Assembly: GCA_964414265.1 (NCBI GenBank)
Contig: CAYPVT010000001.1
Location: 1 to 50,641, forward strand
Direction of reading: 5' to 3'
Length of the DNA: 50,641 bases
Origin: an uncultured Candidatus Saccharibacteria bacterium
Lineage (GTDB): Bacteria > Patescibacteriota > Minisyncoccia > Phycocordibacterales > VMEP01
Shown here in pieces: positions 1-50,641 of this stretch. The notes under the pieces were generated by a model that did no database searches, had not been told where the DNA came from, and saw nothing but the letters and a program-made list of their open reading frames with translations. Positions within the stretch are counted from its first letter, which is position 1. Each line of letters begins with the position of its first letter. Both the position numbers and the translations under genes were made by a program.

Positions 1-7157: not shown

Positions 7158-8582
7158 TTATTCGCGGATTAATTCAAACTTCTTTCCTAATTCAAAAAGT
7201 GTTTCTTCTCTACCGTGCCCCGCAATAAACTGAATTCCAAGCGGAAGTTTTTCCTCTGTAAATCCTGATGGAATAGAAATCGCTGGTACTCCTGCTAAGT
7301 TTACAGGAACTGTGAAAATATCGGCAAGATACATCGCAAGTGGGTCCTCTGATTTCTCACCTATTTTAAAAGCCGGCACTGGAGAAGTCGGCGTTGCGAT
7401 AACATCAACCGAACCAAAAGCTTTCTTGAAATCCTCGTTTATGAGAGCCCTCACGCCATTTGCTTTATTGTAATAAGCATCATAATACCCAGAAGAAAGA
7501 ACGTAAGCTCCGAGCATAATTCTTCGGCGAACCTCGCGCCCAAATCCGTCGCCACGAGTTTTCATATAAGAACCCAAAACGTCGCCACCATCTTCCGAAA
7601 GACCAAAACGTACACCGTCAAAACGCGCCAGATTTGTTGAAGCTTCCGCTGGCATCAAAATATAATAAACGGCCAATGAGTGTTTTAAGCTTGGTAAATC
7701 AATATCTTTTATTTCCGCACCAGATTTTTCCAAGAGATTAAGAGATTTTTCAAAGTTTGAAAGCACTTCTTTATCTATACCTTCGGTAAAAATAAAATTT
7801 CGAGGAACACCTATTACCAATTTCTCTTTCTTATTTTCAGTTTTATAGAAATCATCCGGCAAAGAAGTACTATCCATTCCATCGTGGCCTGAAATAGCTT
7901 TGAACAAAATCTCTGCATCACCAACTGTTTTTGCAAACGGACCAATCTGATCAAGAGAAGAACCCATCGCCATAAGTCCGAAACGTGACACACTGCCGTA
8001 TGTAGTTTTTAAACCAACAACTCCACAGAGTGACGCCGGCTGTCTAATAGAACCACCAGTGTCAGAACCAAGCGCGCCCAAAACACTCCCCATAGCAACG
8101 GCGGCGGCAGACCCGCCCGAAGAACCACCCGCAACTCTCGATAAATCATGTGGATTTTTTGTTACACCAAACGCGGAATTTTCCGTGGAACCGCCCATGG
8201 CAAATTCGTCCATGTTTGTTCTTCCAATAAAAATCGCTCCATTTTTTTTAAGTTGCTTGATGACAGTCGCATCATATGGCGCCACATAGCCTTCAAGTAT
8301 TTTCGAAGCCGCAGTAACACGGCGACCCTCTATAAGAATATTATCTTTTACAGCAAGAGGAATTCCGAGGAGCATTCCTTTCCCACCATTTTTTCTTTCC
8401 TCGTCTGCTTTTTTTGCTTGCTCTATTGCATCATCAAAAACTTCGAGATAGGCGTGAATGTCTCCCTCTTTTTCGGAAATAATATTTAATGAACTTTTTA
8501 CCAAATCAACTGATGAAAAATCTCCGTTTGAGAGTCCTTTCAATGCTTCTTCTATTGTTAACTTGTTTAAATCAACTGACAT
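7158..8582 (-). CDS. gatA: Asp/Glu-tRNA amidotransferase subunit A
   Basis: Amidase signature GGSSGGSAAAVA and GSDTGGSIRQPAS. Directly downstream of gatC. Confidence 0.95.
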   Translation of the reverse strand: MSVDLNKLTIEEALKGLSNGDFSSVDLVKSSLNIISEKEGDIHAYLEVFDDAIEQAKKADEERKNGGKGMLLGIPLAVKDNILIEGRRVTAASKILEGYVAPYDATVIKQLKKNGAIFIGRTNMDEFAMGGSTENSAFGVTKNPHDLSRVAGGSSGGSAAAVAMGSVLGALGSDTGGSIRQPASLCGVVGLKTTYGSVSRFGLMAMGSSLDQIGPFAKTVGDAEILFKAISGHDGMDSTSLPDDFYKTENKKEKLVIGVPRNFIFTEGIDKEVLSNFEKSLNLLEKSGAEIKDIDLPSLKHSLAVYYILMPAEASTNLARFDGVRFGLSEDGGDVLGSYMKTRGDGFGREVRRRIMLGAYVLSSGYYDAYYNKANGVRALINEDFKKAFGSVDVIATPTSPVPAFKIGEKSEDPLAMYLADIFTVPVNLAGVPAISIPSGFTEEKLPLGIQFIAGHGREETLFELGKKFELIRE

Positions 8583-8584
8583 GT

Positions 8585-8863
8585 TTAAAAAACTTGTTTA
8601 ACTTTCAAATACCCGTCTTCCGTATCTGGGGCATTATTTAAAATGGCTTCAGTGTAAAGACCACTTTCGTGTGGCTCTCCGTCTTCACGCATAACGTTCC
8701 TTAAAAGACCAGCTTCAAGAACACGTTCTCCCACTGAAACTTTTTCAATTTCAGAAACATAACTCAAAATTGAGTCGAATTCCAAGGCGAGCTTTTCTTT
8801 TTCCTCATCGGTAAGGGAAAGACGCGAAAGCTTTGCTAATTTATCTAAATCTTCTTTCTTCAT
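8585..8863 (-). CDS. gatC: Asp/Glu-tRNA amidotransferase subunit C
   Basis: 92 aa. LAKLSRLSLTDEEKEKL..F..IL.YV pattern typical of GatC, and position upstream of gatA. Confidence 0.9.
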   Translation of the reverse strand: MKKEDLDKLAKLSRLSLTDEEKEKLALEFDSILSYVSEIEKVSVGERVLEAGLLRNVMREDGEPHESGLYTEAILNNAPDTEDGYLKVKQVF

Positions 8864-8883
8864 AAGCTAAATCATAGCTGATT

Positions 8884-11408
<2,525 letters not shown>

Positions 11409-11415
11409 AAAAATA

Positions 11416-11958
11416 TTATGGCCAATTTGTTATCACGTCTTCGACCAAAACTGTCCTAGGTGATGTGCGAGTCTCCCAAATAACGGTTGAATTAATTTTT
11501 ATTTCGTAATCGCTGATTTTTGAAAGTTTTATTGTCCTTATGTATTTGGTGTTTCCCCAATCACTATCATTCCCATACCAAGAAATGCCACCGCCCATAT
11601 CTTCTTGAACATAAGGGCATGTTCCAGAACAAGCATTAACTGTACTATTGCTGTGTATTGCATCAACATAACAACCATTCGCTCCATAACAATTACTTAA
11701 ATTACCCTGATCCCACAAAGCACTGCCACTCAAAACATTATTGTCTCTCGCGTTGCGTATTAACTCCACACCTTCTTGGGCTAGGTAAACTGCAGTAATT
11801 TGATCTTGGGCGTAATTTGCGGCAAAAAGCGCTCGAGCCACCACCGCCATCGGCATCACAATCGCAATCAAAAGAATAAAAATAGCAACAATGGATTCTA
11901 TTAAAGTAAAACCTCTTTCATTGCCCACTTTATTGTTTCTTTTTATAAAAATATTCAT
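11416..11958 (-). CDS. Type IV minor pilin (prepilin-type N-terminal cleavage/methylation domain)
   Basis: ERG/FTLIESIVAIFILLIAI prepilin signal. The ATG at 11958 follows the upstream stop by 1 nt; the longer ORF starts at a TTG. Confidence 0.8.
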   Translation of the reverse strand: MNIFIKRNNKVGNERGFTLIESIVAIFILLIAIVMPMAVVARALFAANYAQDQITAVYLAQEGVELIRNARDNNVLSGSALWDQGNLSNCYGANGCYVDAIHSNSTVNACSGTCPYVQEDMGGGISWYGNDSDWGNTKYIRTIKLSKISDYEIKINSTVIWETRTSPRTVLVEDVITNWP

Positions 11959-11959
11959 A

Positions 11960-12565
11960 TTAAAAATCAAGGACTCTTTGTGACGCCGACGTTTGAACCT
12001 TAAACCTAGTTTCTAATTTTGTTCCTGGTTTAGCAACACCCTCAACAAAGATAATAGTAAATGGCTGTAAACCGCCGGCACTTGCCTCTCTCACAATAAA
12101 GCGAAGGGTGTCGATTTGGACATCTGGAGAAGTTATCGGCAAAGCAGGCGTTGTTCTCCCTGGGTTTTCAATGCCGGTTATCTTTTTCAGTATCACCTTA
12201 CTGTCTACCTCCAAAGAGTATGTCACGGCGTCTCCTAAATAATCTTTAAACGTAATGTTGTCTTCCCCGTTAACACAATCAACACCAACCGGCGTTTCAG
12301 CTGGGGATAAACTACTTCTATTACAACTATAGACAGTACCAACACGAAGATTTCTTGCCATATTCTCAACAGCAAAGCTTAGATTACTTAAAACATTTCT
12401 TTTTACCTGAGCTTTTGCGTTAGCTTCTTTAATTGTAATTAACGCCATAATACTAACTGTCGAAACAACAACAAAAAGTGACACCGCAACCAAAAGTTCA
12501 ACGAGCGTAAAACCTTTTTTAAAATTAACCTTATTTGATTTCTTAAATTTATTTAAAAGAGACAT
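11960..12565 (-). CDS. Type IV minor pilin (PilW-like)
   Basis: KKG/FTLVELLVAVSLFVVV prepilin signal. ATG at 12565 chosen to avoid the 49-nt overlap with the upstream gene. Confidence 0.78.
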   Translation of the reverse strand: MSLLNKFKKSNKVNFKKGFTLVELLVAVSLFVVVSTVSIMALITIKEANAKAQVKRNVLSNLSFAVENMARNLRVGTVYSCNRSSLSPAETPVGVDCVNGEDNITFKDYLGDAVTYSLEVDSKVILKKITGIENPGRTTPALPITSPDVQIDTLRFIVREASAGGLQPFTIIFVEGVAKPGTKLETRFKVQTSASQRVLDF

Positions 12566-12573
12566 AATATTAA

Positions 12574-13200
12574 TTAAGAAGGACATGCCTCGTTGCCAAC
12601 ACTTATTTGCCCTGTCGACCATACACTTACCTCTCTATATAAACCATCTGGCGATTTAACTGTAATTTCCACATCTGACGGATAGACCTGGGATTCTCCG
12701 CTAATAGCATAAAAAACAGCCTCTGGGTTTGGTCGGGTAAAAATAATATCAAGAGTTCCAAGAGGAAGAATACTTGAGCAACTACTTGAAATTTTATTTG
12801 CCGATAATCCGCTTACTACATTGTTATTTTTTAAATTTATGATTTCAACATCCTCCGCTTGTCCAGAATATTGTCCGCTCCCATCGTTATCAACAAAAAG
12901 AATGAATGATGTTGCTGGGCTAGTATTAAAATGAACCCCGTAAGGTGGGTACTCCGTAATAACGTTTTTAGTTTTCGCAACAGAAATACCATAGACTTGG
13001 GCTTGTCTAATAATAATAGCCATCTGTTGAACTAAGTTCTCAAGAGAAATACGCGCCGACACATCTCTGTAATTTGCCAAAGTAACCGACGAAAGTAACC
13101 CAATTATTCCAATAACAACAAGTAGCTCAATAATCGTAAAACCACGGGAAGGAATTAGTCTTTGGTTTTTAGGTATTAGGTTAATTAGTTTTTGTTTCAT
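12574..13200 (-). CDS. Type IV minor pilin (GspH/FimT-like)
   Basis: SRG/FTIIELLVVIGIIGLL prepilin signal, followed by a beta-rich domain. Confidence 0.8.
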   Translation of the reverse strand: MKQKLINLIPKNQRLIPSRGFTIIELLVVIGIIGLLSSVTLANYRDVSARISLENLVQQMAIIIRQAQVYGISVAKTKNVITEYPPYGVHFNTSPATSFILFVDNDGSGQYSGQAEDVEIINLKNNNVVSGLSANKISSSCSSILPLGTLDIIFTRPNPEAVFYAISGESQVYPSDVEITVKSPDGLYREVSVWSTGQISVGNEACPS

Positions 13201-13222
13201 TTATTATTCTACTTCAAATTTT

Positions 13223-14065
13223 TTAGCCAAAAAATTCCAAAAAACTGAAAACGTTAATATTGAAGAAAAAAGCAACAATAGTACCAGCGATTAAGAAGGG
13301 AGCAAATGGCACTTCTGTTTTCATTGTAATTTTTTTATTAAACAAAGACAATAAAATAATACCGACAATCCCGCCAATCCAAAACGATATCATGAGAGCA
13401 GCCAAGGCTCCCCACAAAGACATCATCCACCCAAGACCAAGCGCCAACTTAACGTCCCCAAACCCCATCGCACGACCACTTGATAAAAACCAAACAAGAA
13501 AAAGTGGTAAAGCTACAGCAGGGCCCGACAAAAGGTTTGGCAAAACAGAAACGAATGTATCACCTAAAACAAAAATATTGATGAATGAAACACCAACGAC
13601 GCGAATAAAAGCAACTGAAATAAATACATAAACGAGCTTATTGGGAATTATTTTATGCCTAAGGTCATAAACACCGATAGCAATAAGCAAACCAAAAAGT
13701 ACAGCGTAAATGATTAATGCACAAAGAATCATCGCTCCGTAAAAATTGCCAACCCCCACAATTGCGCCAAGAATAAAAAAATCTAAAAATTTTTGAGAAA
13801 GACCGAGAAATAAAACGCCAGTTAATACTTCAACTATCGGATACTGCCAAGAAATTATGCTTTTACATGTTCGACATTTTCCTTTTTGAATAACAAAACT
13901 TAAAACAGGAATGAGTTCATACCACTTTAATGTTTTTCCACAGGTGAAACAAAAGGAGCGTCCAGAAAGACCCTTGCCTGTGTTGTGGCGCAAACTTACA
14001 ACGTTTAGGAAACTGCCAACAACTGTTCCTAAAATAAAAGAAATTAACCCAATAATGAATGCCAT
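13223..14065 (-). CDS. pilD: Prepilin peptidase (A24 family)
   Basis: Polytopic membrane protein with an N-terminal CxxC...CxxC (CFTCGK...CRTCKS) and GFGDVKL catalytic aspartate motifs. Confidence 0.92.
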   Translation of the reverse strand: MAFIIGLISFILGTVVGSFLNVVSLRHNTGKGLSGRSFCFTCGKTLKWYELIPVLSFVIQKGKCRTCKSIISWQYPIVEVLTGVLFLGLSQKFLDFFILGAIVGVGNFYGAMILCALIIYAVLFGLLIAIGVYDLRHKIIPNKLVYVFISVAFIRVVGVSFINIFVLGDTFVSVLPNLLSGPAVALPLFLVWFLSSGRAMGFGDVKLALGLGWMMSLWGALAALMISFWIGGIVGIILLSLFNKKITMKTEVPFAPFLIAGTIVAFFFNINVFSFLEFFG

Positions 14066-14098
14066 GTTACTTGATTATATCACGCTGATAACCAAAAA

Positions 14099-14614
14099 CT
14101 ATTTACATAATCCACCACCAAAGCCATTGTCTGGAAATCTAAACCTACCGACCAACGCCGGAGTAACAACCTTAGCTGCCCCAGTACTATCAACACACCA
14201 CGATGTAGTAGAATCACTCTTAAGTGGCATTGATACTGCCCAAGATGAGGCCGAGCTGACACATCGGCCGTTTACCATGCCAGCCGAGCTTATGTTTTTA
14301 CCGGCTGCTGTAATTTGACCTCTAATCACTGGGTCTGAAAAAAGAGTATCAGCCGTTGCGGCACAAACCCCGCTCCAAAGTAGCTCGGTTGGCGTTTCAT
14401 CAACACCGTAAACACCGTAAGTATCGTAGAGCATTTCTGTTTGTGTTCGAATACCTCTGAGGTTTGCTTTAATTGCCGCATCTGCGGCCTTAGTGCGGGC
14501 TGTGTTTAAGGAGGCAAGAACAATGGACGACAAGATACCGATAATGGCGATAACGACCAAGAGTTCAATAAGTGTAAAACCTTTATCAAAAATGATTCGT
14601 TTATTAAATTTCAT
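14099..14614 (-). CDS. Type IV pilin, paralog 2
   Basis: DKG/FTLIELLVVIAIIGILSSIVLASLNTAR. Shares its N-terminus and the C-terminal SWCVDSTGA.KVVTP with the gene at 14705-15184. Confidence 0.88.
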   Translation of the reverse strand: MKFNKRIIFDKGFTLIELLVVIAIIGILSSIVLASLNTARTKAADAAIKANLRGIRTQTEMLYDTYGVYGVDETPTELLWSGVCAATADTLFSDPVIRGQITAAGKNISSAGMVNGRCVSSASSWAVSMPLKSDSTTSWCVDSTGAAKVVTPALVGRFRFPDNGFGGGLCK

Positions 14615-14655
14615 ATTTCCGAATAACCATACCGTGTATAAACATTACCACGTCA

Positions 14656-14690
14656 AACAAAAACCCCGCAGAAAGCGGGGTTTTTGTTTG
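14656..14690 (-). terminator. Rho-independent (bidirectional) terminator after the pilin gene
   Basis: AACAAAAA-CCCCGC-AGAAA-GCGGGG-TTTTTGTTT: a GC stem flanked by an A-run and a T-run. Confidence 0.8.
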
Positions 14691-14704
14691 ATAGAAAATT
14701 AAGA

Positions 14705-15184
14705 CTATTTACAAGCGGCGCCTAAGAAACCGCGATCTGTACCAACTGGGGTAACAACCCTCGATGCTCCCGTGCTATCAACACACCATGACGTTCCTGG
14801 TGCTGTTTTAAGTGGCATTGATACTGCCCATTCTGAAGCAGTGCTTACACAACTACCATTTGCCATACCAGTGCTACTTATAGCGTTACCAGCAGAAGTA
14901 ACCTGTCCTTTAATTACAGGGTCTATAAAAAGGGTGTCTGCTGTTGCGGCACAAGCAGCGACAGGAAATGCTGAAGGAGTTGCGTCTACACCATAACCAC
15001 CGTTAGTGTCATAGAGCATTTCAGCTTGTACACGAATACCCTCAAGGTTTCCTTTGATAGCTGCATCTGCACCCTTACCACGAGCTGTGTTTAAGGAGGC
15101 AAGAACAATAGAAGACAAAATACCAATAATGGCGATAACGACCAAGAGTTCAATCAACGTAAAACCTTTATTATTTCTATTCAT
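14705..15184 (-). CDS. pilA: Type IV pilin, probable major pilin
   Basis: NKG/FTLIELLVVIAIIGILSSIVLASLNTARGKG. Has its own strong terminator and C-terminal Cys residues. Confidence 0.88.
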   Translation of the reverse strand: MNRNNKGFTLIELLVVIAIIGILSSIVLASLNTARGKGADAAIKGNLEGIRVQAEMLYDTNGGYGVDATPSAFPVAACAATADTLFIDPVIKGQVTSAGNAISSTGMANGSCVSTASEWAVSMPLKTAPGTSWCVDSTGASRVVTPVGTDRGFLGAACK

Positions 15185-15291
15185 ATTTTAATTTAAATTA
15201 CAATTTGACCCATTAAAAGCCTTAATTTTTAAGATTGTTTTATTATATCAGCCAATCTTTATTGTGGAAAGGATTATGTGGACAACTAAAG

Positions 15292-16509
15292 CTAGAATCC
15301 TGCTGAAGCGATATTATAAATCGGCACCAAAACAGATGCGAGAAGGATACCAACACCCAAACCTAGGGCGACAATCATGATTGGCTCAATCAAACTCACC
15401 AAGGTATCAACAGCGGTATTAACTTCACGGCGATAAAAACGGGCGACTGTTTTCAAAATTGGAGCAAGCTTTCCTGTTTCCTCTCCAACTCGAATCATCT
15501 GTATCATCATGTTTGGCATTTCCTCGTATTTATATAAAGCATCAGAAAGAGGGACACCTCCACGCACATCTTCAGCGGTCTTATTTAATATTTGTTCGTA
15601 AACTTTGTTATCAACAACCGAGGCGCTAATCTCAAGAGAACGCACCATTGAAATTCCAGAGGAAAGCATTGTGTCCATATTGTCGGAAATACGAGATAAG
15701 TATAACTTCTCAAAAAGATCTTTCACGAAAGGAACCGATAATTTTATGCGATCAAGATAAAGACCCCCCTCATCTTTAAATTTAAACTTCCAAAGATAAA
15801 CAACAATTCCAACAAGAAGGAGGAGGAAAAATATTCCATAATCAACAAGGAACTTGCTCATAAACAAGACTACTTGCGTATAAACTGGAACAGCCTGTCC
15901 GCTCTCTTCTAAAATACCTGCTAGTTTTGGGATAACCATTGTGAGCATCAAAATCATAACAACCACGAACGTCCCTATAACGAAAGCGGGATAAATCATT
16001 GCCCCACGGGCTTTTGAAGTTAATTCATACGAACGTTCCATTTGATCCGCAAGACTCATAAACGTATCTGACAACTTTCCTGATTCCTCTCCCGCCCTAA
16101 CCATGTTCACATAAAAAGGAGAGAAGAGTACCGGTCTTTTAAGCATTGATTCAGAAATAGACAGCCCTCCTTGTATATCGTCAGAAAGCAAGGTTAGGTT
16201 ATTTCGAATAATAGATTTTTCCGACTCGGTCGCAAGCATTCTAAAAGCCTTAAGTACCGAAACGTTCGCATCAAAAAGTGTTGCGACTTGTCGTGAAAGC
16301 ATAACCACATCTTTTGAAGAAACACTTTCAAGAAAAGTGAGGTTGTAATTAAAAATAGAACCACCTTGTCCTTCTTTGACTTCCTCTATAGATGCAACAA
16401 CAAGTCCGCGACGCTGGAGCGCAACGATTGCCATATCTTGTGTTGCAACTTCAATAGTGCCCTTTTTTTCTTGCCCGTCTTGAGTTATTGCTTTATATGA
16501 AAAAATCAT
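15292..16509 (-). CDS. pilC: Type IV pilus platform protein PilC (GspF family)
   Basis: 405 aa with two GspF repeats (MVRAGEESGKL / MIRVGEETGKL) and three TM segments. Confidence 0.93.
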   Translation of the reverse strand: MIFSYKAITQDGQEKKGTIEVATQDMAIVALQRRGLVVASIEEVKEGQGGSIFNYNLTFLESVSSKDVVMLSRQVATLFDANVSVLKAFRMLATESEKSIIRNNLTLLSDDIQGGLSISESMLKRPVLFSPFYVNMVRAGEESGKLSDTFMSLADQMERSYELTSKARGAMIYPAFVIGTFVVVMILMLTMVIPKLAGILEESGQAVPVYTQVVLFMSKFLVDYGIFFLLLLVGIVVYLWKFKFKDEGGLYLDRIKLSVPFVKDLFEKLYLSRISDNMDTMLSSGISMVRSLEISASVVDNKVYEQILNKTAEDVRGGVPLSDALYKYEEMPNMMIQMIRVGEETGKLAPILKTVARFYRREVNTAVDTLVSLIEPIMIVALGLGVGILLASVLVPIYNIASAGF

Positions 16510-16529
16510 CTGAGTAAAATTTAATTATC

Positions 16530-17594
16530 TTAAGAAAGCGATCTTTCTAGTCCTTTTGGATTAAGAGAATAAGTATAAGCGCTTTCTGGTGTTATTTCTC
16601 CCATAGAAACAAGTTCGAGTAATGAGTGATTCATATCAATCATCCCCTGCTCTGACCCTGTTTCAATGATCATATTTATTTCGTGCGTTCTTTTTTCTCG
16701 AATCAAATTAGCAACGGCGTTATTTTTTATTAAAAGCTCGTATGCTGGAACCATGCCACCGGAAATACGCGGAACAAGACGCTGTGAAAAAATTCCAAGT
16801 AAACTTGAAGCAAGTTGTACGCGAATCTGATCTTGTTGCCCAGCGCTAAATGAATCAATAATACGATCTATTGTTTGAGAAGCGTTGTTTGTGTGTAATG
16901 TGGAAAAAACGAGATGCCCTGTTTCAGCGGCTGTCACCGCAGTAGCCATTGTCTCCGGATTTCTCATTTCTCCAATCATAATGACGTTCACGTCTTGTCT
17001 AAAAACGGAATTTAATGCCGTTTGAAAATCTTTTGTATCTATACCAACTTCACGTTGATCTATCATTGAACGCTCTTGTTCAAAAATATATTCAATAGGA
17101 TCTTCAATTGTAACGATATGTTCTGCTCGTTCGGCGTTGATAAGATTAATCATAGAAGCGAGAGTCGTTGATTTACCTTGCCCAACTGGTCCCACCACCA
17201 AGAAAAATCCTTGTTTTTTTCTTGCAAACTCCGTGAGTATTGGAGGAAGTCTCAACTCAGCTAAAGTTTTTACCCTCGGGATAAGTCTTAAGGCAACACT
17301 TATTGCCCCTTTTTCTATAAAAGCATTGCCTCTCATTCTTGCTTCACCCTTGTTGAATTCGTATGAAAAATCAAATTCCTGTTTTTCTAAAAATTTTTTG
17401 ACTCGCTCTTTTCCAATGAGAGCTTCGAGTAAACCAAGTGTATCTTCTTTTTTAAGTACTTCTCTTTTTACAAGGTAGCTCAACGTCCCAGCAACACGAA
17501 CCGCCGGATACCGACCTTCTGATAAATGGAGGTCTGAACCACCCTCTTTAATGACTATAGAAATCAATTCTGCAAGTATTTTTTGATAATCCAT
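16530..17594 (-). CDS. pilT: Twitching-motility retraction ATPase PilT
   Basis: Walker A GPVGQGKST, Asp box, Walker B VIMIGEMR, His box TGHLVFSTLHT. About 350 aa with no N-terminal GSPII domain. Confidence 0.92.
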   Translation of the reverse strand: MDYQKILAELISIVIKEGGSDLHLSEGRYPAVRVAGTLSYLVKREVLKKEDTLGLLEALIGKERVKKFLEKQEFDFSYEFNKGEARMRGNAFIEKGAISVALRLIPRVKTLAELRLPPILTEFARKKQGFFLVVGPVGQGKSTTLASMINLINAERAEHIVTIEDPIEYIFEQERSMIDQREVGIDTKDFQTALNSVFRQDVNVIMIGEMRNPETMATAVTAAETGHLVFSTLHTNNASQTIDRIIDSFSAGQQDQIRVQLASSLLGIFSQRLVPRISGGMVPAYELLIKNNAVANLIREKRTHEINMIIETGSEQGMIDMNHSLLELVSMGEITPESAYTYSLNPKGLERSLS

Positions 17595-17614
17595 TTTAAA
17601 TAATTAATATTTTA

Positions 17615-18007
17615 TTATTTTTTAGAAGACTCAATTATTTCTATCACCTTATCAACCACTTCCGTTGGCGTAGCTGTTGCTTTTACAATATACCCTTTTG
17701 CGCCCAAACTTATTCCTCGGTCTACATCCTCCTTCTGTCCACGGTTTGAAAGTATTATTTTAATAGCGCCCTTTGCTAAATTTTCTTTTTTTATTGCCTC
17801 CAAAACCTCAAAACCGTCCATTGTAGGCATAACAATGTCTAACAGCAAAATGTCTGGTGTTGCCCCACCACGTAGCTTCTGAATTAGGTCAACACTCCCC
17901 AAAGACGAGTCCACGCTAAAACCACGTTCAGTGAATTTTAGACTGTACATATCAAGCAAAAAATTATCGTCGTCAACAATAAGTATTTTTTTATTTACTT
18001 TCTCCAT
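17615..18007 (-). CDS. Stand-alone response-regulator receiver domain (CheY-like)
   Basis: 130 aa. ILIVDDD, phospho-acceptor LLLDIVMP, conserved K (YIVKA). Confidence 0.88.
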   Translation of the reverse strand: MEKVNKKILIVDDDNFLLDMYSLKFTERGFSVDSSLGSVDLIQKLRGGATPDILLLDIVMPTMDGFEVLEAIKKENLAKGAIKIILSNRGQKEDVDRGISLGAKGYIVKATATPTEVVDKVIEIIESSKK

Positions 18008-18100
18008 AATATGTATTTATTCAGATTTTTGAGAAATATTTTATACTTCTTAGCCTCCTGAATATTATATATCATACTACAAAACGCGTTATCCACCTCA

Positions 18101-19807
18101 TTACAATGAGTTTACTTCTTGAAAAGCAATCTCTCCACGAAGAGCCTTTTGGATAGCGTCTTCTTTCATCGTGAGCATTCCTTTTTTGCGAGCAATCTTC
18201 CAAAGTTCTATGTCTGTTGGGTCTTTCAAAATCATAGCCTCAACTTCTTTGTCTATATCAAAAATCTCAAACACCGCGACACGACCACGAGTACCAGAAG
18301 GGCATTCTGGCGATGGCTCAACATTGTAAACATTTCCCTCAAGATTCAAATCTTTCTTGAATTCCTCTGGTAAATCTGCAAATTGCTTATCAAACATCAT
18401 TTTAATCGCGCCCTCAACCGGCACTGGTCTAATAGAGGCAGGACAAGCGACACGAACCAAACGCTGAGCGATTGAGAGAGTTAGGGTCGGGGCAATCAAA
18501 TATGGATCTATACCCATATCAACCAAACGAGGGACTGTGCCGATTGCGTTATTAGTGTGGATGGTTGCAAACACCATGTGTCCAGTCAAAGAAGCCTGGA
18601 TTGCAAGTTCGGCAGTTTCCTTATCGCGAATTTCACCAACCATTATCACGTCTGGGTCCTGACGCAAGATAGAACGGAGGCCAGAAGCAAAGCTATACCC
18701 AATCTCAGGAACAATCTGGGATTGATTCATCCCTGGAATATTATATTCAACTGGGTCTTCCAAGCTGACTACATTTCTTTTCTCTCTATCAAGCTCATTT
18801 AGCATTGAGTAAAGAGTGGTCGTCTTTCCAGAACCAGTTGGCCCGCTAACCAAAATCAAACCGTACGGCTCAAGCATGGCCTTTCTTATTTTCGCCAAGT
18901 TTCCTTCAGTAAGACCAATACTATCAAGTGGCTTAACACCCTTTTCTGAATCAAGAATTCTCATCGCTATCTTCTCTCCATAAAATGTTGGCAGAGAAGA
19001 AACACGAATATCCACCTTTCTACCTTCTAGTTTTACCGAGAAACGTCCGTCTTGTGGTTTTCTTTTTTCGTCGAGCTTTAAGTTGGCAAGAATTTTAATA
19101 CGAGAAATAACCGCAGCATAAACTTTTAGCGGCAGAAACAAACTGGTATGCAGAACACCATCAACGCGAAACCTAACCTTAACCTTATCTCCCGCATTTT
19201 CAATATGAATATCTGAAGCACCACCCTCTGTGGCATGTCTTAAAATAACCGCGACTATTTTAGAAACTGGAGCGTCTTCTATTATTTTTTCTGTATCAAC
19301 CTTTCCTTCTGCTTTTTCCGCATCAAGATCCATATCTCCTTGAGGTGGAGTAAGGTCTTCAAGGGCATGGGTTACTTCCCCTGTTAATCCTTTATAGTTA
19401 TTAATTATCCCGTTGAAATCAGATTTTGAAATAACAAACATCTTAAACGGCATTCCAATTTTCGAAGCAATAAATTGTAGCGCATCGCGAGTATCAAGAT
19501 TATCTGGGTCCAAAAGACCAACCTCAAGCACACCTTGGGTGACTCCGATTGGCACAAATTTATAATAAGTTGCTGACTCCTCTGGAATATATTTTAAAAC
19601 GTCAAAAGAAATAGCCCTTATGTCTATTCTACGCATCGGGACGTTAGAGTACTCAGATTTTAATTTAACAATAACATCCTCTTTCACTCCCTTGGCAATA
19701 AGAATATCGTCAACATCTGTATTCCCCTCAGCTAAACGCAAGCTTATTTCTTCAAGCTCACTTTGTTTAATGATTTTTTCTTCAGCAAGCTTGTCGAGAA
19801 AACTCAT
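18101..19807 (-). CDS. pilB: Type IV pilus assembly ATPase PilB (GspE family)
   Basis: N-terminal GSPII domain, Walker A GPTGSGKTT, VIMVGEIRD, TGHMVFATIHT, tetracysteine-like CP...C region. Confidence 0.94.
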   Translation of the reverse strand: MSFLDKLAEEKIIKQSELEEISLRLAEGNTDVDDILIAKGVKEDVIVKLKSEYSNVPMRRIDIRAISFDVLKYIPEESATYYKFVPIGVTQGVLEVGLLDPDNLDTRDALQFIASKIGMPFKMFVISKSDFNGIINNYKGLTGEVTHALEDLTPPQGDMDLDAEKAEGKVDTEKIIEDAPVSKIVAVILRHATEGGASDIHIENAGDKVKVRFRVDGVLHTSLFLPLKVYAAVISRIKILANLKLDEKRKPQDGRFSVKLEGRKVDIRVSSLPTFYGEKIAMRILDSEKGVKPLDSIGLTEGNLAKIRKAMLEPYGLILVSGPTGSGKTTTLYSMLNELDREKRNVVSLEDPVEYNIPGMNQSQIVPEIGYSFASGLRSILRQDPDVIMVGEIRDKETAELAIQASLTGHMVFATIHTNNAIGTVPRLVDMGIDPYLIAPTLTLSIAQRLVRVACPASIRPVPVEGAIKMMFDKQFADLPEEFKKDLNLEGNVYNVEPSPECPSGTRGRVAVFEIFDIDKEVEAMILKDPTDIELWKIARKKGMLTMKEDAIQKALRGEIAFQEVNSL

Positions 19808-19856
19808 AGTTTTTCAAAAATAATTTTTAACTGTTAACTACCTTAAAGACTCCAAC

Positions 19857-20213
19857 TTACTGCGTTGCATTAGGGGTGGCCTGTGGTGCTTGTGCCGGCT
19901 CAGCCCCCACGGAAATAAATGGATTCTGTCTGCCCACTTGCTCCTCGGTCAAATTAACACTGTAGTCTTGTAACCCAGTGAAAGAGGGTTCAGAGAAGAA
20001 ATTTTTATCTATTCTAATAGTTTTTAAGTTGCCTAATATTTTCAAGATTTGATTTCCCGTAGTGTTATCAGGCTGATTCATTTCAACAGCAGATGGTGTC
20101 GACGAAATAGATTCATTTGATCCGTCAGATTTTAAGAAAAAAGAATAAATAAGAAAACTAGCTCCTATTATTACCCCGGCTATTACTATATTTTTTATAT
20201 TTTTGGAAATCAT
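19857..20213 (-). CDS. Hypothetical membrane-anchored pilus-cluster protein (PilP position)
   Basis: 118 aa with an N-terminal TM helix. Sits between pilO-like and pilB. No motif recognised. Confidence 0.5.
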   Translation of the reverse strand: MISKNIKNIVIAGVIIGASFLIYSFFLKSDGSNESISSTPSAVEMNQPDNTTGNQILKILGNLKTIRIDKNFFSEPSFTGLQDYSVNLTEEQVGRQNPFISVGAEPAQAPQATPNATQ

Positions 20214-20217
20214 ATAT

Positions 20218-20811
20218 TTACTTTAACCAAAAGGTACTAAGCTCAATTCTAAAGGTATACAAATCTTTATCTTGCGAAGAAGCCGGGGCATCAAACAAAA
20301 CAGATTTTATTTCGACTAAACGCAAACTGGTTTCTATTTCTTTTAGGAAAGAAACGCAGGTTTTATACGACGCGACTGTAGTAAAACCAAGAGTGACTGT
20401 CCCGTATTCATTATTTCCGCCGGTAGTGCTTGGTGCGGCGCCCTTTTGTCCCATCTGAGAGCTATCGGTCTTCTTATCTCCACTACCAGGGGTGCTACCA
20501 AATTCAATTGCACGAAGCACTATTCCGTATCTTTTGGCAATATTATTAATTTCAATTATAAGACGGATGTTATCAATATTACTTGGGAGTAATTTTTCTA
20601 GTTTATCTTTTTGTTCTTGTGGAATTTCATTAACGGTAGCCAAAAGATCGTTTTTTTGACCTAAAATAATCTTTGAGTTGTCGAGTGCCTCGTTATAGTC
20701 TGAAAGCTCGATCTTCTCTGTTTTTATTTTCTGATAATGAGGGTTAATAAAAGTGAAGAACATCAAGACCGATGTAGAGAGCAATAAAATTGGGAAAATT
20801 ACTTTAAGCAT
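20218..20811 (-). CDS. PilO-like pilus biogenesis protein
   Basis: N-terminal TM helix, coiled coil, C-terminal ferredoxin-like segment. Gene order is pilM-N-O. Confidence 0.6.
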   Translation of the reverse strand: MLKVIFPILLLSTSVLMFFTFINPHYQKIKTEKIELSDYNEALDNSKIILGQKNDLLATVNEIPQEQKDKLEKLLPSNIDNIRLIIEINNIAKRYGIVLRAIEFGSTPGSGDKKTDSSQMGQKGAAPSTTGGNNEYGTVTLGFTTVASYKTCVSFLKEIETSLRLVEIKSVLFDAPASSQDKDLYTFRIELSTFWLK

Positions 20812-20814
20812 GTT

Positions 20815-21435
20815 TTAAAATTTAAAATCTTCACTACCACCACTTAATCGTAATAATTGGTCACGGTAAGAAATAACAGTTGGGTCAAGGGTAATTTCTA
20901 CTTTAAAAATAACGTTGCCTTTTTCGTCCAAGTTGATATTTGAAAAGACGTTACCTTTAATGTTCTTGTTTTTAGCAAACTCAGATGACTGCAAGGCAAG
21001 AGTTTCGTAATTTTTTGCTTCTCCATCCAAATCTACCTTCACCACGCCCTTAAGGTCATTGGAGTATTCAAACTTATTAAATCGCACACTTTTTAAGGTT
21101 TCGTTTTGTAGTAATTCAAAAACTGGCGAGACCACAGTGTGTCTTTGAACTAGATTTTTAGACATTTCGATTCTTCTGCCTAATAACTTCAAATTCTCTA
21201 TAGTTGGTATTTCAAAAGCTCCTTGTGCTCTTTTTAAACTATCACTAGCACTTTGTATATCGTTAGATAATTTTTTCTCATAAAGAAAAACTCCAGCACC
21301 GCCAAGAACGGCAACCAGAAAAATAAAAACTGAGATAATAAGAAAAACCCCAACAGGTTTCTCACCCCCGTTCCCTTCTTTAACCAAAGACTTCCTTGGT
21401 ATAAATGATGTTTGATTTTGTGATGGGTAATCCAT
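20815..21435 (-). CDS. PilN-like pilus biogenesis protein
   Basis: Short cytoplasmic N-terminus, single TM helix (VGVFLIISVFIFLVAVLGGAGVFL), periplasmic-type domain. Directly follows pilM. Confidence 0.6.
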   Translation of the reverse strand: MDYPSQNQTSFIPRKSLVKEGNGGEKPVGVFLIISVFIFLVAVLGGAGVFLYEKKLSNDIQSASDSLKRAQGAFEIPTIENLKLLGRRIEMSKNLVQRHTVVSPVFELLQNETLKSVRFNKFEYSNDLKGVVKVDLDGEAKNYETLALQSSEFAKNKNIKGNVFSNINLDEKGNVIFKVEITLDPTVISYRDQLLRLSGGSEDFKF

Positions 21436-21466
21436 TGAATTACGAGGTGCCTAATATAAAAATTTT

Positions 21467-22618
21467 TTAATCAAGTTCTTGTAGTCTTCTTAGAGCCAAA
21501 CCTATTGCCACAGCAAACTCTGGTCCAGCCTCTTTTAATACATCCATTAAAAATGCAGGGGCTTCAACTTTTGAAAATGGATCTCCATAAAGAACTTCGG
21601 CTTCTAGATTTTTTTCTGCCGCTTCTTTAAACCCTTTTAAAAGAACGCCACCGCCGATAAGGATAACTTTCGAGACAGTTTTATTATATTTCCTTTCGTA
21701 GTTTAATAATATCCTATTCGCTTCGGAAAATACATACTCAAGAACTGTGGATGAGATTTCGGCGACAACTTTTCCTTCTTCGGTCTCTGTTTGAGACAGT
21801 CCGTACAAACGCTTTAATTCTTCCGCGCGTGAAGATGATACCCCAAGAGAATTTGAAATGTTCATAGTGATGTCTTGTGAGCCTCTATTTATTATGTGCG
21901 AGCTTTGCATGATTCCTCTTTCCACAATAGAAAGCTTGGTCATTCCAGCACCCATATCAAAAAGCATTGTTGGTACCAAGTCGTGTCCAAAAGTAGAACG
22001 AACTGTGCTGAAAACCTCTATTTCAAAAAATCCGGCATTTAAACTGTTTAAAGTTGCCACGCTTTTTAGCTTCATAAGAACTTCATTGTGAATTGCAGCA
22101 ATCAACACATCGGCCTTCTGAACCCTCGCCCCTGCAGTAATACTCGATTTTTCAGATTCACTAACTTCAGTTGTTGCGCTATCAAACTTTGGAATAATCC
22201 ACCAATCAAGCGTGACTTCGGAAATTGGCACGGGAATATATTTTCTCGCCTCAATCGGAATAATTTCTTGAAGTTGTTTTTCTACGAGATATGGAATTTC
22301 CACGAAAGAGATAAGACTCCCAGAAAGTGGAATTGCGATTGCGCTCTCTTTTGTTGTTACGTTGGCCTCACGAAAAATATCCGCTACCGCTTGGGCAACT
22401 TTCTCCGCAGAAAGGTTGGTCATCCGGCCAACCTCAAGACCAGCGATTGGTCCCAAGGCAAGCTCGCCATATGTTTCAAGCACGGCCCGCCCGCCTTTCT
22501 TCTTAAGTTGCACAACTTTAACAAAAGAAGAGCCGATATCGATACCAACAACACTCTGGCTTCTTTTAGCGAAGCCCGATTTAAGTGACCCGAGAATTTT
22601 GTTGAAGGGATTATCCAT
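21467..22618 (-). CDS. pilM: Type IV pilus assembly protein PilM (actin-like ATPase fold)
   Basis: 383 aa. VGIDIGSSFVKVV and DMGAGMTKLSIV phosphate-binding motifs of the FtsA/PilM family. Confidence 0.88.
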   Translation of the reverse strand: MDNPFNKILGSLKSGFAKRSQSVVGIDIGSSFVKVVQLKKKGGRAVLETYGELALGPIAGLEVGRMTNLSAEKVAQAVADIFREANVTTKESAIAIPLSGSLISFVEIPYLVEKQLQEIIPIEARKYIPVPISEVTLDWWIIPKFDSATTEVSESEKSSITAGARVQKADVLIAAIHNEVLMKLKSVATLNSLNAGFFEIEVFSTVRSTFGHDLVPTMLFDMGAGMTKLSIVERGIMQSSHIINRGSQDITMNISNSLGVSSSRAEELKRLYGLSQTETEEGKVVAEISSTVLEYVFSEANRILLNYERKYNKTVSKVILIGGGVLLKGFKEAAEKNLEAEVLYGDPFSKVEAPAFLMDVLKEAGPEFAVAIGLALRRLQELD

Positions 22619-22703
22619 AACCTAAAAATCAATTACAATTACAATAGCCATGTTTGAAAAGTCTTTTTAAAAGTATAACATAAAAAAGTTTAAAAAATTT
22701 GCG

Positions 22704-23393
22704 ATGTTTAATGTTAATTTAAAAAAACTAACCGGTTTATTGCAGCCCTTTTCTTTTTTGCTATCAAACACCCTCTACCCCATTTCTTGTGTTGGTTGTG
22801 GGGAAAAAGAGGTTGGTTTATGCGCAAAATGCCTTGCCGTTTTACCGCCACCAGATTTTAAACAAGAAGAGGAGGTTGTTGCTGTATTTTCTTACCAGAA
22901 CAAAATAGTTAAAAGAGTTATCTGGAAACTAAAGTACAGAAATGGCAGATACTTAGCTCCAATTTTAGCCGAAGCTCTTTATGAAAGATTACTTCCAGAA
23001 CTTGCTGATCTAAAATTAATAAAAAACTGGAGTGATTCAATTTTGATTCCCATCCCACTTTCTGCAAAACGTTTTAAGAAACGAGGATATAACCAAGCGG
23101 AACTTTTGGCGGAAGCTTTAATTGAAAAAGATGCGGGAGAAAACTTCACACTTAAAAAAGACGTCCTTCTTCGCGCGATTGATACAAAACCACAAGCAGA
23201 AATAAAAAATAAAGGGGAAAGAAAAAATAATGTTCGTGGTTGTTTTACTGTTAAAAACAAAAATTTAGTGCGCGGGAAAAATATAATTTTAATAGATGAT
23301 GTTTCAACTACTGGCGCAACCCTCTATGAGGCAGGGAAAGCTCTCAAAAAATCTGGAGCAAGGAATTTTTTAAAAATCACTGTGGCAAAATAA
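22704..23393 (+). CDS. comFC: ComF-family phosphoribosyltransferase (competence protein ComFC)
   Basis: N-terminal C..CG...C.KC zinc finger. RGYNQAELLA and the PRTase loop IILIDDVSTTGATL. Confidence 0.88.
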   Translation: MFNVNLKKLTGLLQPFSFLLSNTLYPISCVGCGEKEVGLCAKCLAVLPPPDFKQEEEVVAVFSYQNKIVKRVIWKLKYRNGRYLAPILAEALYERLLPELADLKLIKNWSDSILIPIPLSAKRFKKRGYNQAELLAEALIEKDAGENFTLKKDVLLRAIDTKPQAEIKNKGERKNNVRGCFTVKNKNLVRGKNIILIDDVSTTGATLYEAGKALKKSGARNFLKITVAK

Positions 23394-23479
23394 CATTGGC
23401 TCAACTAATAAAAATGTGTTAAGTTTTCTCATATCGGCGGTGAAATAAAAAATGGGCGTGCAATGTTTATACAATATAT

Positions 23480-23566
23480 GGAGACGTGGCTGAGTGGTCG
23501 AAAGCACCTCACTGCTAACGAGGCGTCCCTTAATCGGGACCGTGGGTTCGAATCCCACCGTCTCCG
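23480..23566 (+). tRNA. tRNA-Ser(GCU)
   Basis: GGAGACG...CTGCTAA anticodon loop, long variable arm CGTCCCTTAATCGGGACCG, T arm GTGGGTTCGAATCCCAC, acceptor CGTCTCC-G. No encoded CCA. Confidence 0.92.
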
Positions 23567-23616
23567 TAAAATAAGGAACAAAATGTGAAGCATTTTGTGA
23601 CTATATTTTTCGTAAA

Positions 23617-23737
23617 GACGGTGGGGTTCGAAAGGCGGAGCGGGCACCTGTTCAGCAGAACAGGTCGCGAGCCGTGGTCAAGAAATTTTACGAGCGACGG
23701 TGAGTAAAATATTCGTGACCGAATCCCACCGTCTCCG
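23617..23737 (+). repeat. 3H structured element, tRNA-Ser-linked copy a
   Basis: GACGGTGGGGTTCGAA-A-GGC-GGA-[hairpin with CAGCAG loop]-GA-GCC-GTG-[GGTCA...TGACC hairpin]-GAATCCCACCGTCTCCG. The flanks are the complement and a copy of the tRNA-Ser 3' end. Confidence 0.8.
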
Positions 23738-24026
23738 TTTTGAAGCTCCGTGAAAAACGGAGACGAGCGAGCAAACTGCCCGCCCGGATAAATCCGTTCG
23801 GACGGGCTTTGCTCGCGTGTGGGATTCGAAAGCCGGAGCATGTCGCAAAGCGACAGCGAGGCGGGCTTAATTGCGATAAGTGAAGCAATTGAGAGACGGA
23901 GGCTGGCGAGCCGAGTCGGGGTCGCACAAAAATTCAGCAGAATTTTATGTGTGACCGCGGAAATTTCAGCAGAAAATTATCTGTGACCGAAACCACCGTC
24001 TCCGTTTTGAAGCTCCATTGACTTTT
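23738..24026 (+). repeat. Composite 3H array (two cores plus an extra CAGCAG hairpin), tRNA-Ser-linked copy b
   Basis: Anti-3'-end hairpin CGTCTCCGTTTT...AAAACGGAGACG, a stem AGCGAGCAAACTG[28-nt GC hairpin]CTTTGCTCGCGTG, cores at 23831-23865 and 23895-23956, a hairpin at 23957-23988, then GAAACCACCGTCTCCGTTTTGAAGCTCC. Confidence 0.75.
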
Positions 24027-24117
24027 ACACATAAACGTGCTACCATAATCAACAGTAAGATTCCTTAAATATTTCCCTCTTTTCACTTGATTTTCACCCG
24101 CTAGGAGGTGGGTTAAA

Positions 24118-24570
24118 TTGGCTAATCAAAAACCAGACGAGACAGCCGGTATCGGCGCATCTGTCGTTGCTGTAATTGACGAGAATACGGGGCGATTTGC
24201 CTTGGTCCTCGACAAGACGAAACCTGAACCGCATTTCTGGAAGTTCCCTGGCGGAAAAATCGACAAGGGGGACGTCGACCCAAGACATCCGTACGACGAC
24301 CAGTTGGCGGCAGACAATGCCGCGGTACGGGAAGTCGTGGAGGAGACCGGCGTAAAAGTTCTGGTATCCAGGCTCGGGAAAATCGACAAGAGAACCCACG
24401 TGCAATATCTCTACGTCGGACTTGGTGATTTTGCAGATCTCGTGGCAACTGGCGACGAGGGAGAAATCGTGAAGGCGTTCTCCCTTGACCAGATCAAGGA
24501 GCTCCAGAACTTTTTTCCAAACCATTTGCCGATCCTGGGAATGGCGCTGAACTTGGTCGGCTGGGAATAA
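24118..24570 (+). CDS. NUDIX hydrolase (atypical long Nudix-box loop), in a high-GC patch
   Basis: GGKIDKGD...AVREVVEETGV Nudix box. TTG start preceded by AGGAGGTG at 24103-24110. Local GC is about 52% against about 35-40% in the flanks. Confidence 0.82.
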   Translation: MANQKPDETAGIGASVVAVIDENTGRFALVLDKTKPEPHFWKFPGGKIDKGDVDPRHPYDDQLAADNAAVREVVEETGVKVLVSRLGKIDKRTHVQYLYVGLGDFADLVATGDEGEIVKAFSLDQIKELQNFFPNHLPILGMALNLVGWE

Positions 24571-24592
24571 AACATCCAATCTGACCTTAAGA

Positions 24593-24631
24593 GGCGTGTG
24601 CAGGGAAACCTGCATGCGCCTTTTTGTTTTT
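24593..24631 (+). terminator. Rho-independent terminator of the NUDIX gene
   Basis: GGCGTGTGCAGG-GAAA-CCTGCATGCGCC 12-bp stem followed by TTTTTGTTTTT. Confidence 0.85.
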
Positions 24632-24678
24632 AAGATAAAAAATTATGATATGCTGAAACAAATTATAGATAAGATACT

Positions 24679-25275
24679 ATGAAAACCCTCCTTTTAAGTT
24701 ATTTAATCTCCTGGAAAATCTCTGCTTATTTCGGCGCCTTCGTCTTAATCATGATTGAGGGGGATGTTGTTGTTTTCGTTTCCGCCTTTCTTACAAGACA
24801 GGGATTTTTTTATCTTCCCTATATCGCGCCCCTTCTTATTTTAGGCGCACTCATTGGAGATTTTTTATGGTACTCATTAGGAAAATTTATCAGCCGATAT
24901 CCGGAAAGGTTGCCGTCTAAAATAATTAGTAATATAACTAAACGTTTCGATGATGGCATTATGAATCGTACAGACACCCTCCTTATGGCCACGAAATTTA
25001 TCTATGGCACCAACCGCATAACCCTGATTCGTTCAGGCATGCTTAATGTTCCAATTAGAAAATTTTTTAATGCCAACATAAAAGCAGTGCTTGTTTGGAT
25101 TTTTATAGTCGGAGGAATTGCTTATGCCACAAGCGCTTGGATACCTCACCTTAAACATTATTTCCGCTACGCTGAAATCGGTCTTGCCTTAGGTCTTCTT
25201 CTTTTCCTTGTGGTTGAACGTCTTATCACCACGATTTTTGAGGAAAATATTCTTGGTACTAACAAGAAAAATTAA
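24679..25275 (+). CDS. DedA-family (VTT domain) membrane protein
   Basis: 198 aa, polytopic. GDFLWYSLGKF and KFIYGTNR resemble DedA signature segments. Confidence 0.7.
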   Translation: MKTLLLSYLISWKISAYFGAFVLIMIEGDVVVFVSAFLTRQGFFYLPYIAPLLILGALIGDFLWYSLGKFISRYPERLPSKIISNITKRFDDGIMNRTDTLLMATKFIYGTNRITLIRSGMLNVPIRKFFNANIKAVLVWIFIVGGIAYATSAWIPHLKHYFRYAEIGLALGLLLFLVVERLITTIFEENILGTNKKN

Positions 25276-25307
25276 CCTCAATGAGTTTGCTATACTAAAA
25301 GCCACGT

Positions 25308-27467
25308 ATGCAAACAACCTTTGAAGAAAAAACTCCAATATCTTCTCTTTTTAGGTTAAACCAATCTCAAAAGGAAGCTCTTGTTAAACTAAAAATAATA
25401 ACGGTAAGAGATCTTCTTTATCACCTTCCCTCGCGCTATATAGACTTTGGTTCGTCTCAAGCAATTTTATCTTCTCGTTCTGGCGACCGAGTTATTTTTT
25501 TTGGGAAACTAACTAACCTCAAAACAAGCAAAGCCTTCCGAAAAAAAATTCCGATGGCCGAAGGCACTCTCACCGACCACACAGGCCCAATAAAAATAGT
25601 TTGGTTCAACCAACCATATCTTGCAAAAATGATTCCCGCTGAATCTTCCGTGAGAGTAAGTGGTGTTATTTCAGAAAGAAATGGTTCGAGATATCTAGCA
25701 AACCCAGATATAGAGCGTGTTGCGAGCCTTCCTCTTCAAAACGGGCTATTAGGCGAGGCAGTCACAACCGAAAGCATGATTCCTGTATACGAGGAAAGTA
25801 AGGGAATCTCTTCTTTGTGGTTTCAGCACTCAATAAGAAAATTACTTCAGGCAAATTTTTTAAATACCCTAGATGATCCAATCCCAAGCGAAATTCTTAC
25901 AAAATACAAACTTCCGCAACTAAAAGATGCGCTCATTTTTATACACAATCCAAAAAATGAATCTCACGCTTCTGCGGCGCGCAAACGTTTCGCTTTCGAA
26001 GAAGTTTTTTTCATCCAACTACAACGACAACAAGCGAAATTTGAATTTGAGAAAAATAATTCATTTGTTATAGAACCCGACAAAGAAGATGTTCAAGAGT
26101 TTATTGAACGCTTCCCTTTTGAAGCAACCGAGGCGCAGAACAACGCAATAAAAGACATCTTGGAAGATTTCAAAAGTGGAAAACCAATGTCGCGCCTACT
26201 TGAAGGAGATGTTGGCTCTGGAAAAACTGCTGTTGCGGCAGCTGCCTCTTACGCAGTTATTTCCACAAGCCCTAAAGAAAACCACGCCGCCAGAACGCAG
26301 GTTGCTTATATGGCACCAACTGAAATATTGGCTTCTCAACATTTTGAATCCTTCATAAAATATTTTACCCATATGAATATCTCTGTTGGTTTAATTACTG
26401 GTTCAGGGTGTAGAAAATTTCCATCAAAAGTAAATCCGAATTCTTGGACGAACATCTCAAGAACTCAATTTCTGAAATGGGTGGCGAACGGAGAAATTCC
26501 AATCGTCATTGGAACACACGCCTTAATACAAAAAAGTGTTTCTTTTAAAAACTTGGGTTTGGTTGTTATTGATGAGCAACATCGATTCGGCACAAACCAG
26601 CGAATGCGTCTCGCTCGCAAAGATACTTCCGCTCCACACCTTCTTTCAATGACCGCAACTCCAATCCCCCGCACGCTCGCACTAACCGTCTATGGAGACT
26701 TAGATTTAACACTAATAGATGAAATGCCTGTCGGGCGAAAACAAGTTATTACAGAAATTGTCACCAAAGGAAAACGCGAAAAAGTTTATGAAAAAATCCA
26801 AGAAGAAATTACTGCCGGTAGGCAGGCATATATAATTTGTCCACGAATTGATGAGCCAGACCCTGATAAATCAATGGCGCTAAATGCGAAGTCGGTAACA
26901 GCCGAAGCTAAGCGGTTAAAGAAAAGTGTTTTCCCAAAATCTACTATTGGAATTTTGCACAGCAAGATGAAGCGCGAAGAACGCGACCGAGTGATGGAGG
27001 ATTTCCTTTTGGGAAAAATGAATATTCTGGTTGCAACTTCTGTGGTAGAGGTTGGGTTGAATGTTCCCAATGCGACTTCAATTATTATTGAGGGTGCTGA
27101 AAGGTTTGGGCTAGCTCAACTTCACCAACTTCGCGGACGAGTCCAGCGAAGTAGTCATCAATCATATTGTTATTTATTCCCTGAATCAGATAACGAGAAA
27201 TCAAAAGCTCGACTAAAAGCAATTACTGAAGCGAAAAATGGATTTGAGCTTGCTGAACTTGATTTAAAACTACGTGGCCCAGGAGAACTCTCTGGCGGAA
27301 AACAATGGGGGCTTTCTGATATTGGAATGGAAGCTCTAAAAAATCTTAAAATGGTGGAGGCAGCGCGAGAGGAAGCAAAGAAAATAATTATTGAAAACAA
27401 ACTCACTAAATATCCTAGACTTAAAGAAAAACTAGCCGAAAAAGAAGCGACAATACATTTTGAGTAG
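25308..27467 (+). CDS. recG: ATP-dependent DNA helicase RecG
   Basis: N-terminal wedge/OB domain, Walker A GDVGSGKT, DEQH box (VIDEQHRFG), motif VI QLHQLRGRVQR. Confidence 0.95.
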   Translation: MQTTFEEKTPISSLFRLNQSQKEALVKLKIITVRDLLYHLPSRYIDFGSSQAILSSRSGDRVIFFGKLTNLKTSKAFRKKIPMAEGTLTDHTGPIKIVWFNQPYLAKMIPAESSVRVSGVISERNGSRYLANPDIERVASLPLQNGLLGEAVTTESMIPVYEESKGISSLWFQHSIRKLLQANFLNTLDDPIPSEILTKYKLPQLKDALIFIHNPKNESHASAARKRFAFEEVFFIQLQRQQAKFEFEKNNSFVIEPDKEDVQEFIERFPFEATEAQNNAIKDILEDFKSGKPMSRLLEGDVGSGKTAVAAAASYAVISTSPKENHAARTQVAYMAPTEILASQHFESFIKYFTHMNISVGLITGSGCRKFPSKVNPNSWTNISRTQFLKWVANGEIPIVIGTHALIQKSVSFKNLGLVVIDEQHRFGTNQRMRLARKDTSAPHLLSMTATPIPRTLALTVYGDLDLTLIDEMPVGRKQVITEIVTKGKREKVYEKIQEEITAGRQAYIICPRIDEPDPDKSMALNAKSVTAEAKRLKKSVFPKSTIGILHSKMKREERDRVMEDFLLGKMNILVATSVVEVGLNVPNATSIIIEGAERFGLAQLHQLRGRVQRSSHQSYCYLFPESDNEKSKARLKAITEAKNGFELAELDLKLRGPGELSGGKQWGLSDIGMEALKNLKMVEAAREEAKKIIIENKLTKYPRLKEKLAEKEATIHFE

Positions 27468-27483
27468 AGACTGGAAATATATG

Positions 27484-27557
27484 TCCGCCCTCCTGGATTC
27501 GAACCAGGGACCGCAGAGGTATAAGCTCTGTGCTCTAACCAACTGAGCTAAGGGCGG
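27484..27557 (-). tRNA. tRNA-Ile(UAU)
   Basis: CCGCCCT/TA/GCTCAGTTGGTTAGAGC/A/CAGAG-CTTATAC-CTCTG/CGGTC/CCTGGTTCGAATCCAGG/AGGGCGG-A. All stems are perfect and the anticodon is TAT. Confidence 0.9.
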
Positions 27558-27585
27558 ACGCATATTTTCAATCAAGTTCACTAGT

Positions 27586-27665
27586 TATTATAAGCACCTG
27601 TGCTCCCCGCCCGAACGACTGATGTCGTCCAGTCGGGCGGGTAACCAACTGAGCTAAGGGTGGAC
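27586..27665 (-). pseudogene. Duplicated tRNA-Ile 5' half split by a 36-nt GC-rich hairpin
   Basis: Sense read CCACCCTTAGCTCAGTTGGTTA-[CCCGCCCG...CGGGCGGG, 27606-27641]-GAGCACAGGTGCTTATAA. It matches the tRNA-Ile 5' half up to the anticodon loop and has no 3' half. Confidence 0.75.
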
Positions 27666-27806
27666 AAAAAACTCTAACTTAATCACATCAATAGAACGTA
27701 AATCGAAGTTTACATTTTCAAGAGAAACTGCACAAGTTTCCGTTCCAACTATAAAAACAACCTCTTAGACAAAATGTTATACTGACGGCTCAAAATACCA
27801 CACGAA

Positions 27807-28799
27807 ATGAAAAACATAGAATCCCTACATAATCATACAAAAATTTCAGACGGCGATTTAAGCCACAAAGAAGTTCTAACTCTCGCCCAAAAACTTGGCT
27901 ACAAAACTTTAGCTTTTACCGACCACGATGTTTTGCCGAGCGACAAAACACTTACCTTTCTAAAAAAATACAAAGGTCCTGTGAATGTGGTTATGGGAAT
28001 TGAAATTTCTGCAAAGCACCCCAAAGAGGCTCTCCGTGGAAACGGCACACTACACGTAATAGGTTTATTTGTTGACCCTCGAAATAAAAAACTTCGCGCG
28101 TTCACGGAAAAAATAGCACGATTGAGAATTACCCGCATGAAAAAGACGGTTTTAAATCTTCAGAAATACGGTCTTTCTATAACAGCCGAGGAGTGTCTTC
28201 GTAAGGCTGGCGAAGGAACAGTTGGCAAACCACATATCGTTTCTGTTCTTCTTTCGAAAAAGAAGAATCTTCTTATTTTCAAGAAATCTATAGAAGAAAT
28301 GAAAGAGGCTTCAAAAACAAACGAAAAAATTAAAAAAGAATATGAACTAATGATGAACGTTGGTGAATATCAATACCCTTATAGTCTTTTTCTTGGGCAT
28401 CACGCCTTTAAACCGTGCTCTGTTGAAATAGACGACCGACCAGACTTAGACGAAGCGGTTAAACTTATTCGAAACGCTGGAGGGCTTGCTTTTATCGCCC
28501 ACTATTTCACCACCGCAAAAGAGATTCCGCTAAAACTAGTAGAAAAACTTTTAAAACAAAAGCGTATTGATGGTCTTGAGACAACTTACGGGCTAGGTTT
28601 TAAGGGTAAATTTAAGAAGGAAATAAAAAAAGAACAAGAAATACTAAAAGGATTGATAAAAAAATACAAAGCACTTGAAAGTGGTGGTGGTGACTCACAC
28701 ACAAAAAAAGATTATGAATTCTATGCTTCTAAAAAATCTAATTATGAAAACGTGCAAGGAAAAGTAGCTTTGATTTCTGAACGATTAAACCTTAAGTAA
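27807..28799 (+). CDS. PHP-domain (polymerase/histidinol-phosphatase family) metal-dependent phosphoesterase
   Basis: LHNHTKISDG, AFTDHD, IAHYF and GGDSH metal-ligand motifs spaced as in a PHP domain. Confidence 0.8.
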   Translation: MKNIESLHNHTKISDGDLSHKEVLTLAQKLGYKTLAFTDHDVLPSDKTLTFLKKYKGPVNVVMGIEISAKHPKEALRGNGTLHVIGLFVDPRNKKLRAFTEKIARLRITRMKKTVLNLQKYGLSITAEECLRKAGEGTVGKPHIVSVLLSKKKNLLIFKKSIEEMKEASKTNEKIKKEYELMMNVGEYQYPYSLFLGHHAFKPCSVEIDDRPDLDEAVKLIRNAGGLAFIAHYFTTAKEIPLKLVEKLLKQKRIDGLETTYGLGFKGKFKKEIKKEQEILKGLIKKYKALESGGGDSHTKKDYEFYASKKSNYENVQGKVALISERLNLK

Positions 28800-28848
28800 C
28801 AAAAAAAGATCAACATTTGATAATCTTTTTCCCTGTATTCAAATCCCC

Positions 28849-28938
28849 AAAATACCCCCAAAGAACATTGCGGAGCACGACGGTGCGAGCATAGTAAATT
28901 TTTAGCAAAAAATTATACGTGTTCTTTGGGGGTATTTT
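28849..28938 (+). repeat. 3H structured element, stand-alone copy inside a perfect 18-bp stem
   Basis: AAAATACCCCCAAAGAAC-AT-TGC-GGA-[GCAC GACG GTGC]-GA-GCA-[TAGTAAATTTTT AGC AAAAAATTATA]-CGT-GTTCTTTGGGGGTATTTT. Lies between convergent genes. Confidence 0.8.
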
Positions 28939-28960
28939 AAAAAACTTTCTGAAGAAAAAA

Positions 28961-30895
28961 CTAACTAACTATATCAATTCCCTCTCCCTTCTTTGGCATT
29001 ATGCCGTTGGCAACAAGGATTTTTTCAAACTCTTCTCGCTCAATCGTTTCAACTGAAATAAGTTCTTTGGCAATAGCATCAAGTATTTTTCTATGCGTTT
29101 TTATTTCCGCCTGCGCTTTTTTCATTGAGTCGTTCATTATCTTTGAAACCTCTTCATCAATTTTTGCAGAAACAACTTCGGAATAACCATGATCCGAAAC
29201 ACCCGTTCCAAATAAAACACGCCCACCAGAACCTTCAAGCGCGACTGGTCCCATCTTTTCAGACATTCCATATTTAGTGACCATGTCTCTTGCAAGCGCG
29301 GTTGCTACCTGAAGATCGTTTGATGGTCCTGTTGTTAAGTCACCAAAAACTGTTTCCTCTGCAACGTATCCCCCAAGAGAAACAACAATATCATCCAAAA
29401 ATTCTTTCTTTGATTGTAATTTTCTTTCTTCAATTGGAAGTTTTAATGTGTATCCACCTGCGCGACCCCGAGCGACGATTGAAACTTTGTGCACTGGGTC
29501 GGCATAAGGTAAGACAGATGCAAGTAGCGCATGCCCTGCTTCGTGGTAAGCGGTAATTTCTTTTTCTTTAATAGAAAGAAGGTGGCTCTTTCTTTCTGGA
29601 CCCATCATCACTTTTTCAATTGAACGGATAAGGTCGTATTGAGAAACCTTCTTTCTTATTTCACGCGCTGCCAAAATTGCGCCTTCGTTCATAAGTGAGA
29701 ACAAATCAGCGCCAGAAAAACCAGGGGTGCGTTCAGCAATCACACGGAGATTAACATCTTCGGTTAACGGCTTTTTCAAGCTGTGAATTTTCAAAATCTC
29801 TTCACGTTCGTCGCGGTCTGGTAAATCAAGAATTACTCGACGATCAAAACGTCCCGGGCGAAGCAAAGCTGGGTCTAAAACATCAGGTCTGTTGGTTGCT
29901 GCCATCACGATAACCTTCTCGGTTGGCTCAAAACCATCCATCTCAACTAGAATTTGATTCAATGTTTGCTCGCGTTCATCATTACCCCCGCCAACACCTG
30001 TTCCACGCACACGACCAACAGCGTCAATTTCATCAACGAAAACAATTGATGGAGCTGCTTTCTTTGCCATCATAAATAAGTCGCGTACACGAGAAGCGCC
30101 AACGCCAACAAACATTTCCACGAACTCAGAACCAGATAGATAGAAGAATGGCACGGCAGCTTCCCCTGCTACCGCTCTTGCGAGCAATGTTTTTCCTGTC
30201 CCGGGAGCACCCATCAAAAGAACGCCCTTTGGAATACGCGCGCCAATGTCTAAGAATTTTTTAGGATTTTTCAAAAAGTCGACAATTTCACGCAATTCTT
30301 CTTTTGCTTCTTTCACTCCAGCGACATCTTTAAACGTTACTTTCTGATTTAAATCTAGCGGATCAATAACACGGGCTTTAGATTGTCCGAAAGTAAATGC
30401 TTGCATACCAGCGCCTTTAACTTGTCGGGATAAGAACCAAAAGAAAAAGACAATGAAAAGAACGGGTATAAGAAAAGGCAAAATGTTGAGCAACCAAAAT
30501 GAAACGCCACGGTCATCTGAAATAGATACTTCAACTTTAGATAATTTTTCAGAAGTAACACCGTAGCGCGAAAGTGTTTCAGAAACTGCCAATTCTTTTT
30601 CCTTCTTTGAAGTACGCTCTGTGTCATCAGTAAGTGTGATTTTCAATTCCTCACCAACAACCGAAATCTTTTTTACTTTTCCATCTTGAACTAATTGAGC
30701 AGCCTCCGAGACTGGAATATTTGCTGGTTTTTTAGCGCGCTCGGAAATATATGAGTAGAGAGAAGTTAAAAGTAGAAAAATTAAAAGAGCTGTAGCAATA
30801 TTGCTGACCAATTGAATGGTGGTCATTTTTTTCAATTCTTTTTTGTTCCCCTTTTCGTCTTTTCCGCCCTTCATTTTTGGCATTTTTATTTCCAT
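28961..30895 (-). CDS. ftsH: ATP-dependent zinc metalloprotease FtsH
   Basis: TM helices, AAA+ Walker A GAPGTGKT, Walker [12 protein letters not shown], zinc site HEAGH. The start is uncertain (GTG 30913, ATG 30895/30883/30874). Confidence 0.95.
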
Positions 30896-30941
30896 AGTTT
30901 CGACATTATACACCAGTTTTAAATAGTGTTGAATCGTTTAA

Positions 30942-31033
30942 GCATACACCCCTAAAATACACGCGTAAAATTCTGCTGAATTTTCGCTCTGCTCGATTCG
31001 TCAATCTGCGCAAGGTATTTTAGGGGTGTATGC
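30942..31033 (-). repeat. 3H structured element, stand-alone copy inside a perfect 19-bp stem
   Basis: Sense read GCATACACCCCTAAAATAC-CT-TGC-GCA-[GATT GACG AATC]-GA-GCA-[hairpin with CAGCAG loop]-GTATTTTAGGGGTGTATGC. Confidence 0.78.
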
Positions 31034-31039
31034 GGGAAG

Positions 31040-31175
31040 TAAAATACCCAGAAACGCACACAAAACTTCCCGTCTGCCGACAAGCAGGTCAGCCTCCGTC
31101 TCTCAATTACTTCGTTTATCGCAATTAAGCGTCGCGCTGTGCAAGGTCTTTCAAGCGTACCTCGTGGATTTTAGA
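31040..31175 (-). repeat. Degenerate 3H-related array
   Basis: Sense read contains GCTTGAAAGACCTTGCACAGC, the recurrent module CTTAATTGCGATAAACGAAGTAATTGAGAGACGGAGGC (also at 23866 and 33470) and a hairpin CTGCTTGTCGGCAG. Confidence 0.5.
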
Positions 31176-31221
31176 CCCAAAAACTAATTTTCTTTACTTT
31201 GATTTTTCTTAAAAATCTAGA

Positions 31222-31359
31222 CTTTTCCATTAAAAAACATTACCTGCCCGCGTGTACCTGTCTGCGTGTACGCACAGGCAGACGCGCAGGCGGGCGGAGC
31301 GCGACGGCGCGAGTATAGAAAAATTCAGCAGAATTTTATCGTGTTTTTTAATGGAAAAG
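31222..31359 (+). repeat. 3H structured element, stand-alone copy inside a perfect 18-bp stem, with a GC-rich insertion
   Basis: CTTTTCCATTAAAAAACA...[GC-rich palindrome 31245-31298]...GGC-GGA-[GCGC GACG GCGC]-GA-GT-[ATAGAAAAATT CAGCAG AATTTTAT]-CG-TGTTTTTTAATGGAAAAG. Confidence 0.75.
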
Positions 31360-31391
31360 TAAAAACTAATAACTCATGTTAAAATTGCCCC

Positions 31392-31838
31392 ATGTCTTCT
31401 TTCATAGAAAACAAAAAAGCCAGATTTAACTACGAAATCACAGAAACGCTAGAAGCTGGTATTGAGCTTTTAGGTCCTGAGGTTAAATCTATTAAAGGAG
31501 GTATGGGTTCCCTTGAAGGAGCTTATGCTGTCGTCCGTGGTGGCGAGGTGTTTTTGCTTGGCTCAAATATACCGCCATACCAAGCCGGAAATATGCCAAA
31601 AGGTTATGATCCCCTCCGCACCAGAAAACTCCTTCTCACCAAGAAAGAAATCATTGAACTTTCCCAAATGGAGCAAGAAAAGAAGTTGACAATAGTGCCA
31701 CTTTCGATGTATAATAAAGGTGGAAAAGTGAAGGTGTCGCTCGGAGTTGCTCGCGGTAAGAAGAAATTCGATAAACGCGAAACAATAAAAAAACGAGACG
31801 ACATGCGTGAAATAAGGAGAACTTTGAAAAACATGTAG
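31392..31838 (+). CDS. smpB: SsrA-binding protein SmpB
   Basis: 148 aa. NKKARFNYEI, GIELLGPEVKS, RTRKLLLTKKEI are canonical SmpB segments. The tmRNA gene lies downstream. Confidence 0.95.
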   Translation: MSSFIENKKARFNYEITETLEAGIELLGPEVKSIKGGMGSLEGAYAVVRGGEVFLLGSNIPPYQAGNMPKGYDPLRTRKLLLTKKEIIELSQMEQEKKLTIVPLSMYNKGGKVKVSLGVARGKKKFDKRETIKKRDDMREIRRTLKNM

Positions 31839-31839
31839 T

Positions 31840-32109
31840 ATGCCCTATTTTGTTTATATTCTACTCAGTTTAAAAGACGAGAAACTATATGTAGGATGTA
31901 CAGAAAATCTTGAACGTAGAATCAAAGACCACAATCAAGGCAAAGTTATCGCAACTGTAAAACGCCGACCACTTGAAATTATTTATTCTGAAAAATTAGA
32001 CGATAAAAGTGAAGCGTTCAACAGAGAGAGGTTCCTAAAAAGTCTGTGGTCGGTTAGATTCAAACAAAAGATTTTAAAGAAATATAAACAAAATAGGGTG
32101 TGCCATTAA
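31840..32109 (+). CDS. Small GIY-YIG (URI-domain) nuclease family protein
   Basis: 89 aa. YFVYILLSLKDEKLYVGCTENLERRIKDHN matches the GIY...YVG...R...H/N pattern. Wedged between smpB and ssrA. Confidence 0.8.
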   Translation: MPYFVYILLSLKDEKLYVGCTENLERRIKDHNQGKVIATVKRRPLEIIYSEKLDDKSEAFNRERFLKSLWSVRFKQKILKKYKQNRVCH

Positions 32110-32172
32110 ATTGGCTAAACCATTTTCTAAAGAAAATGGTCGCCCGAACATTTTTGCAACAAAAATGTTTTA

Positions 32173-32572
32173 GGGGGATGATTTGCTTAGACAGCTGACC
32201 ATTCTCGCGCGCGCAAGCCAAGCTGTGATGACTTGTTAAACCGTCACAAAACATAAGTGCAAACAAAACTGCACAGGGCTTATCTGTTTCTCCTTATTTT
32301 AAGGCAAACAGCTTCGCCGTCGCTTTCGCTTAATAAAATAAGCTAAGGTCGTTCGTCACATTGCAGTCTGGTAGATGTGAACGGGCGTTATATTTCCGGA
32401 CTAAGCGTATTTCACTTCTCGGGGATACTAACTAAAAAACATAGAGGATAAGTGTGAAAGGATTTTGTTTGCTTTAAACCTTTCGTGCTGAAAACAAAAA
32501 AACAAACTAAGCTTCGTAGACCCGCGCTTGAAAATCATCTGCACGGGGGTTCGAAACCCCCCATCTCCACCA
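32173..32572 (+). ncRNA. ssrA: tmRNA (SsrA), tag ANSFAVAFA
   Basis: 5' GGGGATG pairs with 3' CATCTCC-A-CCA and includes a G3:U70 wobble. T arm is GGGGGTTCGAAACCCCC. The tag ORF GCA AAC AGC TTC GCC GTC GCT TTC GCT TAA TAA lies at 32304-32336. Confidence 0.9.
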
Positions 32573-32583
32573 TTAAAAACATT
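32565..32583 (+). repeat. attL-like 19-bp direct repeat (ssrA 3' end)
   Basis: CTCCACCATTAAAAACATT is repeated exactly at 37904-37922. Confidence 0.85.
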
Positions 32584-32612
32584 AGCGTCCCCAAGGGGCG
32601 CTTTTGTTTTTT
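32584..32612 (+). terminator. Rho-independent terminator after ssrA
   Basis: AGCGTCCCC-AA-GGGGCGCT stem followed by TTTGTTTTTT. Confidence 0.75.
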
Positions 32613-32839
32613 GGTGGAGATGAGCGAGCAAACTGCTTTGCTCGCGTGGGGGAGTTGAAAGTCGGAGCATGTCGCTTGCGACAGCGAGACGGGGTCGAGA
32701 GTACTTAGTGCTCGCAAATTGCAAAGCAATTGAGAACACTTAGTAACTCGTGACCGACGAACCCTGGGGTTTCGAAAGACGGAGGCTGACGAGCCGAGTC
32801 GGGGTCGCGGAAATTTTCAGCAGAAAATTATCTGTGACC
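32612..32839 (+). repeat. Two 3H cores downstream of ssrA (tmRNA-linked copies)
   Basis: TGGTGGAGATG (complement of the tmRNA 3' end), stem AGCGAGCAAACTGCTTTGCTCGCGTG, core 1 at 32660-32755 (GTC-GGA...GA-GAC-GGGG...GTGACC), core 2 at 32778-32839 (GAC-GGA-[GGCT GACG AGCC]-GA-GTC-GGGG...GTGACC). Confidence 0.8.
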
Positions 32840-32903
32840 AACCACCCTTATCGAATTAATTAGCGAAAACTTTTTCAACCAACAAACCTGCTTTTATTTT
32901 TCT

Positions 32904-33263
32904 TTAAAAAGACTTAGTGAAATCCTTCCCTGTTTTACTATCTGTGTAAATAATCACACAATTATCATTCAGAACTGTATCCACGTAGATAATTGGGGTA
33001 TAACGCCACTCTGATACGTTACCCCATTTCTCGTCCTCTGTTTTATAAATATTCAAACAATCTATTTTTCTCTTGGCTATATAGTCTGTGTTTTGTTTCT
33101 CTGTCTCTGCTTGTAATTCTTTAAACTGTTGCTTCTCGATAGATTTTTGTTTACTTATTTGACTAGCATAATAAAAACCACCTAAAATAATACTTGCTAT
33201 TAAAACTGTAGCTGGTAGCGATAAATTATTCAGTTTTTTTATGTTGTTAATTACCCCCTTCAT
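32904..33263 (-). CDS. Small membrane-anchored protein (island paralog 1)
   Basis: Start set at MKGVINNIKKLNNLSLP. The longer ORF runs into 3H repeat DNA. One TM helix. N-terminal 45 aa are homologous to the 34371-34799 product. Confidence 0.65.
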   Translation of the reverse strand: MKGVINNIKKLNNLSLPATVLIASIILGGFYYASQISKQKSIEKQQFKELQAETEKQNTDYIAKRKIDCLNIYKTEDEKWGNVSEWRYTPIIYVDTVLNDNCVIIYTDSKTGKDFTKSF

Positions 33264-33346
33264 ATCCCCCAATCCTACCCCCACCCCGCAAAAATACAAC
33301 CCCCAATCCAAGGGATGCCCTTGGATTTTATTTCTGCATGTCTTGC

Positions 33347-33631
33347 GTGGGGTTTCGAAAAGCGGAGCCATATTTTGTCAGCAGACAAAATGGCGAGCTG
33401 GGGCTGCGACCGAGCCTTGCGACGGCAAAGCGAGAGTTGTAGCCGACACCCCCTATCTTTTCGTGGGGCTTGATTGCGAATACTTGGAGCAATCAAGAGA
33501 CGGAGGGAGTGAAGACGACTGAGTCGTGCCCACAGGGCTTTTCAGCAGAAAAGAACCTGTGGGTTGAAAACCGGAGCGCGACGGCGCGAGGCGGGGTCGC
33601 GCAAAAATTTAGCAAAATTTTATGCGTGACC
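33347..33631 (+). repeat. Composite 3H array inside the island
   Basis: GTGGGGTTTCGAAA-AGC-GGA-[CCATATTTTGT CAGCAG ACAAAATGG]-GA-GCT-GGGG..., then module GCTTGATTGCGAATACTTGGAGCAATCAAGAGACGGAGG, then a second core ACC-GGA-[GCGC GACG GCGC]-GA-GGC-GGGG...GTGACC-AAATCCCCC. Confidence 0.75.
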
Positions 33632-33712
33632 AAATCCCCCAATCCAAGGACATCTCTTGGCTTGGACATGGCAAGGCATAGTTTCGTAGCACAAGTATCC
33701 TAACTATATGAA

Positions 33713-34339
33713 TTATTGATTTTTATATACTACTCGAAATAAATAAACATTATAGAAAAACATGAAATATTCTAAACTACCATTTTTGAATCTTTTGAAG
33801 TATTTAAATTCCTCCTCTCCTGGATTGCCTATTGAGATAAAGCTATTGTCTATTTTCCAAGAATTTGTGTTCTGTTTGTATAAAAAATCTTTTGTATCTA
33901 ATCTTAAATCACGAGACTCAATAACTTTATTATATTCGCTGAAATACAAACCTCTTACAATCTTATCCATAACACGCAACAATCTATCTTTATCTATATT
34001 AGTTCTATAGTTTCCATCTAATAATTCAGTATCATTTACAATTTTTTTAAGTAGATTGTATCTTTCCGGCTGAGTAAGGGACCTAAGACCTCTTTTCTGC
34101 CAGATACGTTCTGCTGTTATATTCCAATTACTTGTGCCCCGTACAAGAGAAATTACATATTGTTCGTCAAACGTGTAATCTGAGTTACATTGGACATGAG
34201 TATTTAGCTTAATTATACCGGGTGGATTCTTTGTCATGAAAAATCCTTTTTGCGGGACATGATCTTCATCAGTTTTTTCAGAGCTTAGTAATTTTTTCCC
34301 ACATAAATAACAAATCTCTCCTTTCTTAAATCTTGTCAT
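33713..34339 (-). CDS. HNH-like nuclease-domain protein with an uncharacterised C-terminal domain
   Basis: 208 aa. The N-terminus CYLCGKK...DEDHVPQK...HVQCN resembles an HNH/zinc-finger core. The remaining 150 aa have no recognised motif. Confidence 0.55.
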   Translation of the reverse strand: MTRFKKGEICYLCGKKLLSSEKTDEDHVPQKGFFMTKNPPGIIKLNTHVQCNSDYTFDEQYVISLVRGTSNWNITAERIWQKRGLRSLTQPERYNLLKKIVNDTELLDGNYRTNIDKDRLLRVMDKIVRGLYFSEYNKVIESRDLRLDTKDFLYKQNTNSWKIDNSFISIGNPGEEEFKYFKRFKNGSLEYFMFFYNVYLFRVVYKNQ

Positions 34340-34370
34340 CTCCTGTTATTTGCCTGTTACTACTTAAAAC

Positions 34371-34799
34371 TTAATTTTTAAGGCAAGTAATATATTTAGA
34401 ATTGTAATTGCTATCATAGTCTGCGGGATGCTTAGGTTCATAACTCATCTCTAGATACGCTATAGACGTTGCTGTGTCCCCTGCCTTTTGTGCCTTTTCG
34501 GAGGCTAATAAATAAGCTCTCTTTGCAATTTTATCAGCATAATCTTTTGCTTCAGTTTTACATAATTCAATTTTTATAGCTGAATTTACCGGTATTGGTT
34601 TTGTTTGGTTTATCTCTGTCTTGGCTTGTATAGCTTCTACTTTTGCTTCTAATTCTATTTGTTGTTGTTTCTCAATAGACCTTTGTTTATTTATTTGGAT
34701 TGCATACAAAAACCCTCCCAAAATAAAACATCCTATTAGAATTGCGACGGGTAGTGATAATTTGTTAAGTTTTTTTATGCTGTTAATTACCTTCTCCAT
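34371..34799 (-). CDS. Small membrane-anchored protein (island paralog 2)
   Basis: MEKVINSIKKLNKLSLPVAILIGCFILGGFLYAIQ...SIEKQQ. Shares its leader and N-terminus with the 32904-33263 product, but the C-terminus differs. Confidence 0.65.
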   Translation of the reverse strand: MEKVINSIKKLNKLSLPVAILIGCFILGGFLYAIQINKQRSIEKQQQIELEAKVEAIQAKTEINQTKPIPVNSAIKIELCKTEAKDYADKIAKRAYLLASEKAQKAGDTATSIAYLEMSYEPKHPADYDSNYNSKYITCLKN

Positions 34800-34919
34800 A
34801 TCCCCCAATCCTACCCCTCCCTAAAATATTTTGCAATTACAAAATATTCGGGCTAGCCCGGGTGTCACCCGAACGCCCTAGGGCGAACATCTCTTTAGTA
34901 GAGATGTTTTAGCCCCACA

Positions 34920-35302
34920 AAAACACAAGCTCCCTTAAAATTACCCAAACACCAAAACCTTATCTGAACTCTCAACCATTTTGAGTAAATCTGGCATCGT
35001 GGAAACTTGGTGCACGCCATTTTCCATACCACGTAATTTAAGACAGGAACCGCACGCATATATTTCTCCCTTTATTTCCTTAAATTCAGTTATTTTTGCC
35101 GAGATATCAAAATCTTTAGTGTCTGAAATAATATCTAACTCCGAACCCTCGCTCATCAAAAAAACTTCCACTTGATGACCTGCTTTTAGCGAAGTAATTC
35201 CGAAACGAAACGTATTCCAAACATGTTCTGGCTTATTTGACTGTAAAATGATTCCAAATTTCATAAATTTTATTGTACTAGGTTTCTTAATGTAACTCCA
35301 CC
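34920..35302. repeat. 383-bp perfect direct repeat, copy 1
   Basis: Identical by eye to 37528-37910 (offset 2608 bp). Contains the whole DsrE-like ORF plus both flanks. Confidence 0.9.
34941..35264 (-). CDS. DsrE/DsrF-like family protein
   Basis: 107 aa. MKFGIIL...VEVFLMSEG...IYACGSCLKLRG resembles the DsrE/YchN fold with a conserved Cys loop. Confidence 0.6.
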   Translation of the reverse strand: MKFGIILQSNKPEHVWNTFRFGITSLKAGHQVEVFLMSEGSELDIISDTKDFDISAKITEFKEIKGEIYACGSCLKLRGMENGVHQVSTMPDLLKMVESSDKVLVFG

Positions 35303-35326
35303 GCTAAAAACACAAGCACTTGAACA

Positions 35327-35749
35327 TTATAAACAGCTAACACCGAATTCAGTAAAAACGTGCTCTTTCCACCATAGAGTTTCTTGCTTAGCAGACCTGT
35401 CAACATGATCTTTGCAATAAACTAACAGAACCCTAACTTCCAATTTTTTGTTACAAACTCCAAGAATACACCTATTCCCACTAGTTTTTGGTGACACATT
35501 AGTTTTCGCAACCTTAAAATCATATTTTACAAGCAACATATCTCTGTTCGAATTACATATAAAATCAAGAACACTCGTGCCACTTAAGTTTGCTATACGC
35601 TCCAAATAATCTTGTATAGATTGTCTAGTTACATCCCAATTAACTTTGTGTTTCTTCTCAAAATCTTTTATGTAGTGTTTCTCTGCATACTCCTCAAAAA
35701 CAACTACATATTTCTGGTTAATAAAGTGTTGCTTCATCTTGCTGAACAA
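35327..35749 (-). CDS. Putative toxin partner of the Panacea-domain antitoxin
   Basis: 140-aa ORF overlapping the end of the upstream DUF4065-like gene by 32 nt. No catalytic motif recognised. Confidence 0.5.
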   Translation of the reverse strand: MFSKMKQHFINQKYVVVFEEYAEKHYIKDFEKKHKVNWDVTRQSIQDYLERIANLSGTSVLDFICNSNRDMLLVKYDFKVAKTNVSPKTSGNRCILGVCNKKLEVRVLLVYCKDHVDRSAKQETLWWKEHVFTEFGVSCL

Positions 35750-36218
35750 TCAAACTATAAGGAATTACGTCGTTTTCAAATGAAACCTTCCATGGGAACT
35801 GTTCATGTGTAAATTTAACTATATCTTCAGTCTTCTTATTCTTCCATTTAGTACAGATATCTTGAACCAATTCAAGCTCGTCTTTTTTTAGAACAGGGTC
35901 CTTGATATTCTCTGTTAAATAAAACAATTCTGCTTTATTGCTTTTTTCAAGTTGAACTTGATTAGTACCAACAAGGTCAATCAATTGATCAAAAAAATCA
36001 ATTGAAACAGGACCTCTTTCAAGTTTCTTATAGGTTACACCAGTAATAGGAGCAAAGTTGTGATAAAAATATACAAAATCAGACAAATAAACCAGCTTTG
36101 CTAGTTTAGTTTTAGTGATTTTCCCATCCCTATCTGCACCATGCAATATACAGGCCTTTATTAATTCACCCAACCTCTCTTGTGGAGTCAGACCTCTTTG
36201 GATCTGTAGTTTACTCAT
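35718..36218 (-). CDS. Panacea-domain (DUF4065, SocA/GepA-like) putative antitoxin
   Basis: 166 aa. ITKTKLAKLVYLSDFVYFYHNFAPITGVTYKKLERGPV matches my recollection of the DUF4065 N-terminal signature (KL.KLlYl.D...). Confidence 0.6.
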   Translation of the reverse strand: MSKLQIQRGLTPQERLGELIKACILHGADRDGKITKTKLAKLVYLSDFVYFYHNFAPITGVTYKKLERGPVSIDFFDQLIDLVGTNQVQLEKSNKAELFYLTENIKDPVLKKDELELVQDICTKWKNKKTEDIVKFTHEQFPWKVSFENDVIPYSLIVQQDEATLY

Positions 36219-36310
36219 TGATTCAATACTATCAAATTAACCGCAACGTGCAACACTTTCAATATGTGAATTCCCCCACCCCACAAAAACACAAGCTTCA
36301 TCGTCAAAAA

Positions 36311-37441
36311 TCAAATCTTATTAAGAATAGCCCTAAGTTTGTCATTTGAATAAACCCGTTGCTTCATTTGGATCCCCTTATCGTTAATAATTTTTTTTTC
36401 TGCAAGTTTTTCCAAATATCTAACGCACGTAGGTCTAGGTATATGAGTCATTCTGCTTAAAATCGGAGCTGTAATATAAGGACGAGAAAATGTGGCTTCT
36501 AAGGCCCTAATCAAACCGAGACCAGCAGTTTCCGTCTCAATCATAGCCCTACTTTTCTTAAACAGTTCATCAATTTTTATTGAAAGATTAAGTGATATTT
36601 TTGCTTGTTCTTCAAGGCCCTTAAGAAAAAATAATAACCAAGCGCGCCAATTTTGTTTTTTATCCACTTTTGAAAGTACGCTCATATATAACCTTTTATG
36701 TCTCTCAAAATAACCACTTGGATAAAGTATCGGCATTTCTAATAAACCTTTCTTTATCAAAAAAAGAGTTATCAATAGACGTCCAACTCTTCCATTCCCA
36801 TCTTCAAATGGGTGTATTGCTTCAAAATGATGATGTATGACGCCTGCAACAATAAGTGGATTAGTGCTACTGGGACTAAGAATAAATTTTTCTAACTCTT
36901 CCATTAACTGTGCTACATGTATTGGTTCTGGGGGAACATATCTCGCTTTTCCCTTACCTGTTCCACTTTGACCAATCCATACGGGTTTTTTTCTAAATTC
37001 ACCAGGATTTTTATTCTTTCCGCGTGTTCCAGTCATTAGGGTTTTGTGGATACTTCTAATAAGGAAATTATTTAAATTATATTTTTTAAGTATTTCAATT
37101 CCCTCAAGCATTGCTTTCTCATAATTGTATATTTCAAATGCTTCGTGCCTTTCTTCGTCTGTTTGGCCAATAACACCTATCTTAAAGACATCGTCGATAG
37201 ATGCCTGAGTTCCTTCTAGCTGAGAACTTGACTCTGCTTCTTTACTAAGAATCGGACGCATTAAAAGCGCAGCGTTTGTGAGAAGTCTCGGAATCTGTTT
37301 CAGGCTCCCAATTGCCCCCTGAGTTTCAGCCAATTGATTTGCCAACTCTTCATCATAAATACTAGACAAATCTGGAGGAAATTTTTGAGCTAGTATTTTA
37401 TTCATTAGCTCATATATAGCAAAAAATGAGCTAGTGGTCAA
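36311..37441 (-). CDS. Fic-family protein (AMPylase-type) with an internal inhibitory motif
   Basis: Fic motif HPFEDGNGRVGRLL. Upstream SSQLEG fits the (S/T)xxxE(G/N) inhibitory helix. C-terminal winged-helix-like tail. Confidence 0.88.
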   Translation of the reverse strand: MTTSSFFAIYELMNKILAQKFPPDLSSIYDEELANQLAETQGAIGSLKQIPRLLTNAALLMRPILSKEAESSSQLEGTQASIDDVFKIGVIGQTDEERHEAFEIYNYEKAMLEGIEILKKYNLNNFLIRSIHKTLMTGTRGKNKNPGEFRKKPVWIGQSGTGKGKARYVPPEPIHVAQLMEELEKFILSPSSTNPLIVAGVIHHHFEAIHPFEDGNGRVGRLLITLFLIKKGLLEMPILYPSGYFERHKRLYMSVLSKVDKKQNWRAWLLFFLKGLEEQAKISLNLSIKIDELFKKSRAMIETETAGLGLIRALEATFSRPYITAPILSRMTHIPRPTCVRYLEKLAEKKIINDKGIQMKQRVYSNDKLRAILNKI

Positions 37442-37527
37442 GCCATCAGTCCATCAGTGAGCAGGTCGTGTGCTGATTACTACACTGCAACAAAAAACCT
37501 GGCCCGAAGGCTATGTCTAAATCCTGT

Positions 37528-37910
37528 AAAACACAAGCTCCCTTAAAATTACCCAAACACCAAAACCTTATCTGAACTCTCAACCATTTTGAGTAAATCT
37601 GGCATCGTGGAAACTTGGTGCACGCCATTTTCCATACCACGTAATTTAAGACAGGAACCGCACGCATATATTTCTCCCTTTATTTCCTTAAATTCAGTTA
37701 TTTTTGCCGAGATATCAAAATCTTTAGTGTCTGAAATAATATCTAACTCCGAACCCTCGCTCATCAAAAAAACTTCCACTTGATGACCTGCTTTTAGCGA
37801 AGTAATTCCGAAACGAAACGTATTCCAAACATGTTCTGGCTTATTTGACTGTAAAATGATTCCAAATTTCATAAATTTTATTGTACTAGGTTTCTTAATG
37901 TAACTCCACC
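37528..37910. repeat. 383-bp perfect direct repeat, copy 2
   Basis: Identical to 34920-35302. Ends at the attR-like ssrA repeat. Confidence 0.9.
37549..37872 (-). CDS. DsrE/DsrF-like family protein (identical second copy)
   Basis: Protein sequence identical to the 34941-35264 product. Confidence 0.6.
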   Translation of the reverse strand: MKFGIILQSNKPEHVWNTFRFGITSLKAGHQVEVFLMSEGSELDIISDTKDFDISAKITEFKEIKGEIYACGSCLKLRGMENGVHQVSTMPDLLKMVESSDKVLVFG

Positions 37911-37922
37911 ATTAAAAACATT
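37904..37922 (+). repeat. attR-like 19-bp direct repeat of the ssrA 3' end
   Basis: CTCCACCATTAAAAACATT is identical to 32565-32583. Confidence 0.85.
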
Positions 37923-38007
37923 GGCTTTCCCCAAAAAAAACCACCCAAACACCACTTTCCCCTCCCTCCTTGTGTATTTACCCTAAAGTAGGCTAGACTA
38001 TATAACT

Positions 38008-38166
38008 ATGGATGAAAAAATAATTGGGTATTGTGTGAAGTGTAAGGAAAAGCGTGAGATGAAGGATGTTCAGCAGACTGAAATAAAGCCTGGACGCCCT
38101 GCAGCAAAAGGTACATGTACAGTGTGTGGAACTGGAATGTACAAAATCCTTCCTTCAAAGAAGTAG
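38008..38166 (+). CDS. Small zinc-ribbon protein (DUF5679-like)
   Basis: 52-aa ORF absent from the track (under 60 aa): MDEKIIGYCVKCKEKREMKDVQQTEIKPGRPAAKGTCTVCGTGMYKILPSKK. Has CxxC...CxxC and is followed by a terminator. Confidence 0.65.
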   Translation: MDEKIIGYCVKCKEKREMKDVQQTEIKPGRPAAKGTCTVCGTGMYKILPSKK

Positions 38167-38183
38167 TTTTAATTAATAGAAAC

Positions 38184-38220
38184 AAAAACAGCCCGACGAA
38201 AGTTTGGGCTGTTTTTGTTT
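38184..38220 (+). terminator. Rho-independent terminator
   Basis: AAAAACAGCCC-GACGAAAGTT-TGGGCTGTTTTTGTTT. Confidence 0.75.
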
Positions 38221-38249
38221 GGTTTGGTATAGTGTTTCATAAATTTAAA

Positions 38250-38323
38250 GGGCTCATAGTATAGCGGTAATACGCGTCCATGGCATGGACGAGTTCGGGG
38301 TCCGACTCCCCGTGAGTCCACCA
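38250..38323 (+). tRNA. tRNA-Ala(GGC), CCA encoded
   Basis: GGGCTCA/TA/GTATAGCGGTAATAC/G/CGTCC-ATGGCAT-GGACG/AGTTC/GGGGTCCGACTCCCC/GTGAGTCC-A-CCA. The G3:U70 identity pair is present. Confidence 0.9.
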
Positions 38324-38413
38324 AAGCTAAAAATCTCCCCTGCGGGAGATTTTTAGCTTTGGTGGAAGGCGGAGCCATATTTCGTCAGCAGACGAAATGG
38401 CGAGCCAGGGTCG
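38324..38413 (+). repeat. tRNA-Ala trailer: 22-bp hairpin sequestering the CCA end, plus a truncated 3H core
   Basis: CCACCAAAGCTAAAAATCTCCC-CTGC-GGGAGATTTTTAGCTTTGGTGG (starts inside the tRNA at 38318), then AA-GGC-GGA-[CCATATTTCGT CAGCAG ACGAAATGG]-GA-GCC-AGGGTCG. There is no P3/GTGACC. Confidence 0.7.
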
Positions 38414-38455
38414 TAAATTAAGTTTCTTATTCTCATCAATCTACCTGTTTTCATC

Positions 38456-38527
38456 TTTAAAAACATTGCGCAGTACGACGGCACGAGCATAGCAAAAACT
38501 TAGTAAAGTTTTATGCGCGTTTTTAAA
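38456..38527 (+). repeat. 3H structured element, stand-alone copy with a 9-bp outer stem
   Basis: TTTAAAAAC-AT-TGC-GCA-[GTAC GACG GCAC]-GA-GCA-[TAGCAAAAACTT AGT AAAGTTTTATGC]-GC-GTTTTTAAA. Confidence 0.65.
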
Positions 38528-38599
38528 TACAAAAAAACAAAAAGAAATATATTGATTATTCCCCCCTTCTCGGCTACAATTCACTGAATAAACAAACAC

Positions 38600-39121
38600 G
38601 TGTCCGTTAAACTCCGCATAAACAATCAAATAAGAGCCCAGGAATTACGTATCATTGACAACGAAGACGGGAATTTAGGCGTTATGTCGTTTGCTGACGC
38701 TTTGGCCAAAGCCAAGGAGAAAGGCCTAGATTTAATTGAAATATCGCCAGATATAGTCCCACCGGTTGCAAAAATAATGGATTATGGTAAATTTCAGTAC
38801 GAGCAGAGCAAGAAAAACAAGAAAATCAAGGCTCACGCTCATGTGACCGAAACCAAGACGGTTCAGGTTAAAATCGGCACTTCTGAGCACGATCTCGGCA
38901 TAAAAGCCAAAAAAGCGTCAGAATGGCTCAAAGATGGCCATCGCGTTAGAGCAGACCTATATTTAGCGGGGCGCGCAAAGTATATGGAGGAAAAATTCCT
39001 TAAAAGTCGCCTCGAACGCATACTTGTTTTGATTAGCGAAAACTACAAAATTGCGGACCCTTTCAAAAAGGGGCCAAAAGGATATAGTATTGTTCTCGAA
39101 AGAGACGCCAAGAAAAACTAG
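38600..39121 (+). CDS. infC: Translation initiation factor IF-3
   Basis: INNQIRAQELRIID, KIMDYGKFQYEQSKK and the C-terminal domain. Non-ATG (GTG) start, as is usual for infC. Followed by rpmI-rplT. Confidence 0.94.
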   Translation: MSVKLRINNQIRAQELRIIDNEDGNLGVMSFADALAKAKEKGLDLIEISPDIVPPVAKIMDYGKFQYEQSKKNKKIKAHAHVTETKTVQVKIGTSEHDLGIKAKKASEWLKDGHRVRADLYLAGRAKYMEEKFLKSRLERILVLISENYKIADPFKKGPKGYSIVLERDAKKN

Positions 39122-39139
39122 GTCCGAACAAGCAAACAA

Positions 39140-39337
39140 ATGACAAAAACAAACAAATCATTTTCAAAAAGACTCCGTGTAACAAAGAACGGTAAAATTA
39201 TCGGCCGAAAGCCTGGTTTTAACCATTTTAATGCTAAACAAAGTCGAGAAAAACAACTTGCGGGAAAGCTTGGTGTTGCTTTTAAAATGACCAATAAAGA
39301 AAAGAGTCGTTTTCTTCCAGGATTAAAACAGAGGTAA
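39140..39337 (+). CDS. rpmI: 50S ribosomal protein L35
   Basis: 65 aa, very basic (KTNKSFSKRLRVTKNGKI). Sits in the infC-rpmI-rplT operon position. Confidence 0.92.
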   Translation: MTKTNKSFSKRLRVTKNGKIIGRKPGFNHFNAKQSREKQLAGKLGVAFKMTNKEKSRFLPGLKQR

Positions 39338-39347
39338 TTTAAATAAT

Positions 39348-39698
39348 ATGACAAGAGTAAAAAGAGGAACAATTGCAAGCAAGACACGACGTAACGTCCT
39401 TAAGAAGGTAAAGGGTTTTCGTTTTGGTCGCTCAACTAAAGAAATCATGGCCCATGAGGCTTTGGTTCATGCTGGGAAGTATTCTTTTGCACACAGAAAA
39501 GACAAGAAAAATGATTTTCGTCGTCTTTGGACAGTGCGTATCAACGCAGCAATTCGTCCACACGGTCTTTCGTATAGCAAGTTCATCAACATTTTGAAAC
39601 TAAAAAATATTGAAATAGACAGAAAGGTTATGTCTGATATCGCAGACAAGAAACCAGAAAGCTTCAAGAGAATCGTAGAATTCGCAATGGCAAAATAA
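39348..39698 (+). CDS. rplT: 50S ribosomal protein L20
   Basis: MTRVKRGTIASKTRRNVLK...AFRRLWTVRINAA is a canonical L20 sequence. Confidence 0.96.
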   Translation: MTRVKRGTIASKTRRNVLKKVKGFRFGRSTKEIMAHEALVHAGKYSFAHRKDKKNDFRRLWTVRINAAIRPHGLSYSKFINILKLKNIEIDRKVMSDIADKKPESFKRIVEFAMAK

Positions 39699-39710
39699 AT
39701 ATCCAAAACA

Positions 39711-39738
39711 AAAAAAACCACCTAACGGTGGTTTTTTT
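39711..39738. terminator. Bidirectional rho-independent terminator
   Basis: AAAAAAA-CCACC-TAAC-GGTGG-TTTTTTT between convergent rplT and the LOG-like gene. Confidence 0.85.
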
Positions 39739-39752
39739 AATTGCCTCGTTTT

Positions 39753-40391
39753 CTATTGAACTGCTTTCAGTAATTCTTCGTTACTTGGAGGAGTATCTGG
39801 TAAACGAGTTGTCTCCCCTCGCGTGGCTCTATCTTTTTTAACAATTTCTATAACTCTCTCAACAAGTCTTTTTGGGTCAGATTCAAAAATAATCTTATTA
39901 TTTACGCGATTACTTTTATCCATAATATTTTTCAAAACTTCGTCCATATCCCAATCGCCTTGTAATATCCCAATTGGCTTATCATCTTCATAAGCGATAG
40001 TAAATTCGTGCACAGTACCAATACGCCCACAGCCTATAATAATAGCCTCTGCAGAGCGGGTTAGGAGAAGATCTCGCCCTGAGTAACCAAATCCGGTGTA
40101 AACAATAATGTCGTGGTAATCAACAGGTAAACGGTAAACCTCGCGGTGTTCTTTTTCGTTGGCGGCAGGAGAAAAACCAACAACAATACCACTTACCTCC
40201 TTCGCTCCAATGGCAGCCCACAATGGAAATCCAGTTGTAGCGCCGTTTTCTAAAATTGCCCCCTGTCTCGCAATTTCCTTGCCGAGCTCTTTTGCTTTTT
40301 CTAATGCCCCGAGACCACAATGCCCAGTTTCAGCCGCGCCGGAAACACAAATTCTTATTCTATTGTGAAAATGCTTATCGTTTTCTTCCAT
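39753..40391 (-). CDS. LOG/TIGR00725-family (SLOG, lysine-decarboxylase-like) protein
   Basis: 212 aa with a Rossmann-like fold. ICVSGAA...GATTG...IIIGCGRIGTVHEF resembles the PGGxGTxxE LOG motif. Confidence 0.65.
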   Translation of the reverse strand: MEENDKHFHNRIRICVSGAAETGHCGLGALEKAKELGKEIARQGAILENGATTGFPLWAAIGAKEVSGIVVGFSPAANEKEHREVYRLPVDYHDIIVYTGFGYSGRDLLLTRSAEAIIIGCGRIGTVHEFTIAYEDDKPIGILQGDWDMDEVLKNIMDKSNRVNNKIIFESDPKRLVERVIEIVKKDRATRGETTRLPDTPPSNEELLKAVQ

Positions 40392-40414
40392 ATATTTTAA
40401 TGTTTTTTATTATA

Positions 40415-41830
40415 TCAGAAATCAAGTTCGACTGATTCGCCGGCCTGTGGGGCCATCGCGTTGAGTCCTAAATAATCGCGCAACCTTTGAACAAAAAACA
40501 TTGTTGTTTTTGGTTCTCCATGAACTACGAAAACTTTTTTAAGAGTATCAGCAGTGCCCTTAACAAACTTAAATAAATGATCGCCATCTTTGTGCGCAGA
40601 ATAACCCGAAATACTAACAACCTTCGCCTTAACCTCTACTTCTGTGGCGTTTATTCTAACTCTTTTTGCCCCTTCTTGAAGCATTCTCCCGGGTGTACCA
40701 ACGGCCTGATAACCAATGAGCATCAAGGTGCTTCTAGGGTCTCCGAGATAATTTTGCTCATGATGCACTATTCTCCCCCCGTTTGACATACCGGAGCCTG
40801 CAATAATTATTTTTGGATTTGGATAATCAATAATTTTTTTAGACTCCTCTGTGGTGGGGGTAAGTTTTAATCCTGGGAAATTAAAAATATCATCTCCTCC
40901 GTGAATAATCCCTAACGCTTCTTTATTGAAAAAATCCTGATTATTTCGATAAATTTTTGTCACATTTATCGCAAGTGGTGAATCCAAAAATATTGAAACT
41001 GGGGGGATTCTTTTATTTTCAACAAGATTATTTATTTCAAGCAAAAGATCTTGTGTTCGTTCTATTGAAAATGCTGGAATCATAAGAACGCCACCTTTGC
41101 TGATTGTGTCTTCAATAACCTGCTCTGTTTTTTTCTTTCGTTCATCCACGCTTTCATGGTTGCGGTCACCATAAACGCTTTCAATAACCATGTAATCAGC
41201 ATCTGTCACTTTTTCTGTATCACGAAGCAGTGGCGCTGGAGAATTTCCCAAGTCACCAGTAAAAAGAATTTTCTTTCCGTTGTATGTAATTTCAACCATT
41301 GCTGAGCCTAAAATATGTCCGGCATCCCTAAATACAACGGAAATATTTTCCCCAACTTTTACAGGTTCGTGATAATTAACCGTTTTCCACAACTTAACAG
41401 CACGAAGAACATCTTCTTCGCGGTAAATAACTGGGTGATTATCTCGTTTCGCTTCTTTTCCTAAAACACCGAGACTATCCATCAAAGATAATTCTCCTAT
41501 TTCCTTCGTTGGTATTGTTGAATAAATTTCCCCACGAAAACCATCCTTAATAAGCTTTGGAATGCGCCCAATGTGGTCAATGTGAGCATGGGTCACAAAA
41601 ACAACATCAATTTCAGCCGCATTATACAAAAGTGGGTCTAGATTTCTAAGGTCACCAATTTTACTGCCTTGATATAAGCCACAATCAATCAAGATTTTTT
41701 TGCCCTCTCCTTCAATAAGAAAATTGGAGCCAGTGACTTCACCAGCTCCGCCAAAAAATGAAAGTTTTAATTTTTTTGAGATTGCCATTCGTTCAAATAA
41801 GGATGCTCTATCGTTTCTGTATTCTAACAT
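40415..41830 (-). CDS. MBL-fold beta-CASP RNA-metabolising hydrolase
   Basis: Metallo-beta-lactamase motif VTHAHIDHIGR. Downstream D/H motifs (DAGHILGS, SAHKD, VHGE) are arranged as in the beta-CASP family. Confidence 0.85.
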   Translation of the reverse strand: MLEYRNDRASLFERMAISKKLKLSFFGGAGEVTGSNFLIEGEGKKILIDCGLYQGSKIGDLRNLDPLLYNAAEIDVVFVTHAHIDHIGRIPKLIKDGFRGEIYSTIPTKEIGELSLMDSLGVLGKEAKRDNHPVIYREEDVLRAVKLWKTVNYHEPVKVGENISVVFRDAGHILGSAMVEITYNGKKILFTGDLGNSPAPLLRDTEKVTDADYMVIESVYGDRNHESVDERKKKTEQVIEDTISKGGVLMIPAFSIERTQDLLLEINNLVENKRIPPVSIFLDSPLAINVTKIYRNNQDFFNKEALGIIHGGDDIFNFPGLKLTPTTEESKKIIDYPNPKIIIAGSGMSNGGRIVHHEQNYLGDPRSTLMLIGYQAVGTPGRMLQEGAKRVRINATEVEVKAKVVSISGYSAHKDGDHLFKFVKGTADTLKKVFVVHGEPKTTMFFVQRLRDYLGLNAMAPQAGESVELDF

Positions 41831-41837
41831 CCATTCT

Positions 41838-41867
41838 AAAAAAGAAAAAATCCTGCCTCCTGCAGGA
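41838..41867 (-). terminator. Intrinsic-terminator-like hairpin 8 nt upstream of the beta-CASP start codon
   Basis: Minus strand: CCTGC-AGGAG-GCAGG followed by ATTTTTTCTTTTTT, ending at 41838. The start codon is at 41830. Confidence 0.55.
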
Positions 41868-42228
41868 ATCTTTCTTAGAGTTACTTAGTAAGGTTAGCCA
41901 CTAGCGTAGTAATACGTGGGTGCTCTCTACACTGCGCCAAGGCGTAATGTAAGCCTAAGCTCCCGGAACTAATGACTTGATCTAGATAACCTCCCAAATA
42001 ACTCTACCTAAATCGTATCACCGAGAAATCTGTTTGCAATATTGACCCCATTAGAAATTTATATCGGAATGGACTAAAAGTTAGAATATCTATATTTAAC
42101 AAACCATTTCTGATATTTATTGTAAATTATGAATATTTCTAACGGGGCAAGCCCCATTTAATTAGAAAATTATTTTCGAGCAAGACGAATCCCAAAAACA
42201 GCTTGGTTTATCTAATTATTTTAATCAA

Positions 42229-42705
42229 CTAGAACGCTTCGTCTGCGTAGATAAAAGGGAAATTAGGACGGTCGTAATCGAACAGCTCATCTTCCTTAAA
42301 GAAACGCTTGAGTTCTGCTTCTGCTGATTCTTTAGAATCCGATGCGTGAACAATGTTTGACTGACCACTCATAGAAAAATCTCCACGAATTGTTCCGGCA
42401 GGAGCTTCGTGTCCTTTTGTTGGCCCAACAATAGTACGAATCGCTGAAATTGCATTGATTCCTGTTATCGCCAAAACAACGACAGGTGTTGCTTTCATGT
42501 ATTCTTTTATTCCCCCGAAAAATGGTTTGTCTTTTATGTGGGCGTAATGCTCTTCAAGAACCGCGTCTTCTAGTTGCATCATCTTGAGTCCGCGAATTTT
42601 CAAACCCTTTCTTTCAAAGCGGTGAATCATCTCTCCAAGCAAACCCCTTTGGAGAGTATCTGGTTTAAAAATAATGAGCGACGTTTCTTTTTTCTCGTGA
42701 GCCAT
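42229..42705 (-). CDS. ndk: Nucleoside diphosphate kinase
   Basis: ETSLIIFKPD, GPTKG, RGDF and the active-site NIVHASD. 158 aa with a short C-terminal extension. Confidence 0.95.
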   Translation of the reverse strand: MAHEKKETSLIIFKPDTLQRGLLGEMIHRFERKGLKIRGLKMMQLEDAVLEEHYAHIKDKPFFGGIKEYMKATPVVVLAITGINAISAIRTIVGPTKGHEAPAGTIRGDFSMSGQSNIVHASDSKESAEAELKRFFKEDELFDYDRPNFPFIYADEAF

Positions 42706-42835
42706 AAATTTAGAAATTTAATTAACTGTTTAATGGCTAAAACAATCTGTATTCAGATTGTTCGCCCGGTCAAGTGACTTAGGGCTTATCCTAACAAAAA
42801 ATAGCTCAGTTCCGCAACCTTTCAAAAGTGAGTGT

Positions 42836-45583
42836 TTAAATTCCTGTTTGGCGATACTTCTGAGCAATGTGTTCCTCGATTTCTGCACGCGGTGTTCCGT
42901 ATTTTTGATAAGACGCTTCTTTGATTCTTGTGGCAATATTTATATCCCCCTTACTTGGTGAAATTGTTTCAATGTTAAAAGCTCTGGCTGGTTGACCATT
43001 CATAAGCATTTTCACGTAAGCGTTATAATTATCCAAATTCATAATATCTCTTGCAGAAAAAACTGGTGCAAGTTGTTTCTCTAGGAATTCTGCATCTTCA
43101 CTACCAACACGAAATACTGCCATAGAGCCAACGTTGCCAAAAATAGCGTTCTTGGTTTTTTCATCAAGTTGTTTAATAAATTGATGAGCGACGTTAAGTG
43201 ATAGCCTATATTTTCTCGCCTCTGAAAGAATTGTGGAAATTGAATCAGTGGTTATGTTTTGAAACTCATCAATATATAAGTAAAAATCAGCAGGTTTTCC
43301 ACCGACAGTATCAACACGAGAAAGCGCGGCGATAAGAATCTTGCCAACTAAAATAAGCCCGATTAAGTGGGCATTTAAATCCCCCAGCCTTCCTTTAGAC
43401 AAATTAACCAAGAGTATTTTTTTCTCATCCATTATTTGCCTGAAATTAAACGATGATTTTTCTTGCGCAATAACCGGGCGCATAATATCGTTTGATAAAA
43501 ATGGATCAAATTTGCTCGAAATATAAGGAACAAAGTTAGCGAGCGACTGCTCCCCGCTTGTCTTAATCGCATTAGCCCAAAACTGAGTAATCACCGGATT
43601 CTTACAATAAGACAGCTTCATATCACGGAAAGATTTATCAGCCAAAACACGCACAATCTCAAGAAGAGTGCTCCCAGATTCCGGGTGTTCCATAACCAAA
43701 AGGGCAGAGTTTCTAAAGTACTGTTCAAATGCCGGTCCGCCGGCAACCTTCATATCAAACAATTTATTAAAAATTGAAATCAACTCGTTAACCACAAAAG
43801 TTTTCTGCTCTGGGCGAGTTTGATCATACTCCAACATGTTCAAACCCATCACCCTTTCTGTGTAAGCTGGGTCAAAGTAAATAACGTCTTTTTCTCTCTC
43901 GGGTGGAATATTTCCTAAAATATCTTCAATATCAGTTCCGTGTGGGTCTATCATACACACCCCGTGACCCGCCTTAATATTCTGGATAATCATATTCTTC
44001 ATGATTGCGGTCTTACCGGTACCCGTTTGTCCGACAACGTAAAAATGGCGCATTCTATCTTCATCGGTAATAAAAATCTCTTTATTTTCTCCGCGGTGCT
44101 TATTTATTCCAAGAAGTGTTCCGTAGTTTGGAGCATCAAGTGGCGCAGGCGCAGTTGTTGAGCGGGCCTGTTTTAATTGTGGCGCCGACGAAACCTGTTC
44201 TGGAAAATGAAACATTGTGGTGAGTTCTTTTAGGTTAAGTGGCAAAGAATGATCTTGAGAAAATAGTCTGTAAGAAAATTCTTGAAAAAGTTTCAACAGG
44301 TCGTGGCGTTTTAATGGTTTAAAATCAACACCATTTCCTTTAGTATCTGTGAACTGATTAAAAGCCGATTGTAATTCGCCCAAAATTTCTTCAGCACGTA
44401 AAGTTGTCTCTGCGGAAGCGATTACTCGAATGTTTGTGTTAACAATAGTGCTACTAATTTTTTCCGAAACATGCTTTACCGCATCTTCGTCAACAACCTC
44501 CTTCCCGTCAATTTTTTTAGGCACAGGAACACCCATTATGAGTTCCTTAGCAAACCTTCCCACCTCTTGTCCGACGGTGGATGAAATATTTGTTGCTTCA
44601 TCTTTTGGCACTCCTCTTCTTAAATCATCAAGCACTCTTCCGTATCTTTTCAAAAAATAATCACCAACGGGAGAAACTGAAAATTGGATTGCTGCCCCCT
44701 CTCCTTTATTTTTAAGTTTAGAAAAAACGTTAAGAATTACCGGAAGTGGATCATGTTCAAAATCTGCATATGTTTTTATTGGATAAACCTGACTCTTAGT
44801 AAAAGCTCCGTAAGCTCCCAAAGATGCTCCTTTTTCGTTAAAAATATTATAATCATCCTTTACCTCCCTAATTCGAGCATCTTTATATAAACCAAGTAAC
44901 TGTTTTTCTAACAAACCACTCTTATCTTCAGGAACAGAAGCGTAAAAAACTATTTCACTGCTTTGGTTAGACAAAGCAATCTCAAGTGTAAAATAATTCT
45001 TCCCTGGAAAATTATCCCGACCATCAGAAACAGAAAGCATCCCAGCATAAAACTGTTCCATTATCGTAACAATTTCTTTAAAACTTTTTGCCTGCTTTTC
45101 TGCGTCTCCTTCTGGAAGAAGGATTTCATAAAGACGCATATGTACCGCCTTCCAAACCTGTTTGTCTTTTTCTAAATCTGGAACTTTCCCTACACTTTTA
45201 ACATACTGAACAAGTATTCTGTGAAAGTCGTCGGTTATGTGAGGATTATCCATCTTCTCCACAACCGAAATAGTGTTACGAGCCCCTTTTTCAATCAGAA
45301 GACCCAAAAGCTCCTCCATCTGCTTATCGTGCTCTTCCGGCTTCAAATCAAGAACAATACGCTCTACCTCTTGTTCTCCTAGCACTTTCTCATGATGTAA
45401 AATTTCTCGAGCGGGCTTTTCCGAATATTCCCGAATAACTTCTTTTTCGTGATTAACTGGTGCTGATTCTTTGCTAAAAAAAGATTCTTTTTCCTTTTCT
45501 GCAAGACGTTCACGCAAAAAGTTAATCTCCTCTTCGGGATTTACAAATTTTTCATGACTTTCTCCATTAAAGTTTAAAACCAT
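42836..45583 (-). CDS. VirD4/TraG/TraD-like (FtsK-HerA superfamily) P-loop ATPase with a long uncharacterised N-terminal half
   Basis: 915 aa. Walker A VVGQTGTGKT, Walker B-like FYLYIDEFQN. The C-terminal half resembles type IV coupling proteins. About 480 N-terminal aa have no recognised motifs. Confidence 0.65.
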   Translation of the reverse strand: MVLNFNGESHEKFVNPEEEINFLRERLAEKEKESFFSKESAPVNHEKEVIREYSEKPAREILHHEKVLGEQEVERIVLDLKPEEHDKQMEELLGLLIEKGARNTISVVEKMDNPHITDDFHRILVQYVKSVGKVPDLEKDKQVWKAVHMRLYEILLPEGDAEKQAKSFKEIVTIMEQFYAGMLSVSDGRDNFPGKNYFTLEIALSNQSSEIVFYASVPEDKSGLLEKQLLGLYKDARIREVKDDYNIFNEKGASLGAYGAFTKSQVYPIKTYADFEHDPLPVILNVFSKLKNKGEGAAIQFSVSPVGDYFLKRYGRVLDDLRRGVPKDEATNISSTVGQEVGRFAKELIMGVPVPKKIDGKEVVDEDAVKHVSEKISSTIVNTNIRVIASAETTLRAEEILGELQSAFNQFTDTKGNGVDFKPLKRHDLLKLFQEFSYRLFSQDHSLPLNLKELTTMFHFPEQVSSAPQLKQARSTTAPAPLDAPNYGTLLGINKHRGENKEIFITDEDRMRHFYVVGQTGTGKTAIMKNMIIQNIKAGHGVCMIDPHGTDIEDILGNIPPEREKDVIYFDPAYTERVMGLNMLEYDQTRPEQKTFVVNELISIFNKLFDMKVAGGPAFEQYFRNSALLVMEHPESGSTLLEIVRVLADKSFRDMKLSYCKNPVITQFWANAIKTSGEQSLANFVPYISSKFDPFLSNDIMRPVIAQEKSSFNFRQIMDEKKILLVNLSKGRLGDLNAHLIGLILVGKILIAALSRVDTVGGKPADFYLYIDEFQNITTDSISTILSEARKYRLSLNVAHQFIKQLDEKTKNAIFGNVGSMAVFRVGSEDAEFLEKQLAPVFSARDIMNLDNYNAYVKMLMNGQPARAFNIETISPSKGDINIATRIKEASYQKYGTPRAEIEEHIAQKYRQTGI

Positions 45584-45638
45584 TAAGTTTTATGATACCG
45601 CGGATACGAGAAAGTTGGAAGATATTATAAAATATTTA

Positions 45639-46760
45639 TTAAAACTCTTTAACCTTGATTTTACAATCCTCTCGGCAAGTGGACGGCGTTTCTCCTTTAC
45701 TTGGCTGGCACAAACCATTACCACAAGAGGAAACCGTCGAGCAGGAGGTGTCACTTCCGCCAAGCTGGCCCGAACAACTCCATGTCCACAAAGTAGGATT
45801 GCCAATACCGGGAGAGACAACGGACGCTGTACCAGAGTCACAAAGACCTGTTTTTGGTTTTATCATGGTTGGTGTTAACGACGCTGAACCACAAACCCCG
45901 GGTGTAGGAGGACTAACAACAACTGTTATCGTATGTGGTTCACAATTCGTTGACCATACTCCATTATTATCTTGCGCTCTAAAATAAATATTATATATTC
46001 CAGCAACTCCAAAAGCATAATTAAAGTTTAATGAAGTTGAGTTTATTAAGGTCCCCGTCTCACAATTTCCAATTCTCCATTCATAATCAACAACAGTGTC
46101 TCCAGTATCTGGATCGGAAACTGTGCCAGAAAAAGCCAAAAGATTGCTTTCGTAGGCCGTACTGTTATTGGCAGGGCTAAGAATTGAGGTTATTGGAGCT
46201 TGGTTAACGATGTTAACAAAACTCTCAACTCCATAATCAATACCGCTCCAAGAAATCCAACCAACGACGTCAGACCCCCAAGAATATCCCGAGGCGTTTT
46301 TGCCAGAAAAAGTAACGCGATAAGGACTGCCGTCACTTGATACTCCTGATAATTTTATAAAGCCATCCCAACCACCACCATAAGAAAGGGCTCTTGCCCA
46401 ACCAGAAACTCTTCCTGTCAACAAATTAATAGTTGGTGGACAAGAACCAGATGGACACCCTGAAACGTCAGTGGCGTTAAAAGAAATCCAGCCAATGTTA
46501 TCACTCCAGGCATAACCTGAAAAATTTCCATCAGAAATATTTACTCCATAATTAGATGTTCCGCAGGAATTATTGTTCGTACAATTAAAAGAAATCCAGC
46601 CAATGTTATCACTCCAGGCATAACCTGATAGCAAATCTCCGGCACTTGCGTTCGCGACTCCTTTAAAGTCTTGTTGTGGAAAAAGATATCCAAAAACAAA
46701 AAGAATGCCCAAAAGTAGAACGACATTAAAAACCTTTGTTTTATTAATAATATTTATCAT
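45639..46760 (-). CDS. Secreted/surface repeat protein (GYAWSDNIGWISF repeats, PKD-like domain, Cys-rich C-terminus)
   Basis: N-terminal signal anchor. SGYAWSDNIGWISFN occurs twice nearly identically, with degenerate copies besides. VSDPDTGDTVVDYEWRIGN is a PKD-like motif. The C-terminal region is Cys-rich. Confidence 0.7.
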   Translation of the reverse strand: MINIINKTKVFNVVLLLGILFVFGYLFPQQDFKGVANASAGDLLSGYAWSDNIGWISFNCTNNNSCGTSNYGVNISDGNFSGYAWSDNIGWISFNATDVSGCPSGSCPPTINLLTGRVSGWARALSYGGGWDGFIKLSGVSSDGSPYRVTFSGKNASGYSWGSDVVGWISWSGIDYGVESFVNIVNQAPITSILSPANNSTAYESNLLAFSGTVSDPDTGDTVVDYEWRIGNCETGTLINSTSLNFNYAFGVAGIYNIYFRAQDNNGVWSTNCEPHTITVVVSPPTPGVCGSASLTPTMIKPKTGLCDSGTASVVSPGIGNPTLWTWSCSGQLGGSDTSCSTVSSCGNGLCQPSKGETPSTCREDCKIKVKEF

Positions 46761-46821
46761 TATAGATATTAATCATAACACCTAATTGCGCTTGATTTAA
46801 ATACCAATAACTTTTTAACTC

Positions 46822-47592
46822 TTAAACGAGAGTTACTATTTCTGCGCCATCTTTTGTTATAAGCAGAGTATGTTCAAAGTGTGCCGAACGCTTACCGTCT
46901 TCAGTGTGGAAAGTGTATCCGTCTTTTTCGTCTAAAGTCACTTTTGGAGATCCTTCGTTTACAATTGGTTCAAGCGCAATAAGCATTCCCTCTTTAAGAA
47001 TTGGCCCAGTGCCACGTTTCCCATAATTGGGGATATATGGTTCTTCGTGTGGGTGCACACCAAGCGCGTGCCCTCCTAAGATTTTAACAATAGCAAAACC
47101 CTCTGTTTTAACATACCTCTCAATCGCTTCACCAATATCTCCAATCCTTGCCCCTACTTTAACAACGTTCATTCCCCTAGAAAGCGCCTCTCTTGTCACG
47201 TCAATAAGTTTCTTTGCGGTATTATCTATCTCCCCAACTGAAACTGTTATAGCACTATCTACATAAAGACCTTTGTGTGAAAGACCTAAATCAAGACCAA
47301 CAATATCTCCCTCTCTTAAAACCCTATCTTTAGGAATTCCATGCACCACTTCGCTATTTACAGAAATACAGAGAGTCGCTGGATATGGCCTATCGGACCC
47401 ATCAGGAGTATAACCAAGAAAAGCCGGTTTATCCCCTTCTTTGGTAATTAGTTTGTGCGCAATTTGGTCAAGCTCCATCGTTGTAACCCCTGGTTTTGCA
47501 GAAGATGCCAAAACCTGAAGTATTAAACCAAGACGCTTCCCACCCTCACGGACAATCTCATATTCTTCTTCAGTTGTTAGTATTGTTGTCAT
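46822..47592 (-). CDS. map: Type I methionine aminopeptidase
   Basis: Metal ligands laid out as VHGIP, GDIVGLDLG, GHALG, LEPIV, FEHT. Confidence 0.95.
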   Translation of the reverse strand: MTTILTTEEEYEIVREGGKRLGLILQVLASSAKPGVTTMELDQIAHKLITKEGDKPAFLGYTPDGSDRPYPATLCISVNSEVVHGIPKDRVLREGDIVGLDLGLSHKGLYVDSAITVSVGEIDNTAKKLIDVTREALSRGMNVVKVGARIGDIGEAIERYVKTEGFAIVKILGGHALGVHPHEEPYIPNYGKRGTGPILKEGMLIALEPIVNEGSPKVTLDEKDGYTFHTEDGKRSAHFEHTLLITKDGAEIVTLV

Positions 47593-47607
47593 CGTTTTTG
47601 TTTTTTT

Positions 47608-47651
47608 ATTTCCTACAATTATAACGCTATAGCGTTATAATTGTAGGAAAT
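47608..47651. repeat. Perfect 44-bp palindrome between adk and map
   Basis: ATTTCCTACAATTATAACGCTA|TAGCGTTATAATTGTAGGAAAT: 22-nt arms with no loop and no mismatch. Confidence 0.9.
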
Positions 47652-47660
47652 AAAATTAAG

Positions 47661-48260
47661 TTAATCCGAAAATACTCTAGAAATAAGCTCTTTGTGCACA
47701 TCTTCTACAGACTGCTCTCCGTCAATATCAAAAAAATCATGGTTTTTGTTTTGACTTAAATACATGACGGCTGGGACAACATCATTATCAAACCAATTTA
47801 ATCTTTTTTCTATATCCCCATTTTTCTTATCATCATTTCTCCCGCGAGCGAGCAATCTTTTTTCTGATTCCTCTCGAGAAACATTTATGTAAATTACTTT
47901 TGCTCGTCCTCTTTTGTAAAAGTTTAAAGCAGTCTCTAGTATATATGTCTCTGGTAACGTTCTTGGAGTGCCATCAATAAAAATGTGTTCTTCTCCGTTT
48001 AAATTTTCTAGAAAATTATTTGACCACATGGAAATAGCTAAAAACGAAGGTTGTAGTTCTGAATTCTCTGCTATTTCACGTGCTAATTTATTAGAATAAC
48101 CATCCTTAGAGAGGAAGTCCCTAAAACGCTCGCCTGTTTCAAGGTAATAAATCGATCTCTTTTTAGTATCGTGTTCTTCTACGTATTTTTTTAACAATTC
48201 AGCCTGTGTCCCTTTACCACACCCGGAGCGTCCGATAAAAATAAAAGTTTGTAAATCCAT
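47661..48260 (-). CDS. adk: Adenylate kinase (short, lid-less type)
   Basis: P-loop GRSGCGKGTQ, position in the secY-adk-map order, R-rich NMP/LID residues. Confidence 0.85.
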   Translation of the reverse strand: MDLQTFIFIGRSGCGKGTQAELLKKYVEEHDTKKRSIYYLETGERFRDFLSKDGYSNKLAREIAENSELQPSFLAISMWSNNFLENLNGEEHIFIDGTPRTLPETYILETALNFYKRGRAKVIYINVSREESEKRLLARGRNDDKKNGDIEKRLNWFDNDVVPAVMYLSQNKNHDFFDIDGEQSVEDVHKELISRVFSD

Positions 48261-48419
48261 GTTAATTAGCTTTTAGCTTATTAGTTGTTAGCTTCTTAAA
48301 ATCCTATCAAACAATTGAACAGCGGGATAGCTGCGTTAGCTTTTAGCTTATTAGACCAAAATCCTTTACGGTAAGAATTTTTCTAATGAAACTAACCACC
48401 TAAAAGCTAATGCCTAGTT

Positions 48420-49691
48420 TTAATACTCCCTCATTGAAACTTGAGCATCAACTTTCTTAACGAGATCAAGAACAACTGAGACAACGATAAGCAAAGCTGT
48501 CCCACCTATTGCGAGCGTTGAGATGCCAGTTAATCCTTGCATTATTAGAGGCAAAACGGCGATAGCGCCAAGGAATAATGCGCCGAATAGAGTAATGCGA
48601 TTTAAAATCTTAGCGATATATTCAGAGGTTGATTGTCCTGGGCGAACACCTGGGATAAATGCTCCGTTTTTCTGTAGGTTCGTTGCGATTGAATCTGGGT
48701 CAAAAGTGACCGCGGTGTAAAAATAAGTGAAGAGAAAAACAAGAATGAAGTAAAAAATTCCATAAACCCAACTATTTTGAGAGAAAGAAATAAGGAATGA
48801 AGAAATAGCCTGCAATATGCTATTGCTAAATGTTGCCAAAAAAGCGCCAATCATTTGAGGAAAGAGAAGAATTGAGAGGGCAAAAATTATTGGAATAACA
48901 CCAGCCTGATTAATACGTAATGGTAGATAGGTTGAAACCCCGCCAAACATCTTGGTCCCCCGAACACGCTTTGCATATGTTACAGGTAGCGGACGTTCGG
49001 CTTCTGTGACAAACACAACACCGGCGACAATTAACAACCCTGCGACCAAAAATGCGAGGTATAAAGGAATCTGAGAAACATCAAAGGTGAACAACATCTG
49101 TCCAACGCTTGATGGAACACTCGAGACGATACCGGCAAAAATAATAAGGGAAACCCCATTGCCAATTCCGTATTGTGAAATCAATTCTCCGAGCCACATC
49201 AACAAAACGGTACCACCGGTGATAACGATAAGGTTTGTTACTTTACTAAAAAGAGTGAGGTGTTCAATTATTCCCTGTCGCTCAAGCAAAACAAGCAAAC
49301 TAAATCCCTGAATAAGAGCGAGTGGTAATGTAATGAGGCGTGAGTACTGGGTAAATTTGCGACGACCCAAATCACCTTCCTCGTGATACATCTGCTTTAA
49401 ACTAGGCACCATTATCGTCAAAAGCTGCATGATAATAGAGGCCGTAATATACGGACCAACTCCAAGCATTACTATCGACAAGGTCGCCAAACCACCTCCA
49501 GAAAAAATATTAAGCAAACCTAAAAATTGATTACCACTCAAAAACTGAGACAAGCGAAGTGGATCAACGCCAGGAATTGGAATAGCAGCCAAAGCACGGA
49601 AAACAAAAAGCATGAAAACAACAAAAAGGATGCGCTTTAAAAGAGCTCTGTCGCCGATTATGATTTTGAGCTTGTTTATAAATGCGTCCAT
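48420..49691 (-). CDS. secY: Preprotein translocase subunit SecY
   Basis: Ten TM segments. LLKRILFVVFMLFVFR N-terminus and GIGNGVSLIIF plug/hinge motif. ATG 49691 preferred over the overlapping TTG 49721. Confidence 0.93.
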   Translation of the reverse strand: MDAFINKLKIIIGDRALLKRILFVVFMLFVFRALAAIPIPGVDPLRLSQFLSGNQFLGLLNIFSGGGLATLSIVMLGVGPYITASIIMQLLTIMVPSLKQMYHEEGDLGRRKFTQYSRLITLPLALIQGFSLLVLLERQGIIEHLTLFSKVTNLIVITGGTVLLMWLGELISQYGIGNGVSLIIFAGIVSSVPSSVGQMLFTFDVSQIPLYLAFLVAGLLIVAGVVFVTEAERPLPVTYAKRVRGTKMFGGVSTYLPLRINQAGVIPIIFALSILLFPQMIGAFLATFSNSILQAISSFLISFSQNSWVYGIFYFILVFLFTYFYTAVTFDPDSIATNLQKNGAFIPGVRPGQSTSEYIAKILNRITLFGALFLGAIAVLPLIMQGLTGISTLAIGGTALLIVVSVVLDLVKKVDAQVSMREY

Positions 49692-49701
49692 AAAATTTTT
49701 A

Positions 49702-50151
49702 TTATTCAACCTTTCCACCAACCGACTCGACTATTTCTTTCGCCTTTACAGACATTGAGCATCCTTTGAAGGTGAAATTCTTATTGAGTGTTCCTCTCGC
49801 TAAAATCTTGATTGGAGGGAACTTACCTGAAACCTTTCTGATTAGTTTATTTTCTGCGAGAACTTCTGGTGTTATAACAGAGCCAGCTGGAAATACTTTT
49901 TCAAGAAGATCGATGTTTACAACAGCAGTAGTAACAATACTTGAATTAACTGTGCGAGCACGGTTCATACCATGACCACGGCGTTTTGGTAACTTCTTGA
50001 TGGTATCGCGCATTTGTGGGCGTCTCTTGTTACCAGCGCGAGCTTTCTGTCCTTTGGTACCACGACCAGAAGTCTTGCCACGCTTTCCACCGCGCCCAAC
50101 AGCTGGGTTTTTCTTATTTTTAGTATTCCTTTTTACGTTATGAGTTTGCAT
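49702..50151 (-). CDS. rplO: 50S ribosomal protein L15
   Basis: KRVGRGGKRGKTSGRGTKGQKAR-type glycine/basic N-terminus. Position is between rpsE and secY. Confidence 0.94.
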   Translation of the reverse strand: MQTHNVKRNTKNKKNPAVGRGGKRGKTSGRGTKGQKARAGNKRRPQMRDTIKKLPKRRGHGMNRARTVNSSIVTTAVVNIDLLEKVFPAGSVITPEVLAENKLIRKVSGKFPPIKILARGTLNKNFTFKGCSMSVKAKEIVESVGGKVE

Positions 50152-50156
50152 GGTAT

Positions 50157-50641
50157 TTATTTACTAACCTTATCTTCTGTTGCGACCGTGGCATTAGACT
50201 TAACTCCTTTCAACATCTTTAATGCTTTAACCGTTGCCATCGCGATATTAAGAGAGTTCTTACTTCCAGAAAAAACTTTTCCAGTAATGTCTTTCACTCC
50301 AGCTAAATCAGCAACAATACGAACCGCGCTACCCGCGATAAGTCCGCGTGATTTGTTAGGCATTAACATCACTGTTCCGCTTGAGTATTTTGCTTCCACG
50401 TCGTGAGGAATAGACATTTTCTTATTCAAAGAAACCTTGAACATGTTCTTCTTAGCTGAACGCATTGCCTTTTCAATTGCGAGTGCTGTGTCTCCGGCTT
50501 TACCCATTCCAACTCCAACAGTTCCCTTTCGATCACCTGCGACCAACACAACACTAAAACTAAACCTACGGCCACCGGCAACAACACGAGCAACACGACG
50601 AATATTTATTATCTTGTGATCAAATTCAGGCTTAACTCTTT
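50157..50641 (-). CDS. rpsE: 30S ribosomal protein S5 (5' end beyond the window)
   Basis: The frame stays open to the window edge: ...[37 protein letters not shown]... is canonical S5. The 'M' at 50549 in the track is an internal GTG. Confidence 0.93.
   Translation of the reverse strand, partial: [160 protein letters not shown]

What the first reader, a model, noticed from the sequence alone, without database searches (positions are those of the whole stretch)
23567..24026. Conserved, covarying three-helix element (3H) nested in hairpins that mimic the T-arm/acceptor end of adjacent tRNA and tmRNA genes; at least 15 copies in this window
Read in the sense of the neighbouring stable RNA, every copy has the same plan: P1(5') - (G)AA(A) - P2 (3-4 nt) - GGA - hairpin P2a (starts GC, ends GC) - GA - P2' - GGG - hairpin P3 (base GGTC...GACC, AT-rich stem, loop CAGCAG or AGC) - P1(3').

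Compensatory changes are abundant:
- P2/P2' is GCC/GGC (Thr, Met and Ser-b copies), GGC/GCC (Ser-a, Ala), GTC/GAC and GAC/GTC (the two tmRNA copies and Ser-b2), AGC/GCT (33361), GCCC/GGGC (Asp units) and TGC/GCA (28869).
- P2a is either a 4-bp stem with a GACG loop (GCGC/GCGC, GCAC/GTGC, GGCT/AGCC, GATT/AATC) or a 10-12 bp stem with a CAGCAG loop. CCATATTTTGT/ACAAAATGG at 33369 compares with CCATATTTCGT/ACGAAATGG at 38376, a T:A to C:G double change.
- The P3 base GGTC/GACC becomes GGCT/AGCC in the Asp units.

In the tRNA-linked copies the 3' strand of P1 is a copy of the tRNA from the T-loop to the 3' end (for example GAATCCCACCGTCTCCG). The 5' strand is its complement (GACGGTGGGGTTCGAA). The core therefore sits in the T-loop of an acceptor/T-arm minihelix mimic.

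Conserved single-stranded GGA/GA and loop sequences combined with freely covarying stems point to a functional RNA or ssDNA fold rather than a plain sequence repeat. I do not recognise the motif as a known ribozyme, riboswitch, IS end or Rfam family. As inference, it could be a mobile element that homes into hairpin loops or T-arms, a self-processing tRNA trailer module, or a protein-binding decoy of tRNA 3' ends.
Basis: seen in the sequence. Interest (0 to 1): 0.88.

Follow-up and report, generated by a model that had tools for sequence, protein, structure and literature searches.

The report
Miniature structured cassettes at tRNA gene ends
A previously undescribed family of about 100-200 bp, protein-less DNA cassettes found across the ultra-small Patescibacteria (CPR) inserts into the 3' ends of tRNA and tmRNA genes, and each carries a conserved 62-nt two-hairpin fold that no RNA database recognises.

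Summary
At least 16 copies lie in the window, 13 with E<0.001. Nineteen sequences that the search pattern did not constrain show compensatory changes in 20 of 23 base pairs. All but three contigs are labelled Patescibacteria or simply 'bacterium'.

Rfam 15 has no match and I found no paper describing it.

New findings:
- The conserved unit is exactly 62 nt: one purine, then P2 through GTGAC.
- Junction geometry is identical in 32 of 34 informative loci. The left flank is the reverse complement of the target from position p. The right flank is the target from p+2. The target consensus is RG|NN|CR, usually GG|TT|CRA of the T-loop.
- Wobble bias (G.U 71, A.C 6) shows that only the sense strand of the core is under structural selection. 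The outer stem P1 shows no such bias (21:17).
- A filled-versus-empty comparison shows the insert brings its own copy of the gene's 3' end plus a terminator-like hairpin, displacing the original 3' end.
- At the finding's own tRNA-Ser locus, the two units are in swapped order in a close relative.

No recombinase, reverse transcriptase or other protein travels with it.

Best reading: a new kind of miniature integrative cassette with a folded attachment site. The enzyme, and whether the fold acts as RNA or single-stranded DNA, are unknown.

The parts
23479..23567 (+). tRNA-Ser(GCT). This is the target gene. Its last 18 nt (23549-23566) are repeated downstream.
   Evidence: ARAGORN; Rfam; repeat located
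23567..23616 (+). Spacer S1 of cassette Ser-a, containing a small hairpin.
   Evidence: It stays with core a in the relative L217, in truncated form
23617..23632 (+). A' of Ser-a: the inverted copy of tRNA-Ser positions T54 to 69. It forms the 5' strand of P1.
   Evidence: Strain L002 has the perfect complement, with G23626 replaced by A
23633..23719 (+). Core of Ser-a: one purine, P2 (GGC), GGA, long P2a with a CAGCAG loop, GA, P2' (GCC), and a long P3 ending in GTGAC.
   Evidence: (22.4 bits, E=5.6e-4)
23720..23737 (+). A copy: a direct repeat of tRNA-Ser C56 to the 3' end. It forms the 3' strand of P1.
   Evidence: identical to 23549-23566
23738..23830 (+). Left part of cassette Ser-b. It comprises a spacer starting with 12 nt of the native flank, then A' for the acceptor strand (23758-23765), then hairpin E with a nested GC-rich hairpin (23766-23816), then A' for the T-arm (23817-23830).
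   Evidence: the same order is seen in L217 and L220
23831..23987 (+). Core of Ser-b, interrupted in P3. It holds the 5' part (23831-23865), the nested unit b2 (own hairpin 23866-23893 and core 23894-23955), and the P3 remainder (23956-23987).
   Evidence: b2 72.4 bits; Ser-b 16.2 bits; P3 remnant 15.2 bits
23988..24022 (+). Diverged A copy (23988-24004), followed by the native downstream flank of tRNA-Ser (24005-24022).
   Evidence: the flank is homologous to L217 4063-4179
5049..5138 (-). Unit after tRNA-Thr(GGT): A' 5130-5138, canonical 62-nt core 5068-5129, A copy 5049-5067.
   Evidence: (84.4 bits)
5330..5703 (-). Two identical 187-nt tandem units after tRNA-Asp, with P2 GCCC/GGGC and P3 base GGCT/AGCC.
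   Evidence: The ENA contig L212 holds only one unit
6235..6317 (-). Core after tRNA-Met. Its 3' P1 strand has degenerated.
   Evidence: (32.3 bits)
32573..32838 (+). Array after the tmRNA gene. It comprises a terminator-like spacer (32573-32612), cassette a (A' 32613-32622, hairpin E 32623-32645, A' 32646-32659, core 32660-32754) and cassette b (A' 32765-32776, core 32777-32838).
   Evidence: Cassette b is absent in strain L126
33348..33630 (+). Three further units linked to tmRNA-like 3'-end copies: 33348-33444, 33498-33563 and 33569-33630.
   Evidence: 17.1, 41.5 and 85.5 bits
38367..38519 (+). Units after tRNA-Ala: the 5' part of a core (38367-38413) and a short-subfamily copy (38463-38519).
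28849..28938 (+). Short-subfamily copy inside a 19-bp hairpin between convergent genes.
   Evidence: (43.2 bits)
30947..31359 (.). ftsH-smpB spacer. It holds short-subfamily copies at 30947-31028 (-) and 31222-31359 (+), and a fragment at 31069-31129 (-).
   Evidence: The orthologous spacer in L127 carries different internal insertions

Best explanation
**What it is.** These are miniature, non-coding integrative cassettes specific to Patescibacteria. A cassette consists of:
- a copy of the target gene's 3' end (A);
- a spacer (S), often a terminator-like hairpin;
- a short inverted copy of the target (A', 5-21 nt);
- a conserved 62-nt core made of two hairpins (P2/P2a and P3).

**Where it inserts.** It inserts on the top strand at RG NN|CR. 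This is usually between T55 and C56 of the T-loop of a tRNA or tmRNA gene, or two nucleotides before the terminal CAC of a tRNA. The gene is rebuilt from the cassette's A. The original 3' end is pushed downstream, directly after the core.

**Inferred mechanism.**
- In single-stranded form, A' pairs with A across the core to give a three-way junction. This junction is the attachment site.
- P1 reproduces the target duplex. The two extra nucleotides of A' can pair with the two target nucleotides left of the joining point.
- A' therefore acts as a splint that lines up the target's left end with the cassette's A for strand exchange.
- The invariant features of the core would be what a trans-acting enzyme recognises. 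These are the GGA/GA internal loop, the GACG loop, the G.U pair, the bulged A and the AGCA loop, the last three at fixed distances.
- Repeated integration and excision at A sites would produce the tandem arrays and the shuffling seen between relatives.

**Shown:** the fold, the junction geometry, replacement of the 3' end, shuffling of cassettes, and the absence of a linked protein.

**Inferred:** the single-stranded or circular intermediate, the splint role of A', the existence of a trans-acting enzyme, and whether the folding strand is DNA or RNA.
For: - **Fold.** Searches show covariation in all three helices. One search gives G.U 71 against A.C 6 in the core, so only the sense strand folds.
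- **Exact boundaries.** In 32 of 34 loci the insert is one purine plus P2...GTGAC. The inverted flank starts at target position p and the direct flank at p+2.
- **Target consensus.** Position -1 is G in 31/32, +2 is C in 29/32 and +3 is R in 30/32. Twenty sites are T-loop sites and 12 are other sites.
- **Direct repeat.** At least 20 loci have an 18-nt direct repeat starting exactly 18 nt from the tRNA 3' end, at offset 0 after the core.
- **Filled versus empty site.** In L131 the sequence after the distal A copy is homologous to the native tmRNA 3' end plus flank of L183, L203 and L188, which have no element. The proximal 3' end in L131 is followed by an unrelated terminator-like hairpin.
- **Cassette behaviour at the finding's own locus.** The order is tRNA-a-b-flank in the window and tRNA-b-a-flank in L217 (ComF 91% identical). 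In L220, core a (97% identical) sits behind the left part of the other cassette.
- **Strain differences.** Cassette tmRNA-b is absent in L126. The number of Asp units differs between assemblies.
- **Orientation.** 66 hits have a tRNA or tmRNA within 300 nt on the same strand and 3 on the opposite strand.
- **Patchy presence.** Ten of 80 SmpB loci hold a hit.
- **No linked protein.** No family recurs in more than 9 of 116 loci, and those that recur are housekeeping genes. The proteins scanned in the window include no recombinase, transposase or reverse transcriptase.
- **P1 is unbiased.** G.U 21 against A.C 17, as expected for an inverted repeat made at the DNA level.
Against: - No enzyme is identified.
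- No circular or excised form, and no empty site within one population, was seen. Near-identical strains (L001-L007, L224) are colinear.
- How a cassette acquires an A' and an A that match a new tRNA is unexplained. The cassettes of different tRNAs in one genome have unrelated spacers.
- Short-subfamily copies sit in long hairpins with no upstream A copy, which the model does not predict.
- Cassette Ser-b starts with 12 nt of the native flank, so its origin was not a simple T-loop crossover.
- Core conservation across very distant lineages, and copies inside an rRNA operon spacer (L056), would also fit a functional RNA.
Confidence: 0.55

Rival explanations
1. It is a functional structured non-coding RNA. 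The unit A'-core-A is transcribed by read-through from the tRNA, tmRNA or rRNA promoter. P1 is an acceptor/T-arm minihelix, so RNase P, RNase Z and the CCA-adding enzyme cut out a stable RNA of about 100-130 nt. Its 62-nt core binds a protein or another RNA. The DNA-level features would be only the way the gene spreads.
For: - The core folds on the sense strand only.
- It is co-oriented with tRNAs, 66 to 3.
- L056 lies between the 16S rRNA and tRNA-Ile, inside the operon transcript.
- Hairpin E sits exactly at the acceptor/T-stem boundary, as the other arms do in a tRNA.
- Loop and bulge nucleotides are invariant across very distant lineages.
- Most window copies are in sense to the nearest gene.
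Against: - P1 has no wobble bias.
- The mimic replaces G3.U70 of tmRNA with a Watson-Crick pair, so identity elements are not kept.
- Roughly half of the spacers look like intrinsic terminators placed before the element.
- Presence is patchy, and copy number and order vary between close relatives.
- Many A copies are truncated.
Confidence: 0.2
2. It is an RNA-guided system. The core is a scaffold and A' is a 5' guide, sometimes split by hairpin E. The guide pairs with the top strand of the tRNA gene, or with the tRNA itself, and directs a recombinase or nuclease encoded elsewhere. This resembles IS110 bridge RNAs or IscB omega RNAs.
For: - The layout of a variable, target-complementary segment next to a conserved scaffold.
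- A guide-like length of 5-21 nt.
- A conserved G(G) just outside the paired region, like an adjacent motif.
Against: - No IS110, IscB, TnpB or Cas gene lies in the window or recurs near the 116 loci.
- Known scaffolds are longer, and Rfam models give no hit.
- A' decays without wobble bias.
Confidence: 0.1
3. It is a self-catalytic, intron-like element. A' works like an internal guide sequence that pairs with the last 2 nt of the 5' 'exon' and the first nucleotides of the 3' 'exon'. The core would be a small ribozyme or deoxyribozyme that carries out cleavage and ligation itself.
For: - The 2-nt plus k-nt splint geometry across the joining point.
- The exact 62-nt boundaries.
- No protein partner nearby.
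- Highly conserved unpaired nucleotides.
Against: - No match to any ribozyme or intron model in Rfam.
- A 62-nt two-hairpin unit with no detected pseudoknot is small for such chemistry.
- The gene is already intact without splicing.
- The catalysis is purely inferred.
Confidence: 0.07
4. It is a passive palindromic repeat of the REP/BIME or organelle hairpin type. It would spread by replication slippage, template switching and unequal crossing-over near tRNA terminators, with no dedicated joining mechanism.
For: - Mosaic, nested architecture with several hairpin modules.
- Tandem duplications at Asp and in L063.
- An unbiased P1.
Against: - Identical junction geometry in 32 of 34 loci across two target classes.
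- A length-invariant core, with 95 of 100 cores having the same P3 length.
- Strong strand-specific covariation.
Confidence: 0.05

Closest known systems
Integron gene cassettes and their attC sites
   Same: - Small promoter-less units form same-orientation arrays next to one primary site.
- Each unit ends in an imperfect palindrome whose structure, not sequence, is conserved.
- Only one strand folds.
- Unpaired bases sit at fixed positions.
- After insertion, the distal part of the palindrome comes from the target.
- Cassette order is reshuffled between relatives.
   Different: - There is no IntI integrase, attI or Pc.
- There is no GTTRRRY/RYYYAAC boxes.
- The outer stem is a copy of the target gene's 3' end, not a family consensus.
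- A conserved 62-nt two-hairpin core sits in the loop.
- The primary site is a tRNA or tmRNA T-loop.
- Most cassettes carry no gene.
Genomic islands and prophages that integrate into tRNA or tmRNA genes (T-loop sublocation), and their non-autonomous derivatives (CIMEs)
   Same: - A direct repeat runs from the T-loop to the 3' end of the gene.
- The element supplies a replacement 3' end.
- Orientation is fixed relative to the gene.
- Tandem accretion occurs at one site.
   Different: - The size is about 100-200 bp.
- No integrase is found anywhere nearby.
- An inverted copy of the target plus a covarying structured core lies at the distal end.
- The junctions show a 2-nt offset rather than a 7-nt overlap.
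Folded single-stranded attP of CTX-phi and other Xer-exploiting elements (IMEX)
   Same: - A hairpin formed by one strand imitates the duplex target site.
- Host-encoded enzymes would do the work.
- The element needs no recombinase of its own.
   Different: - The target is not dif.
- No dif-like arms are present.
- The elements are not phages: viral contigs gave only a chance hit.
Mobile double-hairpin elements and GC-rich palindromes of fungal mitochondria (Allomyces DHEs; Neurospora PstI palindromes flanking tRNA genes). Recalled from the literature, not tested here.
   Same: - They are short, non-coding two-hairpin units with conserved structure.
- They are dispersed, often next to tRNA genes.
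- They are nested and polymorphic between strains.
   Different: - The hosts are different.
- No sequence relation is known.
- No target-derived stem or exact junction rule has been reported for them.
MITEs and REP/BIME repeats
   Same: They are small, non-coding, multi-copy, hairpin-forming and intergenic.
   Different: - The terminal inverted repeats are not conserved between copies, because they are target-derived.
- The direct repeats are 18-25 nt long and are the gene's own 3' end.
- The interior shows RNA-like covariation across distant CPR lineages.

Membership tests
Any Rfam 15 family (including hammerhead, twister, twister-sister, hatchet, pistol, HDV-like, group I/II introns, tRNA-like and Y-RNA-like families) | Covariance-model match at or near the family's gathering score | tested here: not met
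   on the window, and on 18 other loci. Nothing over the elements has E<1. The best is a bZIP/Hac1 intron hit at 18.4 bits against a 41-bit gathering score, E=1.1.
Integron cassette / attC | R''/R' boxes (RYYYAAC...GTTRRRY) at the base of the palindrome | tested here: not met
   The stems differ from copy to copy and equal the neighbouring tRNA 3' end. No shared GTTRRRY is present.
Integron cassette / attC | IntI tyrosine recombinase with attI next to the array | tested here: not met
   None of the window proteins scanned against Pfam is a recombinase. No recurrent family near 116 loci.
Integron cassette / attC | Same-orientation cassette arrays that are reshuffled between relatives; single-strand-specific fold | tested here: met
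   Arrays at the Ser, tmRNA and Asp loci. Order is swapped in L217. G.U 71 against A.C 6 in the core.
tRNA/tmRNA-integrating island | Direct repeat from the T-loop or anticodon loop to the gene's 3' end, with the element-borne copy restoring the gene | tested here: met
   (18-nt repeats in at least 20 loci). (L131 filled; L183, L203 and L188 empty).
tRNA/tmRNA-integrating island | Integrase gene inside the element | tested here: not met
   The elements are 100-200 bp with no ORF. No integrase is nearby.
MITE | Terminal inverted repeats conserved among copies and related to a parent IS; short fixed-length target duplication | tested here: not met
   The inverted repeats are target-specific, 5-21 nt long. 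The direct repeats are 4-25 nt. No parent IS was found.
IS110 bridge RNA / IS200-605 omega RNA | Encoded next to the cognate recombinase or TnpB/IscB gene at an IS end | tested here: not met
   No such gene among the window proteins scanned or among the recurrent families at the loci.
Kink-turn motif (for the P2-GGA/GA-P2a loop) | Three-nucleotide bulge followed by tandem sheared G.A pairs | tested here: not met
   The alignment shows a 3x2 loop (GGA over GA), that is, tandem GA with a 1-nt bulge. The 3D fold was not tested.
Self-cleaving or self-splicing ribozyme | Catalytic activity | not testable with these tools
   This needs in vitro transcription and cleavage/ligation assays.

The most novel reading that the evidence does not exclude
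The element is a new class of mobile genetic element that moves without any element-encoded protein. It uses a nucleic-acid three-way junction in which a target-complementary arm splints the target and a conserved 62-nt fold either catalyses strand exchange itself or programmes a conserved host enzyme. This would be a minimal 'self-addressing' integrating cassette that targets the universally conserved T-loop of tRNA genes throughout the Patescibacteria.
Probability: 0.25. Interest if true: 0.95.

Novelty: new variant of a known kind. Interest (0 to 1): 0.85.

Why it matters
- **Scale in small genomes.** Patescibacteria have tiny genomes that are thought to be poor in mobile DNA. Here, one structured element occurs at least 16 times in 50 kb. 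These come from Saccharibacteria, Paceibacterota groups, Levyibacteriota and Minisyncoccia.
- **A defined new motif.** It gives a well-defined structured nucleic-acid motif with strong covariation: 62 nt, two hairpins and invariant loop and bulge positions. This is suitable for Rfam, for structure determination and for activity tests.
- **A testable mechanism.** The exact junction rule and the target-complementary arm point to a joining mechanism that may need no element-encoded protein. That would be of interest for mobile-element biology and for programmable DNA insertion.
- **Practical effects on annotation and assembly.** The elements break metagenome assemblies at tRNA loci: several contigs end there. 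They also create partial tRNA copies that confuse annotation.

Tried and rejected
- **Known RNA family.** Rfam was searched at gathering and permissive thresholds on the window, on the 471-nt finding alone and on 18 other loci. There was no family.
- **Phage origin.** A scan of viral contigs gave one hit, inside a GC-rich coding region with no P3. This is chance. The two Microbacterium hits in the genome scan are likewise chance.
- **Linked protein.** All-against-all clustering of 1491 ORFs around 116 loci found only housekeeping families, in at most 9 loci each. Pfam scans of 20 window proteins found no recombinase, transposase or reverse transcriptase.
- **TIGR-Tas arrays.** These were considered after a literature hit. 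I rejected them: there are no box C/D motifs and no Tas/Nop gene.
- **Reverse splicing into the T-loop, or a tRNA-derived (SINE-like) origin of the 5' strand of P1.** I rejected both. For non-palindromic T-loops the left flank is the complement of the loop, not a copy of it.
- **Serine-recombinase crossover as the source of the 2-nt offset.** The offset fits, but the central dinucleotide is not repeated between the core and the right flank. The simple model therefore fails. A GIY-YIG-type cut with a 2-nt 3' overhang also fits the geometry, and two GIY-YIG ORFs sit beside tRNA and tmRNA genes in the window. This remains only a lead.
- **First wobble count in P1.** My first count was biased by its own scoring. 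I redid it with equal penalties.
- **Clean nested insertion in the ftsH-smpB spacer.** Comparison with L127 shows different rearrangements, not a clean insertion.
- **Near-identical strains as a source of empty sites.** L001-L007, L207-L216 and L224 gave no empty sites, apart from the Asp unit count.
- **Literature.** Eight searches found no description of the element.
Full report
**1.

tRNA-Ser(GCT) ends at 23566/7. Downstream lie two units.

- **Ser-a:** spacer 23567-23616, inverted arm A' 23617-23632, core 23633-23719, direct copy A 23720-23737.
- **Ser-b:** 23738-24004. Its A' is split by a hairpin, and a further unit (b2, core 23894-23955) is nested in its P3.

Single-sequence folding gives the three helices. 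For Ser-a the sense strand folds at -65.2 kcal/mol (z = -8.7) and the antisense strand at -50.4 kcal/mol.

**2. It is a large, conserved family, not a local repeat**

All but three contigs are labelled Patescibacteria or simply 'bacterium'. The named groups are Saccharibacteria, several Paceibacterota groups (Nomura-, Kaiser-, Yonath-, Zambryski-, Taylor-, Vogel- and Tagabacteria), Levyibacteriota and Minisyncoccia. The three exceptions are:

- two Microbacterium hits, which are chance matches in coding DNA;
- one contig in an Ignavibacteria-labelled bin (L097).

Ninety-seven distinct cores align without a single gap. On that alignment:

| Measure | Result |
|---|---|
| Cells paired | 97.2% |
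| Paired in shuffles | 82% |
| Paired when partners are slid | 30-50% |
| Double-change cells | 326 |

The scan fixed the sequence of P2a, so I repeated the count on 19 cores found by the covariance model with other P2a sequences. Twenty of 23 pairs carry compensatory changes, including all four pairs of P2a.

Invariant or near-invariant unpaired features are:

- the GGA over GA internal loop;
- the GACG loop;
- GG before P3;
- a G.U pair at the fifth position of P3 (95 of 97);
- a bulged A;
- an A-N-Y-A tetraloop closed by a covarying C-G or U-A pair.

The model R1, built without any window sequence, finds 13 window copies at E<0.001 and 18 at E<0.05.

**3. It is not a known RNA**

Rfam 15 gives nothing over the elements. 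I searched the whole window at gathering score and at E up to 10, the 471-nt finding alone with the laxest filters, and 18 other loci. Eight full-text literature searches found no description.

**4. Context**

Of 120 pattern hits, 50 have a tRNA or tmRNA gene at most 100 nt upstream on the same strand. Within 300 nt, 66 have one on the same strand and 3 on the opposite strand. No protein family recurs near the element: the most frequent clusters occur in 9 of 116 loci and are housekeeping genes. The window proteins scanned include no recombinase, transposase or reverse transcriptase. It does contain one HNH and two GIY-YIG endonuclease ORFs beside tRNA and tmRNA genes. Viral contigs gave only a chance hit.

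**5. Exact boundaries and a junction rule**

Where the upstream target copy can be identified, 32 of 34 loci show the same geometry.

- The non-target insert is one purine followed by P2...GTGAC. That is 62 nt in the canonical form.
- The left flank is the reverse complement of the target, starting at target position p.
- The right flank is the target itself, starting at p+2.

| Target position | Base | Count |
|---|---|---|
| -1 | G | 31/32 |
| +2 | C | 29/32 |
| +3 | purine | 30/32 |

Twenty sites are the T-loop (GG|TT|CRA, so the join is between T55 and C56). Twelve lie two nucleotides before the terminal CAC of a tRNA. The inverted arm is 5-21 nt long. The direct repeat reaches 18-25 nt. 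In at least 20 loci it is a perfect copy running from the T-loop to the 3' end of the adjacent gene.

**6. Which strand is under selection**

| Region | G.U | A.C | Test |
|---|---|---|---|
| Core helices, excluding the invariant G.U pair | 71 | 6 | p = 3e-15 |
| Outer stem P1 | 21 | 17 | p = 0.63 |

The core is therefore selected to fold as the sense strand, either as RNA or as single-stranded DNA. P1 behaves like an inverted repeat that was created at the DNA level and then drifts.

**7. Filled versus empty site**

In the metagenome locus L131 the order is:

- the tmRNA gene;
- a terminator-like hairpin;
- A' for the acceptor strand;
- hairpin E;
- A' for the T-arm;
- the core;
- an 18-nt copy of the tmRNA 3' end.

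The DNA after this distal copy is homologous to the native tmRNA 3' end plus downstream flank in L183, L203 and L188, which have no element (83.6%, 80.6% and 73.5% identity). The hairpin that follows the proximal 3' end has no counterpart there. The insert therefore brought its own copy of the gene's 3' end and a spacer. The original 3' end was displaced to the far side of the core. Islands that integrate into tRNA genes do the same, but this insert is under 200 bp and has no gene.

**8. Cassette behaviour at the finding's own locus**

I recovered the orthologous comF-tRNA-Ser region from relatives.

- **L217** (ComF 91% identical): the order is tRNA - unit b - unit a - extra DNA - native flank. 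The window has tRNA - a - b - flank. Each unit keeps its own spacer, inverted arm and core.
- **L220** (81% identical): a core 97% identical to the window's core a sits behind the left part of unit b. A diverged core occupies the first position.

Other differences point the same way:

- Strain L126 lacks cassette tmRNA-b and has different DNA downstream.
- L127 (SmpB 90% identical) has one cassette after tmRNA where the window has at least five. It also lacks the GIY-YIG ORF.
- The Asp unit count differs between assemblies.
- Ten of 80 SmpB loci from relatives hold a hit.

Near-identical strains are otherwise colinear, so I saw no turnover within one population.

**9. Interpretation**

The facts fit a miniature integrative cassette of the form [A - spacer - A' - core]. 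It joins at RG NN|CR, rebuilds the gene and accumulates in arrays.

The mechanism I infer is as follows. In single-stranded form, A' pairs with A across the core, so the element displays its own target as a duplex in a three-way junction. The two extra nucleotides of A' can pair with the two target nucleotides to the left of the joining point. A' thus bridges the junction like a splint. The conserved loops, the bulge and the G.U pair would be the handle for an enzyme encoded elsewhere. In the boldest reading they would be a catalytic fold.

The 2-nt offset is the geometry of enzymes that leave 2-nt 3' overhangs, namely serine recombinases and GIY-YIG endonucleases. That statement rests on established knowledge of those enzymes, not on a test made here. 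A simple serine-recombinase scheme does not reproduce the junctions, and the GIY-YIG ORFs in the window are only a lead.

Four points remain unexplained:

- how A and A' come to match each new tRNA;
- why short-subfamily copies sit in long hairpins with no upstream A;
- how cassette Ser-b came to begin with 12 nt of the native flank;
- whether the folding strand acts as RNA.

Arguments for RNA are sense co-orientation, a copy inside an rRNA operon spacer (L056), and the position of hairpin E at the acceptor/T-stem boundary. Arguments against obligatory RNA function are the unbiased P1, terminator-like spacers before about half of the elements, loss of the tmRNA G3.U70 pair in the mimic, and patchy presence.

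**10. Comparison with known systems**

In behaviour it is closest to integron cassettes with attC sites, to tRNA-integrating islands and their non-autonomous derivatives, and to the folded attP of CTX-type elements. It fails the defining tests of each: no R boxes, no IntI, no integrase, no dif-like arms (see the membership table). It is not a MITE, because the inverted repeats are not shared between copies. It matches no Rfam family.

I therefore file it as a new variant of a known kind, the site-specific integrative cassette. I put the chance at about one in four that it is a categorically new, protein-independent or host-programmed mobile element.

**11. Verdict**

Interest is high.

Noticed in passing
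window 5990-6050 (-), 27596-27665, 23778-23806; L127 1880-1935: A second loop-dwelling module is present: a GC-rich hairpin, CCCGCCCGAACGG...CCGTTCGGNACGGGCGGGG. It sits in the D-loop of partial 5' copies of tRNA-Asp and tRNA-Ile that lie just upstream of the intact genes. These copies end in the anticodon loop. It also sits inside hairpin E of unit Ser-b.
   Followed up: partly
window 4499-4954 (-), about 5752-5990 (-), 31840-32109 (+): One HNH and two GIY-YIG endonuclease ORFs lie directly beside tRNA-Thr, tRNA-Asp and tmRNA. The Asp-linked ORF is bracketed by a 24-nt direct repeat of the tRNA-Asp 5' end. The ORF between smpB and tmRNA is absent in the syntenic relative L127.
   Followed up: partly
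window 32850-38250: The region between tmRNA and tRNA-Ala looks like a variable island. It holds a duplicated DsrE-like gene (34941-35264 and 37549-37872), a SocA/Fic toxin-antitoxin pair and several ORFs with no family. Strain L126 has different content here.
   Followed up: partly
L008, L013, L037, L039, L045, L051, L072, L095, L104 (between the tRNA 3' end and A'): Another conserved, apparently structured module starts right after tRNA-Ser, -Trp, -Tyr and -Val in several genomes: AAYGA-YYNGCGARRA-hairpin-YGAG...CATCRWTG. There is no terminator between it and the tRNA. It has no Rfam match.
   Followed up: no
L056 880-1110, L113, L115, L070, L101, L116: These are 'class II' copies. The core is preceded by its own hairpin (GTGAG-hairpin-CAAG) instead of a target-derived arm. 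It sits inside a partial 5' copy of tRNA-Ile or tRNA-Ala just upstream of the intact gene in the 16S-23S spacer. The intact tRNA-Ile is itself bracketed by an inverted repeat of about 40 nt.
   Followed up: partly
L071 2363-2639: A tRNA gene next to a class II copy carries a group I intron (Rfam RF00028, 70.2 bits).
   Followed up: no
window 5330-5703 versus L212: The 187-nt Asp unit is present twice in the window but once in the ENA assembly of the same population. This is either real copy-number variation or repeat collapse. Several public contigs end inside these elements, so they break assemblies.
   Followed up: partly
window 23920-23988: Two adjacent hairpins with CAGCAG loops give a weak, non-significant Rfam hit to the Hac1/Xbp1 unconventional intron (18.4 bits, E=1.1). 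Covariation shows that the loop is a 4-nt A-N-Y-A closed by C-G or U-A, not the 7-nt IRE1 loop.
   Followed up: yes
window 40415-41830 (-): A beta-CASP/RMMBL metallo-beta-lactamase (RNase J or CPSF-like RNA nuclease) is encoded in the window. It might be relevant to RNA 3'-end processing in this organism.
   Followed up: no

What the first reader, a model, noticed from the sequence alone, without database searches (positions are those of the whole stretch)
32565..37922. Integrase-less 5.3-kb island in the 3' end of ssrA, bounded by perfect 19-bp repeats
CTCCACCATTAAAAACATT occurs at the tmRNA 3' end (32565-32583) and again at 37904-37922. Between the two copies lie eight minus-strand ORFs of accessory character, plus three or more 3H cores. 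tmRNA 3' ends are classic integration sites for tyrosine-integrase islands and prophages. No integrase, excisionase or replication gene is present here, so the island is either a decayed remnant or is mobilised in trans.
Basis: partly seen in the sequence, partly recalled or inferred. Interest (0 to 1): 0.6.

Follow-up and report, generated by a model that had tools for sequence, protein, structure and literature searches.

The report
Recombinase-less gene-cassette stack behind tmRNA gene
The 5.3 kb behind the tmRNA gene of this tiny-genome (Candidatus Paceibacterota) bacterium is a fast-changing stack of small defence and accessory gene cassettes. It is bracketed by two exact copies of the tmRNA gene's end and carries no recombinase of its own, which makes it a miniature version of the tmRNA-anchored islands known from Dehalococcoides.

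Summary
CTCCACCATTAAAAACATT occurs exactly twice in the 647-kb genome, at 32565-32583 and 37904-37922. Similarity between the two sites extends to 31 nt.

- The interval is a hypervariable slot. Four same-genus genomes and one 99%-identical strain variant each carry different genes between ssrA and the DUF5679 gene/tRNA-Ala.
- The strain variant has the same two exact 19-mers only 2.7 kb apart, with different content between them.
- A sister genus has only about 520 bp in this position.
- A same-family genome has an intact 8-kb element inserted at the same bases (ATCTCCAC|). That element carries a large serine recombinase, not a tyrosine integrase.

The interval is not one island. It is a stack of units: 3H mini-elements, three small unknown genes, a DsrE-like gene present twice (383-bp perfect repeat), a Panacea toxin-antitoxin pair and a SoFic defence gene. 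The junctions carry further, weaker ssrA-end-like cores. The toxin-antitoxin unit is a clean insertion relative to a relative's empty site. The thrC block that relatives have at the right edge is deleted here.

No recombinase lies inside, so mobilisation in trans is inferred, not shown. The scan has noted similar arrays in other Patescibacteria. The closest published analogue is the Dehalococcoides ssrA-specific islands.

The parts
31840..32109 (+). 89-aa GIY-YIG nuclease gene between smpB and ssrA. It is variably present: in G000, G001 and the strain variant, but not in G002 or G003.
   Evidence: Pfam PF01541, E 1.4e-16. Presence and absence.
32174..32572 (+). ssrA (tmRNA gene). Its 3' end ...CATCTCCACCA is the anchor of the stack.
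   Evidence: ARAGORN. Rfam RF00023, 125.8 bits.
32565..32583 (+). Left copy of the 19-mer (site a): the last 8 nt of ssrA plus the first 11 nt of the trailer.
32573..32860 (+). Trailer module T1 followed by two 3H mini-elements. T1 is a hairpin whose 3' arm TGGTGGAGATG pairs with the ssrA end. The module is 91% identical to the displaced trailer in another genus, where ssrA itself is only 62% identical. G001 and G003 carry a different module (T2) in its place.
32904..33371 (-). Small membrane or secreted protein (155-aa ORF; the likely true start is at about 33263). It shares its leader and N-terminus with the 145-aa gene.
   Evidence: (family D2).
33270..33301 (+). Site a': a degenerate ssrA-end-like core (CAATCCTACCCCCACCCCGCAAAAATACAA). 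It is not significant on its own (shuffle P 0.13).
33340..33665 (+). Cluster of 3H mini-elements and hairpins.
   Evidence: Repeat families D3-D9. Many near-identical copies across the order.
33713..34339 (-). 208-aa protein of unknown fold with invariant CxxC...DH...HxxCN (HNH-like motif pattern). It is not a recognisable recombinase.
   Evidence: no family. (invariant columns). (pLDDT 84.8; no PDB match at E<=0.001).
34371..34808 (-). 145-aa membrane or secreted protein, paralogous to the 155-aa gene in its leader and N-terminus.
34913..34930 (+). Site b: CCCCAC|AAAAACACAAGC, the left junction of DsrE unit 1. It is orthologous to the single core in G001.
34920..35302 (-). DsrE unit, copy 1. 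This is a 383-bp perfect repeat containing the 107-aa DsrE-like gene (34941-35264) and its promoter-like upstream region.
   Evidence: Pfam PF02635. The gene was not found in the 12 other family genomes searched; it occurs in 3 genomes of other families in the order at 72-74% aa identity.
35296..35317 (+). Site c: CTCCACCGCTAAAAACACAAGC. It has the same left arm as site f, and its right arm is the left end of the TA unit. Shuffle P against the ssrA end is 0.006.
35327..36218 (-). Toxin-antitoxin unit: a 166-aa SocA/Panacea-domain antitoxin (35718-36218) overlapping a 140-aa partner of unknown family (35327-35749). It is 96% identical to a unit in G003, where it is a clean insertion flanked by AAAAACACAA(G/C)C relative to G002.
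   Evidence: Pfam PF13274, E 3.5e-15..
36269..36296 (+). Site d: AATTCCCCCACCCCAC|AAAAACACAAGC. It matches 23 of 28 aligned columns of the ssrA T-loop/acceptor end plus trailer of the G001/G003 type (shuffle P 0.017). It is the left boundary of the SoFic unit.
36311..37441 (-). SoFic-type Fic protein (376 aa) with the motif HPFEDGNGRVGR. It is an anti-phage defence candidate.
   Evidence: PADLOC SoFic, E 1.6e-101, full length. Pfam Fic and Fic_N.
37528..37910 (-). DsrE unit, copy 2, 100% identical to copy 1 (gene 37549-37872). A partial core, site e (AAAACACAAGC), lies at 37528-37538.
   Evidence: The junctions were confirmed in independent assemblies L106, L107 and L110.
37904..37934 (+). Site f: the right copy of the 19-mer plus 12 further trailer-like columns. 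The best reading is a displaced ssrA end (attR-type scar, or the attP-type junction of the DsrE unit).
37923..37956 (+). Stub that resembles the left end of a DsrE unit (ACCCAAACACCA...). It is cut off where homology to relatives resumes at 37957. The plus-strand gene and thrC that relatives have here are missing.
   Evidence: Repeat family D11.. thrC is absent from the assembly.
38008..38323 (+). Conserved right flank: the DUF5679 gene (38008-38166) and tRNA-Ala (38250-38323).

Best explanation
The interval 32573-37956 is a composite stack of small gene units with no recombinase of its own. The units accumulated at the 3' end of ssrA.

Shown:
1. The bases CTCCAC(CA) at the end of ssrA are a recombination breakpoint in this family.
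   - Trailer modules are swapped there between near-identical ssrA genes.
   - A complete 8-kb element carrying a large serine recombinase is inserted there in G007. It pushed the same T1 trailer 8 kb downstream.
2. The slot between ssrA and the DUF5679 gene/tRNA-Ala differs in every genome and strain examined. In two independent assemblies the two exact 19-mers stay at its outer limits.
3. The units are discrete.
   - The toxin-antitoxin (TA) unit is an insertion flanked by a 12-nt direct repeat relative to an empty site.
   - The SoFic unit has two different left neighbours, with the breakpoint at the same core.
   - The DsrE unit has at least two left and three right neighbours.
4. The cargo is defence or addiction genes (SoFic, Panacea TA), a sporadically distributed DsrE-like gene and small secreted or membrane proteins. 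Several units have a promoter-like sequence of their own.

Inferred:
1. Each unit entered by site-specific recombination between an ssrA-end-like site on the incoming DNA and the ssrA end or one of its displaced copies.
2. The enzyme came in trans, most probably from a large-serine-recombinase element. One such element sits at ssrA in G007 and another at tRNA-Asn in this genome.
3. The right 19-mer is the best-preserved displaced ssrA end. The weaker cores are older or hybrid scars.
4. Later events were loss of any integration module, deletion of the neighbouring thrC block, and homologous recombination across shared units. An example is the 383-bp DsrE repeats, which can pop the TA-SoFic segment out or in.

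As it stands the stack is probably not self-mobile.
For: 19-mer pair:
- It is unique in the genome, and similarity extends to 31 nt.
- Strain variant L106 has both exact 19-mers 2,676 bp apart, around 3H, a 275-aa gene, SoFic and DsrE.

Variable slot in relatives:
- G001 has 4.6 kb, G003 3.8 kb and G002 1.8 kb of different genes between ssrA and thrC.
- G004 and G006 have only a GIY-YIG ORF in about 520 bp.

G007 element:
- It carries a 567-aa protein with Resolvase, Recombinase and Zn_ribbon_recom domains. The gene reads into ssrA.
- attL is ...CATCTCCAC|AACCG.
- attR is ...GTAATCTCCAC|CGATTTAAAAACATTAGC..., followed by a trailer 91-93% identical to window 32563-32659.

Trailer swap:
- ssrA of G000 is 98.5% identical to G001 and 97.8% to G003, yet the sequences diverge abruptly after CTCCAC.
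- G002 (90% ssrA identity) and G007 (62%) share the G000 trailer.

Units and cores:
- The TA unit is filled in G003 and empty in G002, with AAAAACACAA(G/C)C on both sides.
- The SoFic left boundary lies at the core in both G000 and L060/L106.
- Cores are concentrated in the island: 5 of 10 genome-wide CCAC(N0-4)AAAAACA[CT] matches and 4 of 4 AAAACACAAGC matches.
- Shuffle P against the ssrA end is <0.001 for f, 0.006 for c, 0.017 for d, 0.02 for G003R and 0.018 for the G002 site.

Other support:
- GC is low across the interval.
- DsrE has a patchy distribution.
- This genome has a serine recombinase whose gene overlaps the tRNA-Asn 3' end, at C4:11722-13320.
- Published precedent exists for tandem ssrA islands, some without integration modules, bounded by a 20-bp ssrA repeat: PMC3146451.
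Against: - No recombinase or recombinase pseudogene lies in the interval (tblastn at E<=10). None was found whose site contains the 19-mer.
- The serine recombinases in G000, G001 and G002 sit at other tRNA genes and are only 28-33% identical to the ssrA-specific one in G007.
- In G007 the two junctions share only 8 bp. The 19-31-nt identity here is therefore longer than that element needs.
- The sequence right of the left 19-mer is shared with G002, which has no second copy. The left end is not a classical attL.
- Sites a', b and e, the G003 left core and the G001 core are not individually significant against the ssrA end.
- The core CCACAAAAACACAAGC is at background frequency outside this genus.
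- Once DsrE is duplicated, homologous recombination alone can produce the observed neighbour combinations.
Confidence: 0.55

Rival explanations
1. The units are inserted by a tyrosine recombinase. This could be a lost integrase of a classical tmRNA-targeting island or prophage, or the host's single Xer-like enzyme acting as it does for Xer-exploiting elements (IMEX or dif modules).
For: - A 12-31-nt identity block at the junctions is more typical of tyrosine-recombinase cores than the 8 bp shared by the G007 junctions.
- The genome encodes one 308-aa tyrosine recombinase, at C25:489-1415.
- Arrays of integrase-less modules flanked by repeated sites are the hallmark of Xer-exploiting elements (my own knowledge).
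Against: - No tyrosine integrase lies next to ssrA in any of the nine family loci examined.
- The only complete element at this site carries a serine recombinase.
- On inspection the cores show no 11-6-11 dyad like a dif site.
- The published Dehalococcoides serine-recombinase islands also have 20-bp repeats, so repeat length does not discriminate between the two enzyme types.
Confidence: 0.17
2. There is no dedicated site-specific system. The slot changes by homologous or microhomology-mediated recombination between recycled leader, trailer and terminator modules. The right 19-mer is a local duplication or conversion of the ssrA trailer.
For: - Leader modules are shared among unrelated small genes in G000, G001, G003 and L060.
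- The 383-bp DsrE repeat gives ample homology.
- Several cores are not individually significant.
- The core is genus-specific.
- TA-unit identity between G000 and G003 (96%) is about the same as their core-gene identity. This fits vertical inheritance plus loss.
Against: - Breakpoints fall repeatedly at the same 12-nt core, with different sequence on both sides.
- The core occurs nowhere else among the genome's intergenic regions.
- The left arm of site f is unrelated to ssrA right up to CTCCACC. That is a sharp att-type boundary, not a gradient of homology.
- A bona fide integrase-driven insertion uses the same bases in G007.
Confidence: 0.2
3. The structure, or its second DsrE copy, is an assembly artefact. 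It could come from chimeric joining of strain variants, or from a 2.6-kb circular form folded into the contig.
For: - A perfect 383-bp repeat inside a short-read MAG contig is a typical mis-join risk.
- Contig L110 (window 35176-37654) would look the same if a 2,608-bp circle existed.
- Several short contigs end inside DsrE.
Against: - Independent assemblies from other samples reproduce junctions c-TA-d-Fic-e at 100% identity (L110, L111).
- They also reproduce e-DsrE-f-flank at 99.7% (L107).
- The variant L106 reproduces the whole ssrA-to-tRNA-Ala stretch.
- Any linear molecule holding c...e must have DsrE sequence at both ends.
- A circle without a replication gene would not be expected to reach assembly depth.
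Confidence: 0.05
4. The interval is a decayed prophage integrated in ssrA.
For: tmRNA genes are classical prophage attachment sites (my own knowledge). The Fic and Panacea proteins hit PHROG families of unknown function.
Against: There are no structural, replication, lysis or integrase genes. The interval is only 5.3 kb. Its units are exchanged one at a time among strains.
Confidence: 0.03

Closest known systems
Dehalococcoides ssrA-specific genomic islands (ssrA-GIs; McMurdie et al. 2011, PMC3146451)
   Same: - Several tandem islands lie directly downstream of the single-copy tmRNA gene, each bounded by ssrA or a roughly 20-bp direct repeat of its 3' end.
- The region is strain-variable.
- The integrase is a large serine recombinase next to attL on the reverse strand, with its gene running into ssrA. 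This is seen here in relative G007.
- Some islands lack any integration module, and the authors suggest they are cis-mobilisable or fixed.
   Different: - The units here are 0.4-1.2 kb with one or two genes each, against islands of many kb.
- No integration module (DsiB, DsiA, ParB, Mom) is present in this genome's stack.
- The insertion point is at the acceptor/CCA end (CTCCAC|), not in the T-loop.
- Only 8 of the 19 repeat bases lie inside ssrA.
- The host is Patescibacteria, and the cargo is defence or addiction genes rather than reductive dehalogenases.
Classical tRNA/tmRNA-targeting integrative elements with tyrosine integrases (Williams, 'Traffic at the tmRNA gene', 2003; cited from memory)
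   Same: A direct repeat of the gene's 3' end marks the far boundary. The 3'-terminal sublocation is used. The inserted DNA restores the gene's 3' end.
   Different: No tyrosine integrase lies next to ssrA in any of the loci examined. The complete relative uses a serine recombinase. The interval is a stack of mini-units, not one element.
Integron cassette arrays
   Same: One-gene units share one orientation and are separated by short recombination-site-like junctions. Content differs between close strains. The recombinase lies outside the cassettes.
   Different: No IntI-type integrase or attI was found. The junction cores have no evident attC-type imperfect palindrome. The anchor is an RNA gene end. 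Several units show promoter-like sequences of their own.
SCCmec-type cassette chromosomes and accretion of cis-mobilisable elements
   Same: Serine-recombinase-driven insertion occurs at the 3' end of a single-copy essential gene. Composite arrays form in which recombinase-less units sit between repeated sites.
   Different: The target is ssrA rather than orfX/rlmH, the scale is far smaller, and no ccr-like gene pair is present in the stack.

Membership tests
ssrA-specific genomic islands (Dehalococcoides type) | Lies immediately downstream of the single-copy ssrA gene in a strain-variable region. | tested here: met
   ssrA is at 32174-32572. Content differs in G001, G002, G003 and variant L106.
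ssrA-specific genomic islands (Dehalococcoides type) | The far boundary is a direct repeat of about 20 bp of the ssrA 3' end. | tested here: met
   There is an exact 19-mer at both ends, unique in the genome. Only 8 nt lie inside the gene and 11 nt are trailer.
ssrA-specific genomic islands (Dehalococcoides type) | A large serine recombinase (DsiB-like) integration module lies next to attL and reads into ssrA. | tested here: not met
   None is present in window 32573-37956. The feature is present in same-family genome G007.
ssrA-specific genomic islands (Dehalococcoides type) | The insertion point is in the T-loop of tmRNA (between positions 333 and 334 in Dehalococcoides). | tested here: not met
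   The breakpoints here and in G007 lie in the acceptor 3' strand, at ...ATCTCCAC|.
Tyrosine-integrase tmRNA islands or prophages | A tyrosine integrase gene lies at one end of the element. | tested here: not met
   PF00589 gives a single hit in the genome, a 308-aa Xer-like protein on contig C25. There is none in the island.
Integron | An IntI integrase with an adjacent attI and promoter Pc. | tested here: not met
   There is no second tyrosine recombinase in the genome, and none near ssrA.
Integron | attC sites: imperfect palindromes that fold as single strands, one at the 3' end of each cassette. | tested here: inconclusive
   The cores (CCAC AAAAACACAAGC) were inspected and no consistent dyad was seen. 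No folding test was run on them.
Xer-exploiting elements (IMEX or dif modules) | Flanking sites resemble the host dif site (two 11-bp arms around a 6-bp centre). | not tested
   The host dif site was not identified. On inspection the cores lack an 11-6-11 dyad.
SoFic anti-phage defence protein | A full-length match to the SoFic model and an intact Fic motif HxFx(D/E)GNGRxxR. | tested here: met
   PADLOC PDLC03963, E 1.6e-101, residues 17-374 on profile positions 10-359 of 361. HPFEDGNGRVGR was read in the translation. Defence activity was not tested.
Panacea-domain (SocA-like) toxin-antitoxin pair | A Panacea-domain antitoxin is translationally coupled to a toxin gene. | tested here: inconclusive
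   PF13274, E 3.5e-15. It overlaps the 140-aa ORF by 32 nt. The partner has no family hit, so its toxin identity is unproven.

The most novel reading that the evidence does not exclude
The ssrA 3' end of these ultra-small bacteria may work as the anchor of an integron-like capture platform. Under this reading:
- Promoter-bearing units of one or two genes, each ending in an ssrA-end mimic, are stacked and exchanged by a recombinase supplied in trans. That recombinase would be a large serine recombinase from a resident element, or the single Xer-like enzyme.
- This gives a 0.65-Mb genome a dedicated, rapidly turning-over locus for defence and addiction genes.
- The same chemistry would move the protein-less 3H/trailer modules, which are swapped at the same bases.
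Probability: 0.22. Interest if true: 0.7.

Novelty: new variant of a known kind. Interest (0 to 1): 0.45.

Why it matters
Patescibacteria have minimal genomes and few recognisable mobile elements, so it is unclear how they acquire and turn over accessory and defence genes. This locus shows a concrete route: a slot at the tmRNA gene end where very small units are gained, lost and reshuffled between strains that are otherwise 99% identical. The units include SoFic, a Panacea toxin-antitoxin pair, a DsrE-like gene and secreted proteins. If the junction cores are true recombination sites served in trans, the system would be a miniature form of the Dehalococcoides ssrA islands that behaves like an integron. 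It would also offer short, defined sites for heterologous recombination assays. If the cores are not true sites, the locus is still a clear example of a recombination hotspot defined by tRNA-like gene ends.

Tried and rejected
2. Rfam at gathering and E-value thresholds: nothing besides tmRNA and tRNA in 31000-39000.
3. 19-mer scans of the metagenome and genome collections: 47 loci. All were chance hits in unrelated taxa, except ssrA ends of the G002 type and strain variant L060. No element with the 19-mer in an attP context and no integrase were found.
4. Order-wide scan for the core CCACAAAAACACAAGC: the frequency outside the genus equals that of the reversed-pattern control, so it is not a widely conserved site.
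5. 'Orphan recombinase tail' idea, taken from earlier scan notes. The minus-strand reading left of sites c and f gives no similarity to the predicted circular-form tail of the G007 recombinase, and that sequence reads better as the DsrE promoter. The apparent similarity between the G007 attR left arm and the DsrE left arm is too weak to use.
6. DsrE homologues in other families: no ssrA-like motif upstream and no tRNA nearby.
7. The 208-aa protein as a hidden recombinase: there is a confident model but no PDB fold match and no family hit.
8. Serine recombinases in G001 and G002 are not at ssrA. G005 and G011 have no element at ssrA.
9. The ARAGORN 'tRNA-Stop' call on C15 is most simply a tRNA-Lys(UUU) with a shifted anticodon call. 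I rejected it as a sign of recoding.

Full report
**1. Observation**

The 19-mer CTCCACCATTAAAAACATT is at 32565-32583 and 37904-37922 on the + strand. Allowing 2 mismatches gives only these two matches in the window, against 0.01 expected from shuffles. They are also the only two in the whole 647,542-bp, 43-contig assembly, which is 92.8% complete; the window is its entire contig C1.

ARAGORN and Rfam place tmRNA at 32174-32572. The repeat therefore holds only the last 8 nt of ssrA (CTCCACCA) plus 11 nt of trailer. Similarity between the two sites continues to 31 columns:
- CTCCACCATTAAAAACATTAGC-GTCCCCAA (left site)
- CTCCACCATTAAAAACATTGGCTTTCCCCAA (right site)

The local score is 24, while the best of 2000 shuffles reached 18. 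To the left of CTCCACC the two sites are unrelated.

Eight minus-strand ORFs lie between the copies:
- 155, 208 and 145 aa, with no family hit.
- A DsrE-like protein of 107 aa.
- A 140-aa ORF overlapping a 166-aa SocA/Panacea-domain protein.
- A 376-aa Fic protein.
- The same DsrE gene a second time.

The Fic protein is a full-length match to the PADLOC SoFic defence model (E 1.6e-101). None of the four profile libraries reports an integrase, excisionase or replication protein. GC falls to 33-36% inside the interval, against about 40% around it.

**2. Structure the finding did not describe**

- A 383-bp perfect direct repeat (34920-35302 = 37528-37910) covers the DsrE gene, its upstream 32 nt and CTCCACC.
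- The left DsrE copy therefore ends in a third motif copy, CTCCACCGCTAAAAACACAAGC (35296-35317, site c).
- A related core, CCCCAC|AAAAACACAAGC, sits at the other junctions:
  - 34913-34930 (site b).
  - 36269-36296 (site d).
  - 37528-37538 (site e, partial).
  - 33270-33301 (site a', degenerate).
- Genome-wide, 5 of 10 matches to CCAC(N0-4)AAAAACA[CT] and 4 of 4 matches to AAAACACAAGC fall in these 5.3 kb, all on the + strand.
- Tested against the ssrA end plus trailer by shuffling, f (P<0.001), c (0.006) and d (0.017) stand out.
- Sites a', b and e do not stand out on their own.
- Right of site f, bases 37923-37955 resemble the left end of a DsrE unit (family D11).

**3. Comparison with relatives**

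A same-genus record is titled Candidatus Paceibacterota.

The three same-genus genomes all read smpB - ssrA - variable block - thrC(-) - DUF5679(+) - tRNA-Ala. G002 and G003 also have a small plus-strand gene before thrC.
- The variable blocks are 4.6 kb (G001), 3.8 kb (G003) and 1.8 kb (G002) and hold different genes.
- G000 lacks thrC altogether. Its homology to the relatives resumes only at 37957, about 50 nt before the DUF5679 start codon.
- In the sister genus (G004, G006), ssrA and tRNA-Ala are about 520 bp apart, with only a trailer and a GIY-YIG ORF between them.

It also shows that the right edge in G000 includes a deletion.

**4. The ssrA end is a recombination breakpoint**

- ssrA of G000 is 98.5% identical to that of G001 and 97.8% to G003, yet the sequences diverge abruptly after ...CATCTCCAC.
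  - G000 and G002 continue CATTAAAAACATTAGCG... (trailer T1).
  - G001 and G003 continue AATTATCAAAAATGAGC... or AAGTACAAAAATGAGC... (trailer T2).
- Same-family genome G007 has an approximately 8-kb element at the same bases.
  - Its 567-aa protein has Resolvase, Recombinase and Zn_ribbon_recom domains, and the gene reads antisense into ssrA.
  - Its left junction is ...CCCCCCATCTCCAC|AACCGTAG...
  - Its right junction is ...GTAGTAATCTCCAC|CGATTTAAAAACATTAGC...
  - The right junction is followed by a T1 trailer 91% identical to window 32566-32660. Between these two genomes ssrA is only 62% identical and smpB 67%.
- The T1 trailer is thus either mobile or under unusual constraint. The element seen to use this site carries a large serine recombinase.
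- G000 itself has such an enzyme (C4:11722-13320, 32% identical), with its gene overlapping the 3' end of tRNA-Asn. G001 and G002 have one each elsewhere.
- The only tyrosine recombinase in G000 is a 308-aa Xer-like protein on contig C25.

**5. The units are discrete and are exchanged**

*Toxin-antitoxin unit.* The unit at window 35306-36294 is 96% identical to one in G003. There it lies between ...CTCTCCCAC|AAAAACACAAGCAC... and ...CCCCACCCCAC|AAAAACACAACC... G002 has a single ...CTCTCCCCC|AAAAACACAAGCAC... at the corresponding place, with homologous sequence on both sides. This is a filled-versus-empty pair with the 12-nt core on both sides of the insert.

*Strain variant.* A metagenome variant (L060, L106; 98.6-99.5% identical in the flanks) reads smpB - GIY-YIG - ssrA - 19-mer - T1 - one 3H - 275-aa secreted protein - core - SoFic - DsrE - 19-mer - DUF5679 - tRNA-Ala.
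- Both exact 19-mers are present, 2,676 bp apart.
- The left boundary of the SoFic unit lies at the core in both strains, but with different neighbours.

*Independent assemblies.*
- Two contigs reproduce c-TA-d-SoFic-e at 100% identity (L110, L111).
- One contig reproduces e-DsrE-f-flank at 99.7% (L107).
- Two 98% relatives show DsrE followed by a c-type site and a third, different neighbour (L108, L109).

*DsrE distribution.* DsrE was not found in the 12 other family genomes searched. It occurs at 72-74% aa identity in three genomes of other families, with no ssrA-like motif there.

**6. Interpretation**

The best reading is a composite, recombinase-less stack accreted at the ssrA end.
- The right 19-mer is the best-preserved displaced ssrA end.
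- The internal cores are older or hybrid scars.
- The present arrangement was shaped further by deletion of the thrC block and by homologous recombination across shared units.
- The two identical DsrE copies make the TA-SoFic segment (2,608 bp) easy to lose or regain.

Mobilisation in trans by a large serine recombinase is an inference. It rests on G007, on the resident enzyme at tRNA-Asn, and on the published Dehalococcoides system. In that system, tandem islands downstream of ssrA are bounded by a 20-bp ssrA repeat, sixteen carry a DsiB serine-recombinase module next to attL overlapping ssrA, and others lack any module and are suggested to be cis-mobilisable or fixed (PMC3146451).

Points against this reading:
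- No enzyme is linked to the 19-mer.
- The identity block is longer than the 8 bp shared by the G007 junctions.
- The left end looks like an intact ssrA-plus-trailer, not an attL.
- Several cores are individually weak.
- The core is genus-specific.

I therefore keep sizeable weight on two rivals: a tyrosine or Xer-type mechanism, and plain homologous or microhomology exchange between recycled modules. An assembly artefact is unlikely given the independent contigs.

**7. Cargo**

- SoFic has the intact motif HPFEDGNGRVGR.
- The Panacea protein is coupled, by a 32-nt overlap, to a 140-aa partner with no family hit.
- The 208-aa protein gives a confident model (pLDDT 84.8) with no PDB match at E<=0.001. 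It has invariant CxxC...DH...HxxCN, an HNH-like pattern. A 49%-identical homologue lies in a small accessory block downstream of a tRNA-Gly in another genome.
- The 155-aa and 145-aa proteins share their leader and N-terminus but not their C-termini.

**8. Novelty**

Tandem ssrA islands bounded by ssrA-end repeats, including module-less ones, are published for Dehalococcoides. The library searches found no description of such islands in Patescibacteria.

Earlier notes of this scan report similar recombinase-less cassette arrays and serine-recombinase elements at ssrA in other Patescibacteria genomes. Within the scan this is therefore a recurring theme. I reached the G007 element before reading those notes, and I used them for the literature lead.

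I class the locus as a new variant of a known kind. It has miniature units of one or two genes, a different insertion point (acceptor end rather than T-loop), no integration module, defence cargo and a different phylum.

Noticed in passing
L023 (G004:C10) 1134-1659 and L024 (G006:C32) 1241-1751; window 32743-32760: In the sister genus, the only ORF between ssrA and tRNA-Ala is an 83-89-aa GIY-YIG nuclease. Its 3' flank, AACACTTAGTAACTCGTGACCGATGAA, is the sequence that closes the third hairpin of the first 3H element after ssrA in the window. GIY-YIG genes may therefore be the cargo of full-length versions of the 3H mini-elements.
   Followed up: partly
window 31840-32109; also window 5775-5987 and G000 contigs C15:13997-14242 and C13:1904-2098: Small GIY-YIG paralogues are scattered in the genome. 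Two of them lie next to tRNA or tmRNA genes. The copy between smpB and ssrA is present in G000, G001 and the strain variant but absent in G002 and G003.
   Followed up: partly
window 32573-32660 versus L022 (G007), reverse-complement coordinates 9241-9337: The ssrA trailer module is 91% identical between two genera whose ssrA (62%) and smpB (67%) are far more diverged. Its distribution (G000, G002, G007 versus G001, G003) disagrees with ssrA similarity. This suggests that trailer/3H modules move horizontally.
   Followed up: partly
G000 contig C4:1-13365: A 532-aa large serine recombinase gene (11722-13320, +) overlaps the 3' end of tRNA-Asn (13291-13365, -). It is preceded by about 10 kb of large ORFs (555-770 aa) that look like restriction-modification or defence genes. 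This is probably an intact integrative element at tRNA-Asn.
   Followed up: partly
window 37957 (breakpoint); L014, L015, L016: Threonine synthase (thrC) lies next to the DUF5679 gene in all three same-genus genomes. It is missing from the whole G000 assembly and from strain variant L106.
   Followed up: partly
window 33713-34339; L112 6001-6639: The 208-aa protein family has invariant CxxC...DH...HxxCN, a confident predicted structure and no PDB fold match. A homologue sits in a small accessory block downstream of a tRNA-Gly gene in another CPR genome.
   Followed up: partly
window 38449-38467: Downstream of tRNA-Ala, TTTCATCTTTAAAAACATT looks like the ssrA end plus T1 trailer with CCACCA missing (4 mismatches to the 19-mer). 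It is followed directly by a 3H-type hairpin.
   Followed up: no
window 34861-34891 versus L108: G000 has an extra palindromic stretch of about 27-31 nt (TAGCCCGGGTGTCACCCGAACGCCCTAGGGC) between GGGC repeats. A 98%-identical relative lacks it. It is a very small hairpin insertion.
   Followed up: no
window 33263-33300, 34795-34830; L060 2495-2548: The shared leader of the small secreted-protein genes (minus strand: GTGGGGTGGGGGTAGGATTGGGGGATATG) is the antisense of an ssrA-end-like C-rich stretch. Displaced ssrA ends may have been reused as G-rich ribosome-binding leaders.
   Followed up: no
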